From the NCBI GenBank assembly GCA_964406005.1, contig CAYOPZ010000015.1, forward strand, positions 1,170 through 65,169: a stretch of DNA of 64,000 nt, written 5' to 3'. Of the stretch, positions 1 through 64,000 are shown piece after piece. Every line of letters begins with the position of its first letter. Within the stretch, counting starts at the first letter, position 1. The notes under the pieces are model-generated. The model was not told the DNA's origin. It saw only the letters and a program-made list of their open reading frames with translations, and did no database searches. This stretch comes from an uncultured Bacteroidaceae bacterium. Lineage in GTDB: Bacteria > Bacteroidota > Bacteroidia > Bacteroidales > SM23-62. Made by a program: the position numbers and the translations under genes.

Positions 1-731
1 TTATTGCTGTTGATAACCTTGCCTGAGCCGGTTATCGTGGCGAAAACAACCGGCGTCCCCTTGTAGAAGATATTTCCACTGCCCGAAATAAAGGCATCAA
101 GCCGGGAGTCAACGGTGATATAAATGCTTCCCGATCCGGAAATACTGGCAATGCATTCATCGGCTGCCAGCTGGAATGCATCTATATTCCCGGAACCGCT
201 TATGTCAATATCCGCATTTTCTGCGGTTCCCCAGAATATCATTTCCCCTGAACCGGTGATCAGTGCGTCGAGAAAACCCACATCCAGTCCCCTGAGGTCG
301 ATTCTTCCAGAACCGGTGATCTCTACCCGCATTTCGTCTGAAGACAGATCATCGCCTGTGATTTGTCCTGATCCTGTCAGGCTCATGAAGTTCACCACAG
401 GCACCCTGACGGTCAACAGCATGGGGGATTCCGATCTGAGGCATTTACGGGTTCCCGTGTCGATGATAAGCCTGTTGTTGCTCACCCGGGTCCGTACATA
501 GGGAATGATGTTCTGGTCGGCCTCGATTTTCACCGTATATACGGAATCAGGAATGACAAGTACGTCGAATGCACCTTCCGAAACGATCCCGTTAAAGTAA
601 GCCGGTTCACGTGTTTCTTCTGCTGGTATCCCGTTGCCCCTCAGACAGTTCCAGAAGCCGTTTTCACAGGAATACAGTATGAAGGCAGGAAAGGTCAATA
701 AAATCAGTCTGATCATTACGTTTGTTCTCAT
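1..731 (-). CDS. Head GIN domain (DUF2807-like) lipoprotein, 3' end cut by window edge
   Basis: Not in ORF track; manual translation from ATG 731: MRTNVMIRLILLTFPAFILYSC (lipobox), GNG motif, then repeated I(S/T)GSG beta-solenoid units ending IFYKGTP..ITGSGKVINSN. Confidence 0.85.
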   Translation of the reverse strand, partial: MRTNVMIRLILLTFPAFILYSCENGFWNCLRGNGIPAEETREPAYFNGIVSEGAFDVLVIPDSVYTVKIEADQNIIPYVRTRVSNNRLIIDTGTRKCLRSESPMLLTVRVPVVNFMSLTGSGQITGDDLSSDEMRVEITGSGRIDLRGLDVGFLDALITGSGEMIFWGTAENADIDISGSGNIDAFQLAADECIASISGSGSIYITVDSRLDAFISGSGNIFYKGTPVVFATITGSGKVINSN

Positions 732-735
732 AATT

Positions 736-1848
736 TTATCTGCTTTGAAGGGATATTATACATTTTTTCGGAGCCGTGATTTTTACCCTGGAGGAAGTGG
801 TATTGTCCCTGCCGACCATGCCTCTCAAACGGGCACCGTCCGCTTCCTGGTCAATGATCTCGAGTTCACCGTATGAATCGGGCATTCTCATTACAACATC
901 TTCATGTCGGGTCACTTCCAGGATGAAACTCGCCTGCTTGTCGAATGTCATGTTCAGATCCGCACAATCGGTATTCACATTGATCAGGGAAAAACCTGCC
1001 GGTATGGTGTCCGCCTTCAGCACGCCGTACCTCGGGCTGAAATTTATTTCCCCGTCCATCCTGTAAAGCCAGATCTCCGAGAACCAGCTTTCCCCGAAAA
1101 AATTGTCCGTACGGCTGACCGTATATTTATCCCTCCTGGAATTCGTCTTCAGGATTCCTATATCGCCCAGCCTTAGTTTGGAGGACTTGCTCTCGATGGT
1201 CAGCTGTTTTGCCAGTGGGATTTCTATGTCTGCAAAGGAAACTGTAAGTGTGGCATTGGCAAGCTCATTAATGATGCCGTTACCGAAATTCAGGCTGATT
1301 CTGGAGTCGCCCGTAAGGGAATTCGCTTTCAGATCACCGTTGGAAAGATTTATACTGACACTGCCCTTCATGTCGTCAATATAGATATCGCCGTATTTGT
1401 TGGTAATGCTGATGTTCATTGCCCCGGGAACATGAACCGTATAATTTATTTCCACCCGGTTCCTGGACGGGATGATGGAATTGGAAAGATCCTTCAGATC
1501 TGAAAAAAAAGTATTGTACCTGTTCCCGAACCGTGTACCTGCAAGGATATAATACCGTGTGCCCGAGAATTCAAAATCAACATTCCTGCTGATCTTGGCC
1601 AGTCTTGAAGGACTGTTTGACTGGATATACAGGTCTATTTCAATGTGTACGGAATCCTTTTGCCAGGGGATTACATGAACTGTCCCGTATTTGTTGGAAA
1701 GTTCGAGCCGGGTTTCCGAAGAAGCCGGGAAGGATCTGTCTGTCTTCCTGCTTTCCGAATAGGTCTGTGCCTGAGCCAGGCTCCCTGCAACGATAAGGAA
1801 AGTCGCTGCCACCTTCAATTTTCTATAATTCATACTGTTCGTTTTCAT
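736..1848 (-). CDS. Exported beta-strand repeat (DUF4097/adhesin-like) protein
   Basis: Signal peptide (RKLKVAATFLIVAGSLAQA), repeated NKYG(T/D) motifs and short beta repeats; start taken at ATG 1848 (alternative 1833). Confidence 0.65.
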   Translation of the reverse strand: MKTNSMNYRKLKVAATFLIVAGSLAQAQTYSESRKTDRSFPASSETRLELSNKYGTVHVIPWQKDSVHIEIDLYIQSNSPSRLAKISRNVDFEFSGTRYYILAGTRFGNRYNTFFSDLKDLSNSIIPSRNRVEINYTVHVPGAMNISITNKYGDIYIDDMKGSVSINLSNGDLKANSLTGDSRISLNFGNGIINELANATLTVSFADIEIPLAKQLTIESKSSKLRLGDIGILKTNSRRDKYTVSRTDNFFGESWFSEIWLYRMDGEINFSPRYGVLKADTIPAGFSLINVNTDCADLNMTFDKQASFILEVTRHEDVVMRMPDSYGELEIIDQEADGARLRGMVGRDNTTSSRVKITAPKKCIISLQSR

Positions 1849-2386
1849 CTTCCATGTTATTGGCGTTACCATTCATGTATCCAAGAAGGTCTTCCAGTAT
1901 CTGGATCTTAAGGATGTAATTCTGGATCATCGCTTCCACAACCTTGTCGTTTGCCATGTTATCATAGAGGTCCCGCTGAAGCTCGGCGTAAACGCTGTCG
2001 AGTTCGGAAAGGTCTTCTGTGAGACCTTCCTTCAGTTCGGGACGATCTGAAAGAAGGGGTTCGATCTGGCTGATCTTTTCATTCAGGAGGTTGGTATAAT
2101 AAATCTCTGCCTCACGGAGTTCAGGGATTTCCCTGGCGGGCTCCCTTTTCCCGGCCATCCTTTCGGTTCCCCTCTGGTGAAGATACTTCTGCAGGGTGAA
2201 TGAGGCCGCGAAAATGATCACGACAGCTGCCGCACGCCAGAGGATCCCCTTCCAGCCAATGCGTGGTTTTTTCCTCTTTCGCATTTTTGAGGCGATTCCT
2301 GCCCAGAGTTTCTCCTCCGGTTCATGCAGGTCGAACCGGTCCCTGTTGTCACTGATGAATTCTTCTAACCTGTCTTTCATCCTCAT
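1823..2386 (-). CDS. Putative anti-sigma factor (single TM)
   Basis: Overlaps the ECF sigma gene; N-terminal LEEFISDNRDRFDLHEPEEKLWAGI, TM WRAAAVVIIFAASF, helical C-terminus. Confidence 0.65.
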   Translation of the reverse strand: MRMKDRLEEFISDNRDRFDLHEPEEKLWAGIASKMRKRKKPRIGWKGILWRAAAVVIIFAASFTLQKYLHQRGTERMAGKREPAREIPELREAEIYYTNLLNEKISQIEPLLSDRPELKEGLTEDLSELDSVYAELQRDLYDNMANDKVVEAMIQNYILKIQILEDLLGYMNGNANNMEDENEQYEL

Positions 2387-2927
2387 TGTTTTTCAGGATT
2401 TCCCTTAATTTTTGTTTTGCCCTCAGGTACTGACTTTTTGAGGTCGATTCCGATATATTCAGGATCTGTGAGATTTCCCTGTGGTCATAACCTTCAAGTG
2501 CGTAAAGGCTGAATATTATCCGGTAGCCTTCCGGCAACTGTTCCATTGCATCATGGATCTTTTGCACATCAAACCTGATGCTGTCGTAATCAACCTCCTG
2601 ATCCATTCCCGCCGCTTCCACATCCTGATCCTTATATACAAGCTCCACTTTTTTCCTTTTGATGACGTTAATGCATTTATTGATCACGATCCTCTTCAAC
2701 CAGGCACCAAATGACGATTCATAACGGAATGTCCCGAGTTTTGTGAAGGCATCACAGAATGAATCCTGTAAAAGATCTTCGGCTTCCTCCTTATTGTTTA
2801 ACATGCGCAGGCAGATGTTGTACATGGCTTTGGCATACAACCTGTACAGATGGAACTGAGCTGTGGAATCTCCCTCCTTGCATAATTCTATAATTTCCCT
2901 GTGTATGTCCTGGTAGACCGCAGCCAA
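2349..2927 (-). CDS. ECF-type RNA polymerase sigma-70 factor
   Basis: Region 2 (EAEDLLQDSF..FGAWLKRIVINKC) and region 4 (LPEGYRIIF..EGYDHREIS..ESTSKSQYLRAK). Confidence 0.93.
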   Translation of the reverse strand: MAAVYQDIHREIIELCKEGDSTAQFHLYRLYAKAMYNICLRMLNNKEEAEDLLQDSFCDAFTKLGTFRYESSFGAWLKRIVINKCINVIKRKKVELVYKDQDVEAAGMDQEVDYDSIRFDVQKIHDAMEQLPEGYRIIFSLYALEGYDHREISQILNISESTSKSQYLRAKQKLREILKNNEDERQVRRIHQ

Positions 2928-2950
2928 GGTTTACTTGTTTCTGGTAAAAA

Positions 2951-2978
2951 AGACAATTAATATATATCGGGGTTGCAT
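2951..2978 (-). promoter_or_regulatory. Putative ECF-dependent promoter ATGCAACC-N15-TGTCT
   Basis: Directly upstream of ECF gene; near-identical motif upstream of the second ECF gene (17397-17425). Confidence 0.6.
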
Positions 2979-2993
2979 CGCTGCAGAATAATT

Positions 2994-4604
2994 CTATTGC
3001 TTTCTGGAGATCAGTATCCTGGTAAGGGTGAGAAGCAGGACCAGCAATGAGAAGAAATAGGCTGTCCCCGGGATGTAATCACCATTTTTGACATAAAAGG
3101 TCATTTTATCGTTGGCATTGATCTCCCCCCTGATGGAGGCCGGTACCCAGTAGGCTGTGCGCTGAAGGATTTCTCCCTTCTGGTTGATGAAGGATGAAAT
3201 ACCGGTATTTGCGGATCGCGCCACACTGCGCCGTGTCTCAATGGCACGTAACCTTGAAAAACTGAAGTGCTGCCTGTATCCGGGTGTATCCCCCCACCAT
3301 CCGTCATTTGTAATTACGAAAATCAGGTTTGCCCCCTTCCTTACATAATCCGTAACATACTGTCCGAAAACGGATTCATAGCATATCACCGGGGCCACCT
3401 GTGTACTGTCCCTTTGGGAAAAGAAGTTCTCCCTGCTTTCCTGGGTGCCGAGACTCCTGAACGTTCCTCCAAGCCGCAGGGTCAATTTCCTCAGAAAGCC
3501 GAGGTATTGGGGATAGGGCATTTTTTCTACCCCGACAACCAGTTTGGATTTTTTATAAACCTGTGGTTTCAGGGTTGTATCAATCTGAATGGCCGCATTA
3601 AAGCTGTCGTACCAGTATCCGGTACCCTGTATCTCTCTTGCAGTTGGTGTTTTTTCTTCCGGGTCGCGGTACATCTTGCTGAATGTGATCCCCACAACAA
3701 ATGATGCGCCCGGATGATTCCGGTACAGGTAATTGCAGATGGTCAGGATATACTTGTTCCTGTATATTTGGTCTTCCCATATATTGTCGTTGATAAAGGT
3801 CTCCGGCGCCACTATATAATCTGTACTGTCTGTGGCAAGAGAATCTCCAAGACCAATCATTATGTCCATCTGTCTTGTCATTTCCATTCCGCCGAATTTT
3901 TCATTGTAGGGATCGATATTGGGCTGGACGATCACAATTTCCCTGGGATCATGCTTTTCCCTGTATGTTGTATAAATGACCAGGGATGCGATCACGGGGA
4001 TCAGGACCACACAGCAAAGGGCGATGAAAACAGGCATTTTCCCCTTCAGGTTGCCATGCAGGATGATCTGACGGAGGACGAAAAAAGCAAGAATATTGCT
4101 TGTCAGTATCCACAGCGTACCCCCGAAAGCCCCTGTATATTCATACCACTGGATGAAATAAATGTCGTTGGCAAGTCCATTTCCCAGATTGAGCCAGGGC
4201 CAGTTGATTTCCCCGTTCATGTAGAAATGTTCAAAAACAAGCCAGTAGACGATGAGTCCGAAATAACCCGGGCCCTTGCCGGCATTGCGGTGTGTGACAT
4301 GGAACAGCCAGAAAACCGTGGACATCAGCGCAGTGTTGATTGTCATGGCGACAAACATTCCGATTTCCGTTGCATTCCATAGCCACCAGGTCGTTCCCAG
4401 GTTCCATGTAAAAAAGCTTACGGATGCCATCAGAAATACCTTATGGGGCCTGTGTTCGGCTTTATTCCGGCAATAGTAGTCTTCTACAAAGAGGAGGGGG
4501 ACCATTGCGAAAAGCAGTATGAGTCCCGTACTGAATTCATACCAGGCCGGTATCATCAGGCATCCGCTCAGGATGGACAGGAACAGCAGCCCGGATCTTT
4601 TCAT
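2994..4604 (-). CDS. lnt: Apolipoprotein N-acyltransferase
   Basis: Multiple TMs plus nitrilase fold with VQPN, APET, KSKLVVGVE, ICYESVF, TNDGWW, RSANTGIS. Confidence 0.92.
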   Translation of the reverse strand: MKRSGLLFLSILSGCLMIPAWYEFSTGLILLFAMVPLLFVEDYYCRNKAEHRPHKVFLMASVSFFTWNLGTTWWLWNATEIGMFVAMTINTALMSTVFWLFHVTHRNAGKGPGYFGLIVYWLVFEHFYMNGEINWPWLNLGNGLANDIYFIQWYEYTGAFGGTLWILTSNILAFFVLRQIILHGNLKGKMPVFIALCCVVLIPVIASLVIYTTYREKHDPREIVIVQPNIDPYNEKFGGMEMTRQMDIMIGLGDSLATDSTDYIVAPETFINDNIWEDQIYRNKYILTICNYLYRNHPGASFVVGITFSKMYRDPEEKTPTAREIQGTGYWYDSFNAAIQIDTTLKPQVYKKSKLVVGVEKMPYPQYLGFLRKLTLRLGGTFRSLGTQESRENFFSQRDSTQVAPVICYESVFGQYVTDYVRKGANLIFVITNDGWWGDTPGYRQHFSFSRLRAIETRRSVARSANTGISSFINQKGEILQRTAYWVPASIRGEINANDKMTFYVKNGDYIPGTAYFFSLLVLLLTLTRILISRKQ

Positions 4605-4619
4605 GGGAACATAAAGATA

Positions 4620-5498
4620 TTACTTATTTACGAGGTAAACCCCCAGTAGTATCACCCCGATCCACAGAATCTGCAGCAGGCCGATGGCTTCCCCGTCGAT
4701 CACTCCCCACATAACGGCAAAAAGAGGTATGATATAGGTAACGGAAGCAGCAAAAAGAGGACTGGTATACTTGATAAGGTAATTGAAAACAAACACTGCG
4801 ATTACGGAACTGCATAATGCGAGTATGGCAATATACCCCAGGTTCAGCAGATGACCGGGGGTCTGGAAAGCCGCCTGGAGGTCTGTGGAAAGAAGGTATG
4901 CCCCTGCCAGGGGACCCGTAAACAGGAACGAAAGAGAGGTGATCTGTGCACTCGAAAGCCGGGCCAGCTTATATTTTACTTCATTCACATTGATCCCGTA
5001 ACAGATCGTGGCAGCCACCACATACAGTGCGGAATGGTTGATCCCCTTCAGCACATGCATGTCCCCGTTCCACATCAGTCCCAGCGCACCTGCCAGTCCG
5101 ATTAACAACCCCAGGACATTCATCAACCGGGCAGTGCTCCTGTATAAGATGATCCCCATGATCAGGGTAAACAGCGGGGTCAGCGAATTCAGTATCCCGG
5201 CAAGTGAACTGTCAAGATGTGTCTGCGCTTTGGTAAACAGGAAAGCCGGAATGGCAAAACCGATAAATCCCACGATCAGCAGGGAACGCAGGTTATCCTT
5301 CCGGATCACCTTAACATGTCTAACGGTGAAGGGCAGCAGGAAGACAAAGCTGAAAAAAAGACGAAACGCAGCAACCTGCGTATTCGTGTAGGATTCGAGT
5401 CCCCGTTTCATCAGAATGAACGAACTTCCCCAGATGAGAGACAGAAACAGAAGGGTGATCCATTGCCAGGACTTTGACTCCAGTCGGGTCTTATTCAT
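4620..5498 (-). CDS. DMT/EamA family transporter
   Basis: About 10 TMs, LIWGSSF start, duplicated EamA pattern. Confidence 0.88.
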   Translation of the reverse strand: MNKTRLESKSWQWITLLFLSLIWGSSFILMKRGLESYTNTQVAAFRLFFSFVFLLPFTVRHVKVIRKDNLRSLLIVGFIGFAIPAFLFTKAQTHLDSSLAGILNSLTPLFTLIMGIILYRSTARLMNVLGLLIGLAGALGLMWNGDMHVLKGINHSALYVVAATICYGINVNEVKYKLARLSSAQITSLSFLFTGPLAGAYLLSTDLQAAFQTPGHLLNLGYIAILALCSSVIAVFVFNYLIKYTSPLFAASVTYIIPLFAVMWGVIDGEAIGLLQILWIGVILLGVYLVNK

Positions 5499-5826
5499 GA
5501 AATGGAAGAAATAAGGTGCTAATATAGAGATTTATACGCGAAAATGTTTTTGTTAAATATTATATTACCAGTACTTTATTAAATCTATTATACTTATGAG
5601 GTTTTTTTGTAGCCGCACACCGGCTTCCCGTCCGCAGGCCCGTGCGGCGAACCCTCATGTGTGAAATCAATGTCTGCCGATATTTTTATTGCCTCTTGTC
5701 TTAATACCTTTACTTTTCAGAGAGTTATAATGAGGGTTTCAATGCATAACTTATGTGCAATATGGTGTTAATTGGAAGATTATTGCTTACTTTGCCGGAG
5801 ATATCTGCGCTGAGGAGATTGCAGGA

Positions 5827-6456
5827 GTGATTCCGGAACTTGTCATAAAAGGAATATTTGTTGGATTGCTGGTTTCAATGCCGGTTGGGCCCATAGGCAT
5901 GCTGTGCATTCAGCGCACGCTGAACAGGGGGAGGATGGCAGGGTTTGTATCCGGAGCGGGTGCCGCATCGGCGGATACCGTCTTTGCGGTGATTGCCGGA
6001 TTCGGATTGAACATAATCATCAATTTCATTGAAGAGCAACATATCTGGTTTCAGATTGCCGGCGGACTCTTCGTCCTGTACATAGGCATACGGATTTTCA
6101 ATATGAATCCTGTCAAACAGTTGAAACTGCAAAAATTAAACAGGTCCCGGCTTTCACAGGACTTTGCCTCCGTTTTCCTGCTTACCCTTTCAAATCCGAT
6201 GGCTATTTTGCTGTTTCTTGCCATAATGGCTTCCATCAAGGTATCCAGTAACAAACTTGATATCGCCGGGATTTTCGTCCTGGTTTCCGGGGTTGCCGGC
6301 GGAGCCATCCTGTGGTGGGCAGTACTTGCTTCCATTGCCAACCGTTTTCGCAAAAGGATCCGTCTCAGGAACATCTGGTGGCTGAACAAGATTACGGGAT
6401 CGGCTGTCTTTCTTTTCGGTCTCATCGTGCTTATCTCCATATGGATGATCGGATGA
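5827..6456 (+). CDS. LysE family translocator
   Basis: PVGPIGMLCIQRTL..G and FLLTLSNPMAIL motifs; start moved to GTG 5827. Confidence 0.85.
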   Translation: MIPELVIKGIFVGLLVSMPVGPIGMLCIQRTLNRGRMAGFVSGAGAASADTVFAVIAGFGLNIIINFIEEQHIWFQIAGGLFVLYIGIRIFNMNPVKQLKLQKLNRSRLSQDFASVFLLTLSNPMAILLFLAIMASIKVSSNKLDIAGIFVLVSGVAGGAILWWAVLASIANRFRKRIRLRNIWWLNKITGSAVFLFGLIVLISIWMIG

Positions 6457-6550
6457 TTGTCCGCATACCGGGCTATTTGTATTTATTATTGATAAGTATG
6501 TCAGATTTTAATTTATATTTGACCTGGATTCTATCCTGTCTTCATTAGGC

Positions 6551-8362
6551 ATGAAGTTAATTGACACAGATGAGCTTCTGCAGGCTGCCAAACTGAACGG
6601 GTTCGCAGGGGAGAGTGCAGCAAAGTTCCTGATGCTCCTTCTCCGCTTCCGGAGAATGAACAAGATTTATTCGGAGAACAGTCATAAATCGGGAATCGCC
6701 TTTATCGATGCCATGATCGAGCAACTGGGCATACGCTATGAGGTCAGCGGGGAAGAACTGGATAATATCCCCCGGGAAGGCGCCTTTATAACCATCTCCA
6801 ACCATCCCTTCGGTGGGATTGACGGCCTGCTCCTGATCAAACTGATTGCGGAGATCCGTCCCGATTATAAGGTTTTGCCCAATTTCCTCCTTCGTAGCAT
6901 GAATCCTGTCAAAGACTACATTTTTAATGCAAATCCATTTGAAAACCAGCAGGATGCAAGCTCGGTTCTTGCCGGCCTGAAAGAGATATTCAGGCACCTC
7001 GACAGCGGTAAGACGCTTGGCGTATTTCCTGCCGGGGGTGTATCAAGGTTCAGCCAGGATGTAAATGCCATCACTGACCAGCAATGGGGGTATTCCCTGT
7101 TGAAAATGATTAAAAAGGCAGATGTGCCCATCGTACCCATATATTTTCAGGGGACCAACAGCCGGCTATTTCATATACTGGGCAGAGTATTACCCAAGCT
7201 ACAGGAGGTTAAACTTCCTTCGGAATTATTTAATAAACACAGGCGGATTATCAAGGTTCGCATAGGCAGTCCCATTCCTGTCAGGGAGCAGCAGGATTTC
7301 CACGACATTTCCAGGTATGGGAGGTATTTGCGTACAAAAACCTATGCCCTTGGGACATCACTCGAGGTCAGGAAATTTTTCTCCGTAAGCCGCCGCCAGT
7401 TGAAAAGGGCCGAACCGGTGATAGATCCTGTTCCGGTGGAGAAGATTGAGGCGGAACTGAGCAGGATATTCGATGAATATTCCCTGTTCAGAATCCAGAA
7501 GTATAAAGTCATCTGTGTTCCGTCCGTGCTGATCCCCAACATCATGAACGAGATCGGGAGGTTGAGGGAATTTACCTTCAGGGAAGTGGGGGAGGGCACA
7601 AACCAGCAGATGGACATTGATGAATACGACCTTTATTATTCCCAGCTTTTTATCTGGGATGTGGAAGAACACAGGATCGTGGGTGCTTACAGGATCGGTA
7701 AAGGGAAGGATATTCTGAACATATACGGCATAAAGGGCTTTTATATCCACAGCCTGTTCAGGATGAGCCGGAAATTGTATCCCATGCTGAGACACTCTCT
7801 GGAACTGGGCCGCTCATTTATCATACCCGAGTACCAGAGGAAACCCATGCCGCTTTTCTTACTGTGGAAAGGGATCCTGTATTTTCTTCTGAAAAATCCT
7901 GAATACCGCTATCTTGTGGGACCGGTGAGCATAAGCAACCGCTATTCAAGTTTTTCCAAAGGATTGATCATCAAGTTTATCAAAGAATATTATTACGATC
8001 ACGAGCTCTCGAAGTATATAAGGCCAAGAAAAGCTTTTACTGTTCCCGTCCACAATATAGATACCGATATACTGATCAAGGAATCGAATGATCTGAATAA
8101 ATTTGACAGGATCTTTAAGGATATTGAAACCGTACAGAAAAATATGCCCGTACTGCTTAAAAAATACCTGAAGCTGAATGGCAGGATCGTCGGCTTCAAC
8201 ATTGACCCGAAATTCAATAATGCCCTGGACGGCCTGATGATTCTCGATTTGTTTGATGTACCACCCGGAACCATTGCAGCCCTTTCAAAAGAGGTAAATG
8301 ATGAAGGGATCCTGGAAAGGTTTGCCTCGGCCGAACTCGGCCATTTGGAAATAAAAACCTGA
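6551..8362 (+). CDS. PlsC-type acyltransferase + GNAT fusion (OlsF-like amino-lipid synthase / 'putative hemolysin')
   Basis: NHPFGGID and VFPAG in the N-terminal half; IGRLREFTFREVGEG, ELGRSF, DPKFNNALDGL in the C-terminal half; TATATTTG promoter at 6514-6521. Confidence 0.8.
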   Translation: MKLIDTDELLQAAKLNGFAGESAAKFLMLLLRFRRMNKIYSENSHKSGIAFIDAMIEQLGIRYEVSGEELDNIPREGAFITISNHPFGGIDGLLLIKLIAEIRPDYKVLPNFLLRSMNPVKDYIFNANPFENQQDASSVLAGLKEIFRHLDSGKTLGVFPAGGVSRFSQDVNAITDQQWGYSLLKMIKKADVPIVPIYFQGTNSRLFHILGRVLPKLQEVKLPSELFNKHRRIIKVRIGSPIPVREQQDFHDISRYGRYLRTKTYALGTSLEVRKFFSVSRRQLKRAEPVIDPVPVEKIEAELSRIFDEYSLFRIQKYKVICVPSVLIPNIMNEIGRLREFTFREVGEGTNQQMDIDEYDLYYSQLFIWDVEEHRIVGAYRIGKGKDILNIYGIKGFYIHSLFRMSRKLYPMLRHSLELGRSFIIPEYQRKPMPLFLLWKGILYFLLKNPEYRYLVGPVSISNRYSSFSKGLIIKFIKEYYYDHELSKYIRPRKAFTVPVHNIDTDILIKESNDLNKFDRIFKDIETVQKNMPVLLKKYLKLNGRIVGFNIDPKFNNALDGLMILDLFDVPPGTIAALSKEVNDEGILERFASAELGHLEIKT

Positions 8363-8482
8363 TCTTTAACTTTCGCTTAACAGGGATTCCGCAATATTTT
8401 GGATTATTTTACGGTTTAAATAAGACTTGCAGGTCTTAATATGCATTGATGCGGTCCTGCAGAATAACCTAATTTTGACGCA

Positions 8483-9238
8483 GTGCAGATACAGATATAC
8501 AGAAGGGAGGATCAGGCCGACGGAAATTTTAACGGCGGAGCCATCCGGGAGAAGAAACCCATAGGTTTTCCACAGGACGGAGGCATCCTCCGTCCTTATT
8601 CCAATCTTTTCTACTGGTCACATGCCTGGAGTGAGAAAGGCAGCACCATAGGAGAACACCCACACCAGGGTTTCGAGATCATGAGTTTTATCCTTACCGG
8701 GAAAATAGAGCATTACGACAGTAAGCTGGGGGATTGGAAAACACTGCATGCGGGGGGTGCACAGATCATCCGTTCGGGAAGCGGTATTACGCATGCAGAA
8801 CATCTCCATGCGGGTTCCAGCATTTTTCAGATCTGGGTCGACCCGGATATTACCAGGACAATCCAGACAGAAGCTTCCTATGAGGATTTTCCTTCCGGGG
8901 CATTTCCGGTTGAGAACCGGGAAGGAACGATGAAAAAGATTTTTACGCAGGGGGGCCATCCCATAAAGATGATAAGCGAGGGCCTGTACATTTACCAGCT
9001 TTCCATGCAATCCGACGTAACTTTCGTTGATCCCGGGCCGGAGAATATTTTCTCGGCCTTCCTGCTCGAAGGACAGGTGGAGGTTGAAGGGAAGACTGCC
9101 GGGAGAGGGGATTTTCTCGTCATCCGCGATCCTGGGAAGATCCGCCTTGTGCAGCATTCAGGACATCCTGTTCTGTTCGTCGTCGAATCACCCGCAAGGC
9201 CTCCGTATACTACCTATGCCGAGAAATTTATGAGCTGA
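8483..9238 (+). CDS. Pirin family protein
   Basis: HPHQGFEI and GITHAE metal-binding cupin motifs; TAATTTTG at 8470-8477. Confidence 0.85.
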   Translation: MQIQIYRREDQADGNFNGGAIREKKPIGFPQDGGILRPYSNLFYWSHAWSEKGSTIGEHPHQGFEIMSFILTGKIEHYDSKLGDWKTLHAGGAQIIRSGSGITHAEHLHAGSSIFQIWVDPDITRTIQTEASYEDFPSGAFPVENREGTMKKIFTQGGHPIKMISEGLYIYQLSMQSDVTFVDPGPENIFSAFLLEGQVEVEGKTAGRGDFLVIRDPGKIRLVQHSGHPVLFVVESPARPPYTTYAEKFMS

Positions 9239-9382
9239 TATGACCGGGTCCTGTGAAACCGCAACCGGCAAATTTTGCTGTGCAAAACTTAATGCTGCTA
9301 TTCACAGGATCCGATCATCTCCTGTGAAACCGCAACCGGCAAATCAGAGATTTAATGTTGCTCCTCACAGGACCCGGTCATA
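9239..9382. repeat. Tandem pair of structured hairpin repeat units inside an 18-bp perfect inverted repeat
   Basis: tcctgtgaaaccgcaaccggcaaat at 9249 and 9320; tatgaccgggtcctgtga (9239-9256) is the reverse complement of 9365-9382. Confidence 0.85.
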
Positions 9383-9433
9383 GATCATACCCCTGAATAT
9401 TTCATGGCAGGATTTGCCCGTGTTCGCTTCAAT

Positions 9434-9507
9434 CCTGAGAAAGCAGATATAAAGAGCGGCCTTAAATCTTTGATTTCCAGCTGCGGTTTTATATCTGCTT
9501 TCTCAGG
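9434..9507. repeat. Third (inverted) copy of the hairpin unit inside a 20-bp perfect inverted repeat
   Basis: cctgagaaagcagatataaa (9434-9453) pairs with 9488-9507; inner gagcggccttaaatctttgatttccagctgcggttt aligns with the reverse complement of unit 2. Confidence 0.8.
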
Positions 9508-9541
9508 GAAATTGAAGGAAGTACAGCGAAGCAGTGCGGGG

Positions 9542-9574
9542 AAAAAAAAGGCCGTCCCATGTTATGAGACGGCC
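9542..9574 (-). terminator. Intrinsic terminator of sod
   Basis: Minus strand GGCCGTCTCAT-AAC-ATGGGACGGCC followed by T8, 30 nt past the sod stop. Confidence 0.8.
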
Positions 9575-9603
9575 CTTAAACCAACCAATAACTAATAACT
9601 AAA

Positions 9604-10200
9604 TCATGAACCAAATCTGTTTTGAACTTCTGTCCAGTCAATTACGTTCCAGAATGCCTCGATATACTCGGGCCTCCTGTTCTGGTACTTTAAATAATAC
9701 GCATGTTCCCAGACATCGAGTCCGAGTATGGGCGTACCTTTTACCTCGGATATATCCATAAGCGTGTTGTCCTGATTCGGGGTGGATGCAACCACCAGAC
9801 CGCTGCCGGTTTTAACCAGCCAGGCCCATCCGGAGCCGAAACGGGTTGCCGCGGCATTGGAGAACTCCTTCTTAAAATCCTCGAAGCTTCCGAATGCGGT
9901 GTTGATCGCATTGAGGAGTGTTCCGCCGGGTTGTCCGCCACCATCGGGTGACATAACTTCCCAGAATAAATTGTGATTGTAATAACCCCCTCCGTTATTT
10001 CTGATTGCAGCGTTGCTTCCGGCCTTGGCGAGCAGTGTCTCAATGGTCTGGCCGTCAAGGGAACTGCCTTCCACTGCTGCATTCAATTTGCTGGTATAAC
10101 CCCCGTGATGCTTGTCGTGGTGGATTTCCATCGTCCGTGCATCTATATAGGGTTCAAGTGCGTTGAAATCGTATTTTAAATCAGGTAACTTAAATGCCAT
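9604..10200 (-). CDS. sodA: Superoxide dismutase (Mn/Fe), cytoplasmic
   Basis: [44 protein letters not shown] suggests Mn-type. Confidence 0.93.
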
Positions 10201-10223
10201 TTTTTTATCTTTTAATATTTATG

Positions 10224-10255
10224 CAAATATAGTAATTTATTTAGACTAAATAAAT
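10224..10255 (-). promoter_or_regulatory. sod promoter (TATATTTG -7) and adjacent perfect 10-1-10 palindrome
   Basis: caaatata at 10224-10231; ATTTATTTAG-A-CTAAATAAAT at 10235-10255. Confidence 0.6.
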
Positions 10256-10382
10256 ATTAAGTATCAAGTTTAACGAATTTTAACATATGCAAACCTGTTT
10301 TATATCATATCGGTTTTTTGCATTATCCTTAATTTAGCTATGGTTATTGTCAGTTGACTAAACCAATCCTTTCTTAAATCAA

Positions 10383-12020
10383 ATGGCCATGTCAGAAAAA
10401 ACAGTATTCGTTCCGGGGGCGGTCAATGAACCGGTTAAAGAATATCGCCCGGGTTCCCCCGAAAGGGCGGAGATTAAAAAAGCGCTTGATGAAGTATATT
10501 CAGGGATTGTCGACATACCGATGTACATCGGAGGAAAAGCTCTGAGGTCGGATAAGAAAGTGCCTGTCTATCCGCCGCACAGGACGAACCATCTTATCGG
10601 GCATTATTACCTGGGAGGCAGGGATCATGTTGCCATGGCCATTGAGGCCGCACTGGACGCCAGGGAGAAATGGGCAAAAACGGATTGGCGAGTGCGGGCG
10701 GCCGTTTTTCTGAAAGCCGCCAGCCTGATCGCAGGTCCCTACCGGGCAAGGATCAATGCCGCAACCATGGTCGGTCAGTCCAAGACAGTTCATCAGGCTG
10801 AAATTGATTCTGCCTGTGAGATCATTGACTTCCTGCGTTTTAACGTGCAATACATGGAGGAGATACACAACTGTCAACCTGCATCCACGGGACATGTTTG
10901 GAACCGGCTTGAACAGCGTCCCCTGGAAGGATTCATATTTGCCCTTACACCGTTTAATTTTACGTCCATTGCCGGGAACCTGCCTACAGCACCTGCCATG
11001 ATGGGTAATGTTGTGGTATGGAAACCTTCGAGAACACAGATGTATTCTGCAAGGGTGCTTATGGAAATATTTCTGAAATCAGGCCTGCCCGACGGAGTTA
11101 TTAATATGGTCTGCGCCACAGGCCCCGTTGCGGGAGAGGCCATCCTGAACCATCCTGATTTTGCAGGCCTGCATTTTACCGGATCAACCGAAGTGTTCCG
11201 GGATATCTGGAAAACCGTTGGGCTGAATATTCACAGGTATAAAACCTATCCGAGGCTGGTTGGGGAAACTGGAGGAAAGGATTTTATCATAGCGCATCCC
11301 TCGGCAGTTGTACCGCAGTTGGTAACGGCTTTGACAAGGGGTGCCTTTGAGTACCAGGGGCAAAAATGTTCAGCTGTGTCCCGGGCTTACATACCCCGGA
11401 GCATATGGAAGGGGGTGAAAGCAGGCCTGGAATCCGATCTGGCATCCCTGAAGATGGGTGCACCGGAAGACTTCGGTAATTTCATGTGCGCCGTCATCGA
11501 TGAGACCAGCTTCGACAAACTTGCAGGCATCATTGACAGGGCCAGGAAGGACGGGGATGCAGATGTCATTCTGGGCGGGGGATATGATAAGTCAGAGGGA
11601 TATTTTATCGAACCCACCGTAATCCAGGCGAAGGACCCGAAATACATCACCATGGTGGAAGAACTGTTCGGTCCCATTCTGACCGTTTTTGTCTTCGACG
11701 ACAACAAGTGGGAGGAAACGCTGGAACTGCTTGACAATACTTCTCCCTATGCACTGACCGGAGCCGTGTTTGCCACAGACATGGGGGCTGTTGAATCCGC
11801 AAGTGAAAGACTTACCAATGCGGCCGGGAATTTTTACATCAATGACAAGCCTACAGGGGCGGTTGTCGGGCAGCAACCCTTCGGGGGGGCACGTGCATCC
11901 GGAACCAATGATAAGGCCGGATCCTACCTGAATTTGATCAGATGGGTTTCCCCGAGGACCGTTAAGGAAAACTTCCGGCCGCCCGAAGATTACCGCTATC
12001 CCTATATGCAGCAGGATTGA
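10383..12020 (+). CDS. pruA: L-glutamate gamma-semialdehyde (P5C) dehydrogenase
   Basis: ALDH motifs PFNFTSI, FTGST, GETGGKDF, YQGQKCSA, EELFGP, QQPFGGARASGTNDKAG. Confidence 0.93.
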   Translation: MAMSEKTVFVPGAVNEPVKEYRPGSPERAEIKKALDEVYSGIVDIPMYIGGKALRSDKKVPVYPPHRTNHLIGHYYLGGRDHVAMAIEAALDAREKWAKTDWRVRAAVFLKAASLIAGPYRARINAATMVGQSKTVHQAEIDSACEIIDFLRFNVQYMEEIHNCQPASTGHVWNRLEQRPLEGFIFALTPFNFTSIAGNLPTAPAMMGNVVVWKPSRTQMYSARVLMEIFLKSGLPDGVINMVCATGPVAGEAILNHPDFAGLHFTGSTEVFRDIWKTVGLNIHRYKTYPRLVGETGGKDFIIAHPSAVVPQLVTALTRGAFEYQGQKCSAVSRAYIPRSIWKGVKAGLESDLASLKMGAPEDFGNFMCAVIDETSFDKLAGIIDRARKDGDADVILGGGYDKSEGYFIEPTVIQAKDPKYITMVEELFGPILTVFVFDDNKWEETLELLDNTSPYALTGAVFATDMGAVESASERLTNAAGNFYINDKPTGAVVGQQPFGGARASGTNDKAGSYLNLIRWVSPRTVKENFRPPEDYRYPYMQQD

Positions 12021-12095
12021 CAGGATCCGTTAATTGTTCATAAATCGTTCCCGGATCATTTGTTTAATTACCTACATTGCAAACGGCTGTACACC

Positions 12096-12401
12096 ATGTT
12101 TAAAAGTGATTCTTACTGGATTCGGATCATCAGGAACAAATACCTGATCGCAATACTGGGCTTCCTGGTCTGGATGTTTGTGTTTGACCGCAACAGCCTG
12201 ATAGACAGGATAAAATATGCCCGTGCCCTGCATGAAATGGAAGATGAGAAGCGTTACTACCTCGAAAAGATCGATGAAGATTCACAGCGTCTCAATGAAT
12301 TGAAAACAGACAGGGAAAACCTTGAAAAATATGCCCGGGAGCAGTTTTACATGAAGAAAGAGGACGAAGATGTCTACGTGATTGTTGAAAGGGAAAAATA
12401 G
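12096..12401 (+). CDS. Septum formation initiator (FtsB/DivIC family)
   Basis: NKY..TM..FDRNS, coiled coil, LEKYAREQFYMKKEDEDVYVI; start moved to ATG 12096. Confidence 0.85.
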   Translation: MFKSDSYWIRIIRNKYLIAILGFLVWMFVFDRNSLIDRIKYARALHEMEDEKRYYLEKIDEDSQRLNELKTDRENLEKYAREQFYMKKEDEDVYVIVEREK

Positions 12402-12407
12402 GTTTTT

Positions 12408-13652
12408 CTAAACGTTTCTCTGTACCCGCCTTAAATGTTCCAGCAATTCCAGTTTGCTGGAGGAAGGGACAAAGTGCGGATCCGTTTTTTGCAGGAAATC
12501 CCCGGCGGCCCGGTCAACCGGCAAACGATCGTAATGATCACGGTGTGCCTGATTAATGAATTTCAGCACCCTGAAAACATTGAACCAGCGAAAGAACCGT
12601 TTCCGGAATGCGGCTTCTCCCCGGCAGTTTTTCCTGATCTCCCCGATCCTGTCAAAAAATCCTGTTTTCAGGTTCTCACGAATGCTTGGCGGATAAGCGA
12701 GGAATTGTCTTTCAAGCTCTCCGGCCCGGGAAAGGTACATGAGCGGAACCGTAGCGAGGAAATCCCTGAGATCGTCAAACACCGCAGGATGGTATGTGCT
12801 TAGAGAGCGGATCTCCCCGGTCAGGAATTTGCTGGTCACGGGACCCGTACCGAAGGGGACACGCAAAGAAGGACGCGGGGACGGTTTCAGACAGGTGGTA
12901 TTAATCTCATGAAAATTGCCGAGGGGTATGATCTTATGCAGGAAATAGAAATCCTCTCCGGCCTTTCTTTTGTTCATGCCTCCCTGCTGTGCATACACAC
13001 CGGCCCTGACGGCGAAACAGGAACCCAGTGTATGGTAGGCATGGGGATGACCGGCATACCGGAGGGCCTGGATGTAATACCGGAGGTGTATCTCATACTG
13101 TATGATGCCCTGGTAGATCCTTTCAGGGTAGGCGTTGCCCTGCACCGGGTGCTCGAAGTAAATGGAACATGCATCGGATGCCGGGTTGTTCCTGAAATGC
13201 CTTTCAACCTCGGTAAGATAATTCTGTTCGCAGAGGGTGTCCGCATCCAGCGACAGAATGATGCCGTCCGGTCTATCCAGCCTGTCGAACATGCCTGCCG
13301 CATAATCCATGGCGATCTTCCTGGCATAGCCCGCTCCTGCCAGCTTTTCCGGGATCCCCTTTTCATGGAAGCAACGGATACGGAACCTGTCATTTGAGTG
13401 TTCTGCAGAGAAGGACAGGATTTGCTTTTCCGTTTTTTCGTTTGTATCGATTACTTCTGATCCCGCTTTTTCCGCGGAATTTAAGACCACTGCAACTTCC
13501 ACCGAGCCGTCCGGACGTGCACATTCTGTAAGGGCACTGAGCGTTTGCAGGATCCCCGGTTCACTGCTTGCCGGGATGGTGATTATAATGGAAAGGTCCT
13601 GTTGAGGGACCGGCCTATGGCGTACTGCCTTTTTCGGTTCTGTATTGTGCAT
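12408..13652 (-). CDS. GT-A fold (family 2-like) glycosyltransferase
   Basis: IIITIPA, GAGYARKIAMD, SLDADT (DxD), AGEDFYFL; start moved to MHNTE at 13652 (uncertain). Confidence 0.75.
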   Translation of the reverse strand: MHNTEPKKAVRHRPVPQQDLSIIITIPASSEPGILQTLSALTECARPDGSVEVAVVLNSAEKAGSEVIDTNEKTEKQILSFSAEHSNDRFRIRCFHEKGIPEKLAGAGYARKIAMDYAAGMFDRLDRPDGIILSLDADTLCEQNYLTEVERHFRNNPASDACSIYFEHPVQGNAYPERIYQGIIQYEIHLRYYIQALRYAGHPHAYHTLGSCFAVRAGVYAQQGGMNKRKAGEDFYFLHKIIPLGNFHEINTTCLKPSPRPSLRVPFGTGPVTSKFLTGEIRSLSTYHPAVFDDLRDFLATVPLMYLSRAGELERQFLAYPPSIRENLKTGFFDRIGEIRKNCRGEAAFRKRFFRWFNVFRVLKFINQAHRDHYDRLPVDRAAGDFLQKTDPHFVPSSSKLELLEHLRRVQRNV

Positions 13653-14232
13653 TGAGTCCCCCGAGAACGCTGTAGGTGATATCCAGTTCATCGTCTGCAA
13701 ACAACATGTTGTCTCCAAAGCTGTTGCTGAAGATAAACTCATAATTATAGTCGGTGTTGTAATCCTTGAGGTACTCCATTATGGCATTGATCAGTCGACG
13801 GTTGCGGACCTGTTCTTCTTCTGCCAGCTGAGAAGAAAGCTCATCCCTGAACTGAATCAGGTTCTGTTGCTCCTGAATCAGTTGCTCTTCAAGCCGGGCA
13901 GCTTCGCTGCGGGTCACCAGTCCCTTCTGAAGCTTGTCCTGATAATCCAGTGCGCTGGTTTGATAACGCTGGGACCGGCTGTTCAGTTCAGCTTCCATTT
14001 CCGATTGCTTGTCCATGAGCTCATCCTGCAGATCTGCATAGTAGTCATAATTGTTCAGCAGGGTATCGATGTTAATGAACGCGATCCTGCCGTACGTTCT
14101 GGCAGTACTCTCTGTAATTTCTGCCTGGGGAGATTCACGGGTCATGGCATCTTGGGGATGAAAATGCAGGTAATAAAGAACGCCTACGGCGAGTATCAGG
14201 ACGGCATTCAGGATCAGTGACAGGTTTTTCAT
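13615..14232 (-). CDS. OmpH/Skp family protein with N-terminal membrane anchor
   Basis: IAFINIDTLL, long coiled coil, LDITYSVLGGLN. Confidence 0.85.
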   Translation of the reverse strand: MKNLSLILNAVLILAVGVLYYLHFHPQDAMTRESPQAEITESTARTYGRIAFINIDTLLNNYDYYADLQDELMDKQSEMEAELNSRSQRYQTSALDYQDKLQKGLVTRSEAARLEEQLIQEQQNLIQFRDELSSQLAEEEQVRNRRLINAIMEYLKDYNTDYNYEFIFSNSFGDNMLFADDELDITYSVLGGLNAQYRTEKGSTP

Positions 14233-14324
14233 GAATTGTGGTTTACAGGGATTTGCTTAAATTCCTGCTAATATATGCAAAATTCACAAATGAGACGATT
14301 GATGTGTGCGCCGATTCCTGTGGT

Positions 14325-15305
14325 TTAAAACTCCGGACACGGGACCATATGGCGTCTGGTCTTCTTCCGTGTGGTTTCAAACTCATAGATCAGAGCAATT
14401 TCATGAGATCCCCCCGTGCTTCCGACCAGTTTGCTGATTGTAAAATCGTAGCTATAGCCCACACTGAACTGTTCTATCTTGTAACCCACCAGGAAAATGA
14501 TGGCATCTCCCCTGTTTTCATTATTGATGATGGGTATTCCGCGGTACCAGATGCCGAACACAAGGGGATTCTTGTACCAGTACAATCCAATGTCCAGTTG
14601 ATTTATGGAAAACTGGTTGCGGAACAGGGCGGCCAGGGAAAGGGTTTCATCCACCGGCTTCAGCAGTCTTCCTTTCCGGATTACCTGGTATCCTCCGAAT
14701 GCTGAAATTTTCATGGGCCACTTCTCTTCCTCGTTCCCGTAAAGGGATAGATTCGGTCTGAACAGGTGGTCTATGGCAAACCCTCCCCAGGCCCTGTCGG
14801 AGTATCCAAGCAAGGAGAGCGAAGCATCGATGTCCCCTTTATTTTTCAGGGGCGGGATCTCTATGGTTGGGGTCGTACCGCCGGGTGAGATCTGGTCTCC
14901 CCACAGAAGCTTGGAAAAATTAATCCCCTGCTGGGTATATAACATATGAAGCCCGGGGCGAATGTGCCAGACGTCGGTAAGCTTGATGTCATAGGAGTAC
15001 TGAAAGCCAACACTGGTGGTACTGTAGTCTCCCGATCCGGCCACATCCCTGAATATCAGGACTCCCAGGCCTGAATTGAAATTGGAAAAATAGTGGTCGT
15101 AGGAAAACGCATAGGTTACGTAGGTCCCGGGAAATTTCGGCCACTGATTCCGGTATGTGGTGGCGATCCTGTGTTGCTGGGTGGCGCCTGCAAAAGAAGG
15201 TGCGAGGTAGAGGGGAACGGAATAAAACTGGGAAAACTGAGGGTCCTGTCCATAAGAAAAAAGGCATAATAATGTCAGGGATAATATGATGAATGGTCTC
15301 CTCAC
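14325..15305 (-). CDS. PorP/SprF family T9SS outer-membrane beta-barrel
   Basis: Signal peptide then QDPQFSQFY..LAPSFAG, YRNQW, GYSYDF..GGSHEI; TATCTTTG promoter at 15384-15391. Confidence 0.9.
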   Translation of the reverse strand: MRRPFIILSLTLLCLFSYGQDPQFSQFYSVPLYLAPSFAGATQQHRIATTYRNQWPKFPGTYVTYAFSYDHYFSNFNSGLGVLIFRDVAGSGDYSTTSVGFQYSYDIKLTDVWHIRPGLHMLYTQQGINFSKLLWGDQISPGGTTPTIEIPPLKNKGDIDASLSLLGYSDRAWGGFAIDHLFRPNLSLYGNEEEKWPMKISAFGGYQVIRKGRLLKPVDETLSLAALFRNQFSINQLDIGLYWYKNPLVFGIWYRGIPIINNENRGDAIIFLVGYKIEQFSVGYSYDFTISKLVGSTGGSHEIALIYEFETTRKKTRRHMVPCPEF

Positions 15306-15526
15306 TTGCCTGGTTGAGAATCTATTAATCCACTAATATAGCCAAAAACAGCCAGTTTGAAAATATCCTTTTTTATGCATATCCAAAGATAAAGATATCA
15401 ACATCTTAAACGGAGAAGTCGCATTTTTGGTTTCATTGTCCCGGACAAATCCATGATCAGGAGTTTAGAGAGGACAGGGAATGATGTATACAGAAAGCTC
15501 CGGTCCGGTCCGGGTTCAGAAGCGGA

Positions 15527-16828
15527 TTAGTATTTTTTGATCAGAGTGACATCTCCGCTCTGCACAAAGGTCTGTCCATTGCTGAATTTCCCCCTGGCCT
15601 TCCAGATATATACGCCCTGTGAGGCAAGTTGCTGCCTGTAGTAACCGTCCCATCCGATCCGGAGTTCGTTACTTTCGAATATCTGAATCCCGAAACGGTT
15701 GAAAATCCTCAGCTGATATTCAATAAGTTCTCCAGTTACAACGGGATGAAAAACGGTATTGCCGATGTCGTTCTCTTCGTAGTATCCGTCGCAGGGCCCG
15801 TTGAGATTGGGTGTGAAGGCGTTGGGAAACACAATGTCATTGGCCTGGCTGGAAAATGCATTATAGATGATCAGCGAATCGAAGCACTGATTTTCATTCC
15901 ATACCTTAAGTTTGACATGATAGTTCCCGGACTGGTCGTAATAATGGACGGGATCCGAGAGTCCGGACTTTTGCTGATCGCCGAAATCCCATTCATAGAA
16001 ATCGGCCGATTTGGAATAATTGTAGAAATAAACGGGATGGCCGTCTGCCAGGGCAGGATATTCTTCAAACTCAAAAAGAGCCTTTGGTGTTTCAAAAACC
16101 CGGATGGTTCCCTGCTTCATATATTCAAGCCCGTCTTTCCCGGTCATCCTGAGGATCACGGTATGATCGCCGCTCTCATCAAATACGTATGACGGATTGG
16201 CTTCCGTTGAACTGCCCCCGTCACCGAAAGTCCATAAGAATTTTTCGGCATTTTCCGATTCGTTGTGGAATTCCACGGCCAGCGGGGCACAACCGCTTTG
16301 CCTGCTGGCTGAAAAGCCGATCCTCGCCGGAGGCGCATCCTTGCTTTCTGCGACCGGTTCCTTTCCTTCCGGTGATTGTGATTTCCTTTTGTTTGACGGT
16401 TCCCGGTCTGCTCCCTCCTGTTCGGGAACGGAAAGCATTCTGTCGGGCAGGGCTGTTTCCTTGGGTTGCGCTTCTGCCGGACTTTCGGATTCCCCGGGAT
16501 TTCCGGAATTCACGATATCAGGACCGGTGACTGCCTTTGGCATATCAGGGGATTGTTCTGCGGGCAGGGGACTTTGCCGGGAAACAGGATTATTCGCGGC
16601 TTCGGGCCCGTTGCTGGCGGGTGATGCAAAGAACAGCATTCCTCCTGTTGCGACGGCAAGTACTGCCGCGAGATAATAGACATTGAATGTGTTGAAGCTG
16701 AACGAGAAGAACTGCCTCCACATAATCCTTGTCCGGATTCCTGACCAGAGCCCGGGGGAGGGGTTCACAATATAGTTGTCGAATTGTGAACGAAAAAGTT
16801 CTTCAATATTTAATTTATTCCCGCTCAT
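15527..16828 (-). CDS. Anti-sigma-like membrane protein with two PKD domains and a T9SS type-B C-terminal domain
   Basis: N-term IEELFRSQFDNYIVNPSPGLWSGI, TM about aa 50-68, P/S/E-rich linker, PKD (WTFGDG, WDFGD), CTD PNAFTPN..IFNRFG..GWDG..GVYIW..GDVTLIK. Confidence 0.8.
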   Translation of the reverse strand: MSGNKLNIEELFRSQFDNYIVNPSPGLWSGIRTRIMWRQFFSFSFNTFNVYYLAAVLAVATGGMLFFASPASNGPEAANNPVSRQSPLPAEQSPDMPKAVTGPDIVNSGNPGESESPAEAQPKETALPDRMLSVPEQEGADREPSNKRKSQSPEGKEPVAESKDAPPARIGFSASRQSGCAPLAVEFHNESENAEKFLWTFGDGGSSTEANPSYVFDESGDHTVILRMTGKDGLEYMKQGTIRVFETPKALFEFEEYPALADGHPVYFYNYSKSADFYEWDFGDQQKSGLSDPVHYYDQSGNYHVKLKVWNENQCFDSLIIYNAFSSQANDIVFPNAFTPNLNGPCDGYYEENDIGNTVFHPVVTGELIEYQLRIFNRFGIQIFESNELRIGWDGYYRQQLASQGVYIWKARGKFSNGQTFVQSGDVTLIKKY

Positions 16829-17378
16829 TTGTGTTTTCCGGGATTTTCTTTAGTGAACCGAGTTTTTTCCTTATCAGGCTTTTTGCCCTTGAATATTGTG
16901 ATTTTGAAGTATTTACGTCAATCCTCAACAGGTCTGCGATCTCTTTATGCCTGTACCCTTCGATGGCATAAAGATTGAATACCATCCGGTAACCGTCAGG
17001 CAGGGATTTTATAATGCTGAACAACTCCTCCCTGGTAAAATCGGCTGTATCCAGTTCCATGCCTTCTATGTCCGTTTCCCTGATGTCTTCAATATCCTGG
17101 TGATAATGGTGCTTCAGGTTCCTGTGATAATGTGTAATGGCTGTGTTTATCATTATTTTTCTCATCCAGTTGATAAATGAACCCTTTCCTGCAAAATCCC
17201 TTATGTTAAAATAGACCTTGATCAAACCGTCCTGAAGAATATCTTCCGCTTCATCCCGTCTTCCCGAGTACCGGATACATACTCCCAGGAGTATCGGTGC
17301 AAAACGCTCATACAAGGCTTTCTGAGCTCTCCTGTCATTGCGGCAGCATCCCTCAATTATGTCCTTCTCATCCAGCAT
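16815..17378 (-). CDS. ECF-type RNA polymerase sigma-70 factor
   Basis: RAQKALYE, EAEDILQDG, GSFINWMRKIMINTA, LPDGYRMVFNLYAIEGYRHKEIA, TSKSQYSRAK. Confidence 0.93.
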   Translation of the reverse strand: MLDEKDIIEGCCRNDRRAQKALYERFAPILLGVCIRYSGRRDEAEDILQDGLIKVYFNIRDFAGKGSFINWMRKIMINTAITHYHRNLKHHYHQDIEDIRETDIEGMELDTADFTREELFSIIKSLPDGYRMVFNLYAIEGYRHKEIADLLRIDVNTSKSQYSRAKSLIRKKLGSLKKIPENTNERE

Positions 17379-17396
17379 ATATTTTAACCATCGTTA

Positions 17397-17425
17397 AGAC
17401 AAATATTTTTTTCAAATGGTTGCAT
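17397..17425 (-). promoter_or_regulatory. Putative ECF-dependent promoter ATGCAACC-N16-TGTCT
   Basis: Same motif as at 2951-2978, directly upstream of ECF start. Confidence 0.6.
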
Positions 17426-17569
17426 AGATTTCTGATAATGCCTTTTTATCTGAATAATCAAGCCGGCAGGTAAAAATCCTTCTTCCTTATTACGGTGAAG
17501 TTCCGCGATATGTTTCCATGACACCCCGGTTTACTTAATTAAATGTTAAATAAAGGGTTTTTTTCGAAC

Positions 17570-17614
17570 TTATTTAAAATGATTTTAAATAACATGTTAA
17601 AAATAATACCTTTG
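17570..17614 (+). promoter_or_regulatory. Perfect 11-1-11 palindrome (Fur/PerR-like) and TACCTTTG -7 element of second sod
   Basis: TTATTTAAAAT-G-ATTTTAAATAA at 17570-17592; TACCTTTG at 17607-17614. Confidence 0.6.
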
Positions 17615-17642
17615 CATGTATTCACGAAAACCAAGCATAGAT

Positions 17643-18380
17643 ATGAAGAAAAGAGATTTCCTTAAGAAAAGTGCGATTCTCACTGTTGGCGGTACCCTGG
17701 CTGCCTCATCCGGGGTCGGTCTCAAAGCTGCGAAAACGGCCGGACGGAAAAACCGGAGGGCCGGTATGGAATATGAACTGCCTGAATTACCGTATGCATA
17801 TGATGCCCTGGAACCCTATATCGATGCCCTCACCATGGAGATTCACCATGACAAGCATCATGCCGGCTATACCCGGAAACTGAATGCGGCAGTGAGCGAA
17901 TATGGACTGGAGGACACAGCCATCCAGGACCTGTTCAGCCGGATAAGCCGCCAGCCCTTGGCCGTCAGGAACAACGGGGGCGGATTTTACAATCATAAGT
18001 TGTTCTGGAAGTGGATGGCACCTCCCGGCAAGGGTGGCGGCGGCGAACCCGCAGGTGAATTGCTGAAGGCCATTGAGACCGGCTTTGGCAGTTACGATGA
18101 TTTCAGGGAGGAATTCTCCTCGGCCGCTGCCACAAGGTTTGGCTCGGGCTGGGCCTGGCTGGTAAAAACCGACAGCGGGCTGGTGGTTACATCCACCCCG
18201 AACCAGGACAATCCCCTCATGGACGTGGTTGAAACGAGAGGTATCCCCCTGCTGGGCATTGATGTATGGGAACATGCCTATTACCTTAAATACCAGAACA
18301 GGAGGGCGGACTATATTGCGGCTTTCTGGAATGTGGTCAACTGGGATTTCGTCAGCCAGAGGTTCAATAATAATATGTAA
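17643..18380 (+). CDS. Superoxide dismutase (Mn/Fe) with Tat-like signal peptide
   Basis: [21 protein letters not shown].. then full SOD ([33 protein letters not shown]); start moved to ATG 17643. Confidence 0.9.
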
Positions 18381-18406
18381 GTTGAACGCATGCTGGCACA
18401 GCAGGT

Positions 18407-19504
18407 TCATCGGACTTTCTTATCCCTGATCCTGTTGTATTTCAGGCCTTTCAGGATCCAGTTGGCAAGCGGCTTTTCGGGATTTCTTTTCCGGAGGTTG
18501 ATGTATACCCCCAGCTTTTTAATCAGGGGCAGTTTATGGGTTTCCACAAATTCGATGAGGGTACCGTCCGGATCCTCAACATAGGAAAAATGCCCGGCGG
18601 CCTCGCCCATATCAAAGGTAATGTTATTCTTATGGGTTGAATCCACTGTAAAGGGGAAGCCTTTTTCCATGCATTCCGTTCTCAGCGCATCCATTCCCTT
18701 GATGTCGTAACAGAGATGAATGAACCCGAGATCTCCCCACTGCCGGCCTTCATAGATTTTTACGGGTTTTCTGTCCTTTGCCTCGACCAGTTCGATCTGG
18801 CTGGGGCCGAAAAGCCTGCTGAAGCCTCCACGCCAGGATCTGCTGTGTTTGAGCAATACCCTCCGCACAGTGTTCCTGCCTCCGGGCAATTCAGACAGAT
18901 CCTCGAATTGCGCTTCCGCATCATAGATAATCGTATCGTATCCCAGGATATCACTGTACAGTTTCCTTGCCCTGTCAATATTGGTTACACCTATCCAGGC
19001 ACCGAACGTGGCGCCCGTCAGTTTTTTTTCATTCCTGAAAACACTGTTATCCGTAACGACCTGGAAAAGGTTGTCGTAGGGATCCCTGATAAAGAAATGC
19101 CTGCCTCCGGCAGGATCATTGCCAATACCGTTGATATTGAGGTTTCTTGATTTGAAAAAGGCATAACTCTTATCAATGTCCGAGGTTTTGATCTTGGCTG
19201 CATTGATCCCAAGATCACCCAGGTGTATCTTGGTTTTGGGAGGTACGGGTTTGCGCTTGGTATATTGCCATATCTCAAATCCGCCTCCCCCCTGCAGATT
19301 GATGGCAAGTGCCGCGTGTCTTGAATGTGGCTGCCCGCCGGTATAGGGAAGCATGAGGTCAGCTACCGCTTTTTCCTCAAAAACCCTGATGTCCATCCCG
19401 AAATGTTCACGGTACCATTTCCAGGCTTCACGCAGGTTCATAACACCGATCCCGATCTGCTGTATCCCGCTGATTATTTTTTCCCGGATTTCCCCTTTGT
19501 ACAT
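18407..19504 (-). CDS. VOC/glyoxalase family protein
   Basis: GIQQIGIGV, FIRDPYDN, GFIHLCYD, VEDPDGTLIEFVE; start uncertain. Confidence 0.8.
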   Translation of the reverse strand: MYKGEIREKIISGIQQIGIGVMNLREAWKWYREHFGMDIRVFEEKAVADLMLPYTGGQPHSRHAALAINLQGGGGFEIWQYTKRKPVPPKTKIHLGDLGINAAKIKTSDIDKSYAFFKSRNLNINGIGNDPAGGRHFFIRDPYDNLFQVVTDNSVFRNEKKLTGATFGAWIGVTNIDRARKLYSDILGYDTIIYDAEAQFEDLSELPGGRNTVRRVLLKHSRSWRGGFSRLFGPSQIELVEAKDRKPVKIYEGRQWGDLGFIHLCYDIKGMDALRTECMEKGFPFTVDSTHKNNITFDMGEAAGHFSYVEDPDGTLIEFVETHKLPLIKKLGVYINLRKRNPEKPLANWILKGLKYNRIRDKKVR

Positions 19505-19582
19505 AAGGCAAAGGAAGTTCTTTTTTGCGAATATACTGATATTCGGGCAATAATTCACTCAAAATCCTGTTTTGCAGGCCAT

Positions 19583-20938
19583 TCATACGGAAACAAGTTC
19601 CCCTGTCCTTTCCAGTATGCTTTTCCTGAGCTTTTTCAGATCCTCGAGTTTCCTGTTTTTTCGCATTGTCATTGCCTGGTATTTCAGGAGGGATTTCAGT
19701 TTCTTATACCAGATCAGGGAAATATGTGCCAGGAATCCGGTAAGGGGAAGGCTTCCCAGGAAAGCCCATTTGATCCATCGGGGATCCGTCCCTATCCACG
19801 CCAGGATAAAAAGAACAAGATACCAGACAGGAAAAAGGAAGACGCCTGTTACAAACCTGAAGGAGGTGTGGAACTGAAGGTCCTTAACATTTCGTGAAAT
19901 CCTGGCCGGAAGCCAGTACGGGAAAAGGTTTGTGACCGCCCCGTATAGGAACAGGGGAGCCACCACAAGCATTCCGAGGCAGGCAGGCACAAGGGCGGCA
20001 AATGGGTACCGGGATCTCTTAAAGACCCAATCCCTCAAATCCAGCTGGGTAAATCCCTTTCTGTACTGCAGGCACATACCGGCCAGCTCATCGATTTTTT
20101 CCGGCTGTTCCTGTTCGGCCGCTTCAAGTTGCCCAATCATATGCTTGTCTGCAAGGAACCTGTGGTGCAGATCCTTTGCCCGGAAACCGAGCATTGCACG
20201 CATGCGGTCATTGTATGTTTCCCGCAATTGCATATACATCTCATAATGGTCCTCTGATCTGATATCGATCATTCCCTTCCGCATTTCCGCGGAAAGCCGT
20301 TCCCGGATATCGTTCATTGCACGGGGCCGGTTTTCCAGGTAGGCCGGATAATATTCACAAACCTCAATGGGCTCACCATAATGCACATACAATTTGCCCC
20401 TGAACCGGGTATACCTCGAGTAATCAATTCCCACGGGTACGATTACCACCCCGGGACGGGTTTCGAAGTCCTCCTGGGCGCGCAGTGCAATACGGAATAT
20501 TCCCTTGACCAGCGGACGGAGACGTCTTTTATCGCCATGGTTGCCTTCAGGCATGATGCATACAGGGCATTTCATCCGGTTCAGAACCTGAAGTACCTCA
20601 TTGAAAACATCCTCGTTTTTTGACAATTCGCCGGCACCGTCACGAATGCGGTATACGGGCAGGATTTTTAGCACACGCAATATACCGGCGATGAATTTGT
20701 TCTTGAAAACGTCTGCACGTGCCAGGAATACAGGGTCCCTCCGGGATGTCATCAGGGGCGCCATTGCATCCATAAATGCCAGCTGGTGGTTGGGGGCCAG
20801 AAGCACGGGCCTGTCTTTCGGGATCCGCGACCTGTACATGGTCTGTATCCTGCGGTAAAAAAGCCAGTGGCATATCCACACATAGGCTTTCAGTAAGGAA
20901 TAACGGAGCGTAAACCTGTCGATGGGCTTTTTCTTCAT
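19583..20938 (-). CDS. 1-acyl-sn-glycerol-3-phosphate acyltransferase family protein
   Basis: NHQLAFMD, FLARADVF, MPEG, C-terminal TMs; start moved to ATG 20938. Confidence 0.85.
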   Translation of the reverse strand: MKKKPIDRFTLRYSLLKAYVWICHWLFYRRIQTMYRSRIPKDRPVLLAPNHQLAFMDAMAPLMTSRRDPVFLARADVFKNKFIAGILRVLKILPVYRIRDGAGELSKNEDVFNEVLQVLNRMKCPVCIMPEGNHGDKRRLRPLVKGIFRIALRAQEDFETRPGVVIVPVGIDYSRYTRFRGKLYVHYGEPIEVCEYYPAYLENRPRAMNDIRERLSAEMRKGMIDIRSEDHYEMYMQLRETYNDRMRAMLGFRAKDLHHRFLADKHMIGQLEAAEQEQPEKIDELAGMCLQYRKGFTQLDLRDWVFKRSRYPFAALVPACLGMLVVAPLFLYGAVTNLFPYWLPARISRNVKDLQFHTSFRFVTGVFLFPVWYLVLFILAWIGTDPRWIKWAFLGSLPLTGFLAHISLIWYKKLKSLLKYQAMTMRKNRKLEDLKKLRKSILERTGELVSV

Positions 20939-20988
20939 GAATGTACCTCTGTGACGGGAGTCTAAGGTAAAAAAAATATTGAACAGGC

Positions 20989-21435
20989 ATGGGAGAGGGT
21001 CCGGGCGAAAATCATATATTGCAGAAGATGAACGAGGCACGAAGGATCATACTGTTTGACGGGTATTGCAATTTCTGTTCGAGATCCGTTATGTTCATCA
21101 TCAGGCGTGACCGCCATGTGCGTTTTGTTTTTGCAGCATCGCAGAGCAATGCCGGCCGGAGAATCCTGTCCGAAAAAGGCATTGCCGAAATGGCCTCGCA
21201 TTCCATCCTGCTGATCGAAAACGACAGGATTTATAGAAAATCCGGTGCTGCACTCCGCATCGCACGCCGGCTGGGTGGTGTCTGGCCCCTGTTCTGGATA
21301 TGCATCGTTATTCCGGCGGGGATCAGGGATTTTTTCTATGACCTTTTGGCCGGAAACAGGTACAGGCTGTTCGGGACCCGTGACAGCTGCTTTCTGCCGG
21401 GAAGGGATATAAAGGACAGATTCCTGCAGCCATGA
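20989..21435 (+). CDS. DCC family thiol-disulfide oxidoreductase (DUF393)
   Basis: ILFDGYCNFC, RDFFYDLLAGNRYRLFG..C. Confidence 0.87.
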   Translation: MGEGPGENHILQKMNEARRIILFDGYCNFCSRSVMFIIRRDRHVRFVFAASQSNAGRRILSEKGIAEMASHSILLIENDRIYRKSGAALRIARRLGGVWPLFWICIVIPAGIRDFFYDLLAGNRYRLFGTRDSCFLPGRDIKDRFLQP

Positions 21436-21458
21436 AAGGAATGAACAGGAATAAATCC

Positions 21459-22004
21459 TCAGGCAAGTTTAAGGCTGCCTTCCTCTACTTCCCTGAACCG
21501 GGTGGAGAGTGCGGCCAGGAGATTGCTGAAGCTTGTCATGGCATCCCTGGTTTCAGAGGATATACCGGCATTCCGGAGCCTGAGCATGAGATAGCCATAA
21601 AGGCCTGTAAGACAGGCTTCTATTTCTGAAGAGAAAGGTCTCGGGCTCCGTTTCATAAAATCGAGGATGTTGTTTCGGGCACGCCGGTAAATCTGCTGGT
21701 ATTTTTTTTCTGCGGGAGATTGCAGCAGCCTGAGGTGAATGTCATTGAGTTTCCCGATCAGCTGCCTTAAAAAGGACATATGCCCCTTTTCCTGCAATTG
21801 CTCCTCCAGCATCAGGGTGACCAGGTTATTATACCAGATGCGGATTTCGTCCATGGTTTCCCGTGGCAGGCTGTATTTCCGGATCACAGCTTCCTCGATC
21901 CGGGCAATATCAAATTCCAGTGACCTGATGAGGTCTTCTATCTGCCACATATACAGGATAAATTCGGCGATGTTGGATTTTCTTTTCTCCTGTGCAATAA
22001 TCAT
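21459..22004 (-). CDS. DUF4924-like conserved Bacteroidota protein
   Basis: MIIAQEKRKSNIAEFILYMWQIEDLIR, EKGH, LYGYLMLRL. Confidence 0.75.
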   Translation of the reverse strand: MIIAQEKRKSNIAEFILYMWQIEDLIRSLEFDIARIEEAVIRKYSLPRETMDEIRIWYNNLVTLMLEEQLQEKGHMSFLRQLIGKLNDIHLRLLQSPAEKKYQQIYRRARNNILDFMKRSPRPFSSEIEACLTGLYGYLMLRLRNAGISSETRDAMTSFSNLLAALSTRFREVEEGSLKLA

Positions 22005-22005
22005 T

Positions 22006-22401
22006 CTACATTTTATTTTGTGATTCTTCCCTGAGCTTGTCCATGGTCCTTCTTTCCTTTTTCGTGGGCCTTCCCGCCCCCCTGTCGCGTACTATGAAAA
22101 AGGTTTCCCTTACTTTACGCTTTTCCTTTTCGGATTCAGGCGTTATGTCTTCACAATAATCCTGCACCAGCCTGGCTGACAATCTTTTACCGGGCAGCCC
22201 CCTGACCCTGTAAGAACAGATTACCGGGGGTTTCCTTACATGCACAATGTCATCTCTCTTCAGTACCCTTGAAGGTTTGACAGGAATATCATCAATGATG
22301 ACCTTGCCCTTTCTGCATGCCTCCGCAGCCTGGCTTCTTGTTTTGAATATCCTTACGGCCCAGAGCCACTTATCTGCCCTGACCTGCTTATCAGTCAACA
22401 T
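22006..22401 (-). CDS. hslR: S4-domain heat shock protein Hsp15
   Basis: RADKWLWAVRIFKTRSQA, GRPTKKERR. Confidence 0.88.
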   Translation of the reverse strand: MLTDKQVRADKWLWAVRIFKTRSQAAEACRKGKVIIDDIPVKPSRVLKRDDIVHVRKPPVICSYRVRGLPGKRLSARLVQDYCEDITPESEKEKRKVRETFFIVRDRGAGRPTKKERRTMDKLREESQNKM

Positions 22402-22415
22402 GTATTTCTTTTCCT

Positions 22416-23123
22416 TTAAGATTCATTTACCTCGAGCATGAATCCCGTTCGGTGGATATTGATAATGTTCACGTTGGGATCCGGTGACAGGAACTTGCGC
22501 AGTTTGGTGATGTACACGTCCATGCTCCTGCCCATGAAATAGTCGTCTTCCCCCCAGATCATTTTCAGGGCGATTTCACGTCGAAGGATCTTGTTCTTGT
22601 TGATGCAGAGCAACCGCAGGACCTCGGCTTCCTTTTTAGTCAGCCTCTTTTCACCGGACGAGCTCTTGAGCAGCTGGTTGGAATAATCGAAAGTGAAGGT
22701 GCCGAGATTAAATATGGTATCCTTTTCGTCATCCAGCAGGGATAACCGTGTTCTTCTCAATATGGCCTCGATCCGAAGTTGTAATTCTTCCGTGCTGAAA
22801 GGCTTGGTGATATAATCATCCCCTCCGAGCTTGAATCCCTTTACCTTGTCTTCCTTCATGGTTTTGGCCGTCAGAAAAATGATGGGTACGACCTTGTTGA
22901 CCAGGCGGATCTCTTCGGCGACAGTAAAACCGTCCTTCAGTGGCATCATCACATCCAGAATGCATATATCGAATTTCCCGTTCCTGAACAACTCCATCCC
23001 TGCAACCCCGTCTTCCGCGAGTTGTACGCTATAGCCTGACATGGTAAGGAAATCGGTCAGGACGAATCCCAGGTTTTTATCATCCTCAACAAGGAGGATG
23101 TTGGCTCTTTTTTTTTTCATCAT
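22416..23123 (-). CDS. rprY: OmpR-family response regulator (RprY-like)
   Basis: VEDD, ILDVMMP, DDYITKPF, RSMDVYITKLRK. Confidence 0.8.
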   Translation of the reverse strand: MMKKKRANILLVEDDKNLGFVLTDFLTMSGYSVQLAEDGVAGMELFRNGKFDICILDVMMPLKDGFTVAEEIRLVNKVVPIIFLTAKTMKEDKVKGFKLGGDDYITKPFSTEELQLRIEAILRRTRLSLLDDEKDTIFNLGTFTFDYSNQLLKSSSGEKRLTKKEAEVLRLLCINKNKILRREIALKMIWGEDDYFMGRSMDVYITKLRKFLSPDPNVNIINIHRTGFMLEVNES

Positions 23124-23155
23124 TGTAAAAAGCCTGACATGCTAATTTACAGAAT

Positions 23156-24436
23156 TTAAACGGGTGCATCAAGAGGCAGGAATACATCGAAGCGGCTGCC
23201 TCTGTTCGGTTCACTGTGGACCTCTATATAACCGCCATGGGCGCTGACCATGTTTTTCACGTAGTAGAGTCCGAGACCGAATCCTTTTACATTGTGTATG
23301 TTACCGGTAGGAACCCTGTAAAACTTGTCGAATATGTGTTTGACCGTATCGCTGCTCATGCCGATCCCATGATCTTCGATCGAGAAGACAATGCCTTCAT
23401 TTATATTCCGGGTATAAATGTTAATGAAAGCGCCGCTGCTGGAATATTTAATGGCATTGTCAACAAGGTTGACGACGACGTTCCTGATGTGCATCTCATC
23501 GGCTGACATTTCATAATCACCGGCATCGAGATGATAATTCACCGTGGTCTGTTCCTCGCATCGCTCAATACACAGATTCTGCACGGTTTCCCTGATAAGC
23601 TGATGCAGGTTGAACTCGGATTTTCTCAAGTTGAACTCACCCTTGTCGAGCTTGGCGACCTGCAGGACCCTTTCGACCTGTCCCCTCATCCGTAGATTTT
23701 CGTCATAAATGATTTTCGAGTATTTATTAATCCTTTCCGAGGATGAAGCCGTACCGGAATTCAGGAGCACCTCGGAGGCAAGTGAAATGGTCGAGATCGG
23801 GGTCTTGAATTCATGGGTCATGTTGTTGATAAAGTCGTTTTTGATCTCAGATATTTTTTTCTGACGGATGATGGTGGAAATGATATAAAGGAATAGAAAA
23901 ACAATGATCAGGATAAAGATCCCGGAAAAGATCAGCCACATTGACATATCAACGAGCACTTCCTTGCGCTGGGAAGGGAAAAAGACGGCAAGATGGGTAT
24001 TCTCCTTTTTCCACAAACTGGACAGGCAAAGCTTGTGGGCATTTTTCATCAGGGATTTTGGTATTAGCTTTGCGGAGGCATACATGATCGAATCCGAATC
24101 TGTTTGCACAATGGCATATTCGTAATTCTGATCCAGCCGGTGGTAATCAATGTACTTGCCGAGCAGGTTTGCAAGCAGAACCGTATCGATCACCTCGAAG
24201 TAGGTCTTTTCCTGTCCGGAAGCTGTATATTTCGGATTTCCCGATTTGATCAGATTTGTATTGTTGGCGGCACCCATCTCATTAAGCACATCCTCAAGGG
24301 CCATGTCAATTCTGTGGTCATGCTGTTTTTCAGTCAGATTGATTGCTCTTACAATCCAGAAAGACTGGGTGACAGTAAGCCCGACCAGGGCAACCGAGGC
24401 AAAGAGGATAACAATTATGATGTGTGATTTTTGCAT
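23156..24436 (-). CDS. rprX: Sensor histidine kinase (RprX-like)
   Basis: 2 TMs, DFINNMTHEFKTPISTI, NLVDNAIKY, DHGIGM, KGFGLGL. Confidence 0.8.
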   Translation of the reverse strand: MQKSHIIIVILFASVALVGLTVTQSFWIVRAINLTEKQHDHRIDMALEDVLNEMGAANNTNLIKSGNPKYTASGQEKTYFEVIDTVLLANLLGKYIDYHRLDQNYEYAIVQTDSDSIMYASAKLIPKSLMKNAHKLCLSSLWKKENTHLAVFFPSQRKEVLVDMSMWLIFSGIFILIIVFLFLYIISTIIRQKKISEIKNDFINNMTHEFKTPISTISLASEVLLNSGTASSSERINKYSKIIYDENLRMRGQVERVLQVAKLDKGEFNLRKSEFNLHQLIRETVQNLCIERCEEQTTVNYHLDAGDYEMSADEMHIRNVVVNLVDNAIKYSSSGAFINIYTRNINEGIVFSIEDHGIGMSSDTVKHIFDKFYRVPTGNIHNVKGFGLGLYYVKNMVSAHGGYIEVHSEPNRGSRFDVFLPLDAPV

Positions 24437-24454
24437 GGAGAATCGGGTACCTCA

Positions 24455-24505
24455 CAAATATACGGCATAATCGGAATTCACTAAGTCCTTTAACATATCT
24501 TTAAC
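24455..24505 (-). promoter_or_regulatory. rprXY promoter (TATATTTG) with 11-bp-period direct repeat
   Basis: caaatata at 24455-24462; CTTTAAC at 24488-24494 and 24499-24505. Confidence 0.5.
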
Positions 24506-24511
24506 GGTAGA

Positions 24512-25081
24512 TTACCGGTTGTTGAATTCGTTCATGGTTCGTTCCAGGCCGATCGTGCCAAAACTGAGGATGGCATCAGCGGCCAGCCGGATGCGTTCTT
24601 CAAGTATGCGTTTTTCTTCTTCCGTCCATTTCCCGAGTACATGCCTTATCTGTCCGCCGGACCTGAAATCACTCCCGATCCCGAAGCGGAGACGGGCATA
24701 CTGGTTTGTTGCCAGGATCTGGTTGATGTGTATCAGCCCGTTGTGTCCGCCGTCTCCGCCATGGGGTCGAAGTCTTAACGTCCCGAAGGGAAGCGCAAGG
24801 TCATCCAGTACCACCAGCAGCTTTTCAACGGGAATTTTTTCCTTTTTCAGCCAGTAATGTACGGCACGGCCACTGAAATTTACGTAGGTAGTGGGTTTAA
24901 CAAGGAAGAATATCCTGCTTTTGTATTTAAGGCTGGCAGTAAATGCGAACCGGCTGTCCCTGAAGCGTACACCGGATGCCTCTGCAAGTGCATCCAGTAT
25001 TATAAATCCGGCATTGTGCCTTGTTCCGGAGTAATCCTCTCCGGCATTGCCGAGTCCAGCAACCAGGAATTTCAAAAGCAA
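24512..25081 (-). CDS. pth: Peptidyl-tRNA hydrolase
   Basis: GLGN..Y..TRHNAGF, KPTTYVNFSG, GGHNGL, RLRFGIG. Confidence 0.93.
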   Translation of the reverse strand: MLLKFLVAGLGNAGEDYSGTRHNAGFIILDALAEASGVRFRDSRFAFTASLKYKSRIFFLVKPTTYVNFSGRAVHYWLKKEKIPVEKLLVVLDDLALPFGTLRLRPHGGDGGHNGLIHINQILATNQYARLRFGIGSDFRSGGQIRHVLGKWTEEEKRILEERIRLAADAILSFGTIGLERTMNEFNNR

Positions 25082-25083
25082 GT

Positions 25084-25761
25084 TTATTGGTCTTCCTGCG
25101 GGGATTCCTCACCGGCGGCTGATGTTTCCTCTCCTTCGGCAGCCTCGGCTTCCTCTTCAATAACTTCTTCTTCAACCTCTTCTTCTTCAACGACGGCTTC
25201 ACGAAGACCCTTGGCAACCAGCCGTGAGGATACAACACCTGCCACCATGGCCCTTGGCGGGTCAAGAATTTCCAGCCCGGTGTAATTGAGATCGCCGATC
25301 TTGAGGCTTGTCCCGATGTCAAGGTCCGTTATATCGATCTCGAACCTTTCAGGCATGTCTTTGAGATATCCGCGGACCCTGATGGACCTTCTTCTCTGGC
25401 GCAATTTACCGCCTTCCTTGATCCCGACGGAGCTGCCGGTCAGTTCGATGGGCAGGTTCAGGGTTATTCTTTTATCGGGAAATACCTGTCTGAAATCTAT
25501 GTGCAGAATCTCATCCGATACAGGATGAAACTGGATGTCCTGTATTATAGCTTCGTATTTTTCCCCCTCTATATCGAGTTTCATGAGAAAAACATCGCTT
25601 GTATAGATCATCTTCTTAAGGTCGATGATGCCGGCAGAAAAATGGATGTTTTCCCTGCCTCCGTACAGGACACACGGCACCCGTCCCTGTTTGCGGATCT
25701 TACCGGATTCCTTTTTCCCTGTTTCTTTTCGCTGTATTCCTTTGATTTCTAGTGTTTTCAT
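25084..25761 (-). CDS. rplY: 50S ribosomal protein L25/Ctc
   Basis: RKQGRVPCVLYGG, QFHPVSDEILHIDF, acidic tail; start moved to ATG 25761; TATATTTG at 25852-25859. Confidence 0.93.
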   Translation of the reverse strand: MKTLEIKGIQRKETGKKESGKIRKQGRVPCVLYGGRENIHFSAGIIDLKKMIYTSDVFLMKLDIEGEKYEAIIQDIQFHPVSDEILHIDFRQVFPDKRITLNLPIELTGSSVGIKEGGKLRQRRRSIRVRGYLKDMPERFEIDITDLDIGTSLKIGDLNYTGLEILDPPRAMVAGVVSSRLVAKGLREAVVEEEEVEEEVIEEEAEAAEGEETSAAGEESPQEDQ

Positions 25762-25863
25762 TGTAATACACGGTTTAAATGCCACTCCCTATCAGAGAGC
25801 CTTGTTCCCATCGGGGACGCCGGTCGAAATCAGCCCTTGAAAAAAGACCCGCAAATATAATAT

Positions 25864-26802
25864 TTATTGTATAAACTTGGAACTGATGGATTCATAATTG
25901 TAGACCTTGTTGATCACATCAGCAAAAAGTTCGGCAACGGAAATGACCTTGATTTTGGGACTCTTCATACGGACCGGTATCGTATCGGTAACTATGATTT
26001 CCTTGATCTGTGATGCCTTTATCTTCTCGAAAGCCGGACCCGACAGCACAGGGTGCGTGGCACATACCCTGACGGAACGGGCGCCTTCAATCATCATCAT
26101 ATCGGCTGCGAGACAGATGGTACCGGCGGTATCGATCATATCATCGACGATGATTATATCCTTTCCCTTAATGTCCCCTATCACCTTGATGTCTTCCACT
26201 ACGTTTGCCTTTTTCCGTACCTTATAACATATGACCATCTCGGTATTCATGAAACGGGAATAGGCATTTGCCCTTTTTGTTCCCCCCATGTCGGGTGCGG
26301 CAATAGACAGATTTCCAAGCTCAAGGCTTTTCAGGTAGGGCACAAACAGGGAAGAGGCATAGAGATGATCTACCGGGACGTCAAAAAAACCCTGCAGCTG
26401 GTCGGCATGCAGGTCCATTGTCATCACCCTGTCCACACCGGCTGCCGAGAGCAGGTTGGCTACGAGCTTCGCGCCAATGGCCGCCCGTGGCCTGTCTTTA
26501 CGGTCCTGCCGTGCATACCCGAAATAAGGCATGACAGCCACTATTTTATAGGCCGAGGCTCTTTTTGCCGCATCAATCAGCAGCAGTAATTCCAGCAGGT
26601 TCTCGGCCGGAGGAAATGTAGACTGTATGATAAAGACCGTGCAGCCCCTTACAGACTCCAGGTAATTGGGTTGAAATTCTCCGTCACTGAACCGGAGCAC
26701 ATTGGTTTTGCCAAGTTCGCTTCCGTAAGCTTTGGCTATTTTTTCCGCCAGGTACACGGTTTGGGTTCCGGCAAAGAATTTAATGGGGGAACTGGGTCTC
26801 AT
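25864..26802 (-). CDS. prs: Ribose-phosphate pyrophosphokinase
   Basis: RFSDGE, PYFGYARQDRK, DLHA, VDDMIDTAGT; start moved to ATG 26802; TACTTTTG at 26835-26842. Confidence 0.95.
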   Translation of the reverse strand: MRPSSPIKFFAGTQTVYLAEKIAKAYGSELGKTNVLRFSDGEFQPNYLESVRGCTVFIIQSTFPPAENLLELLLLIDAAKRASAYKIVAVMPYFGYARQDRKDRPRAAIGAKLVANLLSAAGVDRVMTMDLHADQLQGFFDVPVDHLYASSLFVPYLKSLELGNLSIAAPDMGGTKRANAYSRFMNTEMVICYKVRKKANVVEDIKVIGDIKGKDIIIVDDMIDTAGTICLAADMMMIEGARSVRVCATHPVLSGPAFEKIKASQIKEIIVTDTIPVRMKSPKIKVISVAELFADVINKVYNYESISSKFIQ

Positions 26803-26857
26803 CTGCACTGGAAATGAATGGCTTATTCGCTGCTCAAAAGTAAACATTAATTTTTAC

Positions 26858-27451
26858 TCACTGAAGGGTTTCCCCTATAAATTCGAGCAACTCTTCGCGC
26901 CCGGTCCTTTTCAGTGATGATGTGAGGAACAGCGGGGGCATGGATTTCCACCACCGAAGCATGTTTTGCCTGTACCTGGTAACATTTTTGTCGAGCCTGG
27001 CGGGTGGAACCTTGTCTGTCTTTGTGAATACCATGGCGAACGGGATTCTGTTTTCGCCCAGGTAACGGAGAAACTCACCGTCGTTTCTTTGCATTTCAAG
27101 GCGTGAATCGATAAGGAGAAAAAGGCAGACAAGATTGCTTCTGTTGCAAAGGTAGTTCTTTGTAAGCTTTGTCATTTTATCGCGGGCCGGTACGGGCATT
27201 TTCGCATAGCCGTAACCGGGCAGATCCACAATATACCAGCTGCCGTCTACCAGAAAATGGTTAATGAACCGGGTCTTCCCGGGTGTGGAAGATGTTTTTG
27301 CCAGCCCGGAACGGTTGACAAGCATGTTGATCAGCGATGATTTTCCGACATTCGACCTTCCGGTAAAGGCGAATTCAGGGAGCATGTCCCCGGGGCACTC
27401 AGACAGGCGCTGACTGCTTGTAACGAAAACTGCGCTGCCTACTGTCGTCAT
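26858..27451 (-). CDS. yihA: Ribosome biogenesis GTPase YihA/YsxC
   Basis: GRSNVGKSS, PGKT, DLPGYG, TKTD. Confidence 0.93.
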   Translation of the reverse strand: MTTVGSAVFVTSSQRLSECPGDMLPEFAFTGRSNVGKSSLINMLVNRSGLAKTSSTPGKTRFINHFLVDGSWYIVDLPGYGYAKMPVPARDKMTKLTKNYLCNRSNLVCLFLLIDSRLEMQRNDGEFLRYLGENRIPFAMVFTKTDKVPPARLDKNVTRYRQNMLRWWKSMPPLFLTSSLKRTGREELLEFIGETLQ

Positions 27452-28431
27452 TTGATATAGATCTCAAGGATTTTGGCAGGTCCCTCCGGTATCAGCTCCA
27501 GGTTTTTCAAGGCTGCAGGGATCAATACGGTTTCTCCGCGGATCATTGATACTTCCCCGGTTCCGGGATAACGGATCATACAGTGACCTTCCACGCACAT
27601 GTAGATGATAAAGGAATCAATATAATTGAAATCCTTTTCAACCGGCCTGTTGAGGTAAATGATATCGGTTGTGAAATAAGGACAGTCCGCGATATTGGTC
27701 CGGCTGTTGATCAGGGGATCAAATTGCCGTTTGTACTTCCCCGGATCATTGTAAACGATGGCATCCAAAGCCAGATCCATATGCATTTCCCTGCTTTTCC
27801 CTTCCTTGTCCACCCGGTCCCAGTCATAGATCCGGTAAGTGATATCGGAGGTCTGCTGGATTTCGGCCAGCAGGATCCCCGCACCTATGGAATGAACCCT
27901 GCCGGCCGGTGTAAAAAAGACATCCCCCGCTTCTGCCTTTTCATACTTCAGTATTTCGGGAAGCTTTTTATTGTGAACGTGTTCAAGGAATATTTCCTTT
28001 GAGACGGGTCGCCTGAATCCCGATATCAACCAGGCATCCTTTTCGGCTTCCATGATGTACCACATTTCGGTCTTTCCATAAGCCTTATGTCTTTCCATGG
28101 CCAACGTGTCATCCGGATGGACCTGAATGGACAGAAGATCGTTGGCATCGATGAATTTGACCAGCAGGGGGAACTCGATGCCGAATTTTTCATAAATGTG
28201 ATCACCGACCATTTCTCCCATGTATATCTCGATCAGTTCCTGAAGATTATTGCCGGCCAGGAACCCGTTGGAAACATGTGTGATCATCCCCTGTACGCCT
28301 GATATTTCCCAGCTTTCACCACAGGAATCCGTGGGGCAGGGTTTGTTAAGGATGTCCCTCAGCCGGGTGCCTCCCCAGATCACATCCTTCAGGATGGGAT
28401 TGAATTTAATCGGATATAAGGGATTTTGCAT
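27448..28431 (-). CDS. manA: Mannose-6-phosphate isomerase, type I
   Basis: IWGG, GESWEIS, LSIQVHPDD, GKTEMWY, EIQQTSD. Confidence 0.88.
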   Translation of the reverse strand: MQNPLYPIKFNPILKDVIWGGTRLRDILNKPCPTDSCGESWEISGVQGMITHVSNGFLAGNNLQELIEIYMGEMVGDHIYEKFGIEFPLLVKFIDANDLLSIQVHPDDTLAMERHKAYGKTEMWYIMEAEKDAWLISGFRRPVSKEIFLEHVHNKKLPEILKYEKAEAGDVFFTPAGRVHSIGAGILLAEIQQTSDITYRIYDWDRVDKEGKSREMHMDLALDAIVYNDPGKYKRQFDPLINSRTNIADCPYFTTDIIYLNRPVEKDFNYIDSFIIYMCVEGHCMIRYPGTGEVSMIRGETVLIPAALKNLELIPEGPAKILEIYIK

Positions 28432-28514
28432 TTCTTTTTCAGGACTGTTTCGGATTTCGTAATTTGGGGCTGCAATCCAAGCACAAAAGTAACAAAATTG
28501 AATCGTTCAAATCA

Positions 28515-29132
28515 ATGCTCGTAGTTGGAATTACCGGTGGCACGGGTTCAGGGAAAACCACGGTGGTCAGAAAAGTGATGGAACAATTGCCGGAAAACCG
28601 GGTGGCATTACTCTCGCAGGATTCCTATTACAAGGACAACAGTCATCTGGAACCGGAAGCGAGGCAGGAGATCAATTTTGACCACCCGGACTCCCTGGAA
28701 TTCAGCCTGCTGACCGATCATATCAGCCGGCTGAAGAATGGCCGGACAATCAGGCAGCCCGTGTATTCCTATCTGACATGCACACGTTCCAAAGAAACCG
28801 TAACGGTGGCACCCAGGGAAGTAACCATACTTGAAGGGATACTGATCCTCACCGATCCGGCCCTGCGCGCCCTGATAGATATAAAGGTTTTTGTTGATGC
28901 AGATGCCGACGACCGGTTGGGGAGGGTCATTTCAAGGGACATAAAGGAGCGGGGCAGGTCGCTGGACAAAGTTCTGGAACGCTACGAGAAAACGGTCAAA
29001 CCCATGCATCTGCAGTTCATTGAGCCTTCCAAACGATATGCCGACATTATCATTCCGCAGGGGGGCAGCAATCATGTGGCCATCGATATACTCAGTACCA
29101 TCATCACGGACCGCCTTAAGAACACCGGATAA
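28515..29132 (+). CDS. udk: Uridine kinase
   Basis: GITGGTGSGKTT, QDSYYKD, NFDHP, RDIKERGR; start moved to ATG 28515. Confidence 0.92.
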   Translation: MLVVGITGGTGSGKTTVVRKVMEQLPENRVALLSQDSYYKDNSHLEPEARQEINFDHPDSLEFSLLTDHISRLKNGRTIRQPVYSYLTCTRSKETVTVAPREVTILEGILILTDPALRALIDIKVFVDADADDRLGRVISRDIKERGRSLDKVLERYEKTVKPMHLQFIEPSKRYADIIIPQGGSNHVAIDILSTIITDRLKNTG

Positions 29133-29144
29133 ACCCGTCACGCC

Positions 29145-29867
29145 ATGCTCGAGGATCTGAACCTGAAGAACATATTATTCCTGGATATAGAAACGGTGCC
29201 CGTGACGGCAGGGATGGAATCCGCCAGTCCCAGGTTGCAGCAGCTCTGGGAGCAAAAATCCGCCCCTTTCAGGCAGGCGGATGAACCGGCTTCGGAGGTT
29301 TGGGCAAGGGCTGCATTATATGCCGAATTCGGAAAGATCATATGCATATCGGCAGGGGTATTTTCAAACCTGGCCGAACCGAAACGGTTTCGGATCAAGT
29401 CTTTTTTCGGGGATGATGAAAAAGTCGTTTTGGAATCGTTTTCAGAACTGCTCCGCAAGTTCAGGCCCCCGGGAAAGATAAGCCTCTGTGCCCACAACGG
29501 GAAGGATTTTGATTTCCCTTATCTTGCCAGGCGCATGCTGGCTGCAGGACTGGACATTCCGGGTGTACTGCAGACTGCAGGGAAGAAACCCTGGGAAGTC
29601 AATTTCCTGGATACCATGGAGTTGTGGAAGTTTGGAGCCTACAGGAATTTCACATCGCTCGCCCTTCTTGCAGAAGTCCTTGACCTGCCAGATCCGAAGG
29701 ATGATATGGACGGGAGCCAGGTTGCTGCTGTATATTATCAGGACGGGGATATGCAAAGGATTGCCAGGTATTGTGAAAAGGACGTGCTTTCCATTGCGCA
29801 GATCCTTCTTCGTTTCAGGAGAGAAGCACTGATTCCCGAAGAAAATGTGGAAGTCGTGAACGGCTGA
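29145..29867 (+). CDS. PolB-like 3'-5' exonuclease
   Basis: FLDIET, HNGKDFDFP, YCEKD (DEDD pattern). Confidence 0.85.
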   Translation: MLEDLNLKNILFLDIETVPVTAGMESASPRLQQLWEQKSAPFRQADEPASEVWARAALYAEFGKIICISAGVFSNLAEPKRFRIKSFFGDDEKVVLESFSELLRKFRPPGKISLCAHNGKDFDFPYLARRMLAAGLDIPGVLQTAGKKPWEVNFLDTMELWKFGAYRNFTSLALLAEVLDLPDPKDDMDGSQVAAVYYQDGDMQRIARYCEKDVLSIAQILLRFRREALIPEENVEVVNG

Positions 29868-29869
29868 TG

Positions 29870-30685
29870 TCAGGAGGGTTCACCAAGCAGGAAATACTTC
29901 AGGGTTTTCAGCAGCAGGGAAGGCTGTTCGACATGCAGCCAGTGCCCGGCCCCCGGGATGGTAGTGATTTCAGCCATGGGGAATATGGTTTTTATACCGG
30001 GAATCATGTCGTCCCTGATATAATCTGAATTCTCCCCCCTGATAAACAGCACCTGAAATCCGGTGATTCCTTTCCCCGCAGCGAATACACGGGGATCCAG
30101 TCCGTCCAGTATGGAAGGGAGCTCTGCCCTGATTGCGCTGGCATTGATTCTCCACCGGTATCGGTTTGAACCGGTTCTTTCAATGTTTTTCAGCAAAAAG
30201 CTCCTGACCCGGGGCGAATAAATCGTTCTTGCCAGTTGTCTGTCCGCATCCTCACGGCTGTGCACGTGGTCAAAATCAACGGCAAGCATACTGTCCAGGA
30301 TGCGTGTGTGCGTAATGACCTGGCTGGAGTGATCGGAGTATGTATATGCAAGGGGTGCGATGTCTATTATCACCAGTGATTCCACCCTTTCCGGCATGAC
30401 CACCGCGAGATGCATGATCGTTTTGCCTCCCATGGAATGGCCCATTAAGATTGCTTTTTCCAGGTGCTGACTGTCCATGAAGCCGGCAATGTCATCCCTC
30501 ATGGCCGGATAATTATGCGTGTCGCAGTGCGGGGAACGTCCGTGATTCCTCTGGTCCGGAAGATAGACTTCGAAGTTTTCCGCCAGTGATTTTCCGATCG
30601 AGATCCAGTTGTCCGAGGAGCCGTAAAGGCCGTGTACGATAATGAGTGGAGGACCTTTCCCGAATTTTCTGAAAAAAAGTTGCAT
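29870..30685 (-). CDS. Alpha/beta hydrolase (YbfF-like esterase)
   Basis: HGLYGS, DQRNHGRS, GHSMGG, AGHWLHVE. Confidence 0.88.
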   Translation of the reverse strand: MQLFFRKFGKGPPLIIVHGLYGSSDNWISIGKSLAENFEVYLPDQRNHGRSPHCDTHNYPAMRDDIAGFMDSQHLEKAILMGHSMGGKTIMHLAVVMPERVESLVIIDIAPLAYTYSDHSSQVITHTRILDSMLAVDFDHVHSREDADRQLARTIYSPRVRSFLLKNIERTGSNRYRWRINASAIRAELPSILDGLDPRVFAAGKGITGFQVLFIRGENSDYIRDDMIPGIKTIFPMAEITTIPGAGHWLHVEQPSLLLKTLKYFLLGEPS

Positions 30686-30688
30686 GGA

Positions 30689-31414
30689 TTAGCCTTCTGA
30701 AGGTATGAGCTGACGGCGGTACATTTGTATGGTATTCTCGAGCCCGAAATACAATGCATGAGAAATCAATGCATGGCCTATCGAGACCTCGAGCAGGCCC
30801 GGAATATGATCATTGAAATATTTCAGGTTCTCCAGGCTGAGATCATGTCCGGCATTCAATCCGAGTCCCGCTTCAGCCGCCTTTTTCGCGGCAACGATAA
30901 AGGGAGCGATGGCCGCCCGGGGATCCGCCGGGTAATTCCTGGCATAGGGCTCTGTATAAAGTTCCACCCTGTCGGTGCCTGTTTTTGCTGCATTTTCAAT
31001 CAGTGCCGGTTCTGTGCCGATGAAGATTGAAACACGTATGCCATGTGCCTTTAATTCTCCGACCACTTCCCTGAGAAAGGACTCGTTTGCAAAGGTATCC
31101 CAGCCCTGGCTCGAAGTAAGGGCTTCCGGCGGATCCGGCACCAGTGTGACCTGGTCCGGGACGACAGAGGTTACCAGGTCGAGAAATGCGCGGGAAGGGA
31201 ATCCTTCGATATTGAATTCAACGCTTACTGCGGATTTAATGTCCCTGACATCCCGGGCCCGGATATGTCTTTCGTCGGGGCGCGGGTGCACGGTGATCCC
31301 TTCAGCGCCGTAATTCTGGCAATTTACTGCCGCCTGGAGCACATCAGGCACATTTCCGCCGCGTGCATTCCGAAGTGTGGCTATTTTATTTATATTTACA
31401 CTCAGACGGGTCAT
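30689..31414 (-). CDS. pdxJ: Pyridoxine 5'-phosphate synthase
   Basis: [40 protein letters not shown]; start moved to ATG 31414. Confidence 0.95.
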
Positions 31415-31472
31415 ACTGACCGGATTCATTACATTTCGCAAAATTAAGGATTTTAACAGAAGCTGATCCCAA

Positions 31473-32138
31473 ATGCTGGCAAAAGACCTCATATCCGATG
31501 TGGTTCCCGCTCTGAAAACCTCAGATACGGGATTGCAGGCACTTTCGTGGATGGATATATTCCGTATATCGCATCTGCCCATTGTGAATAACATGGAATT
31601 TCTCGGGCTTATATCTGACAAGGACATATACGATCTGAATATGGCCGAGGAACCCATCGGGAATCACAAACTGTCGCTTTTCAGTCCCTATGTATTCATG
31701 GACCAGCATATCTACGAGGTAATTGAGATTGTTTCCCGGCTGGAATTAACGGTGGTCCCGGTGCTCGATAAGGACAACCACTATCTGGGATTGATCACCC
31801 TGAACGACCTGCTTCAGCGATTCGCCAATCTTTCCGCATTAAAGCAACCCGGAGGCATCATTGAGCTTGAACTCAATGTGAATGACTATACCCTGACCCA
31901 GATTTCACAGATCGTCGAAAGCAACGACGCCAGGATACTCAGCATGTATGTATCTTCACCGGAAGATTCCACAAAGATGAATATCACACTGAAGGTAAAT
32001 ACGACAGACATCACATCCATTGTCCAGACTTTCAACCGGTACAATTATTCCATCAAGGCATCCTACATGGATAGTGATGAACTGGAAAGCCTGTTGAATA
32101 ACAGGTATGAAGCTTTCATGAAGTATTTGAGCATATAG
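31473..32138 (+). CDS. CBS domain protein
   Basis: CBS pair (SHLPIV..GLIS, VVPVLD..GLIT) plus ACT-like C-terminus. Confidence 0.85.
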
Positions 32139-32166
32139 TCGAATAACGAATAGAACCCTCATCATT

Positions 32167-33045
32167 GTGAAAATTGCCATCTACGGGAGGCCCGTCAGCA
32201 GCGGTTTTGAGAAAATCATTTCAAGACTCTTCGAACGTCTGGAGAACAAAAAGGCCGAGGTTTTCGTATACAGGCCCTTTTATGATTTTCTTGTTTCCCG
32301 GGAAAAACTGAAATTCAATATCAAGGGTTTGTTCAACACCCACGAGGACATCATCGGAAATGCGGAACTTATGTTCAGCCTGGGGGGAGACGGTACCTTT
32401 CTGGAGGCGGTTTGCATCGTTCAGGATTATGGCATTCCCATCGTTGGAATCAATACGGGGAGGCTGGGATTTCTTGCGGATATTTCGCCCGAACATGTCG
32501 AGTCTGCGATTGACATCATATTGAAGGCAGAGTATAAGCTTGAACAGAGATCGCTTGTACAGCTCGAACTCACGGAGGGGAAATGGGACGGATTTGCCTG
32601 CGCCTTAAATGAGATCAGCATACAGAAACGCAATTCGACCATGATCACCATCCACACCTTCCTGAACGATGTCCACCTGAATTCATACTGGGCCGACGGG
32701 CTGATCATTTCAACACCTACCGGTTCGACGGCTTATTCCATGAGTGTTGGCGGCCCCATTGTAAGCCCTGATTCTCACAATTTTATCATTTCTCCCCTGG
32801 CACCCCACAACCTTACTGTCCGTCCCGTAATCGTGCCCGACAACAATCTGATCCGGATAGAAGTTGAGAGCCGTGACGACTCTTTTCTCCTGGCATTGGA
32901 TTCCCGTACCGGGATTGTCAAAAGCAATGTCCGGCTGTTGATGAAACGGGCGGATTTTACCATCAAGACTTTACGTATCCGTGATGCCACCTTCTATGAT
33001 ACCTTGCGTCACAAGTTGATGTGGGGCGTCGATAAACGCAATTGA
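32167..33045 (+). CDS. nadK: NAD kinase
   Basis: GGDGT, GINTGRLGFL, LNE, DGLIISTPTGSTAY. Confidence 0.93.
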   Translation: MKIAIYGRPVSSGFEKIISRLFERLENKKAEVFVYRPFYDFLVSREKLKFNIKGLFNTHEDIIGNAELMFSLGGDGTFLEAVCIVQDYGIPIVGINTGRLGFLADISPEHVESAIDIILKAEYKLEQRSLVQLELTEGKWDGFACALNEISIQKRNSTMITIHTFLNDVHLNSYWADGLIISTPTGSTAYSMSVGGPIVSPDSHNFIISPLAPHNLTVRPVIVPDNNLIRIEVESRDDSFLLALDSRTGIVKSNVRLLMKRADFTIKTLRIRDATFYDTLRHKLMWGVDKRN

Positions 33046-33092
33046 TCCGGATTCATGAATATTTGCTAAATTTGTTGGAATGATTGACAGGT

Positions 33093-33875
33093 ATGCTTAA
33101 GCGGAGCCTTCCATATTTGCTGATATTGGGTTTATGCCTGCCGGGGAAGGCCGATGCACAGCGATGGAAGCTCCGCAGATATGAAGGGATCTTCGGTGTG
33201 GGGTTCAGCAGTTATTTCGGGGATATTGGAGGATCCGCAAGCACAGACAACTGGTTCGGGGTAAAAGACGTCTCAATAAAAAGCACCCGGCCCTCGTTCT
33301 ATCTGGGAGCACGGTATAAGATAAGGGAAAATGTAAGTGTGAAATTGAATCTCAGCTACGGGTTCATTTCGGGAAATGACGTAGGATCGAAGAATGAGTC
33401 AAGGGGTTTTTCTTTCTATACACAGCTGTTTGAACCCGGTGTTCAGGCTGAATACTCGATTGTATCAGAAGAACAAAGGACACGGTCAAATGCATTGTTC
33501 AATAAAAGGGGCATGCTTAACAATTATTCCCAAATCAACTTATATTTGTATGCTGGGATCGGGGCGGTGGTCGGCTGGACAAAGCCAAATGATGCGATAA
33601 TGGCATCCGTAAATTATGATCCGGATTATTCCAGGTCCGGAATGATATTCCCGGCAGGGATCGGATTCAAGTATGTGTTGAGCGATACCTGGTCACTGGG
33701 TGCTGAATTCGGGGTACGATGGACCACAACCGACCATCTGGATGCTTACACATCACCGTGGTCAAAGGCAAACGATTTATACTATGTGGGTATAATCAAT
33801 GGGATTTACAGAATCAAAACCTCAAGGACCGGAGTTCCGATTTTGTTCGGACCGGAAAGAAGATCATTATTATAG
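33093..33875 (+). CDS. Outer-membrane beta-barrel, DUF6089/PorG-like paralog
   Basis: Signal peptide, G-SSYFGDIG, TTTDHLD, ND-YY; TAAATTTG at 33067-33074. Confidence 0.7.
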   Translation: MLKRSLPYLLILGLCLPGKADAQRWKLRRYEGIFGVGFSSYFGDIGGSASTDNWFGVKDVSIKSTRPSFYLGARYKIRENVSVKLNLSYGFISGNDVGSKNESRGFSFYTQLFEPGVQAEYSIVSEEQRTRSNALFNKRGMLNNYSQINLYLYAGIGAVVGWTKPNDAIMASVNYDPDYSRSGMIFPAGIGFKYVLSDTWSLGAEFGVRWTTTDHLDAYTSPWSKANDLYYVGIINGIYRIKTSRTGVPILFGPERRSLL

Positions 33876-34536
33876 TGTAATCCTGTCGGGGTTATTTCTT
33901 ATATTTTTTTTGGGCTTTCCAAAGCAATCCATTCAGGCACAGCCCAAATCCGATCTCGGACTGATGGGAGGAACCATGTATTATATGGGGGATCTGAATT
34001 TTACCAGGCATTTCCAGATGCCTTCCGCAGCAGGTGGAGCACTCATTCGCTACAACCTGAATCCGAGGAATGCATTCCGTTTCAGCTGCATTTACGGATC
34101 TCTCAGAGGCGGTGATGCCCTGCTCAATGATGATTATTACTCCATAAGCAGTTTCAGGACAGCCATACTTGACTTTGCCTTTTCCACGGAATTCAATTTC
34201 AGGACCTATAAAACCAGCAGTATAAGGAAGGAACGCTATACTCCGTATGTTACGGGAGGGATCGTATACAGCGCTGTGGTGGCTTCTGACGTGCGTGCAG
34301 AACATACAAGCGCACTGGCTTTCGGAGGAGGTTTCAAGTACAATCTGACGGCACGTCTGGGTGCGGGTGTTGAATGGACATTCCGGAAAGCATTTAATGA
34401 CTATCTGGATGGTGTGGGGAATACGGGACAGGAAAATAATGTATTTTTTCACAATAAAGACTGGTATTCGATAGTTGGATTATTTATTACCTATAATATT
34501 TTTGGCTGGAAGGAACGTTGCCCGGCATATGATTAG
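33799..34536 (+). CDS. porG: PorG-like (DUF6089) outer-membrane beta-barrel; start uncertain
   Basis: YYMGDLN, RYNLNPR, DYLDG, NKDWY, terminal Cys; position directly before uppS-bamA-ompH as in Porphyromonas. Confidence 0.65.
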   Translation: MGFTESKPQGPEFRFCSDRKEDHYYSVILSGLFLIFFLGFPKQSIQAQPKSDLGLMGGTMYYMGDLNFTRHFQMPSAAGGALIRYNLNPRNAFRFSCIYGSLRGGDALLNDDYYSISSFRTAILDFAFSTEFNFRTYKTSSIRKERYTPYVTGGIVYSAVVASDVRAEHTSALAFGGGFKYNLTARLGAGVEWTFRKAFNDYLDGVGNTGQENNVFFHNKDWYSIVGLFITYNIFGWKERCPAYD

Positions 34537-34548
34537 TCAGGCAGAAAG

Positions 34549-35298
34549 ATGGAAAGCGATTTAAAAGATCAGATCGACAGGAATAAATTGCCCAGGCATA
34601 TTGCCATCATTATGGACGGGAATGGCCGGTGGGCCAAGAAAAAGGGGAACGAAAGGATATTCGGGCATAAAAACGCAATCAGGGCCGTGCGTGATACCGT
34701 GGAAGCAGCCGCGGAACTGGAAGTGGAATACCTCACCCTGTACGCCTTTTCAACCGAAAACTGGAACCGCCCGCGTACTGAAATAGATGCCCTGATGTCC
34801 CTTCTTGTAACCACCCTGGACAAGGAAACGGATAACCTGATGGAGAACAATATCAGGCTGACGTCTATTGGAGATACGGACAGCCTGCCTCACAAGGTCA
34901 AGAGATATCTGCAGCAGGCCGTTCAAATGACCTCCGGCAACACGGGAATGAACCTGGCACTTGCCCTTAGCTATTCAGGCCGGTGGGAAATACTCGATGC
35001 ACTGAAATCCATCGCCCGGAAGGTTGAATCGGGAGAACTTGATGCAGGGGATCTGAACTGTGAACATATTTCGGATATGTTACAGACAAGGGATATGCCG
35101 GATCCTGAGCTGCTGATCAGAACAAGCGGGGAATTCAGAATAAGTAATTTCCTCCTGTGGCAGATTGCATATGCCGAGTTGTATTTCACAAACACCCTCT
35201 GGCCGGACTTTACCAAGGATGACCTTTACCGTGCGATATGCAATTTCCAGAAAAGGGAGAGAAGGTTCGGTATGATCAGTGAGCAGGTAGTCTCCTAA
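34549..35298 (+). CDS. uppS: Undecaprenyl diphosphate synthase
   Basis: HIAIIMDGNGRWA, YAFSTENW, RTSGEFRISNFLLWQ. Confidence 0.95.
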   Translation: MESDLKDQIDRNKLPRHIAIIMDGNGRWAKKKGNERIFGHKNAIRAVRDTVEAAAELEVEYLTLYAFSTENWNRPRTEIDALMSLLVTTLDKETDNLMENNIRLTSIGDTDSLPHKVKRYLQQAVQMTSGNTGMNLALALSYSGRWEILDALKSIARKVESGELDAGDLNCEHISDMLQTRDMPDPELLIRTSGEFRISNFLLWQIAYAELYFTNTLWPDFTKDDLYRAICNFQKRERRFGMISEQVVS

Positions 35299-35310
35299 AT
35301 ATTCAGAGGC

Positions 35311-37803
35311 ATGGGCAGGAAACAAATAATCATTTTATCTCTTTTCATCCTCGCAGGGATTGGAGGGCTTGCACAGGAACCCGATTACGATTCGCTTCCC
35401 GTGATGGATTATGCATCCCCCCGCAGTTACGAGATCGCCGACATTACCGTATCGGGGGTGGAATTCCTTCAGCCTGCAGTACTTATTTCCATCTCCGGGC
35501 TGAAAGTTGGCAACAGGATCACGGTGCCGGGTGATGACATTACCGGGGCAATCCGGAAATTCTGGGAGCAGGGGCTTTTTTCAGATGTAAAGATCGCCGC
35601 TACAAAGGTGGAAGCGGGTAAGATCTGGCTGGACATCTACCTGAGGGAACAGCCCAGGCTCTCACGCCTGACAATCGAAGGTCTGAGCAAGACAGAAACA
35701 CAGGATCTGGTGGAGGTCCTGAACATCAGGATCGGCAGGCAGGTGACAACGGATCTTCTCAACAACACCGAGCGTATTATTAAGGACAATTATATCGATA
35801 AGGGGTTTTTTAATACACAGGTGAACATGGTCCAGGTAAAGGATACGCTGCGGCCCAATTCCGTGGAATTGAAGGTGAATGTGAATAAGAACAAGCGCAT
35901 CAAGATTGATGATATTCTTTTTGAGGGCAACCGTGTATATGATGATGCCCGCCTCAGGCGAGTCATGAAGAATACAAAAAGAGTCAACATGAACATATTC
36001 AAGGGCTCGAAATACATCCTGGACAAATACAGGGAAGACAAGAAAAGCCTTATCAGTTTTTATAATGAGAACGGTTACCGGGATGCCAATATCCTCCGGG
36101 ATTCCCTTTACAGGGTCGACCACAGGAATAAGGAAAGACTTTTTCTGAAAGTCTTTATAGAGGAAGGGAATAAATATTTTTTCGGGGACATCAGATGGAT
36201 CGGGAATACGATCTATCCGGATGAAGTGCTGAATACCTACCTGGGCATTAATAATGGGGATGTGTTCGATCAGACCCTGCTGGACAACAGGCTTGAGATT
36301 GATGAGGATGCAGTCAGTTCGCTCTATCTTGACAACGGCTATCTGTTTTTCGATGTGGATGCCGTTGAAGTCAATGTGGAGGATGACTCCATTGATTTTG
36401 AGATGCGAATCAGTGAAGGCGAACAGGCCACCATCAACAATGTGATCATCACCGGGAATACCAGAACCAATGAACATGTGATAAGACGGGAAATAAGAAC
36501 CAAACCGGGAGACCTGTTCAGTAAGGCTGCCATCATTCGTACGGTCAGGGAACTGTCACAGCTCGGTTATTTCGACCCGGAACAGATCGAACCCCTTCCC
36601 ATACCGGATGTCAGGAACGGAACCGTTGACATTGAATACAAGCTTGTTGAACGGTCCAGTGACCAGTTCGAGATATCGGGCGGCTGGGGAGCCGGCATGC
36701 TGGTAGGTACGGTCGGCCTGAGCTTTTCCAATTTCTCCCTGCAAGACATTCTTAACCCAAGGGCATGGCACCCGGTACCGTACGGCGACGGACAAACCCT
36801 CAGCATACGTGCACAGTCCAACGGAAAATATTACCAAAGCTATAATTTCTCTTTCGTGGAGCCCTGGCTCGGAGGCAAGAAACCCAACTCACTTGCATTG
36901 TCGGTTTTCAGGACCAGGACGAATAATTCCTATACAATCTGGGATGCGGGAGATAAATCAATGAGCATTACTGGGGCTTCCGTAGGACTTGGAAGACGGC
37001 TCAGTTGGCCGGATGATTTTTTTCAGTTGTACAATGAAATCAGTTTTCAGCAATACAACCTGCACGACTGGACGGGTTATTTCCTGTTTACCAACGGGAG
37101 GTCGAACAACATCAGCTTCAATACAACCCTTGCCCGCGCATCTGTCGACCAGACTATCTATCCCAGGCGCGGATCCAATTTTTCCCTCAGCCTGCAGCTC
37201 ACCCCTCCTTATTCGGCATTCGGTAACAAGGATTACCTGAATATGAGTGCTGATCAGAAGTATGAGTGGATCGAGTATCACAAATGGAAGTTTGCAGCGG
37301 ATGTTTACAAGACTTTGGCAGGAAATTTGGTGTTGGCTACACGGGCCCGCTTTGGTTATCTCGGACATTACAACGATGACCTGGGTCCGTCGCCTTTCGA
37401 AGGATTTGATGTGGGAGGTGACGGTATGTCGGGATTTAACATTTACGGATACGACATCATCGCTCTGAGGGGCTACGAGAACAGTTCTTTGACACCTCTG
37501 GTGAACGGATTGAAAGCCGGGAATGTATATTCAAAGATTACCATGGAATTGCGTTACCCCATTACTTTGAAACCCTCGGCGGTTTTATATGTACTGGGCT
37601 TTCTGGAGGGAGGCAATGCATGGTACAGCATTGATGAGTTCAATCCATTCCTTGTCAAGCGTTCCGCAGGTATCGGACTGAGGGCCTACCTTCCCATGTT
37701 CGGGTTACTGGGCATAGACTGGGGGTATGGATTTGATCCGGTAAACGGCAGCTACAATCAAAGCCATAGCCAGTTCCATTTTACCATCGGACAGCAGCTG
37801 TAG
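35311..37803 (+). CDS. bamA: Outer membrane protein assembly factor BamA
   Basis: POTRA repeats, GNTRTNEHVIRRE, LRGY, C-terminal HFTIGQQL. Confidence 0.93.
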   Translation: MGRKQIIILSLFILAGIGGLAQEPDYDSLPVMDYASPRSYEIADITVSGVEFLQPAVLISISGLKVGNRITVPGDDITGAIRKFWEQGLFSDVKIAATKVEAGKIWLDIYLREQPRLSRLTIEGLSKTETQDLVEVLNIRIGRQVTTDLLNNTERIIKDNYIDKGFFNTQVNMVQVKDTLRPNSVELKVNVNKNKRIKIDDILFEGNRVYDDARLRRVMKNTKRVNMNIFKGSKYILDKYREDKKSLISFYNENGYRDANILRDSLYRVDHRNKERLFLKVFIEEGNKYFFGDIRWIGNTIYPDEVLNTYLGINNGDVFDQTLLDNRLEIDEDAVSSLYLDNGYLFFDVDAVEVNVEDDSIDFEMRISEGEQATINNVIITGNTRTNEHVIRREIRTKPGDLFSKAAIIRTVRELSQLGYFDPEQIEPLPIPDVRNGTVDIEYKLVERSSDQFEISGGWGAGMLVGTVGLSFSNFSLQDILNPRAWHPVPYGDGQTLSIRAQSNGKYYQSYNFSFVEPWLGGKKPNSLALSVFRTRTNNSYTIWDAGDKSMSITGASVGLGRRLSWPDDFFQLYNEISFQQYNLHDWTGYFLFTNGRSNNISFNTTLARASVDQTIYPRRGSNFSLSLQLTPPYSAFGNKDYLNMSADQKYEWIEYHKWKFAADVYKTLAGNLVLATRARFGYLGHYNDDLGPSPFEGFDVGGDGMSGFNIYGYDIIALRGYENSSLTPLVNGLKAGNVYSKITMELRYPITLKPSAVLYVLGFLEGGNAWYSIDEFNPFLVKRSAGIGLRAYLPMFGLLGIDWGYGFDPVNGSYNQSHSQFHFTIGQQL

Positions 37804-37845
37804 GATTCCGTTAAAACATAATTATTCATATTAAAATGATTTATA

Positions 37846-38361
37846 ATGAAAAGGTTCATTTCTTTATTCGGCATAATGTTAATAGGGGCAAGCCTGTGCC
37901 TTGCCCAGAAGTATGCATTTGTTGATACCGAATATATTCTGGACAGGATACCTTCCTATAAGGCTGCCCAGGAAGAGCTTGACAGGCTGACCGAAGAATG
38001 GCAGCAGGAGATTGAAGCAAAGTACGGCAATATTGAAAAGATGTATAAGGATTTTCAGGCAGAGAAGGTCCTTTTAACCGAAGAAATGCAAACAAAAAAG
38101 GAAGAAGAGATCGTTCAGATGGAACAGGAGGTCCGGGACCTTCAGCAGAAATATTTCGGCCGGGAAGGCAACCTGTACAAGAAACGGGAAGAACTGGTCA
38201 AGCCCATTCAGGATGAGGTATACAGGGTGGTGAAGGAGATTGCGGCGGAAGGAAACTTTGCCGTGATTTTTGATACGGCATCGGGGGCGAACATGCTGTA
38301 TACGGATCCGAGGTATGATAAAAGTGACGAAGTGCTTGAAAAGCTGGGATATAAGAACTAA
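37846..38361 (+). CDS. OmpH/Skp family chaperone (Omp17-like)
   Basis: QKYAFVDTEYIL, FGREG.L..KREELVKPIQD, YDKSDEVL; follows bamA. Confidence 0.9.
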   Translation: MKRFISLFGIMLIGASLCLAQKYAFVDTEYILDRIPSYKAAQEELDRLTEEWQQEIEAKYGNIEKMYKDFQAEKVLLTEEMQTKKEEEIVQMEQEVRDLQQKYFGREGNLYKKREELVKPIQDEVYRVVKEIAAEGNFAVIFDTASGANMLYTDPRYDKSDEVLEKLGYKN

Positions 38362-38394
38362 ATTTTATTTATATTCGCAAAACATTTGGTATGA

Positions 38395-38475
38395 TATGGA
38401 TTCAGTTATGAAAGCGCCGCTGCAAATCCTGCTGCGCAGAATTCAAAGGCGGCTTATTTCATAACCGAATCCATA
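38395..38475. repeat. Fourth copy of the structured hairpin element, 19-bp outer stem
   Basis: tatggattcagttatgaaa (38395-38413) pairs with 38457-38475 (1 mismatch); inner gcaaatcctgctgcgcagaattcaa resembles gcaaattttgctgtgcaaaacttaa of unit 1. Confidence 0.7.
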
Positions 38476-38514
38476 AAATGCACGATAAGGCAATTAAAAA
38501 AAACCAAGTAACGA

Positions 38515-39030
38515 ATGAAAAACCTACGGAACCTTTTGCTTGTATCCCTGTTGCTTTTTACGGCTGAAGGGATGAACGCACAAAGCAGCGTTAAATTCGG
38601 GCACATCGATTCGAACGCACTGCTTTCCGCCATGCCTGAAAGCGATAGTGCCCAGGCCCAGATTCAGAGGCTTTCCGACAATTACTCTCAGCAGCTGGAC
38701 GAAATGAATGTCGAGTTGAATAAGAAATATAACGATTATATTAACAACAGGGATACCTATACGGAACTCATCAGGCAGACCAAGGAATCCGACCTTAACG
38801 AAATGAATCAAAGAATACAGAATTTCCAGCAGAGCGCATCTGAGGACCTGCAGACAAAACAGCAGCAATTGTTTGCCCCCATCATTGACAAGGCCAATAA
38901 AGCGGTCAGGGAGGTTGCTGAGGAAAACGGTTTTATCTACATCTTTGATGTCAGCCAGGGAAACCCGATATACTTCTCGGATCAGAGTACCGATATACTG
39001 CCCCTGGTCAAAATGAAACTGGGACTGTAA
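38515..39030 (+). CDS. OmpH/Skp family chaperone
   Basis: KFGHIDSNALLSAMPE, PIIDKANKAV, YIFD, DILPLVK. Confidence 0.9.
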   Translation: MKNLRNLLLVSLLLFTAEGMNAQSSVKFGHIDSNALLSAMPESDSAQAQIQRLSDNYSQQLDEMNVELNKKYNDYINNRDTYTELIRQTKESDLNEMNQRIQNFQQSASEDLQTKQQQLFAPIIDKANKAVREVAEENGFIYIFDVSQGNPIYFSDQSTDILPLVKMKLGL

Positions 39031-39034
39031 TATT

Positions 39035-39844
39035 TTGACCCCATCCAGCCAACCCGTTGGTATTTTTGATTCGGGCGTCGGCGGGCTGACCGTTGCACAT
39101 GCCATTAAAACCCTCCTGCCGGGGGAAAAGATGATCTATTTCGGGGATACCTTTCACCTGCCCTACGGGGACAAATCCCCCGACTCCGTGCGTTACTATG
39201 CAAGGAGGATCGCTGATTTCCTGCTGGAAAAGAATTGTAAGATCATCCTGATTGCCTGCAATACCGCTTCTGCAAGCGCTTTTACCGAGGTCGTGGAACA
39301 TGTCGGGCAAAGGGCCCTGGTCCTGAATGTGGTGGATCCTGTCGTCAGGGCAGTAACGGAAAAACATGCTTCCGGGAAAGTGGGTGTGATAGGAACCAAG
39401 GGGACGATCAGCAGCGGCACATACGAACAGAAGATCCGGCAAATGAGCCCCTTGCTTGAGGTACGTTCCCTGGCAACCCCCCTGTTTGTACCGATGATAG
39501 AGGAAGGATTTATCTTTGACGACATCAGCAATGCCATCATAAAGGCCTACCTTTCCGACAGGCGCTTTCAGGACATTCATACGCTGATCCTGGGTTGTAC
39601 GCATTACCCCGTCATCAAGAGACAGATCGAAGGATTCTTCGGGTTCCGCGTTGAAGTGATGGATTCCGGTCTTGCCGTGGCCAGGGACCTTCAGGACAAT
39701 CTGAAGGAAAAGGACCTGTTCAGCACCGGAGAAACCGGTCCGCACGAATTTTATATTTCTGATTACACCCCTTTTTTTGAAAAGACATCCAAAATGTTTT
39801 TCGGGGAAGAGATCCGCCTCGGACTCCTGAATTTCTGGAAATAA
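39035..39844 (+). CDS. murI: Glutamate racemase
   Basis: FDSGVGGLT, PYGDK, IACNTA, LGCTHYP. Confidence 0.95.
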   Translation: MTPSSQPVGIFDSGVGGLTVAHAIKTLLPGEKMIYFGDTFHLPYGDKSPDSVRYYARRIADFLLEKNCKIILIACNTASASAFTEVVEHVGQRALVLNVVDPVVRAVTEKHASGKVGVIGTKGTISSGTYEQKIRQMSPLLEVRSLATPLFVPMIEEGFIFDDISNAIIKAYLSDRRFQDIHTLILGCTHYPVIKRQIEGFFGFRVEVMDSGLAVARDLQDNLKEKDLFSTGETGPHEFYISDYTPFFEKTSKMFFGEEIRLGLLNFWK

Positions 39845-40126
39845 AGGTCCCGGGCATCCGCGTTATTTTTACTGTTTATAAATAGATCACATCCGGTCGA
39901 CAGGCTGTAACATGTTCGGCTGCTTTTACGATATACGGTTTATGTTTTAAAATATGATCCTCTCATTAACGAACAATGGTTAAAATCCTTAATTTTGTAA
40001 TGAACTTCTTTAATTGTCAATCCATTGACAGTTCAGACAAAACAGGCTGGCAGGTGTTTCAAAAGAGGTTGGCCCTCAGTGGCTGCTGAATTTGTCTTTT
40101 TAATTTTTAACATGTTATAGAAAGAA

Positions 40127-41977
40127 ATGGCAAAAAAGGCGAAAGTAATAGAGCTCGAGGATGTGGTGGTGAAGTTTGCAGGAGATTCGGGTGATGGTAT
40201 GCAATTAACAGGGTCCCAGTTCTCAGACACCTCGGCATTCGTCGGCAACGACCTTTCCACGTTCCCGGATTACCCTGCGGAGATCAGGGCGCCGGGAGGG
40301 ACGATTGCGGGCATTTCGGGCTTCCAGGTACACATAGGTCATAAAGAGGTCCATTCCCCGGGAGACCAGGCGGATGTACTGGTGGCAATGAATCCGGCTG
40401 CCCTGAAAGCCAACATGAAATGGATCAAGCCCGGCGCTACCATCATCATTGATATTGATAATTTTGATAACAAGCATTATAAAAAGGCCGGATATATTGA
40501 AGATCCCCTGTGGGACGGCAGTCTCGAGGGATTCAATGTGGTAAGGGCCCCCATAACGCAACTGACAAGATCGACCGTTAAGGAATTCGGACTGGATAAC
40601 CGTACTGCCGATAAGACGAAGAACCAGTTCGTTGCGGGACTCCTGTTCTGGATGTTTAACAGGGATATCACCATTGGCGAGGAATTCCTGAAAAACAAAT
40701 TCAGGAAAAAGCCTGAACTGGTGCAGGCCAATATCAGGGTACTTCGTGAGGGCTATAATTACGCGGAGACCATCGAGGCGATGGCGACCACCTTTCTTGT
40801 GAACCCGGCCAGGAAAAAGAAAGGCCTGTTCCGGAACATAACAGGAAACCAGGCCACTGCATGGGGCTGCATGGCAGCATCCGAGCGTTCGGGACGCCCG
40901 CTTTTCCTCGGATCCTATCCCATCACCCCGGCATCCGAGATCCTGCAGGAACTGGCAGGCAGGAAACATCTCGGGGTCAAGACTTTTCAGGCTGAAGACG
41001 AGATTGCAGGTATTTGTTCAGCCATTGGGGCGAGCTTCGCAGGCCACCTGGGCGTAACGTCGACCTCCGGTCCCGGGCTCGCACTCAAAGGCGAAGCAAT
41101 AGGCCTGGCCGTCATGACGGAACTTCCGCTGGTAGTTATCAACGTTCAGCGGGGAGGTCCTTCCACAGGGCTTCCGACAAAGACCGAACAATCCGACCTG
41201 ATGCAGGCCCTGTATGGCAGGAGCGGGGAAAGTCCCGTTGTGGTTCTTGCAGCAAGCACACCGGCAAATTGCTTTGATTATGCATATATCGCTTCCAAGA
41301 TCGCCATCGAACATATGACGCCCGTGATCCTGATGACCGACGGTTACCTGGCCAATGGTTCCGAACTCTGGCACATCCCGGATGTCAACGAATTACCCCC
41401 CATCAATGTGCCCTCGGTAAAAGACAATGATGAGAATTATCAACCCTACCTGAGACGTATGGAAAACCTGGCCCGCTACTGGGCCGTTCCCGGCCAGGAA
41501 GGACTGAGGCACAAGGTAGGTGGTCTGGAGAAGGCGGACGTTACGGGAGACGTTTCGCAAGACCCTTTGAATCACCAGGTCATGGTGGAGCTGAGGGATG
41601 CGAAAGTGAAGAAAGTGGAGGAGGTGATCCCCGATCAGGAAATCGTGGGAGAGGATTCAGGCGACCTGCTTGTGATCGGCTGGGGAGGGACCTACGGCCC
41701 GCTGCTTACAGCCGTTGAGGAACTTCAGCAGGAGGGGAAACGCCTCAGCCTTGCACAGTTCAATTACATTCACCCACTGCCCCGGAATACCCGTGAAGTA
41801 TTGAAAGGATTTAAAAAGAGGATCGTCTGTGAGCTGAACCTGGGACAGTTTGCCGATTATCTCACAATGAAGTACCCGGAGTACGCGTATTTAAGGTTCA
41901 ACAAGGTGCAGGGCCTGCCCTTTATGATCTCGGAACTGAAAAATAAATTCAACAACATACTGGAGGAGAAGTCATGA
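40127..41977 (+). CDS. korA: 2-oxoacid:ferredoxin oxidoreductase alpha subunit
   Basis: AGDSGDG, YPITPAS, QAEDE, TSGPG, QRGGPSTGLPT; substrate not proven; TAATTTTG at 39990-39997. Confidence 0.88.
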   Translation: MAKKAKVIELEDVVVKFAGDSGDGMQLTGSQFSDTSAFVGNDLSTFPDYPAEIRAPGGTIAGISGFQVHIGHKEVHSPGDQADVLVAMNPAALKANMKWIKPGATIIIDIDNFDNKHYKKAGYIEDPLWDGSLEGFNVVRAPITQLTRSTVKEFGLDNRTADKTKNQFVAGLLFWMFNRDITIGEEFLKNKFRKKPELVQANIRVLREGYNYAETIEAMATTFLVNPARKKKGLFRNITGNQATAWGCMAASERSGRPLFLGSYPITPASEILQELAGRKHLGVKTFQAEDEIAGICSAIGASFAGHLGVTSTSGPGLALKGEAIGLAVMTELPLVVINVQRGGPSTGLPTKTEQSDLMQALYGRSGESPVVVLAASTPANCFDYAYIASKIAIEHMTPVILMTDGYLANGSELWHIPDVNELPPINVPSVKDNDENYQPYLRRMENLARYWAVPGQEGLRHKVGGLEKADVTGDVSQDPLNHQVMVELRDAKVKKVEEVIPDQEIVGEDSGDLLVIGWGGTYGPLLTAVEELQQEGKRLSLAQFNYIHPLPRNTREVLKGFKKRIVCELNLGQFADYLTMKYPEYAYLRFNKVQGLPFMISELKNKFNNILEEKS

Positions 41978-42996
41978 GTCTGAAAGAAATGTCTGAACTG
42001 ACAAGAGATGATTTCAAGGTTGACAATCCCATCAAATGGTGTGCAGGTTGCGGAGGCCATTCCGTTCTGGCGACCGTTCAGAATGTACTGCCCGAAACAG
42101 GTATCAAAAAGGAAAATGTTGTTTTCGTGTCGGGCATAGGTTGTTCCTCCAGGTTTCCCTATTACATCAACACGTACGGAATGCACAGTATGCACGGCAG
42201 GGCGGCGGCGATCGCATCGGGCATCAAGGTGGCGAATCCCAGTCTGAGCGTATGGGTTGTGACGGGAGACGGGGATCTGATGGCCATTGGCGGCAATCAT
42301 TTCATACATGTCATACGCAGGAATATCAATCTGAACATCCTCCTGTTCAATAACAAGATCTACGGATTGACAAAGGGGCAGTACTCGCCGACGACGCCCA
42401 AGGGATCGGTAACAAAAACATCTCCGGACGGAACGATAGAGATTCCCTTTAAACCCGGAGAGCTGGCCATGGGGGCACAGGGCACTTTTTTTGCCAGGAC
42501 GGTGGATACAGAACCCCGGATGATGAAGGAAGTCTTGCTGGAAGCTGCAAAACACAGAGGGACTTCGCTGGTCGAGATCCTTCAGAACTGTATTATTTTC
42601 GCCAACCAGGTGCATAAGGAGATCACAGGAAAGGATGTCCGGGAGGACAATCAGATCTATCTGAAGCACGGAGAACCGATGATTTACGGAAAGGAGAGGA
42701 ACAGGGGACTGGTCATGGAAAAGGGGAGACTGAAACCGGTCGTAATCGGCGAGAACGGATATACGCTCGAAGATATACTGGTACATGATGTGAAGGATCC
42801 AGATGATACCATACATTACATGCTGACCCGGATGACACTTCCCGATTTCCCTGTGGCCATGGGCGTTATCCGTTCCTGTGAGAGCACCGTCTACGAAAGC
42901 ATGCTTGAAGCACAGGTGAACAGGGCCCGGGAAGAAACCCGCATATCGAACATGAATGAACTGCTGCGGTCCGGGAATACCTTCAAGGTTGAATGA
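41974..42996 (+). CDS. korB: 2-oxoacid:ferredoxin oxidoreductase beta subunit
   Basis: WCAGCG, SGIGCSS, HGR, GDGD..GGNH, YGLTKGQ. Confidence 0.88.
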   Translation: MSLKEMSELTRDDFKVDNPIKWCAGCGGHSVLATVQNVLPETGIKKENVVFVSGIGCSSRFPYYINTYGMHSMHGRAAAIASGIKVANPSLSVWVVTGDGDLMAIGGNHFIHVIRRNINLNILLFNNKIYGLTKGQYSPTTPKGSVTKTSPDGTIEIPFKPGELAMGAQGTFFARTVDTEPRMMKEVLLEAAKHRGTSLVEILQNCIIFANQVHKEITGKDVREDNQIYLKHGEPMIYGKERNRGLVMEKGRLKPVVIGENGYTLEDILVHDVKDPDDTIHYMLTRMTLPDFPVAMGVIRSCESTVYESMLEAQVNRAREETRISNMNELLRSGNTFKVE

Positions 42997-43009
42997 GCCA
43001 TACCGCCGT

Positions 43010-45985
43010 ATGGACAGCACCCGGGAAAATATCACCGTACCTGCACTTGATTTCAGTCCCACGGCATTCAACAGGTTAATGCAGAAAAGGATCCGCCAGG
43101 TACTCCTGATCTGCAGCAATTATGACTATTTCATGCTGGAAGAGGACGGGAGGATTGATGAACAGATCTTTAATGAATATGTTTCACTGAACCTGCGGTA
43201 TCCCCCTGTATTCATGCGTGTATCTACCGCAAGGGAAGCATTTGCATTTCTTGAACGCAAGCAGGTCGACCTGGTAATACAGATGCTCAATATAGAAGAT
43301 ATTGACACATTTGAACTTGCCAGGCAGATCAAGGAAAAAAATCCCGGGATTCCCATCGTTACACTGACCCATTTTTCAAGGGAAGTCTCAATGAGGCTGC
43401 AGGACGAGGATCTGAGTGCCATTGATTATGTATTTTGCTGGCTGGGGAATGCAGACCTTCTTCTGGCCATCGTAAAGCTGATAGAGGATAAAATGAATGC
43501 GGAGCACGATGTGGAAGAAATAGGCGTACAGACCATTCTGATGGTGGAGGATTCCATCCGCTATATATCAAGCTATCTTCCCAGCCTGTACAAAATTATT
43601 TACAAGCAATCCAGGGAATTCAGCGTGGAAGCGGTGAATGAGCACCAGCGGATGCTCAGGATGCGCGGAAGGCCGAAGGTTTTACTTGCGACGAATTACG
43701 ATGATGCAGTGAAAATCTACCAGAAATACAAGCATAACATGCTGGGCATCATTTCAGATGTCAACTTCAAAAAGAATCCCGGAGCAAAGGTCAAGGGGAA
43801 GTACGGTATAGATTTCTGCAAGCTGGTGAAAGCGGAAGACAGATTCATGCCTTTCCTTCTCCAGTCATCGAATGCAGGCATCATTGAGGAGGCAAACAAG
43901 CTGGGTATAGGATTCCTCTACAAGTTTTCCAAAAACCTTACCAATGAGTTGAATGAATACATTGTCGGTCACTTTGCCTTCGGGGATTTTATCTTCCGCA
44001 ATCCCGATACCCAGAAGGAAGTGTCAAGGGCCGCCGACCTGCAGGCATTCCAAAGTGAAATCCTGAAAATACCGGATGATGTCCTGGCATTTCACACCAG
44101 CCGTAATGATTTTTCAAAATGGCTGAATGCCAGGGCGATATTCCCCATCGCACAAATATTCAAGCGTCTTACAATAGACGACTTCAAAAATCTGGACAGC
44201 GTGCGCCAATATATCCATGAATCCATATCAAATTACAGGATCAGTAAAAACCGGGGGATCATTGCCAAGTTTGAAAAGGAAAAATTCGATGAGTATAAAT
44301 TGTTCAGCAGGATCGGTGAAGGATCTATCGGGGGTAAGGCAAGGGGGCTGGCATTTATCAATTCCATGATAGAATCACACCGCATATTCAATAAATATCC
44401 GAATATCGTCATTACAATTCCCCGTACGGTTGTTCTTGGTACAGATGTTTTCGATCAGTTCATGGAAGACAACAAGCTTTATTCTGTCGCACTTTCTGAT
44501 GCGAGCGATGAAAAAATACTGAACCGCTTCGTGGGAGCTGATCTGCCCGCCTGGATAGAACAGGACATCCGCACCCTTCTTGAGGTGATCGTGAATCCGA
44601 TTGCGGTGCGCAGTTCAAGTAAGCTCGAAGACTCCCATTACCAGCCTTTTGCAGGTATTTATTCTACGTATATGGTGCCCTGTAACAAAAAAGACAGGGA
44701 AGACACGATGCGTATGCTTCTGATTGCCATAAAAAGTGTTTATGCATCGGTATATTTCAAAAGCAGCAAGGCCTATATGGCGGCTACATCCAATGTGATC
44801 GACGAGGAAAAGATGGGCATCATCCTGCAGGAAGTCTGCGGAACCGAATACCGGGGCAGGTTTTATCCGGCCATTTCAGGTGTTGCAAGGTCGATCAACT
44901 TCTATCCGATCGAACCGGAAAAACCCGAAGACGGGATTTCAGTGATCGCTTACGGCCTGGGTAAGTTTCTCATGGAAGGCGGAACGGGGCTCCGTTTCTC
45001 GCCAAAATACCCCAGAAAGGTACTCCAGCTTTCTTCCCCGGAAACGATTCTGGGGAGTACCCAGAAAGCATTTTACGCAATTGATATGAACCCGTCGAGC
45101 TTTGTGCCCTCGGTGGATGACGGGATGAACCTGTTTAAGCTTAAATTCGATGAGGCGGAAAAAGACGCTTCGTTCCGTTTTGCCGCATCCACATATGATC
45201 TGCAGAACCGGATGATCCGTGAAGGGATAACGGGTCAGGGCAAGAGGGTGGCGACCTTTTCACAGGTGCTGAACTACAATGCCTTTCCCCTGTCAGAGAT
45301 CATTTCCGAACTCCTGCATCTCAGCCGGAAGGAGATGAGCAATCACATCGAGATGGAATTTGCCGTGAACCTTCCCGAAGGTCGTCCCGCTGTTTTTAAT
45401 TATCTGCAGATCAGACCGATCGTATTGAATGAGCAGAGCATCAGTTTCAACCTGAATGATGTGAAGCAGGAGGATGCCATCGTGTATTCCGAATCTGCGC
45501 TTGGAAACGGATCGTTTACGGGATTGAGAGACATCATCTATATCAGGCCGGCGTCTTACAAGCCGTCAAAAAGCAAGGAGATCGCAGGGATGGTTGAGAA
45601 GATCAACAATGAATTCATCAGGGGGAACGGCAACTATATCCTGATCGGTCCCGGCAGATGGGGATCCACGGATCCGTGGCTGGGGATCCCTGCAAAATGG
45701 CCGCAGCTATCAGCGGCGCGGGTAATTGTGGAAGCGGGTCAGGAAAACTACCGCATTGATCCGAGCCAGGGCACCCATTTTTTCCAGAATATAACCTCTT
45801 TCGGTGTGGGGTATTTCACTATAAACCCCCATGTTCAGGACGGATGCTATGACCTGCCATTCCTTGACCGGCAACCCGCCTGTTTCGAGAACGAATTCAT
45901 AAGGCATGTTCGTTTTGAGGAGGATTTGAGGGTCCGGGTGGACGGAAGATCGAACAGGGGGGTAATCTACAAACCGGGATCATAA
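43010..45985 (+). CDS. Receiver-domain + PEP synthase/PPDK-type ATP-grasp protein of unknown function
   Basis: Two REC-like domains, IGGKARGL, AVRSSSKLED, FAGIY, MGIILQ, MEFA; no pyruvate-binding barrel; start moved to ATG 43010. Confidence 0.75.
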   Translation: MDSTRENITVPALDFSPTAFNRLMQKRIRQVLLICSNYDYFMLEEDGRIDEQIFNEYVSLNLRYPPVFMRVSTAREAFAFLERKQVDLVIQMLNIEDIDTFELARQIKEKNPGIPIVTLTHFSREVSMRLQDEDLSAIDYVFCWLGNADLLLAIVKLIEDKMNAEHDVEEIGVQTILMVEDSIRYISSYLPSLYKIIYKQSREFSVEAVNEHQRMLRMRGRPKVLLATNYDDAVKIYQKYKHNMLGIISDVNFKKNPGAKVKGKYGIDFCKLVKAEDRFMPFLLQSSNAGIIEEANKLGIGFLYKFSKNLTNELNEYIVGHFAFGDFIFRNPDTQKEVSRAADLQAFQSEILKIPDDVLAFHTSRNDFSKWLNARAIFPIAQIFKRLTIDDFKNLDSVRQYIHESISNYRISKNRGIIAKFEKEKFDEYKLFSRIGEGSIGGKARGLAFINSMIESHRIFNKYPNIVITIPRTVVLGTDVFDQFMEDNKLYSVALSDASDEKILNRFVGADLPAWIEQDIRTLLEVIVNPIAVRSSSKLEDSHYQPFAGIYSTYMVPCNKKDREDTMRMLLIAIKSVYASVYFKSSKAYMAATSNVIDEEKMGIILQEVCGTEYRGRFYPAISGVARSINFYPIEPEKPEDGISVIAYGLGKFLMEGGTGLRFSPKYPRKVLQLSSPETILGSTQKAFYAIDMNPSSFVPSVDDGMNLFKLKFDEAEKDASFRFAASTYDLQNRMIREGITGQGKRVATFSQVLNYNAFPLSEIISELLHLSRKEMSNHIEMEFAVNLPEGRPAVFNYLQIRPIVLNEQSISFNLNDVKQEDAIVYSESALGNGSFTGLRDIIYIRPASYKPSKSKEIAGMVEKINNEFIRGNGNYILIGPGRWGSTDPWLGIPAKWPQLSAARVIVEAGQENYRIDPSQGTHFFQNITSFGVGYFTINPHVQDGCYDLPFLDRQPACFENEFIRHVRFEEDLRVRVDGRSNRGVIYKPGS

Positions 45986-46007
45986 CAAACCGATAAATAT
46001 CAAAGCC

Positions 46008-47345
46008 ATGAATACAGACATAATAATGGCCGACCTTGAGAAGAAACACCCCGGTGAGGCCGAATATCACCAGGCAGTCAGGGAAGTCCTGGAATCCATA
46101 GAGGAGATCTATAACCGGAATCCCCAGTTTGAAGCAGCAGGGATCATAGAACGGATCATCGAACCAGATCGCATTTTGATTTTCAAGGTACCATGGGAAG
46201 ATGACCAGGGGAAAGTACATGTAAACCTGGGTTACCGCATTCAGTTCAATTCTGCCATCGGGCCCTATAAAGGGGGCCTGCGTTTTCATCCGAGCGTTAA
46301 CCTAAGTATCCTGAAATTCCTGGGGTTTGAACAGGTCTTCAAGAACAGCCTGACAACCCTGCCCCTTGGAGGAGGGAAAGGCGGATCCGATTTTAATCCG
46401 AAAGGGAAATCCGGCACCGAAATCATGCGCTTCTGCCAGGCTTTCATGCTCGAATTATGGAAAATGATCGGACCTTCGACGGACATTCCGGCAGGTGATA
46501 TCGGTGTGGGCACCCGTGAGATCGGATACCTTTACGGGATGTACCGGAAACTGGCAAGGGAAAACACAGGGGTCCTCACGGGAAAGGGGATTGACTGGGG
46601 GGGCAGCCTCATCCGGCCCGAAGCCACAGGTTTCGGGGTCGTATATTTTACCAAGGAAATGCTGGCCACCAGGGATGAGACCTTCAAAGGGAAAACAGTG
46701 GCCGTAAGCGGCTTTGGGAATGTGGCATGGGGGGCGGTCCAGAAAGTGGTCGAACTGGGAGGGAAAGTCGTGACCCTCTCCGGTCCGGACGGATATGTTT
46801 TTGACAGGGAAGGTGTATCGGGGGGAAAGATAGCCTATATGCTGGAACTCAGGGCCTCCAATGAAGACATCGTCAGGCCCTATGCAGATGAGTTCGAGGG
46901 TGTGGAATTCATCCCTGAAAAACATCCCTGGGAAGTGAAATGCGATATTGCATTGCCCTGTGCGACCGAGAATGAATTGAACGGGCAGGATGCCCTGCAA
47001 CTTGTGAAAAACGGCTGTATCTGTGTTTGTGAGGGGGCAAATATGCCCTGTACGCCTGAAGCCATCGGGATCCTGCAGGAGAACAGAATCCTGTTCGCCC
47101 CCGGGAAAGCTGCCAATGCGGGAGGGGTGGCGACCTCCGGGCTGGAAATGTCACAAAACAGTATGAAGCTGAACTGGCTCAGGCAGGAGGTGGACAGCAG
47201 GTTGCATGATATCATGACCAGCATACACGGTACCTGCTTGGAACATGGCACGGAGAAGGACGGGTATATCGATTATGTCAAAGGGGCGAATATATCCGGG
47301 TTCATGAAGGTGGCCAATGCCATCCTCGATCAGGGCGTGATATGA
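46008..47345 (+). CDS. gdhA: Glutamate dehydrogenase (cofactor specificity not established)
   Basis: GPYKGGLRFH, GGGKGG, PAGDIG, RPEATG, GFGNV, GKAANAGGV. Confidence 0.92.
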   Translation: MNTDIIMADLEKKHPGEAEYHQAVREVLESIEEIYNRNPQFEAAGIIERIIEPDRILIFKVPWEDDQGKVHVNLGYRIQFNSAIGPYKGGLRFHPSVNLSILKFLGFEQVFKNSLTTLPLGGGKGGSDFNPKGKSGTEIMRFCQAFMLELWKMIGPSTDIPAGDIGVGTREIGYLYGMYRKLARENTGVLTGKGIDWGGSLIRPEATGFGVVYFTKEMLATRDETFKGKTVAVSGFGNVAWGAVQKVVELGGKVVTLSGPDGYVFDREGVSGGKIAYMLELRASNEDIVRPYADEFEGVEFIPEKHPWEVKCDIALPCATENELNGQDALQLVKNGCICVCEGANMPCTPEAIGILQENRILFAPGKAANAGGVATSGLEMSQNSMKLNWLRQEVDSRLHDIMTSIHGTCLEHGTEKDGYIDYVKGANISGFMKVANAILDQGVI

Positions 47346-48644
47346 TCAGGTCACCGAATGCAGGTATTCTTTCAGCTGTTTAAAATCATTGGACAGGGGG
47401 ATGCTTTCCTTCTCCTTTCCTGTAACTTCCCTGAGACGTTCCGGCAGTTCCACGACGCTGCCGGTTTCCTCTTCTATAATTTCCCTGAATTTGGCGGGAT
47501 GAGCAGTTTCCATGAATATGCCGGGAAGGCTTGCCTGTCCGGCCGCAAATGCCTTCAGTGCATTGTATCCGGCGGCACCGTGTGGATCAAGCAGGTATCC
47601 GCTCGATGCATATACCCTTTTTATCGCGGCCCTCAGTTCGTTGTCTCTGTAGGAATATGCCGCCATATCCTCCAGGATGGCGCTGTGTGAGTGCCTGTAA
47701 AGGTCCAGAATGCGTGCAAAGTTGCTGGGATTGCCCACATCCATGGCGTTGGCGATGGTAGGCAGGGAAGGTCGCGGGCGGAACCTGCCGGTCTGCAGGT
47801 ACTCGGGCACGACATCATTGATGTTGGTTGCAATGATGAATTTCTTAACCGGGAGTCCCATCCTTCCCGCAATCAGTCCGGCTGTCAGATTACCGAAGTT
47901 CCCGCTGGGCACGCACATATAGAAAGCATTTTTTTCAGGAAGCTGGGCATACGCATGAAAATAATAGAAAGACTGCGGAAGCAGCCTTGCCAGGTTAATG
48001 GAATTGGCCGAGGTGAGTATGCGGCCCGTGGAAAGCACCGGGTCCGTAAAGGCTTTTTTTACAAGACGCTGGCAATCGTCGAAATTCCCGGAAATCTCAA
48101 GTGCGACGATATTCCCACCGAGGGTTGTAAGCTGTTTCTCCTGTAATTCGCTCACGCCGCCGGATGGATAGAGGATGAATACCCGGATTCCCTCCACGTT
48201 CCGGAACCCGTTTGCCACGGCGCTTCCGGTATCGCCGGAAGTGGCAACAAGCACATTGATCTCTCGGTTGAGCCCGGCAATAAAATATCCCAGCATTCTC
48301 GCCATAAAGCGTGCTCCCACATCCTTAAAGGCAAGTGTGGGGCCATGAAACAATTCCAGGGAGAAGACCTGCTCCTCCACTTTCACAAGGGGTGTGTCAA
48401 AACAGATGGCATCTTCCGTAATCCGGGCAAGTGCCTCTTCCGGAACGTCTTCATGGAACAGGGATAAGGCCACTTCATAAGAGATTTCCCTGAAAGATCT
48501 TCCCCTGAAAGCATCTATGCGGTCCCGGGCGAACCTGGGTATGACGGAAGGCATGTACAGGCCGCCATCCGGGGCAAGTCCTCCGAGAACTGCCTCACGC
48601 AGGTTCTTTCTGATACGGGGGTCTCCGGTACTGTAATAATCCAT
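47346..48644 (-). CDS. thrC: Threonine synthase
   Basis: GLAPDGGLY, FHGPTLAFKD, ATSGDTG, PSGNFGN, TAHPAKF; start moved to ATG 48644. Confidence 0.95.
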   Translation of the reverse strand: MDYYSTGDPRIRKNLREAVLGGLAPDGGLYMPSVIPRFARDRIDAFRGRSFREISYEVALSLFHEDVPEEALARITEDAICFDTPLVKVEEQVFSLELFHGPTLAFKDVGARFMARMLGYFIAGLNREINVLVATSGDTGSAVANGFRNVEGIRVFILYPSGGVSELQEKQLTTLGGNIVALEISGNFDDCQRLVKKAFTDPVLSTGRILTSANSINLARLLPQSFYYFHAYAQLPEKNAFYMCVPSGNFGNLTAGLIAGRMGLPVKKFIIATNINDVVPEYLQTGRFRPRPSLPTIANAMDVGNPSNFARILDLYRHSHSAILEDMAAYSYRDNELRAAIKRVYASSGYLLDPHGAAGYNALKAFAAGQASLPGIFMETAHPAKFREIIEEETGSVVELPERLREVTGKEKESIPLSNDFKQLKEYLHSVT

Positions 48645-48649
48645 GAATC

Positions 48650-49582
48650 TTAACTTTTTGACAACAGGCGGATCCCGTCGGGATTCACCCCGGAGACATA
48701 ACATTTGCAGTCAATTCCGGCTTTGTTGAAGATCTTCAGCATTGCAGAGGAAACTTCCCGGGCGGTTTCTTCCGTGTCGCTCAGGGCAAAAATCGAAGGA
48801 CCGGACCCGGAAATGCTGCAGCCAAGCGCACCGGCGGCAAGCACCGCTTTCTTGACCTTTTCATATTCCGGGATCAGGAAAGCACGGATGGGTTCGGCGA
48901 TCACATCGTGCATGGAGTCCCTGATCAGGCGGAAATCTCCCGTAATCAATCCGGTTACCAGCCCGGCAATATTCCCGCATTGTGTCACGGCAGTTTTCAG
49001 GGGAACGGTGGTTTTCAGGATCTTCCTGCTGTCTTCGGTGGCAATCGGGATATCCGGATGTACAACGCTGCAGAATATATTCGCGGGTCCCGGAATATCG
49101 ATGATGTCAAGAGGGTCATAACTTCTTACAAGGACAAAACCTCCGAGCAGGGCAGGGGCCACGTTGTCCGCATGCGCCGAGCCACTGGAAGCTTCTTCTC
49201 CCTTCATTGCAAATGGTATCAGATCCAGGCTGCGGTAAGGGCTCTCCAGGAGAAGATTCGCCCCGTAAACGGCTCCCGCCGAACTGGCTGCACTGGAACC
49301 GATCCCGCTGCCCGGGGGAATCTTTTTCAGGAATGTCAGCCGGAATTTCTGCCTGCTTCCCATGTCTTTAAGCATCGCGTCGATGGCGATTGTGGCGACA
49401 TTCTTCTGTGGTTCGATCGGAATATGTGCCCCGGACCTGTTAATGATAACATGATCCTTCCCGTCGGATTTTTCCATCAGGAATTCATCCCCGGGATCGT
49501 TCACAGCGAATCCCAGGATGTCAAATCCCGGACCCACATTGGCTACGGTGGCAGGAGAGAATATGTGAATTGCACCGGCCAT
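48650..49582 (-). CDS. thrB: Homoserine kinase
   Basis: PATVANVGPGFD, GIGSSAAS, HADNVAP, SGSGPS. Confidence 0.93.
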   Translation of the reverse strand: MAGAIHIFSPATVANVGPGFDILGFAVNDPGDEFLMEKSDGKDHVIINRSGAHIPIEPQKNVATIAIDAMLKDMGSRQKFRLTFLKKIPPGSGIGSSAASSAGAVYGANLLLESPYRSLDLIPFAMKGEEASSGSAHADNVAPALLGGFVLVRSYDPLDIIDIPGPANIFCSVVHPDIPIATEDSRKILKTTVPLKTAVTQCGNIAGLVTGLITGDFRLIRDSMHDVIAEPIRAFLIPEYEKVKKAVLAAGALGCSISGSGPSIFALSDTEETAREVSSAMLKIFNKAGIDCKCYVSGVNPDGIRLLSKS

Positions 49583-49585
49583 TTA

Positions 49586-52012
49586 TCAGATATTCGCAAT
49601 GCGTATAACGTCTGCAAAAATACCCGCTGCCGTAACTTCGGCCCCGGCTCCGTAACCTTTGATGATCATGGGCAATTCCCTGTAACGTTCGGTCGTGATC
49701 ATTATGATATTATTGCTGCCTTCAAGTGGATACAGGGGATGGTCATGGCCGACCTCCCGCAGCATGACAGCTGCCTTCCCGTCTTTCAGCTGTGCAACGA
49801 AACGCCACTTTTTTTGTTCTTTCTCCAGTTTTTTCCTCCTTTTTTCAAATTCATCATCGTATTTCCGGATGGTCTTCCAGAATCCATCCAGGGACCCTTT
49901 GAAACATTCTTCGGGCAGGATGGGAGAAACGGATACATCCTTTTCATCTATCCTGTAGCCTGCCTCCCTGGAAAGGATGATGAGTTTGCGTATCACATCG
50001 ATTCCGCTCAGGTCTATCCGGGGATCGGGTTCGGAATATCCCATCTCTTTTGCCTTCCGAATGACCTTGCTCAGCCTGTTGTCCGCATCAAGGGTGTTGA
50101 AAATAAAATTGAGCGTACCTGACAGGACCGCTTCCAGTTCCAGTATCCTGTCTCCCGAATTGATCAGGTCATTCATCGTATTGATGACCGGCAGTCCCGC
50201 CCCGACATTGGTCTCGAAGATGAATCTCACTCCTTTTGCACGGGCCGTGTTTTTAAGGTCCCTGTAATGGTTGTAATCCGAGGAGCAGGCAATCTTGTTT
50301 GCAGTCACGACCGAGACATAATTGTTGAAAAGTTTCCGGTAGGCTTCTGCCACCTTTTCAGATGCCGTGCAGTCGATGAATACGCTGTTGCGGAGGTTAA
50401 GCTCGGAGATCCGGTCTGTAAACGCATCCAGATCGGCGGGAAGTCCCTCGCTGATCAATTCCTTGTAATTCCTGATGTCGATCCCCTCCGGATCAATGAT
50501 CATTTTCCTTGAGTTGGAGAGTCCGATCAGGTTCACCTTCAGCCGATGGTCCATCAAGAGTTTTTCTTTCTGGTTCAGGATCTGTGCCAGCAGCTTTGAC
50601 CCTACCGTTCCCGAGCCTGCCAGGAACAGGTGCAACTCCCTGTAATGCGAAAGGAAAAATCCCTCGTGAATTACATTCAGGGCTTTGCGGAGGCTGTGAT
50701 TGCTGATCACCACCGAAATGTTCAATTCTGAGGATCCCTGTGCGATTGCAATGACATTGATCCCGTTTCTGCCGAGGCTCTGGAACAGTTTCGCCGAAAT
50801 GCCGGGCGTATGCCTCATCCGTTCACCCACGATGGCAATGACCGAAAGATCCTTTTCTATCAGGATGCGTATGGAATGAAGCGTCTTAATCTCGTGGAGA
50901 AATTCCTCCCTGATGGCCTGCTCCGCCGCACCGGTCATATCCGGCTGTATGGCAAAGCTGATCGAGTATTCTGAAGATGCCTGCGTGATAAGAATGACAT
51001 TGATGTTGTGTTTCGCCAGGGCGGTGAACAAGCGGGAGGATGTGCCCGTTACGCCCACCATGCCCGAACCCTGCAGGGTTATCAGGTCAACCAGGTCGAT
51101 CGAGGAAATACCTTTGATGGGAGACTGGTTCTGGGCGATCCCGTTTTGTCCTATCACCGTGCCTTTTTTCTCAGGTGAAAAGGTGTTTTTGATATGAATG
51201 CGTATTCTTTTCTCAAGCACGGGTTGAATTGTAGGCGTATACAACACTTTCGCCCCGAAATGTGACAATTCCATGGCTTCCGCATAACTGAGGGATTCGA
51301 TGGCATAAGCTTTATTTACCTTCCTGGGATCGGCCGTCATAAAGCCGTCAACATCGGTCCATATCTCGAGGACGCTTGCATCCGTTGCCGCGGCAATGAT
51401 GGCCGCCGTGTAATCCGATCCGCCCCGCCCGAGTGTCGTGGTTTCATCCCTTTTGTTGCTGGCAATAAATCCCGGGACCACTGCAAATTTCTGCAGTGTC
51501 CGGAAATGCTTTTCAATCAGGGGATTTGTTTTGTCGAATAATATCCCGGCCTTTCCGAAATTGCTGTCTGTCTTTAAAAGCTCCCTGATCTCAACCAGGT
51601 ACGCATCACTGATCTTGAGTGATATGACAAATGATGAAAGGCGCTCGCCGAAGCTCAGGATGGAATCAAGGGTTTTTGCAGTCAGATCCTGGAGAAGATA
51701 GACCCCGTGAAGGGTCTCCTCAAGTTCGTTGATCAATACCTTGATACCGGCCAGGATGTTGCTCTGCTGGTTCACCCTGAACAGCTCCTTCACCGTGTCG
51801 TAGTGACGCTGCTCGATTTCTTTCAGCATTGACCTGTATGTCTCATCCCGGTCTTTTGCCAGCCGGCTGACCCTGATCAGCTGGTCCGTCACTCCCTGGA
51901 AAGCCGAAACCACAATGATGCATGCTTCTTTTTGGCTCTCAACAATGGATTTTACACCCATGATACGTTCGGGTGAGCCCAACGAGGAACCGCCGAATTT
52001 CAGGACCTTCAT
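49586..52012 (-). CDS. thrA: Bifunctional aspartate kinase/homoserine dehydrogenase
   Basis: KFGGSS, TLGRGGSD, two ACT domains, GSGTVG, ETNVGAGLP, EPDPRIDLSG; TACTTTTG at 52062-52069. Confidence 0.95.
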   Translation of the reverse strand: MKVLKFGGSSLGSPERIMGVKSIVESQKEACIIVVSAFQGVTDQLIRVSRLAKDRDETYRSMLKEIEQRHYDTVKELFRVNQQSNILAGIKVLINELEETLHGVYLLQDLTAKTLDSILSFGERLSSFVISLKISDAYLVEIRELLKTDSNFGKAGILFDKTNPLIEKHFRTLQKFAVVPGFIASNKRDETTTLGRGGSDYTAAIIAAATDASVLEIWTDVDGFMTADPRKVNKAYAIESLSYAEAMELSHFGAKVLYTPTIQPVLEKRIRIHIKNTFSPEKKGTVIGQNGIAQNQSPIKGISSIDLVDLITLQGSGMVGVTGTSSRLFTALAKHNINVILITQASSEYSISFAIQPDMTGAAEQAIREEFLHEIKTLHSIRILIEKDLSVIAIVGERMRHTPGISAKLFQSLGRNGINVIAIAQGSSELNISVVISNHSLRKALNVIHEGFFLSHYRELHLFLAGSGTVGSKLLAQILNQKEKLLMDHRLKVNLIGLSNSRKMIIDPEGIDIRNYKELISEGLPADLDAFTDRISELNLRNSVFIDCTASEKVAEAYRKLFNNYVSVVTANKIACSSDYNHYRDLKNTARAKGVRFIFETNVGAGLPVINTMNDLINSGDRILELEAVLSGTLNFIFNTLDADNRLSKVIRKAKEMGYSEPDPRIDLSGIDVIRKLIILSREAGYRIDEKDVSVSPILPEECFKGSLDGFWKTIRKYDDEFEKRRKKLEKEQKKWRFVAQLKDGKAAVMLREVGHDHPLYPLEGSNNIIMITTERYRELPMIIKGYGAGAEVTAAGIFADVIRIANI

Positions 52013-52110
52013 TCCACTCAGGTATTATACTTTAATAATCAATGATCTGAAGCAGAGATTGCAAAAGTAAATAAAAAATACGAGCAAGGGTATGCAGGGC
52101 AGGAGTTAAA

Positions 52111-52983
52111 TCAGGCGCTGAAGGTGGGTATTTTTTCGTCCAGTTTCCGGATCAGGCCCTGGAGCACTTTTCCCGGCCCCACTTCGGTAAATGAACCGGC
52201 CCCGTCGCGGATCATATTCTCCACTGTCCTGGTCCACAGGACAGGAGCGGTAAGCTGGGCTGCCAGGTTCTGCCTGATCAGGCCCGGATCCTGCGTGGGC
52301 TCTCCGGTGACATTCTGGTATACGGGGCAGACAGGCGGGTTGAACGGGGTCTCAGAAATGGCTTTTTCAAGTTCCTTCCTTGCAGGTTCCATGAGCGGCG
52401 AGTGGAATGCACCGCCCACGTTCAGCCGGATGGCTTTCCTTGCTCCCCGCCGGATCAGAATTTTCAGAGCGGCCTCAATACCCGGCACGGATCCGGAAAT
52501 GACAATCTGCCCCGGGCTGTTGTAGTTGGCGGGAACAACAACTTCCCGGATTTCACTGCAAACCTCTTCAACCATACTGTCTTCCATACCTATTACGGCT
52601 GCCATTGCAGAGGGTTCAATCTCACAAGCTTTTTGCATGGCTGAAGCCCGCTGTGATACAAGCATTAATCCGTTCCCGAACGACAGGGCCCCGCTGGCCA
52701 CAAGAGAAGAAAACTCGCCGAGGGAATGCCCTGCCACCATTCCGGGTTTGAAATCCGGGATTGTTCCGGCCAGTATCACCGAGTGAAGGAAGATGGCGGG
52801 CTGGGTCACACGGGTCTGCCTGAGATCCTCCTGCGTCCCGGAACACATCAGTCCGGTGATGTCGAACCCCAGGATTTCGTTGGCTTCCCCGAACATTGAT
52901 CTTGCCATCTCATGCCGCTCGTAGAGATCCTTTCCCATACCTGGAAACTGGGCACCCTGACCGGGGAACACGTATGCCTTCAT
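52111..52983 (-). CDS. fabD: Malonyl-CoA:ACP transacylase
   Basis: FPGQGAQ, GHSLGE, GAFHSPLM, EVGPG; start moved to ATG 52983. Confidence 0.95.
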   Translation of the reverse strand: MKAYVFPGQGAQFPGMGKDLYERHEMARSMFGEANEILGFDITGLMCSGTQEDLRQTRVTQPAIFLHSVILAGTIPDFKPGMVAGHSLGEFSSLVASGALSFGNGLMLVSQRASAMQKACEIEPSAMAAVIGMEDSMVEEVCSEIREVVVPANYNSPGQIVISGSVPGIEAALKILIRRGARKAIRLNVGGAFHSPLMEPARKELEKAISETPFNPPVCPVYQNVTGEPTQDPGLIRQNLAAQLTAPVLWTRTVENMIRDGAGSFTEVGPGKVLQGLIRKLDEKIPTFSA

Positions 52984-52996
52984 TTTTCCGTAGTGC

Positions 52997-53635
52997 TCAA
53001 TACAGACGGGAGCCGATAAGGGAGATAAATTCCTCACGCGTGTCGGCCTTGTTGAGGAATTCACCTGTGAATGCAGATGTGGTCGTAACGGAGTTTTGCT
53101 TTTGTATGCCCCGCATGACCATGCAGAGATGTTTGGCTTCTATAACCACCGCTACTCCGAGAGGGTTCAGGGTGGACTGTATGCAATCGCGGATCTGGAC
53201 GGTAAGCCTTTCCTGGACCTGCAGCCGCCTTGCATAGGCCTCGACCACACGGGCAATTTTACTCAATCCCGTGATATATCCGTCGGGGATGTACGCGACA
53301 TGCGCTTTTCCGAGGAAGGGAATCAGGTGGTGTTCGCAAAGGGAAAAAAGGTCAATGTCCTTCACAATGACCATTTCCCTGTATTCTTCCCTGAACATGG
53401 CATTTTTGATGATCTGTTCGGGCTGGCTGCCATAGCCCTGTGTGAGAAACTGTATGGACTTGGCCATACGCAGGGGGGTCTCATTCAGTCCTTCCCGCCC
53501 TGTATCTTCCCCGATAAGGTCAAGTACTTCGTTGTATAATTCACTGAGCCGCTTTGTTTTGCTGTCATCGAAAATGTCAACCCTGTTATAACCTTCATTG
53601 TCGGGGTCCCCGGTTCCGTTATTGATGATTTCCAT
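52997..53635 (-). CDS. folE: GTP cyclohydrolase I
   Basis: [35 protein letters not shown]; start moved to ATG 53635. Confidence 0.93.
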
Positions 53636-54038
53636 AATATTCAACAAAATTGTTTTCTGTTTCTTCAAGCCGTATTTTATGCAGTTCCACACCCAGCTCT
53701 TTTACATGCGCTTCAAGCTCGTCCCAGATGGCCATAGCCATATTTTCCGCAGATGCGACCCTGTCTTTCATGAATGCAACCTCCAGGTTGATGTTTTTAT
53801 GGTCTATCCTGTCTATGATCCTGTCCCGGATCAGCTTGCTGAGGTTCTTCAGATCAACGACATATCCCAGTTCGGGTTTAATATTGCCTTTTACGGTAAC
53901 GAAAAGGTTGTAATTATGACCGTGCCAGTTCGGGTTGGAGCAGGGCCCGTAAACCTCCAGGTTTTTTTCGTCCGACCAGTCATCCCGGTAAAGCCTGTGC
54001 GCTGCATTGAATTTTTCCCGCCGCGTTAGATAGATCAT
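53619..54038 (-). CDS. queD: 6-pyruvoyl/6-carboxy-tetrahydropterin synthase (QueD/PTPS)
   Basis: FNAAHRL, C..HGHNY, DHKNIN, SAEN, ETENN; start moved to ATG 54038. Confidence 0.82.
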
Positions 54039-54098
54039 GACCTTTGTTACAGAATGCAAATAGAGTCATTTTATGACTTTTTTCCAAGCGATCGGCTC

Positions 54099-55376
54099 TT
54101 AATGTAATGAATTCAGGAACTGGTAGCCGACAAGACGGTCATACCTGGAAGTATTCGTGCGTAAATATACATATATGACATAGTCATTTTCAGTTTCGTA
54201 GTAGCTTCCTTCGATGAAAGTGGCATCCGGGAAATCCGAACCGTCCCTGATGTAGGCATACTCGTAATTGTAATAGCCCTGTTTCAGGAGCATTTCAAGT
54301 TCATAAGCCTTACTTTCGTAGTTGTATACCATTTTGTTGTCTTCGGTATAATCCCAGTTGCTGAGATTCCCGGAGACAAAAATCCCGCCGCCGGCAAGAG
54401 GTGCATCAAAGGGCAGCGTAAAATGGACATAGACATAGTCCGACTCGGTCTCGTTTTTTACGCCTTCCTGCACTTCCACATAATACCTTCCGTTGAAATC
54501 CTCGTGATAAAAATATGCACCGCGGTCCCTCGGCCGGTCGGGATAAAGGAATACATGATAATAGGGAGCGCGGTAATCAATGGACCGGACGGCCTCGGAC
54601 TGGTACCTGAGGCTTTTAATGTTGAAATACCGGTACTCATTCCCTCCCTTGAATATGTTTTCCTGCGGGTAATTGTAATCGAGTACATCCCCCCGGCTGA
54701 AAAAGGGCTTCAGGTCAAGGACCGACATGTTCCAGCGGTTGTTCTGCAGAATGGCCACCTTTACTTCCGAATAGGGATCGTTGACCTCGAGCGTTCCCAG
54801 GTGTACCTGGAAATTCACCTGCTGCCCTTCATCCCTGTACGATGCCTGCGGGGGCCTGCCTGCCTTCCCTTCAATGCTGACCATGGGCTCGGCGACCGAA
54901 AAACGCCGGGTGAGAACGAGGTTGCTTTGATCAAAATCTTCGAAAACCTTCAGTATATAGTTCCCGGAGATCTTGAACCTGACTTCGTCGTTCGGCAACC
55001 GGATACTATAATGCACATAATTTACAGTCGTATTGAAGGAGAGGGAATAATCCTGGATTGGGTTCTCTTCAAAACCGTCCATGTATTCTCCCGGAGACAG
55101 CCGTGACGACAGCCAGTCTGCGCTGCAATGTTCGATCGTATACGAAAAATTTTTAACCTGGTCGCTCAGATCGTCAAAGCTCAGTTCTATCCTGTCCAGG
55201 CTGTTCAGATCAATGATCGGGTAGGTCATTTCCCAGCCGGCCCGGTGGAGCAGAACCGTTTTGATCCCGGGCTTGTATACCTTATCTGTGTAAAACGCTT
55301 CCTGTCCGGCAATGATACTTCCCGGCCCCACCCAGCATAAATACATTATGCAAATGGCTTTTATCGCTCTTTCCAA
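54099..55376 (-). CDS. DUF5103 / T9SS plug-like protein
   Basis: LSFDDL, HCSADW, SGNYIL, GGNEYRYF, LLKQGYYNY, EGSYYETENDY, YDRLVG. Confidence 0.75.
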   Translation of the reverse strand: MERAIKAICIMYLCWVGPGSIIAGQEAFYTDKVYKPGIKTVLLHRAGWEMTYPIIDLNSLDRIELSFDDLSDQVKNFSYTIEHCSADWLSSRLSPGEYMDGFEENPIQDYSLSFNTTVNYVHYSIRLPNDEVRFKISGNYILKVFEDFDQSNLVLTRRFSVAEPMVSIEGKAGRPPQASYRDEGQQVNFQVHLGTLEVNDPYSEVKVAILQNNRWNMSVLDLKPFFSRGDVLDYNYPQENIFKGGNEYRYFNIKSLRYQSEAVRSIDYRAPYYHVFLYPDRPRDRGAYFYHEDFNGRYYVEVQEGVKNETESDYVYVHFTLPFDAPLAGGGIFVSGNLSNWDYTEDNKMVYNYESKAYELEMLLKQGYYNYEYAYIRDGSDFPDATFIEGSYYETENDYVIYVYLRTNTSRYDRLVGYQFLNSLH

Positions 55377-55474
55377 AAAAAGATTTCCCCTGACTTCGAT
55401 ACTTTTTGAAGATACTGTTTTTTAAATTAAATAGCTATTTTTGTCAAACGTGTTTCAAATTCAAAAAGTATTCC

Positions 55475-56827
55475 ATGTCCAAGGTAATTAGGATTAAGCG
55501 AGGGCTTGATATTAAACTGAGAGGATCCGCCGAAAAAATCATTTCCACAGCACAACCCGCCACTACCTATGCCGTAAAACCCACCGATTTTCCGGGAATC
55601 AATCCCAGGATGGTCGCTCATCCGGGAGATAAGGTCAAAGCAGGGACAACACTTTTTTTTGATAAAATTTGCCCGGATGTAAAATTCACCTCCCCTGTCA
55701 GCGGTGTTGTGAAAGCTGTCAACAGGGGGGAAAGACGCAGGATACTTGAGGTTGTTGTGGAGGCCGCGGGAGAAATTCAATACCGGGATTTCAAGGCTTC
55801 CGACCCGGCTTCATTGAGCAGGGAGGAAGTGATAAATAAGCTTCAGGAGGCAGGTCTCTGGCCTGCAATCAGGCAAAGACCCTATGCGATCATTGCCAGG
55901 TGTGAGAAGGAACCCAAGGCCATATTCATATCCGGATTCGACACTGCCCCCCTTGCACCGGACCTGGACTTTGCAGTCAAGGGAAAGGTCGATGACTTTC
56001 AGGTTGGGATCAATGCCCTGAGGAAAATGACAAGGGGGAAGGTGCACCTCTCCCTGAATTCCCAGTATCCCCCTGCAGACACTTTCACCAGGGCCGGAGG
56101 TGTGGAATTTCATTATTTCAAAGGCCCCCATCCCGCGGGGAATCCGGGAGTCCAGATCAGCAGGATAGATCCCGTAAACAAGGGAGAGACGGTATGGGTG
56201 GTCCGCCCCCAGGATGTCATCATGATCGGCAGGTTGTTCACCAAAGGCATTTATGATGCTTCAAGGGTCATTGCACTGACCGGATCGGAAGTGAAAAAAC
56301 CGAGGTATTACAAGGCGGTCGGGGGCACTTCCATAGAACCGTTTGTATCTGATAATGTACAACCGGGCGAACTAAGGTACATCAGCGGGAATGCATTGAC
56401 CGGCTCTAAAATTGACAGGACCGGTTACCTGGGATATTACGACAGCCAGATAACCGTACTGCCGGAGGGCAATTATTTTGAGTTTCTGGGCTGGGGGCTT
56501 CCGGGATTCAGGAAATACAGTATGTCAAGAAGCTTCTTTTCCTGGCTTCAGGGCAGCAAAAGATATACCATAGACACAAACCTGAAAGGCGGGGTAAGAC
56601 CGTTTGTTATAACGGGTGCATATGAAAAGGTGCTGCCCATGGACATTTATCCAATGCACCTGGTGAAAGCCATTCTTGTGGACGATATTGAACAAATGGA
56701 AAAACTTGGCATATATGAGGTGGCGGAAGAGGATTTTGCACTCTGTGAATTTGTCTGTCCGTCCAAGATCGAGATACAATCCATATTACGTCAGGGAATA
56801 GAACATATGATTAAAGAAGTTGAGTAA
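55475..56827 (+). CDS. nqrA: Na+-translocating NADH:quinone reductase subunit A
   Basis: IKRGLDI, GPHPAGN, EEDFALCEFVCPSK; start moved to ATG 55475; TATTTTTG at 55436-55443. Confidence 0.93.
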   Translation: MSKVIRIKRGLDIKLRGSAEKIISTAQPATTYAVKPTDFPGINPRMVAHPGDKVKAGTTLFFDKICPDVKFTSPVSGVVKAVNRGERRRILEVVVEAAGEIQYRDFKASDPASLSREEVINKLQEAGLWPAIRQRPYAIIARCEKEPKAIFISGFDTAPLAPDLDFAVKGKVDDFQVGINALRKMTRGKVHLSLNSQYPPADTFTRAGGVEFHYFKGPHPAGNPGVQISRIDPVNKGETVWVVRPQDVIMIGRLFTKGIYDASRVIALTGSEVKKPRYYKAVGGTSIEPFVSDNVQPGELRYISGNALTGSKIDRTGYLGYYDSQITVLPEGNYFEFLGWGLPGFRKYSMSRSFFSWLQGSKRYTIDTNLKGGVRPFVITGAYEKVLPMDIYPMHLVKAILVDDIEQMEKLGIYEVAEEDFALCEFVCPSKIEIQSILRQGIEHMIKEVE

Positions 56828-56857
56828 ACCGAATATGAATAAACAGAGGGTTAATAT

Positions 56858-58045
56858 ATGAGTTCGTTCAGGAGGTTTATAGATAAGGTCAAGCCGAATT
56901 TCGAACAGGGAGGCAGATTTGCTTACCTGAAATCCACCTTCGAAGCTTTTGAAACCTTTTTATTTGTTCCTGACAAGGTCACAAAGACAGGTTCTCACAT
57001 ACGGGATGCCATGGATATGAAAAGGACCATGATCATTGTTGTAGTGGCATTGGTGCCCGCCCTCCTTGTCGGTATGTGGAACACTGGATTCCAGAATTCC
57101 ATTGCACTGGGCATTGAACGGACCATTCTCCAGAACTTCGGCTTTGGTTTTCTGAAAGTATTCCCGATCATTGTTGTCTCCTATGTCGTGGGACTCGGAA
57201 CAGAATTCATTTTCGCCCAGATACGGGGACATGAAGTCAATGAGGGTTACCTTGTAACAGGGATACTTATACCCCTGATCGTCCCTGTCGATGTACCGCT
57301 ATGGATGGTTGCCGTGGCCGTTGTATTTGCCGTGATCATAGGGAAGGAGGTTTTCGGGGGCACGGGAATGAACATCCTCAACCCTGCCCTGACAGCCAGG
57401 GCATTCCTGTTCTTTGCATACCCCTCCTATATGTCGGGAGATGCCGTATGGATATCCGGTCTTCTGAAGGGTACGGGTGTGATAGACGGTTTCAGCGGAG
57501 CCACGGCCCTGGGCCAGGCAGCCCTGGGCCAGCACATCCTGAACACCACCGGGGATCCCATGAGCGCGGTAGAAATGTTCATAGGTTGCATTCCCGGTTC
57601 CATTGGGGAGACCTCCGTTCTGGCAATACTGATAGGCGCATTCATCCTGATCTATACAGGTGTGGGCAGCTGGAAGATCATATTTTCCGTATTCGCCGGC
57701 GGTGCATTCATGGGTTTGATACTGAATGCCTTTGGAGGGAGTGTACTGATGGAGATCCCGTTCTGGCAACATTTGATGCTGGGGGGATTTGCATTCGGCG
57801 CGGTTTTTATGGCTACAGACCCGGTCAGCGCAGCCCAGACCGAAAAAGGAAAATGGATATACGGCTTCCTTGTAGGGGTCATGGCCATCCTGATTCGCGT
57901 GCTGAATCCTGCTTTCCCGGAAGGCGTCATGCTGGCCATTCTGCTGATGAACGTTTTTGCCCCGCTTATAGACCACTATGTGATCGAATCCCATGCCAGG
58001 CGCAGACTGAAGCGGGCCAGAATGAGTACCAACACCCAAACGTAA
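56858..58045 (+). CDS. nqrB: NQR subunit B
   Basis: KEVFGGTG, FMN site SGAT, GSIGETS, FMATDP. Confidence 0.93.
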   Translation: MSSFRRFIDKVKPNFEQGGRFAYLKSTFEAFETFLFVPDKVTKTGSHIRDAMDMKRTMIIVVVALVPALLVGMWNTGFQNSIALGIERTILQNFGFGFLKVFPIIVVSYVVGLGTEFIFAQIRGHEVNEGYLVTGILIPLIVPVDVPLWMVAVAVVFAVIIGKEVFGGTGMNILNPALTARAFLFFAYPSYMSGDAVWISGLLKGTGVIDGFSGATALGQAALGQHILNTTGDPMSAVEMFIGCIPGSIGETSVLAILIGAFILIYTGVGSWKIIFSVFAGGAFMGLILNAFGGSVLMEIPFWQHLMLGGFAFGAVFMATDPVSAAQTEKGKWIYGFLVGVMAILIRVLNPAFPEGVMLAILLMNVFAPLIDHYVIESHARRRLKRARMSTNTQT

Positions 58046-58052
58046 AGGACAT

Positions 58053-58778
58053 ATGAAGAATTACAGCAATACATATATATTCGTTTTTTCTACGGTTATG
58101 GTGGTCATCGTTGCAGCGCTCCTTTCCTTTATGGCAGAACAGCTGAAGCCCTACCAGGAGAAGAATGTGGAAGTGGAGAAAAAACTTGATATTCTGCGGT
58201 CTGTCAGGCTTGCAAGGGACATGAGCGATGTCGGGAACAAGAATGACTATGTGGAAGAGGCCTATGCCGAGAATATAAGCAGGAGTTTCGTTATCAATCC
58301 GGAAGGCCGGTTGATGGAAGATCTGGAGGCTTTCAGTATAGATCTCAAGGAGGAGCTTGCCAAACCCCCGGGGGAAAGGGACCTTCCGGTATTCGTATAT
58401 ACCGATGAAGAGGGCGGGATAAAATATGTCATCCCCTTGAGGGGGAAGGGATTATGGGGACCTATCTGGGGATATATATCGCTCGATGAAGACCTGTCTA
58501 CCATCTACGGGGCAACTTTCTCCCATACAAAGGAAACGCCCGGCCTGGGCGCGGAGATCAACCAGCTCTGGTTCCAGGAGCAGTTTTTTGGAAAGAAAAT
58601 TTTCGACGAGGCCGGGGATTTCACATCTGTCAAGGTAGAAAAGGGAGGCGCGGACCCGGATGACGCCCATGCCGTTGATGCAATTTCCGGGGGCACCATT
58701 ACCTCCAAGGGAGTGGAGGCCATGCTGAAGGATTGTCTCGGCAATTATCTGAATTATTTTAAGGAGAACAGCAATTAA
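58053..58778 (+). CDS. nqrC: NQR subunit C
   Basis: GKGLWG, ETPGLG, DAISGGTITS. Confidence 0.92.
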   Translation: MKNYSNTYIFVFSTVMVVIVAALLSFMAEQLKPYQEKNVEVEKKLDILRSVRLARDMSDVGNKNDYVEEAYAENISRSFVINPEGRLMEDLEAFSIDLKEELAKPPGERDLPVFVYTDEEGGIKYVIPLRGKGLWGPIWGYISLDEDLSTIYGATFSHTKETPGLGAEINQLWFQEQFFGKKIFDEAGDFTSVKVEKGGADPDDAHAVDAISGGTITSKGVEAMLKDCLGNYLNYFKENSN

Positions 58779-58795
58779 ATACAAATCGGAAGATC

Positions 58796-59455
58796 ATGAG
58801 TGAGAGAGAAAAAGACAGAGAACCTCTATTTTCATCCAAAAACCTGAAGCTGCTGAAAGAACCACTGGGAGAAAGCAACCCCATCACGGTGCAGGTCCTG
58901 GGCATATGTTCCGCCCTTGCCGTCACCGTGAAGCTGAAGCCGTCGGTTGTCATGGCCATCTCGGTGATCGTCGTGCTTGCCGTATCCAACGTAGTGATTT
59001 CTCTGCTCAGAAAGACCATTCCGAACAGGATACGCATCATCGTGCAGCTGACCGTTATTGCTACAATGGTGATCCTCGTTGATGAGATACTGGAGGCATT
59101 TGCCTATGATGTGAGCAAGCAGCTATCGGTTTTCGTGGGGCTGATCATCACAAACTGCATCATCATGGGCCGGCTCGAAGCCTTTGCCATGGGCAACAAG
59201 CCCTGGGCATCCTTCCTCGACGGTATAGGGAATGCAACCGGCTATGGTGTGATCCTGATCGTTGTCGCATTTTTCAGGGAGCTGCTCGGGTCGGGAACCA
59301 TCTGGGGCTGGCCCGTATTCGAAAAACTGGGCCTTTACGGCATCGGCTACCATAATAACGGGCTGATGATCCTTCCGCCCATGGCGCTGATCACCGTAGG
59401 GATCATCATCTGGATACAGCGCTACAGGAACCGTGACCTGATCGAAAACAACTAA
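58796..59455 (+). CDS. nqrD: NQR subunit D
   Basis: [19 protein letters not shown]. Confidence 0.93.
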
Positions 59456-59469
59456 GCATCCGGGAAACC

Positions 59470-60087
59470 ATGGAAAACCTCATAAGCATATTCGTAAGAT
59501 CCGTTTTTATTGACAATATGATCTTTGCATACTTCCTGGGCATGTGTTCATACCTGGCTGTTTCGAAGACCGTAAAGACGTCTACCGGACTGGGCCTGGC
59601 CGTTATATTCGTGCTCGGATTCACGGTCCCCGTAGACTACCTCATGGAAAAATACATCCTCAAGGCAGGCGCATTGGCATGGCTCAGTCCAGCCTTCGCA
59701 GACCTGGATCTCAGCTTCCTGAGCTTCATAATGTTCATTGCCGTGATCGCATCCATGGTGCAGCTGGTCGAGATGGTGGTGGAGAAATTTTCCCCTTCTC
59801 TGTATGCGTCCCTGGGGATATTCCTGCCGCTGATTGCAGTGAACTGCGCCATACTGGGAGGGTCTTTGTTTATGCAGGAGCGGGAATACACCTCCCTTGC
59901 CGAGGCCACGTCGTTCGGACTGGGATCCGGGGTGGGCTGGTTCCTTGCCATTGTAGGCATTGCGGCCATCCGTGAGAAGATCCGTTATTCGAACGTTCCG
60001 GCTCCGCTCAGGGGGCTCGGGATTACCTTCATCATCACGGGACTGATGGGGATTGCTTTCATGAGTTTTATGGGGATTAAACTTTAA
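59470..60087 (+). CDS. nqrE: NQR subunit E
   Basis: [19 protein letters not shown]. Confidence 0.93.
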
Positions 60088-60103
60088 ACAATATCTGAAT
60101 GAG

Positions 60104-61360
60104 ATGCTGCTGTTAACGTCACAAATCATCACCATACTGATCAGTGTTGCCGTATTTCTGTTTGTAATCACATTGCTGGTGATCATACTGCTCTATGCCA
60201 GGGCGAAACTGACCCCGCAGGGAGAGGTCACGCTTCATATAAACGACAGGGACTTGCAGGTTTCTCCGGGCAGTACCCTGCTGTCCACACTGAGCACGCA
60301 GAATATTTTTCTTCCTTCGGCATGCGGGGGAGGCGGGACCTGCGGGATGTGCAAGGCCCAGGTCCTGGAAGGCGGAGGCACCATACTGCCTACGGAAACG
60401 GGTTTTTTTACCCGAAAGGAACAGCAGGCCAACTGGCGTCTCGGATGCCAGTTGAAGGTTCGCAATGACATGAAAATCAGGGTACCGGAAGCGGTTCTGG
60501 GAATCAAGAAGTGGGAATGCGAAGTGGTTTCGAACCGGAATGTCGCCACATTCATCAAGGAATTCGTAGTGAAACTTCCCGAAGGAGAAAGTCTCGATTT
60601 CCTGTCAGGCGGCTATATACAGATAGATGTCCCGAAAATCGAAGTGGATTTCTCCAAAGACATTGACGTTGAGGAGCAGTTCAGGGACGAATGGGATTTG
60701 TACAATCTCTGGGGACTGAAAATGAAGAATACGGAGGAAACCTACCGTGCGTATTCCATGGCCAACCATCCTGCGGAGGGCAATATCATCATGCTGAACA
60801 TCCGGATCGCAACCCCTCCCTGGGATAAATCCAGGGGCGCTTTCATGAAAGTGAACCCCGGGGTCTGCTCATCCTATATCTTTTCCAGGAAACCCGGAGA
60901 CAAGGTCTTTGTTTCAGGGCCATACGGTGAATTCCATATCAAGGATACGGACCGGGACATGGTCTATATCGGAGGAGGAGCGGGAATGGCCCCGCTCAGG
61001 TCACATATTTTTCATCTTTTCCATACCCTCGGCACGAAGAGGAACGTGACCTACTGGTACGGGGCAAGGTCAAGAAGGGAGATCTTTTATGAAGAGGAGT
61101 TCAGGGCCATTGAGAAGAAATACCCGAATTTCAAATTTCACATAGCCCTGTCGGAGGCCAAGGAAGAAGATCACTGGACCGGTCTGACCGGCTTCATTCA
61201 CCAGGTATTGTACGATGAATACCTGAGCAAGGTCGAGGAACCGGAAGAACTCGAATACTACCTTTGCGGCCCCCCCATGATGAACGAGGCTGTCCAGAAA
61301 ATGCTGTACAACCTCGGAGTACCCGATGAAATGGTGGATTTTGATGACTTCGGAGGATAA
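60104..61360 (+). CDS. nqrF: NQR subunit F
   Basis: CGGGGTCGMC 2Fe-2S, RAYSMAN, GGGAGMAP, CGPP, DDFGG. Confidence 0.95.
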   Translation: MLLLTSQIITILISVAVFLFVITLLVIILLYARAKLTPQGEVTLHINDRDLQVSPGSTLLSTLSTQNIFLPSACGGGGTCGMCKAQVLEGGGTILPTETGFFTRKEQQANWRLGCQLKVRNDMKIRVPEAVLGIKKWECEVVSNRNVATFIKEFVVKLPEGESLDFLSGGYIQIDVPKIEVDFSKDIDVEEQFRDEWDLYNLWGLKMKNTEETYRAYSMANHPAEGNIIMLNIRIATPPWDKSRGAFMKVNPGVCSSYIFSRKPGDKVFVSGPYGEFHIKDTDRDMVYIGGGAGMAPLRSHIFHLFHTLGTKRNVTYWYGARSRREIFYEEEFRAIEKKYPNFKFHIALSEAKEEDHWTGLTGFIHQVLYDEYLSKVEEPEELEYYLCGPPMMNEAVQKMLYNLGVPDEMVDFDDFGG

Positions 61361-61363
61361 AGG

Positions 61364-62386
61364 GTGCGATGCTTCCTCACACTGCTGACTTTGTTGCCCG
61401 TATTGCTTTTGCATTCCTGTTCGGGTACGGGACAGGAAGGTGCCTGGATAAAAATTTCGGGCCGGACGCAGGGTACAACCTACAGCCTTACCTATCTGGA
61501 TCCCGACAGTACGGATTACAGGAATGAAATCGAGGAGATTTTACATGAATTTGACCTTTCCCTGTCGACCTACATCCCTGAATCCGTTATTTCGAGGATC
61601 AACCGGGGAGATGAAGACATCGTGCCGGACTCCACGTTCATAAAGTGTTTTAATGTCGCCAGGGAGGTCTATGAGGAAAGCGGCGGCGCATTCGACATCA
61701 CCGTGGCACCCCTTGTGAATGCCTGGGGATTCGGGTTCACCGAAAGGGCGGATGTCGATAGCGCCATGATCGACAGTCTTTTGCAGTATGTGGGAATGGA
61801 CAGGGTATGGCTCAGGGACGGTCGCCTGCGGAAGGAACGGGACGGGGTCATGCTCGATATGAATGCCATTGCCCAGGGTTTTGCCGTAGACGTTCTATCC
61901 GGTTTTCTCGATTCGCAGGGGATTGCAAATTACCTTGTCGAGATAGGGGGGGAGTTGAGGACCCTTGGCAGGAACCCGGAGGGAGTCAAATGGAGGGTAG
62001 GTATAGACAAACCCATTGAAGGGTTGCAGATTTCGGGCATTGAAATGGAGGCCGTGGTCAGGCTGTCCGGAAAATCCCTTGCCACCTCCGGAAATTACCG
62101 CAGTTTTTACGAGCTGGATGGCGTAAAGTATTCACACACCATAGATCCGGCAACAGGGTACCCCGTTCACCACGGGCTTCTGAGTGCTTCGGTACTGTGC
62201 GCTGATTGCATGCACGCAGATGCTTATGCCACGACCCTTATGGTTATGGGGACGGAGAAAAGCAAGGCATTCCTCAAGGGCCGGACCGATCTTGACGCTT
62301 TTCTGATTTACAACAATGAGCAAGGGGAGTACCTTGTATGGTATACACCGGGTATGGAGAAAATCCTGGAAAGAAGGAATCCCTGA
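61364..62386 (+). CDS. apbE: FAD:protein FMN transferase (lipoprotein)
   Basis: Lipobox LHSC, TQGTTY, FDITV, AIAQG, ATSGNY, SHTIDP, ADAYAT. Confidence 0.92.
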   Translation: MRCFLTLLTLLPVLLLHSCSGTGQEGAWIKISGRTQGTTYSLTYLDPDSTDYRNEIEEILHEFDLSLSTYIPESVISRINRGDEDIVPDSTFIKCFNVAREVYEESGGAFDITVAPLVNAWGFGFTERADVDSAMIDSLLQYVGMDRVWLRDGRLRKERDGVMLDMNAIAQGFAVDVLSGFLDSQGIANYLVEIGGELRTLGRNPEGVKWRVGIDKPIEGLQISGIEMEAVVRLSGKSLATSGNYRSFYELDGVKYSHTIDPATGYPVHHGLLSASVLCADCMHADAYATTLMVMGTEKSKAFLKGRTDLDAFLIYNNEQGEYLVWYTPGMEKILERRNP

Positions 62387-62392
62387 CAGGGG

Positions 62393-62602
62393 TCAGCAAC
62401 AGCAGCTGCCTTCACCGGAATCCCTGTAACACCGGATCTCATCATGTTTGACGCAGGAAATGCCGAGTTTATGCATTTCACTGTTCTTACCGATGGAAGT
62501 CTGGGGGAAATGGCCCTTTTTTACAAACAGGATCCTGCAGGCCAACCCGATAAAGGCAAATCCGACAAGCACCGATGATATGACAAGTAACTTCAGAAAC
62601 AC
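62393..62602 (-). CDS. Small single-TM Cys-rich protein
   Basis: GTG start, one TM, KKGHFP..G.N..M...GISC, C-terminal CCC. Confidence 0.65.
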   Translation of the reverse strand: MFLKLLVISSVLVGFAFIGLACRILFVKKGHFPQTSIGKNSEMHKLGISCVKHDEIRCYRDSGEGSCCC

Positions 62603-62722
62603 GGTGTAAAATTAATAAAAATATCCGGTATCCGTTATTCCGGGTTTACACGGACAGGTTTGGCCGGAAAACTTATTTAGAATAATTCTTAACTTTAACC
62701 CGTCTCTGAAAAGTACTTTTCA

Positions 62723-64000
62723 ATGGATGAAAAATTAGCGCCTGAGAAGAAGATTTCCTTCCGGGAATTCAGCAATGAGGTGCTGAAAGATTACAAGCTG
62801 GCACACATCAGCAGGCATTGCAGTGTACTGGCAAGAAAGGAAGTGCTGACAGGCAAGGCGAAATTCGGGATCTTCGGGGATGGAAAAGAAGTGGCCCAGA
62901 TCGCCATGGCGAAGAATTTCAGGGATGGCGACTGGCGGTCGGGGTATTACCGTGACCAGACCTTTTTGATGGCGGCCGGAATCGTGACTCCGGAAGGATT
63001 CTTTGCACAGGTCTACGGCGACACTGACCATAAGTACAATCCGGGAAATGCTGGGAGAAATTTCAACAATCATTTTGCCACTCCCAACATCGATGATAAA
63101 GGCGAATGGATGAATCTTGCAAAGCAGAAGAATTCGGCTGCGGACCTTTCCCCGGTCGCTGCCCAGATGCCCCGCCTGATAGGGCTTGCATACGCATCCA
63201 GGCTGTTCCGGCAGAATCCGGATCTGGCGGGATATAAAAAATATTCTGACAATGGAAATGAAGTCGCCTTCGGAATGATCGGGGATGCGAGTACCTCAGA
63301 AGGACATTTTTTCGAAACCATGAATGCTGCCGGGGTCTTGCAGATCCCGATGGCTGTTGCGGTCTGGGATGACGGATACGGGATTTCCGTGCCCCGTGAA
63401 TACCAGACCGTGAAACAAAGCATTTCTGTGGTCATGAAGGGCTTTGAAGCAGGCGAGGGGGAAAAGGGAATCCTGATCTACAGGGCCCGGGGCTGGGATT
63501 ACCGGGAGCTGTGCGAGGTTTTCATGGAAGGGATCCGGAGGTGTAGAACGGACCACATACCCGTGCTGTTTCACATTGATGAAATGACACAGCCCCTCGG
63601 TCATTCCACTTCCGGGTCACATGAACGTTACAAATCCAAGGAAAGGCTCACCTGGGAGAAGGAATTCGATCCGTTGAAAAAGATGAGGGAATGGATCCTT
63701 GCATCGGGCATTTCCACGGGTGACAACCTGGATAAGATTGAGCAGCAGGCCATCCAGGAGGTAAAGGATGCAAGGGATGCTGCCTGGCAGCACTATACCG
63801 CTGCCATCAGAAAGGAGAGGGATGAATTACTGGCTGTTCTGGATAATAAAGGCTGCAAATGCGCTACGGATAAGATAGACAAGATTGCCATACTGAGGAA
63901 AAATCTGAGGCAGGTCCGCAATCCCATACGCAAGGACAATTTTTCCACTGCAAAAAAAATGTTGAGGTATGTTTGCCTGGACTGCCCGAACAGGCATGAA
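62723..64000 (+). CDS. TPP-dependent 2-oxoacid dehydrogenase E1 (probable alpha/beta fusion), truncated by window end
   Basis: Not in ORF track; manual translation MDEKLAPEKK..GKAKFGIFGDGKE..SGYYRDQT..GDASTSEG..GHSTSGSHERYK. Confidence 0.85.
   Translation, partial: MDEKLAPEKKISFREFSNEVLKDYKLAHISRHCSVLARKEVLTGKAKFGIFGDGKEVAQIAMAKNFRDGDWRSGYYRDQTFLMAAGIVTPEGFFAQVYGDTDHKYNPGNAGRNFNNHFATPNIDDKGEWMNLAKQKNSAADLSPVAAQMPRLIGLAYASRLFRQNPDLAGYKKYSDNGNEVAFGMIGDASTSEGHFFETMNAAGVLQIPMAVAVWDDGYGISVPREYQTVKQSISVVMKGFEAGEGEKGILIYRARGWDYRELCEVFMEGIRRCRTDHIPVLFHIDEMTQPLGHSTSGSHERYKSKERLTWEKEFDPLKKMREWILASGISTGDNLDKIEQQAIQEVKDARDAAWQHYTAAIRKERDELLAVLDNKGCKCATDKIDKIAILRKNLRQVRNPIRKDNFSTAKKMLRYVCLDCPNRHE

Follow-up and report, generated by a model that had tools for sequence, protein, structure and literature searches.

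A predicted ECF21-type anti-sigma factor with the tail of a giant adhesin: a candidate link between type IX secretion and adhesin expression in uncultured Bacteroidales

P0001, a 433-aa protein encoded in a 64-kb window (the whole stretch of DNA that was analysed) from an uncultured member of the Bacteroidales, may be an anti-sigma factor of the ECF21/Dma lineage that carries a tethered giant-adhesin tail, its sigma factor being freed when free type IX secretion system (T9SS) and PorP carrier grip that tail. This reading is given a probability of roughly 0.45. Its new elements are the kinship with ECF21 and Dma, the promoter link to the giant adhesin, and a Cys-tailed carrier that both tails may share; the literature searched contained no description of a system composed of an ECF, a TM-PKD-CTD protein and a PorP. 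The genes of the locus all lie on the minus strand, and positions are those of the window:

17396..17424, minus strand: predicted autoregulated ECF21-type promoter, with -35 TGCAACC (17424-17418), a 17-nt spacer and -10 GTCTT (17400-17396), fitting the ECF21 consensus (PMC7826278)
16815..17378, minus strand: ECF sigma factor P0002, ECF21-like, 187 aa (Pfam/NCBIfam and a tree with barrel-partnered sigmas)
15527..16828, minus strand: P0001, predicted anti-sigma with a T9SS type-B cargo tail, 433 aa (Pfam, AlphaFold2, homologue alignment)
16682..16828, minus strand: cytoplasmic N-terminal unit of P0001, aa 1-49, with predicted sigma-binding helices and a conserved aromatic stretch ahead of the TM
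16625..16681, minus strand: single uncleaved TM signal-anchor of P0001, aa 50-68, N-in (homologue alignment and AlphaFold2)
16334..16615, minus strand: P/S/E/A-rich disordered periplasmic linker of P0001, aa 72-165 (pLDDT and column conservation)
15863..16333, minus strand: two PKD domains of P0001, aa 166-322 (Pfam and AlphaFold2)
15530..15838, minus strand: type-B CTD of P0001, aa 331-433 (CHU_C above cut-off; subtype that of the orphan 6,528-aa adhesin)
14325..15305, minus strand: P0003, PorP/SprF-family carrier barrel, predicted to serve the anti-sigma and the giant adhesin (Pfam and NCBIfam)
14328..14369, minus strand: C-terminal tail of P0003 with a single conserved Cys (C-P-x-F end; Cys count in the clade)

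The ECF gene, the 433-aa ORF that overlaps it by 14 nt (16815-16828) and the porP gene were found where a preliminary description had placed them. P0002 matches only Sigma70_r2 and r4_2 in Pfam, i.e. regions 2 and 4, a feature of ECF21. The PorP/SprF nature of P0003 is borne out by Pfam PorP_SprF (210 bits) and NCBIfam TIGR03519 (229, over the cut-off of 90.55). In P0001, the Pfam matches PKD_4, PKD and CHU_C agree, together with AlphaFold2, with the described order of one TM, a P/S/E-rich linker, two PKD domains and a type-B CTD, although the profiles for that last domain were divided, CHU_C scoring 33.4 bits against a cut-off of 27 and TIGR04131 27.1, under its cut-off of 35. The CTD of the giant adhesin has a CHU_C score equal to that of P0001 and no TIGR04131 match at E 0.001.

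The earlier view that P0001 lacks a cleavable signal peptide was assessed by hydropathy and a motif count over 107 full-length homologues, not by SignalP. All 107 obey the positive-inside rule at TM residues 50-68 and share invariant P23, W28, F40 and N49, while an A-x-A site close to the TM end occurs in three and a Met at most 12 residues ahead of the TM in nine. By these counts, the upstream start is real and a conserved signal peptidase site is absent; the view holds, and the alignment speaks against a true downstream start that would yield a cleavable signal peptide. Met36 was rejected as such a start, as a Met stands there in 21/107 and residues 9-28 are conserved. AlphaFold2 predicts helices at 8-16, 27-41 and 50-68, a stretch with pLDDT below 50 over 72-158, and then three beta domains. 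Foldseek matched only tandem Ig-like adhesins such as GhpA. The linker is unconserved in sequence (column conservation 0.22) and conserved in length, measuring 97-129 aa (median 112) from the TM end to the first PKD strand in the 93 of 107 homologues where this could be measured. Conservation is 0.63-0.66 in the PKD domains, with a single PKD match in one member (G420), and reaches its highest value, 0.72, in the CTD. Matches in the ESM Atlas were Bacteroidota clusters without names, one labelled "porin family fragment".

Homology and gene order lend good support to the proposed anti-sigma role of P0001, with sigma binding itself being predicted. When a profile of the N-terminal unit was run against 401 genomes, the best 29 non-self matches of 83 all (29/29) lay directly behind a P0002-like ECF. 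Among the 12,438 ORFs of genome G000, the two best non-self matches end in a barrel and are encoded behind the two nearest paralogues of the sigma. Of the representatives that matched the profile, the top 150 comprised 56 barrel-ended, 49 CTD-ended, 42 short or fragmentary and 3 other proteins, with no anti-sigma-PorP fusion among them. The likeness to the window's other anti-sigma, noted previously, is genuine, if weak (10 bits; E 0.0008 among genes behind the sigma factors of G000, E 0.4 genome-wide). Comparison by hhalign with six NigD-ECF-barrel synteny proxies, which stand for Dma1 and are not Dma1 itself, gave a score of 21.6 (P 9.5e-5, probability 59%), against 16.5 for the best of 60 column shuffles and 13.0 for a FecR-type control. 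Sequence searches of the PDB gave nothing meaningful for the N-terminal profile (best E 0.4) or for P0003. A search for residues 1-75 within longer fusions came back empty, a negative that carries little weight. In the sigma tree, P0002 falls among barrel-partnered sigmas and the Dma1 synteny proxies, with CTD-type sigmas nested among barrel-type ones; this tree and that of the CTDs are quick trees, and related genomes in the counts are not independent. By these comparisons P0002 is ECF21-like, and the N-terminal unit of P0001 is common to Dma-type two-membrane anti-sigmas, with the barrel swapped for a cargo tail. Where the preliminary description knew of no characterised example, characterised relatives exist in the Dma/Reo anti-sigmas of ECF21, namely Dma1/Das1 and Dma2/Das2 of Bacteroides thetaiotaomicron and Reo/EcfO of B. 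fragilis (PMC10927553). Das1 is bound by the first 40 residues of Dma1, whose full-length form reaches across both membranes and undergoes processing in stationary phase (PMC10927553).

In place of an 8-stranded barrel, which is absent from P0001 (-1.8 bits against a profile of 15 barrels), stands a PKD-PKD-CHU_C tail. Its last 100 aa are 50% identical to an orphan giant adhesin of 6,528 aa (G000:C1:39400-58986) with the same CTD subtype and 20-34% identical to the nine remaining type-B CTDs in G000, while aa 165-432 are about 40% identical to the CTD-proximal stalk of the giants. In a tree of 68 rows, a single old branch (support 97) gathers the anti-sigma CTDs and contains no cargo, and recent copying from each host's own giant was rejected on this ground. 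Such a tail might still have no part in signalling, P0001 being an unremarkable small surface protein that is cleaved once exported, or a fusion relic from a neighbouring adhesin gene, with the sigma responding to general envelope proteolysis. Cargo genes often lie directly behind these ECF operons, making fusion easy; genome G046 (98% complete) keeps the ECF and a CTD-ended anti-sigma, and no porP of the P0003 clade was found in it; and the tail may be dispensable because related sigmas work with partners lacking any C-terminal domain. Yet the CTD is the best-conserved portion of P0001 and belongs to an old cargo-free branch, and CTD tails occur on no fewer than three separate branches of the sigma tree, a pattern suggestive of selection for the fusion, so that this explanation is considered quite improbable.

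The three-gene family is, by gene order, conserved in uncultured Bacteroidales. The ECF lies directly upstream of the anti-sigma in 46/49 loci, the other three being cut by contig ends, and porP is co-oriented behind the ECF in 34/49, in keeping with the expectation of synteny across relatives. All 49 short proteins in the 80 loci retained from 571 relatives come from MAG records, and no cultivated organism with the system appeared among those loci.

A motif, TGCAACC-N17-GTC(T/A), lies 5' of the ECF in 63/65 loci (61 distinct sites) and matches the ECF21 promoter consensus (GCAACC/CGTCT, PMC7826278), although without retaining the C that precedes GTCT. These boxes recur at the window's second ECF, separated there by 16 nt. 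The motif also precedes the orphan giant in 11/11 genomes in which its 5' end is reached, compared with 0/9 same-subtype cargo genes in six genomes without a close P0002 match. The strict motif has 15 matches in G000 (reversed control 0), of which 11 are intergenic, and six of these 11 precede ORFs of at least 1000 aa, for which the base rate is 96/2554. The G000 targets further include additional large secreted proteins as well as a polysaccharide cluster, and they carry PKD, SprB-repeat, Calx-beta or LamG domains or a sugar transferase, while no motif was found in G000 5' of sprA, the porP-gldKLMN operon or the porP-gldJ pair. Because the T9SS core genes checked lack the motif, a logic in which export licenses cargo is favoured over one in which the machine is repaired, and FlgM-like logic gains support because the predicted regulon is T9SS cargo, including the adhesin with the tail of P0001. 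Eleven smaller same-subtype cargo genes (about 700-860 aa) lack the consensus, with a degenerate site in 2/11; no motif lies upstream of the same-subtype giants with their own porP in G018 and G565, both of which have the system; and none was found for 20 long same-subtype cargo genes in GTDB loci, from genomes taken irrespective of sigma presence. Additionally, other ECF21-like paralogues could read some of the sites, and barrel-type relatives with the same promoter also adjoin T9SS cargo genes, which means that an adhesin regulon can exist without a CTD decoy.

This regulon resembles an attachment programme, which would suit a surface sensor: carrier-displayed PKD domains would detect a ligand or surface contact, the part of the T9SS would be limited to positioning these domains, and force on the chain would release the sigma for adhesin and polysaccharide expression. 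The PKD domains are conserved, and the tail Cys of the carrier and Cys343 of GldK could tie the carrier to a moving track (PMC12635249). The PKD pair, however, resembles the giants' stalk and not a separate binding domain, and the G420 member has its single PKD match, which leaves the sensor distinctly unlikely.

The porP gene had been taken for the cognate partner of P0001. The co-oriented neighbour is indeed a PorP, but it is probably a carrier shared with the giant adhesin and not a private partner, as the order ECF, anti-sigma, giant, porP in G003, G050 and G566 indicates. Each of 17/17 chosen genomes with adjacent anti-sigma and porP has one porP of the P0003 clade, and further same-subtype CTDs lie elsewhere in 15/17. 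In Flavobacterium johnsoniae, three CTDs more than 44% identical share one carrier (Fjoh_1677), and carriers appear not to be recycled (PMC12618676). A Cys occurs within the last 12 residues in 84/91 proteins of the P0003 clade, as a single Cys and not Cys-x-Cys, and a quick tree of 49 PorPs places P0003 and the flavobacterial C-x-C carriers on separate branches; P0003 was therefore rejected as an SprF orthologue. A private housekeeping promoter for porP was also discarded, a TAnnTTTG box being present in the window's gap but in only 3/36 gaps. By family search G000 carries SprA, GldK, GldB (over cut-off) and RseP, with GldJ just under cut-off, and its GldK has a Cys at position 343, matched by number only.

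The architecture, the N-terminal unit, the CTD subtype and the motif before the ECF, the giant and large secreted proteins were read from the sequence, and from them we infer how the tethered tail might act. P0001 would insert N-in through its uncleaved signal-anchor, with residues 1-41 holding the sigma, and the T9SS would recognise the CTD and thread the chain towards the Cys-tailed PorP. Because an inner-membrane-anchored chain cannot leave intact, the linker would be stretched and cut, and intramembrane proteolysis would then free the sigma to activate the giant adhesin, further adhesins and the polysaccharide cluster, together with its own operon, so that carrier and decoy would both increase. 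The exported giant adhesin, staying on the same carrier, would compete with the decoy and turn the switch down, the net effect being adhesin output matched to export and anchoring capacity. A more specific and rather doubtful version is a motor-powered export checkpoint: a free carrier would capture the decoy, a disulfide at the tail Cys would couple the loaded carrier to the moving GldK track, or the T9SS energy chain would eject it, and the pull on the linker would lead to cleavage and release of the sigma. The cell would thereby gauge free carrier and a working motor jointly ahead of producing adhesins several thousand residues long, in an arrangement that would have arisen more than once by a swap of the Dma barrel for a cargo tail.

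The sign of control proposed above is read from regulon content. With the opposite sign, P0001 would be a Dma-like tether: a hold of the T9SS or carrier on the intact protein, for example from the periplasmic side, would keep the sigma off, and carrier loss, cargo saturation or outer-membrane damage would free or degrade P0001, turning the sigma on for more carrier. The nesting of CTD-type sigmas among barrel-type ones, the span and stationary-phase processing of Dma1 (PMC10927553), the conserved linker length and the co-oriented porP all fit such a tether. It is nonetheless regarded as unlikely, as the predicted regulon is mostly giant cargo, with the core T9SS genes lacking the motif, and cargo induction during export failure would presumably be harmful. 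Moreover, the cell surface is the proposed site at which type-B cargo binds its carrier (PMC9143113), out of reach for an intact inner-membrane-anchored chain unless it crossed the outer membrane.

The tethered-tail reading bears on how Bacteroidota match very large adhesin production to T9SS capacity and non-recycled carriers, a question opened to testing by a switch of three genes whose promoter is predicted and whose targets are named. If the reading is true, P0001 would count as a T9SS substrate that has no cleaved signal peptide, and this naturally occurring domain swap would show the purpose of the outer end of Dma-type anti-sigmas. The T9SS regulators in the literature searched (PorXY-SigP, PorA) control the machine and not type-B cargo.

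In the FlgM/FliA export checkpoint, FlgM is a soluble anti-sigma that is removed by export. The system described here likewise has a secretion substrate predicted to gate a sigma whose targets are that machine's cargo, the control of cargo being predicted from promoter sites alone, whereas P0001 is membrane-anchored and not soluble and secreted away. In the PorA-PorXY-SigP system of Porphyromonas gingivalis, the CTD protein PorA has been proposed to signal how well the T9SS functions, but it works via a two-component system and controls T9SS components, while P0001 unites substrate tag and anti-sigma in one membrane-tethered chain (PMC7712824). Described type-B cargo with PorP/SprF partners (SprB-SprF, PG1035-PorP, Fjoh_1677) shares the type-B CTD, the PKD stalk and a porP directly downstream, as well as one carrier for similar CTDs, as proposed for P0003, yet has a Sec signal peptide in place of an uncleaved anchor and cytoplasmic regulatory domain (PMC9143113; PMC12618676). 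SprF and PorG, which are disulfide-linked to GldK Cys343, resemble P0003 in the Cys of the periplasmic tail, with a Cys at position 343, by number, in the GldK of G000, and differ in their C-x-C motif and PorP branch (PMC12635249). The ECF21 group of Bacteroidetes has a single-TM anti-sigma at +1 and a GCAACC-type promoter, as here, and in some subgroups a separate barrel at +2; the supplement text covered mentions neither a cargo-tail partner nor a PorP at +2, and "PKD" has 0 matches in the part of the supplement searched (PMC7826278). The Dma family shares the ECF21-type sigma, the short N-terminal anti-sigma segment, the one TM and the long disordered linker; it ends in an 8-stranded barrel and controls NigD and vesiculation, whereas P0001 ends in PKD-PKD-type-B CTD, would reach the outer membrane, if at all, via the T9SS and a separate PorP, and is paired with a sigma whose predicted regulon is adhesins (PMC10927553).

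The three reading frames at the centre of the locus, their 14-nt overlap and their domain content match the preliminary description, which had named an ECF sigma factor, an anti-sigma-like protein with a type-B sorting domain and a PorP/SprF partner. The features of the window considered here are as follows.

14325-15305, minus strand: PorP/SprF carrier (P0003)
15527-16828, minus strand: 433-aa anti-sigma candidate (P0001), with transmembrane segment (TM), linker, two PKD domains and a C-terminal domain (CTD) of type B
16815-17378, minus strand: ECF21-like sigma factor (P0002)
12408-14232, minus strand: OmpH/Skp-like and GT2 glycosyltransferase genes downstream of porP, a pair that accompanies porP in many relatives regardless of the upstream gene
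17616-18380: ORF divergent from the ECF gene, with a twin-arginine-like N-terminus; it adjoins the ECF gene in relatives too
9604-10200: ORF similar to the preceding one; we take both to resemble Fe/Mn superoxide dismutases
1823-2977, minus strand: second ECF gene (2349-2927), distant in the sigma tree; its TM partner is short (187 aa), and a separate site at 2977, TGCAACC-N16-GTC, has boxes identical to those of P0002 and a 16-nt spacer

Among 107 full-length homologues of P0001 (out of 120 listed among 1274 matches), the TM begins between residues 43 and 61, all 107 obey the positive-inside rule, and only 3/107 have an A-x-A site behind the TM; P0001 is therefore read as an uncleaved anchor with its N-terminus inside, and the earlier claim that it lacks a cleavable signal peptide is upheld. 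P23, W28, F40 and N49 are invariant in this set. Conservation of the linker is low for its sequence (0.22) but not for its length, which is 97-129 aa up to the first PKD strand in 93 measurable homologues. AlphaFold2 agrees with this reading, placing two short helices, the TM, disorder at 72-158 and three beta domains. The CTD is the most conserved region (0.72), scoring above the Pfam cut-off for CHU_C (33.4 vs 27) and below that for TIGR04131 (27.1 vs 35); that such a tail has no signalling role is an account we consider unlikely.

The N-terminal segment points to an anti-sigma function. A profile built on residues 1-70 (A2) found matches in 71/401 genomes of the phylum, and the best 29 of its 83 non-self matches all lie directly behind a P0002-like ECF gene; when 22 of these 29 were scanned, 12 matched an outer-membrane barrel family (E <=0.05; five over the cut-off), one carried PKD and CHU_C, and nine were short with no such domain. 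In the genome holding the window (G000), the top two non-self matches each end in a barrel and are encoded behind the two sigma paralogues nearest to P0002. Against six NigD-ECF-barrel loci, which are proxies for Dma1 and not Dma1 itself, the segment aligned with a score of 21.6, compared with 16.5 for the best shuffle and 13.0 for a FecR control. The best 150 of 1215 N-terminal-profile representatives include 56 barrel-ended and 49 P0001-type CTD-ended proteins, as assigned by purpose-built profiles. In a quick sigma tree, 23 sigmas with a P0001-type partner form a single branch (support 89), nested in branches (97) that otherwise hold sigmas with barrel-ended or short partners, the five nearest barrel assignments being made by a purpose-built profile (E 1e-7 to 1e-17), not Pfam; four sigmas with other type-B-tailed partners sit at two additional places. 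According to PMC10927553, a Dma1 segment of 40 N-terminal residues pulls down the cognate ECF21 sigma, and the full-length protein spans both membranes. We infer that P0001 is an anti-sigma of the Dma lineage in which a cargo tail took the place of the barrel, an exchange that probably occurred more than once.

Other relatives vary this arrangement. A split form occurs in L382, L383 and L384 (G166, G146, G162), where the ECF gene is followed by a short anti-sigma without a C-terminal domain, a separate barrel-like gene and a ~350-aa type-B CTD protein. Barrel-type relatives (P0147, P0150, P0178, P0205; L371, L372) carry the N-terminal anti-sigma motif in 2-6 tandem copies. Anti-sigmas with ordinary type-B tails, possibly of independent origins, occur on other sigma branches in L079, L084, L085 and L087 (G420, G058, G055, G045), with several large cargo genes downstream in G420 and G058.

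The gene order singled out by the preliminary description is conserved. The short P0001-type protein is present in 49 of the 80 GTDB loci kept, all 49 from MAG records; an ECF gene lies directly upstream in 46/49 (three are cut), and downstream stand porP (34), a giant ORF (3), a contig end (7) or another gene (5). Within the window's own family (22 loci), porP is directly next in 14, follows a giant in one; another gene comes next in two, and five are cut.

Outside the window, G000 encodes an orphan adhesin whose tail belongs to the same subtype.

G000, contig C1, 39400-58986: giant Ig/PKD adhesin, 6,528 aa, no adjoining porP

Over its last 100 aa the P0001 CTD is 50% identical to that of the giant; for the remaining nine type-B CTDs in G000 the identity is 20-34%. 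Anti-sigma CTDs form one cargo-free branch (support 97) within the giants' subtype in a quick tree, a 68-row branch that includes 16 rows script-labelled as fragments and known to be orthologues. The order ECF, anti-sigma, giant, porP occurs in G003, G050 and G566; porP of the P0003 clade lies behind a giant-type tail in G002 and G006 and is solitary in G009 and G013. Seventeen genomes with adjacent anti-sigma and porP, hand-picked from the 80 loci, have one P0003-clade porP apiece, and 15/17 have additional same-subtype CTDs elsewhere. In F. johnsoniae one carrier is common to three orphan CTDs that are >44% identical, and carriers are apparently required in stoichiometric amounts (PMC12618676, available part). 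P0003 is thus probably shared by P0001 and the giant. G046, in which anti-sigma and type IX secretion system (T9SS) are present, yet no P0003-clade porP was found, counts against strict pairing.

A C-terminal tail cysteine is found in 84/91 PorPs of the P0003 clade; the seven exceptions, six Marinilabiliaceae-labelled loci and G053, terminate in a basic run (L201, L202, L204, L209, L230, L236, L124). Tail cysteines of SprF and PorG bond to GldK Cys343, with loaded cargo needed for SprF (PMC12635249, in part); the GldK of G000 has a Cys at the position of that number. The likeness is an analogy only, because P0003 falls outside the flavobacterial C-x-C branch of the PorP tree. In the region G000:C17:32038-34668 a second Cys-tail PorP (ending C-P-R-N) lies upstream of a gldJ-like gene with no adjoining cargo; the 1306-aa and 420-aa genes divergent from it presumably resemble porU and porV. 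In L339 and L340 (G182, G396), open frames of 1165 and 1489 aa begin with a PorP/SprF domain and contain a long helical repeat.

The giant is also linked to the locus by a predicted promoter. TGCAACC-N17-GTC stands upstream of the ECF gene in 63/65 loci (61 distinct sites, some loci being duplicates), one exception being a slice edge and the other real, and it fits the ECF21 consensus in the accessible supplement of PMC7826278. The -10 of two barrel-partnered sigma paralogues differs, as read by eye. In G000 the strict motif has 15 matches (reversed control, 0; spacers of 15, 16, 18 and 19, 5-9), of which 11 are intergenic, and a weight-matrix scan ranks second a site 60 nt upstream of the giant. 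Besides the ECF gene and the giant, the intergenic sites precede genes for two type-B cargo proteins with SprB repeats (2200 and 1355 aa), a PKD protein of 1835 aa that ends in a type-A CTD, a Calx-beta protein (>4639 aa), two LamG proteins (>1391 and 586 aa), a DUF1573 protein, an unknown protein of 284 aa and the sugar transferase at the head of a polysaccharide cluster. Targets of at least 1000 aa account for 6/11 sites, against 96/2554 genes, and comparable targets recur in G014 and G555. Across 25 genomes of the window's family there are 134 matches, against 14 in the reversed control.

The motif precedes the orphan giant in 11/11 genomes with a reachable 5' end (G000, G008, G021, G024, G551, G552, G553, G555, G556, G558, G563; five giants are assembly-split and one site reads TGCAACT), a count outside which stand G005, G014 and G015 (contig ends) and G001, G549, G560 and G562. 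It precedes 0/9 same-subtype cargo genes in G031, G034, G052, G053, G059 and G060, genomes in which no close P0002 match was found, and is absent upstream of sprA, porP-gldKLMN and porP-gldJ in G000. The link is limited by the lack of the motif before 11 smaller same-subtype cargo genes, two of which have degenerate sites, and before the giants of G018 and G565 that have a porP of their own, and by the like boxes of the window's second ECF gene. The giant lies just beyond the polysaccharide cluster whose first gene carries the promoter (G000:C1:8214-58986), and similar polysaccharide genes flank the giant in G001, G021, G024, G551, G556 and G563. In G000 a common repeat links the 4639-aa ORF that closes C39 to the type-B cargo that opens C13, so that the two probably belong to a single gene of >5500 aa, which has its own porP.

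T9SS-related genes of G000 include SprA, GldK, GldN and GldB, with a GldJ-like protein just below cut-off; RseP is also encoded. In the T9SS, cargo crosses SprA and reaches a docked carrier, and the pair is ejected with motor-chain energy (PMC12635249, in part). Since an inner-membrane-anchored P0001 chain would be unable to complete this ejection, we infer tail capture, linker stretch, cleavage and sigma release, in that order. A ~100-residue linker could span the periplasm only if stretched, its contour being an estimated ~35 nm. Because the predicted regulon would induce cargo and not the core machine, a working machine and a free carrier would most likely switch the sigma on, and the giant, competing for the carrier, would turn the switch down. 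We put the probability of this switch at about 0.45; the opposite sign of control, against which the same regulon speaks, is doubtful. Type-B cargo remains on its carrier, probably at the cell surface (PMC9143113, in part). Surface sensing we regard as improbable.

No description of a CTD-bearing anti-sigma was found among literature listings and the openings of abstracts, although subscription papers or other passages might hold one; the available parts of PMC13088901, PMC9308784 and PMC7712824 contain none, and 'PKD' is absent from the accessible part of the ECF classification supplement (PMC7826278). New here are the promoter link to the adhesin whose tail P0001 copies, the gene orders that suggest a shared carrier, the probable exchange of barrel for tail and the carrier tail cysteine. 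Dma anti-sigmas possess a barrel, whereas P0001 has none and stands outside their membership; ordinary type-B cargo has a signal peptide, which P0001 lacks, and it stands outside that class as well. P0001 would thus work like a hybrid of a Dma anti-sigma and type-B cargo.

Follow-up and report, generated by a model that had tools for sequence, protein, structure and literature searches.

A predicted barrel-less dikinase with tandem receivers beside glutamate dehydrogenase in Bacteroidales: a candidate histidine autokinase

What is the role of a protein that joins two receiver domains to an ATP-grasp domain of the PEP synthase type, and whose gene stands between those of a 2-oxoacid oxidoreductase and a glutamate dehydrogenase (GDH)? 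The question is raised by gene X in the window analysed here, a stretch of 64,000 nucleotides from an uncultured Bacteroidaceae bacterium (assembly GCA_964406005.1, contig CAYOPZ010000015.1, positions 1,170 to 65,169). Bacteroidales are the dominant members of gut and sediment communities, and the way they balance 2-oxoglutarate and glutamate post-translationally is poorly known. The X family is widespread and unstudied, and is a candidate for the missing switch that would balance carbon and nitrogen in gut Bacteroides and in other anaerobes; a search of full-text literature, mostly outside subscription journals, found no functional study of it. The features of the locus, in window coordinates, are as follows.

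40127..41977, forward strand: korA-type 2-oxoacid:ferredoxin oxidoreductase alpha subunit (TIGR03710, over the cut-off)
41974..42996, forward strand: korB-type beta subunit, 13 nt upstream of X (TIGR02177, just under the cut-off)
43010..45985, forward strand: gene X, a 991-aa REC-REC-linker-ATP-grasp-His-domain protein (ORF call, Pfam, AlphaFold2 model)
43082..43522, forward strand: REC1, a pseudo-receiver, about aa 25-171, phospho-Asp absent (Pfam, alignment)
43523..43984, forward strand: REC2, a canonical receiver, about aa 172-325, with E180, D181, D250, S286 and K305 (alignment, model)
43757..43759, forward strand: Asp250, the predicted REC2 phospho-acceptor, codon GAT (Asp in 133/143 relatives)
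43985..44293, forward strand: helical linker domain, about aa 326-428 (weak DUF5752 likeness; secondary structure of the model)
44294..45424, forward strand: ATP-grasp domain of PEP synthase/RPH type, about aa 429-805, with K443, R534, T553, E783, Q800 and R802 (Pfam, alignment, model)
45452..45982, forward strand: C-terminal domain, aa 815-991, predicted swivelling phospho-His fold (predicted structure)
45776..45778, forward strand: His923, the predicted phospho-carrier, codon CAT (conservation)
46008..47345, forward strand: glutamate dehydrogenase of PRK14030 type, 22 nt downstream of X (profile match)

Domain organization and the PEP synthase label

The first-pass annotation of this DNA had described an open reading frame carrying a degenerate REC1, a REC2 that keeps the VED, IISD (Asp250, codon 43757), LQSS and FLYK motifs, a PPDK/PEP synthase ATP-grasp domain and no pyruvate/PEP-binding barrel, set 13 and 22 nt from korB and gdh. 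The frame and all of the quoted motifs lie where they had been placed, re-measurement of the gaps gave the same values, and the domain assignments are borne out by what follows. Pfam matches Response_reg at residues 68-143 and PPDK_N at 439-812, the ATP-grasp domain matching PF01326 with an E-value of 3e-32, and finds neither HisKA nor HATPase_c in X; the AlphaFold2 model has a mean pLDDT of 89. Conservation was counted over 143 aligned relatives; in this as in all the other counts below, kin are not independent.

An Asp occurs anywhere in positions 91-93 of REC1 in just 2/143 relatives, while 90 of the 143 have Met92. Y38, D39, W144, G146, E159 and D160 are conserved in the alignment despite the absence of the phospho-Asp. 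REC1 is likely to be an allosteric or dimerising pseudo-receiver. REC2 retains E180 in 138, D181 in 129, D250 in 133, S286 in 135 and K305 in 139 of the 143 sequences, the complete site being present in 125 of them and in 164/172 locus copies, and residues 172-327 of the model match receiver structures with Z scores of 13-15. In Foldseek the receiver pair matches PleD, whose phosphorylated receiver is the first of the two, whereas in X the intact receiver is the second. The linker matches PF19027 with an E-value of 0.059 in X and as low as 1e-5 in one relative.

In the ATP-grasp domain K443, R534, E540, D541 and Q800 are invariant (143/143), and the catalytic Lys, Arg, Glu, Gln, Arg set of the PEP synthase/PPDK domain is present. 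The motifs that hold K443 and R534 match GGKG and VRSG of the genome's own PPDK in an alignment, and the two residues correspond to Lys22 and Arg117 of RPH as given in the accessible text of PMC4844700.

Source names include ‘phosphoenolpyruvate synthase’, and the type of the ATP-grasp domain could be taken to favour an ordinary PEP synthase, its barrel perhaps borrowed in trans. However, the chain stops 68 residues past His923, which leaves no space for a barrel, and matches no PEP-utilizers family and no barrel family (PF02896) in Pfam, while the sole PF00391 and PF02896 matches of the genome profile search fall in a complete 908-aa PPDK encoded on another contig. X also fails the curated models, with 22.8 bits against TIGR01418 (cut-off 739.75) and 20.8 bits against PRK06464 (cut-off 598), and B. 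thetaiotaomicron has a separate PPDK, BT0644. We therefore agree with the first-pass annotation in setting aside this reading, which we consider highly improbable; the PEP synthase label in common use for this gene is probably wrong and so probably introduces a false reaction into metabolic models. NCBI names some relatives of X ‘histidine kinase’. A PTS role was also considered and is unlikely, the 98.6% complete genome yielding no HPr match and only the one barrel.

The predicted phospho-His domain and its relatives

The first-pass annotation had aligned the C-terminal domain by eye with the swivelling phospho-His domain, an assignment that stands on the predicted structure and is not recovered by profile methods. 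In a search of 48,161 chains with the isolated C-terminal model, for which the tool's safe level is Z 8, swivel domains of the phospho-His type are five of the top six matches. RPH (5hv1 757-867) scores Z 7.2, below that level, with an rmsd of 3.0 over 106 residues, and is joined by the PPDK carrier 2fm4 (Z 6.8), the pyruvate kinase C-terminal domain 2e28 (Z 6.6), maize PPDK 387-513 (Z 6.4) and enzyme I 2wqd (Z 5.8); the Foldseek E-values are 7e-3 or worse. Residues 420-990 of the model superpose in a single alignment on PEP synthase 2ols 4-467 (Z 25.8, rmsd 4.5, 361 aligned) and on PPDK 1dik 7-510 (Z 18.4), from which the domain is predicted to be a swivel fold docked on the ATP-grasp domain as in these enzymes. 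On the profile side, PF00391 matches none of 111 C-terminal domains, where no Pfam match rose above chance, and is likewise unmatched at the X locus in the genome search; hhalign gave a probability of 0.1 against a set of 30 swivel domains, most of them from PPDK, a PDB profile search was blank, and ESM Atlas hits were confined to unnamed clusters or the X family itself.

Conservation of His923 and Asp250, on which the first-pass annotation had proposed to check its reading, is high: the His is present in 141/143 relatives, and in 111/111 of a set that takes in the distant subfamilies, the Asp in 133/143, and the REC2 site and His923 are jointly intact in 123/143. In the model His923 opens a helix (923-930), its spacing to the following Gly equals that of the PPDK motif, and the nearby R883, W884, E908, S919 and N927 are at least 90% conserved. 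Two motifs, GPGRWG and S-x-G-[ST]-H-F-F, are peculiar to the family, the latter standing in place of the GG-x-TSH-AA of PEP synthase and PPDK.

Among known proteins RPH (5hv1, 5hv3, 5fbs) is the top structural match both for the ATP-grasp domain (Z 26.5) and for the isolated His domain, and X shares with RPH, PigC, RedH and HpeI the C-terminal position of the His domain and the frequent mislabelling as PEP synthase. RPH, however, has a large substrate domain between ATP-grasp and His domains, where X has about 10 residues (from near 805 to near 815) and no such domain, and it lacks the N-terminal receivers. In PEP synthase (PpsA, 2ols) and PPDK (1dik, 1kbl) the ATP-grasp domain leads directly into the His domain, as predicted for X, with matching ATP-site motifs, but these enzymes possess the barrel that X lacks.

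The closest functional parallel is VadK (Rv1127c), a barrel-less PPDK derivative which, in the accessible text of PMC13400623, autophosphorylates His422 and co-precipitates metabolic enzymes. VadK as described there and X both combine an ATP-binding and a phospho-His domain without the pyruvate barrel, and both are linked with metabolic enzymes that each is proposed to tune post-translationally. X differs in its two receivers and linker domain, in a diverged and enlarged His domain, and in an ATP-grasp domain nearer to RPH/PEP synthase (Z 26) than to PPDK (Z 18); its context is GDH/KorAB, that of VadK the methylcitrate cycle, beside prpCD, and the same text reports VadK solely from Actinomycetota. 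These structure scores suggest that X may have arisen separately from the PPDK truncation that gave VadK. With this published precedent, the idea of a dikinase-derived regulator is less unprecedented than the first-pass annotation had implied.

Gene neighbourhood and fitness genetics

Members of the X family occur in 178/201 genomes of the order and in 46/46 Bacteroides genomes searched. In the phylum sample gdh lies within 5 kb of 26/32 full-length copies and in 24/29 genomes, against a rough chance level of 0.8%, and it does so in 34/46 Bacteroides genomes; the linkage recurs, with several gene orientations, in 35/78 metagenome loci whose GC content ranges over 28-70%, and gdh-X-gdh-X-gdh arrays occur. 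It is found, however, in just 22/78 GTDB loci, so that the gdh adjacency put forward by the first-pass annotation recurs across the phylum without being universal. Response_reg goes unmatched in the subfamilies of about 585 aa and of 770-1060 aa, which retain the His and often lie near gdh; in the phylum sample, gdh stands beside receiverless and distant subfamilies in 5/6 and 6/10 cases. By its title, the study of Baggio and Morrison (1996) places gene(s) that act in trans on GDH activity downstream of B. thetaiotaomicron gdhA, and in a Bacteroides locus of matching gene order an NADP-type gdh is followed by a catalase gene, BT1971 in B. thetaiotaomicron, and then by X. Promoter and terminator scans at the X locus gave chance-level signals only.

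The window GDH is the only PF02812 match of its genome, which also encodes a glutamate synthase large subunit, and its coenzyme site bears the fingerprint of the NAD-specific enzyme of C. symbiosum. Across the loci, X adjoins GDHs of the NAD type, of the NADP type and of family II, with about 30% identity to the window enzyme, which is awkward for a single protein-surface target, and pairing of X with one specific GDH clade is unsupported. Three such divergent GDH types would better suit a shared metabolite, and X might then be a dikinase of the RPH/PigC/HpeHI type acting on a small molecule of the 2-oxoglutarate/glutamate node, its acceptor site provided by the GPGRWG insert, the linker or a partner protein. 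RPH, HpeI and PEP synthase are indeed its closest structures, and the conserved residues around His923 are active-site-like; yet characterised small-molecule dikinases carry a separate substrate domain (in the available text of PMC4844700), none is recognisable in X, and no recurrent partner gene besides gdh is consistent in 156 loci. We think this quite unlikely.

The oxidoreductase invites a further comparison. We infer its 2-oxoglutarate specificity, and hence the name Kor. In Table S3 of PMC8121099 (Tn-seq), BT1972, the B. thetaiotaomicron counterpart of X, has only two partners with cofitness of at least 0.8, korB (0.824) and korA (0.817), and neither of the gdh genes, BT1970 of the NADP type and BT1973 of the NAD type, is on its list at that level. 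In published fitness data korAB are themselves cofit with amino-acid synthesis genes, in a pattern near the generic one of amino-acid auxotrophs. The placement of X at the 2-oxoglutarate/glutamate node by the first-pass annotation is supported by the recurrent gdh adjacency and by the korAB cofitness. The same His-autokinase chemistry could accordingly be directed at KorAB, activated for reductive 2-oxoglutarate synthesis, the proximity of gdh then reflecting shared pathway regulation; B. thetaiotaomicron makes 2-oxoglutarate via succinate (accessible text of PMC11304471), korB lies immediately upstream of X and is found at 11/78 GTDB and 6/78 metagenome loci, and KorA is present in 26/26 phylum-sample genomes with full-length X. 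Against this, the korAB link is mostly limited to those Bacteroidales relatives in which a larger block of synteny is shared; KorA also occurs in 81/121 X-less genomes of the phylum sample and in 22 of the 23 X-less genomes of the order; and two genomes with only the distant form of X have no KorA match. A direct KorAB target is, in our estimate, rather unlikely. An obligate subunit or maturation factor of GDH or KorAB was rejected, both enzymes occurring without X (22 of the same 23 genomes have a PF02812 match).

The B. fragilis P207 counterpart, PTOS_003162, is expressed, non-essential and near-neutral in rich medium according to published supplement rows, which neither support nor refute a regulator; rows matching X are absent from the supplement of PMC5552732.

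A candidate receiver-gated autokinase acting on GDH

The reading that we prefer, and hold at even confidence, is that X is a VadK-like His autokinase which is gated by its receivers and tunes GDH. The dikinase core, having no substrate domain, would likely use ATP to phosphorylate its own His923, which by the chemistry of PPDK, RPH and VadK would attack the beta-phosphate and release AMP and Pi. REC2 is likely the input, fed by a distant kinase, a small phospho-donor or His923 itself, and the receivers are predicted to gate the phosphorylation state of His923. That state would likely in turn control GDH post-translationally, by binding or by phosphotransfer, with a net flux towards glutamate supply; we infer GDH as the target from gene context. 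Since this genome pairs a sole GDH of NAD type with a glutamate synthase large subunit, restraint of a catabolic GDH is the likelier direction, with activation of the NADP-type enzyme as the alternative where one exists.

X might instead be a self-contained phosphorelay of non-HATPase type, in which the ATP-grasp domain charges His923, His923 its own Asp250, and the phosphorylated receiver pair is the target-binding output. The joint conservation of the two sites would fit, as would the lack of a further acceptor domain within the chain and the finding of a histidine-kinase-like ORF in only 2/156 loci by a crude motif scan. But orphan receivers are common, and in the model the His domain sits against the ATP-grasp domain and not demonstrably on REC2. 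Moreover, the His, and often the gdh link as well, persist in the subfamilies without a Response_reg match, so that phosphorylating its own REC2 cannot be the central task common to the entire family. We regard such a relay as unlikely.

In its boldest form the autokinase reading becomes a one-chain signalling system of a sort so far undescribed, passing the beta-phosphate to the swivel His and on to its own receiver Asp and/or to GDH, and acting as the long-sought post-translational GDH switch of Bacteroides, including the trans-acting factor announced in the title of Baggio and Morrison (1996). We advance this only tentatively. If true, X would represent a protein kinase and phosphorelay assembled with no HATPase or PTS components and distributed across most Bacteroidales and several further anaerobic lineages. 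Transfer from His to Asp or from His to GDH, if real, would carry the VadK finding beyond its mycobacterial special case, to a large class of signal-gated, dikinase-derived regulators. The accessible text of a published census already names the receiver-dikinase combination, without function, His domain or gdh link. BT1972, with its defined His and Asp, offers a concrete candidate for the 1996 control in a genetically tractable commensal.

Catalytic core and predicted C-terminal fold of X

X contains both catalytic domains of a dikinase and lacks an acceptor domain. Every motif quoted in the first-pass annotation is present as written, and its positions for the codons of Asp250 in REC2 (43757) and His923 (45776), like its gaps of 13 nt on the korB side and 22 nt on the gdh side, are exact.

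43010-45985, + strand: X open reading frame, translated as 991 residues

The gene is flanked by a 2-oxoacid:acceptor oxidoreductase alpha/beta pair (putative KorAB) and a PRK14030-type glutamate dehydrogenase (GDH), whose coenzyme-site fingerprint is that of the NAD-specific C. symbiosum enzyme, also its best PDB match. This GDH is the sole PF02812 match in its genome, which also encodes the large subunit of glutamate synthase. The only PF00391 and PF02896 matches there lie in a complete PPDK of 908 aa, and no HPr was found in that genome. Three ORFs on the minus strand (window 47346-52012), resembling by eye threonine synthase, homoserine kinase and aspartokinase/homoserine dehydrogenase, converge on gdh, the stop codons abutting at 47345/47346.

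Residue conservation was assessed in an alignment (A1) of 143 sequences at 31-76% identity, comprising X itself (P0001), 27 close matches and 115 representatives drawn from 150 with partial and much longer ones excluded. The reading of REC1 as degenerate and REC2 as intact is borne out: REC1 is missing its phospho-Asp (an Asp occurs at positions 91-93 in 2/143 sequences), with conserved surface residues remaining, and the full REC2 receiver site is kept in 125/143. The ATP-grasp residues K443, R534, E540, D541 and Q800 are invariant, and the ATP-site motifs align with their counterparts in the PPDK of this genome and match Lys22, Arg117 and Thr136 of rifampin phosphotransferase (RPH) (PMC4844700). 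His923, whose conservation had been proposed as a check, is kept in 141/143 aligned sequences and in all 111 C-terminal domains derived from loci, among which are subfamilies with 25% identity. The two members without it, P0216 and P0252, have lost nearby motif residues too and are possibly inactive regulatory copies. Near-invariant positions of REC1 (window 43082-43522) are Y38, D39, W144, G146, E159 and D160, and R221, P222 and K223 are conserved in the REC1-REC2 region; together these may form a ligand or dimer site.

The C-terminal domain had been assigned by eye to the swivelling His domains, a likeness that sequence methods (Pfam, PDB profile search, hhalign) do not recognize and that predicted structure supports. 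AlphaFold2 models reach a pLDDT of 89 for full-length X and 91 for residues 815-991 alone. Among 48,161 chains the isolated domain best matches the RPH His domain (Z 7.2, rmsd 3.0, 106 aligned), followed by the PPDK carrier domain (Z 6.8), a DRTGG domain (6.7), the pyruvate kinase C-terminal domain (6.6), maize PPDK 387-513 (6.4) and enzyme I (5.8), all below Z 8; Foldseek places the same structures near the top of its ranking with weak E-values. The two-domain superposition is the more telling evidence from these models. Residues 420-990 align in a single alignment with PEP synthase 2ols 4-467 (Z 25.8, rmsd 4.5, 361 aligned), and also with AMPPNP-bound RPH 5hv3 (Z 26.0) and PPDK 1dik 7-510 (Z 18.4), so that the predicted domain occupies the swivel-domain place against the nucleotide domain. 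In the model His923 begins a helix, and the His-to-Gly spacing equals that of PPDK. On the strength of the models we conclude that the C-terminal domain is a swivel His domain that has diverged and become larger.

By analogy with PPDK, RPH and VadK (Rv1127c), X would likely transfer the beta-phosphate of ATP to His923, releasing AMP and Pi, and phospho-His923 would then act on something beyond the core. Its mode of action would be most like that of VadK, which derives from PPDK, has no barrel, autophosphorylates on His422 and brings down enzymes of the methylcitrate cycle in co-precipitation (PMC13400623). X may nevertheless have a separate origin: its ATP-grasp is closer to RPH and PEP synthase, and receivers have been added. 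Membership of the PEP synthase/PPDK family is ruled out by the missing barrel, that of RPH-like enzymes by the missing substrate domain, and membership of the classical histidine kinases also failed. Relatives are named PEP synthase, PEP/pyruvate-binding protein, response regulator, CheY-like or histidine kinase in their sources; PEP synthesis by a barrel-less X is highly improbable. A small-molecule acceptor, for which the likeness to RPH speaks and the missing substrate domain does not, is doubtful.

Distribution of the family and its linkage to gdh

The X family is very large, with 7,998/7,998 scored candidates significant and 1,149 representatives (50% identity) at E 1e-30 or better. X is present in 178/201 genomes of the order, 46/46 Bacteroides genomes and 30/151 genomes sampled across the phylum; Ignavibacteriales and Caldisericia are among the named members outside Bacteroidales, and a census names the REC-plus-dikinase fusion, including in Heimdallarchaeota (PMC5847659). 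No functional study of the family was found in the full texts searched, which were largely of non-subscription papers. The family is genuine, widespread, unstudied and regulator-like, a variant among dikinase-core kinases.

In the phylum sample gdh lies within 5 kb of 26/32 full-length, 5/6 receiverless and 6/10 distant copies, and in 24/29 genomes, where chance is roughly estimated at 0.8% per copy; this count uses 65 of 84 PF02812 rows (18 weaker ones, E above 1e-35, and one from an X-less genome were dropped) and merges two frameshifted copies. The link is found in 34/46 Bacteroides genomes, in 35/78 metagenome loci chosen by divergent alignment (22/39 with long flanks) and, at a limit of 6 kb, in no more than 22/78 GTDB Bacteroidota loci, whose flanks are in many cases short. 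Conservation of gdh adjacency, which had been proposed as a check, holds for most phylum-sample and Bacteroides copies and for a minority of metagenome and GTDB loci. Since related genomes are not independent, these counts express recurrence and not a p-value. Linked metagenome loci span 28-70% GC and tandem, divergent and convergent layouts, the adjoining GDHs are of NAD-type, NADP-type and family II, and the link is dispersed across the entire tree of 185 cores. Alternating gdh-X-gdh-X-gdh arrays with GDHs of differing types occur in some genomes (L122:4302-13418, L123:2062-14924). Near gdh-X in the 78 metagenome loci, electron-transfer subunit genes recur in six (e.g. L213:8205-9101) and glutamate-synthase-small-subunit-like genes (TIGR01316) in four (e.g. 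L211:1192-2676).

Because receiverless members retain both the core and the gdh link, the conserved output would likely reside in the core, and the receivers are likely an input that the majority of lineages have gained. An internal His-to-Asp relay as the main output, for which the intact REC2 would provide the acceptor, is unlikely on these grounds.

The korB gene lies near X in 11/78 GTDB and 6/78 metagenome loci, mostly in relatives sharing other synteny. Of the 23 genomes of the order that lack X, 22 have GDH and 22 have KorA, and X is therefore accessory to both. In two genomes korA lies within ~1.3 kb of a same-strand gdh with no space for X (G180:C1:222769-226218, G305:C1:993879-997343), so korAB-gdh clustering occurs without X too.

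BT1972 and the candidate targets

A Bacteroides locus has the order NAD-type gdh, X, catalase, NADP-type gdh. An RB-TnSeq study of B. thetaiotaomicron places BT1972, annotated PEP synthase/PPDK, between BT1970 (GDH) and BT1973 (NAD-specific GDH) (PMC8121099). From the matching gene order, with BT1971 a catalase, the true PPDK elsewhere (BT0644) and a single X per Bacteroides genome searched, we infer that BT1972 is the counterpart of X. Its cofitness partners at 0.8 or above are exactly two, korB (0.824) and korA (0.817), neither gdh being listed (PMC8121099). Loss of X thus seems to compromise the supply of the glutamate family in the conditions where KorAB loss does, although this cofitness is a correlation close to the generic auxotroph pattern. 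Amino-acid synthesis genes are cofit with korAB and with BT1970 (PMC8121099), in line with the derivation of 2-oxoglutarate from succinate in B. thetaiotaomicron (PMC11304471).

KorAB as the target, which the cofitness would favour and the sparse korB linkage would not, is improbable, if the foremost of the alternatives, ahead of the internal relay and then the small-molecule acceptor. GDH is the likeliest direct target of X, with about an even chance; the GDH, KorAB and internal-relay readings are mutually compatible. In the window's genome X would be likelier to restrain catabolic GDH, because there is one NAD-type GDH together with glutamate synthase. A 1996 paper reports in its title trans-acting gene(s) downstream of B. 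thetaiotaomicron gdhA affecting GDH activity; as catalase and then X follow the NADP-type gdh in the matching Bacteroides locus, X is one of two candidates. The activity was reportedly mapped to a segment of ~3 kb, and B. fragilis GDH is said to be reversibly inactivated by ammonium.

Paralogues and fused forms

Some close relatives carry a second paralogue of ~1150 aa directly upstream of X (L036:2432-5995, L038:2432-5998, L045:2394-5948, L047:2400-5954), with an extra N-terminal module of ~170 aa and REC2 and His intact. The window carries the short paralogue only, without the ~1150-aa form; a relative of the extra module (E down to 3e-19) lies elsewhere in its genome at G000:C5:14712-15167, ~1.7 kb from a receiver-domain ORF. 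P0257, of 1523 aa with two PPDK_N stretches, seems to unite the short and the long paired form in one fused chain. A distant 1063-aa member (L114:5375-8566) forms a pair with a 584-aa member that lacks receivers, together with a family II GDH. Its C-terminal end is a nucleotidyltransferase-like domain (PF01909, E 1.9e-5, above the cut-off) reminiscent of nitrogen-regulatory nucleotidyltransferases.
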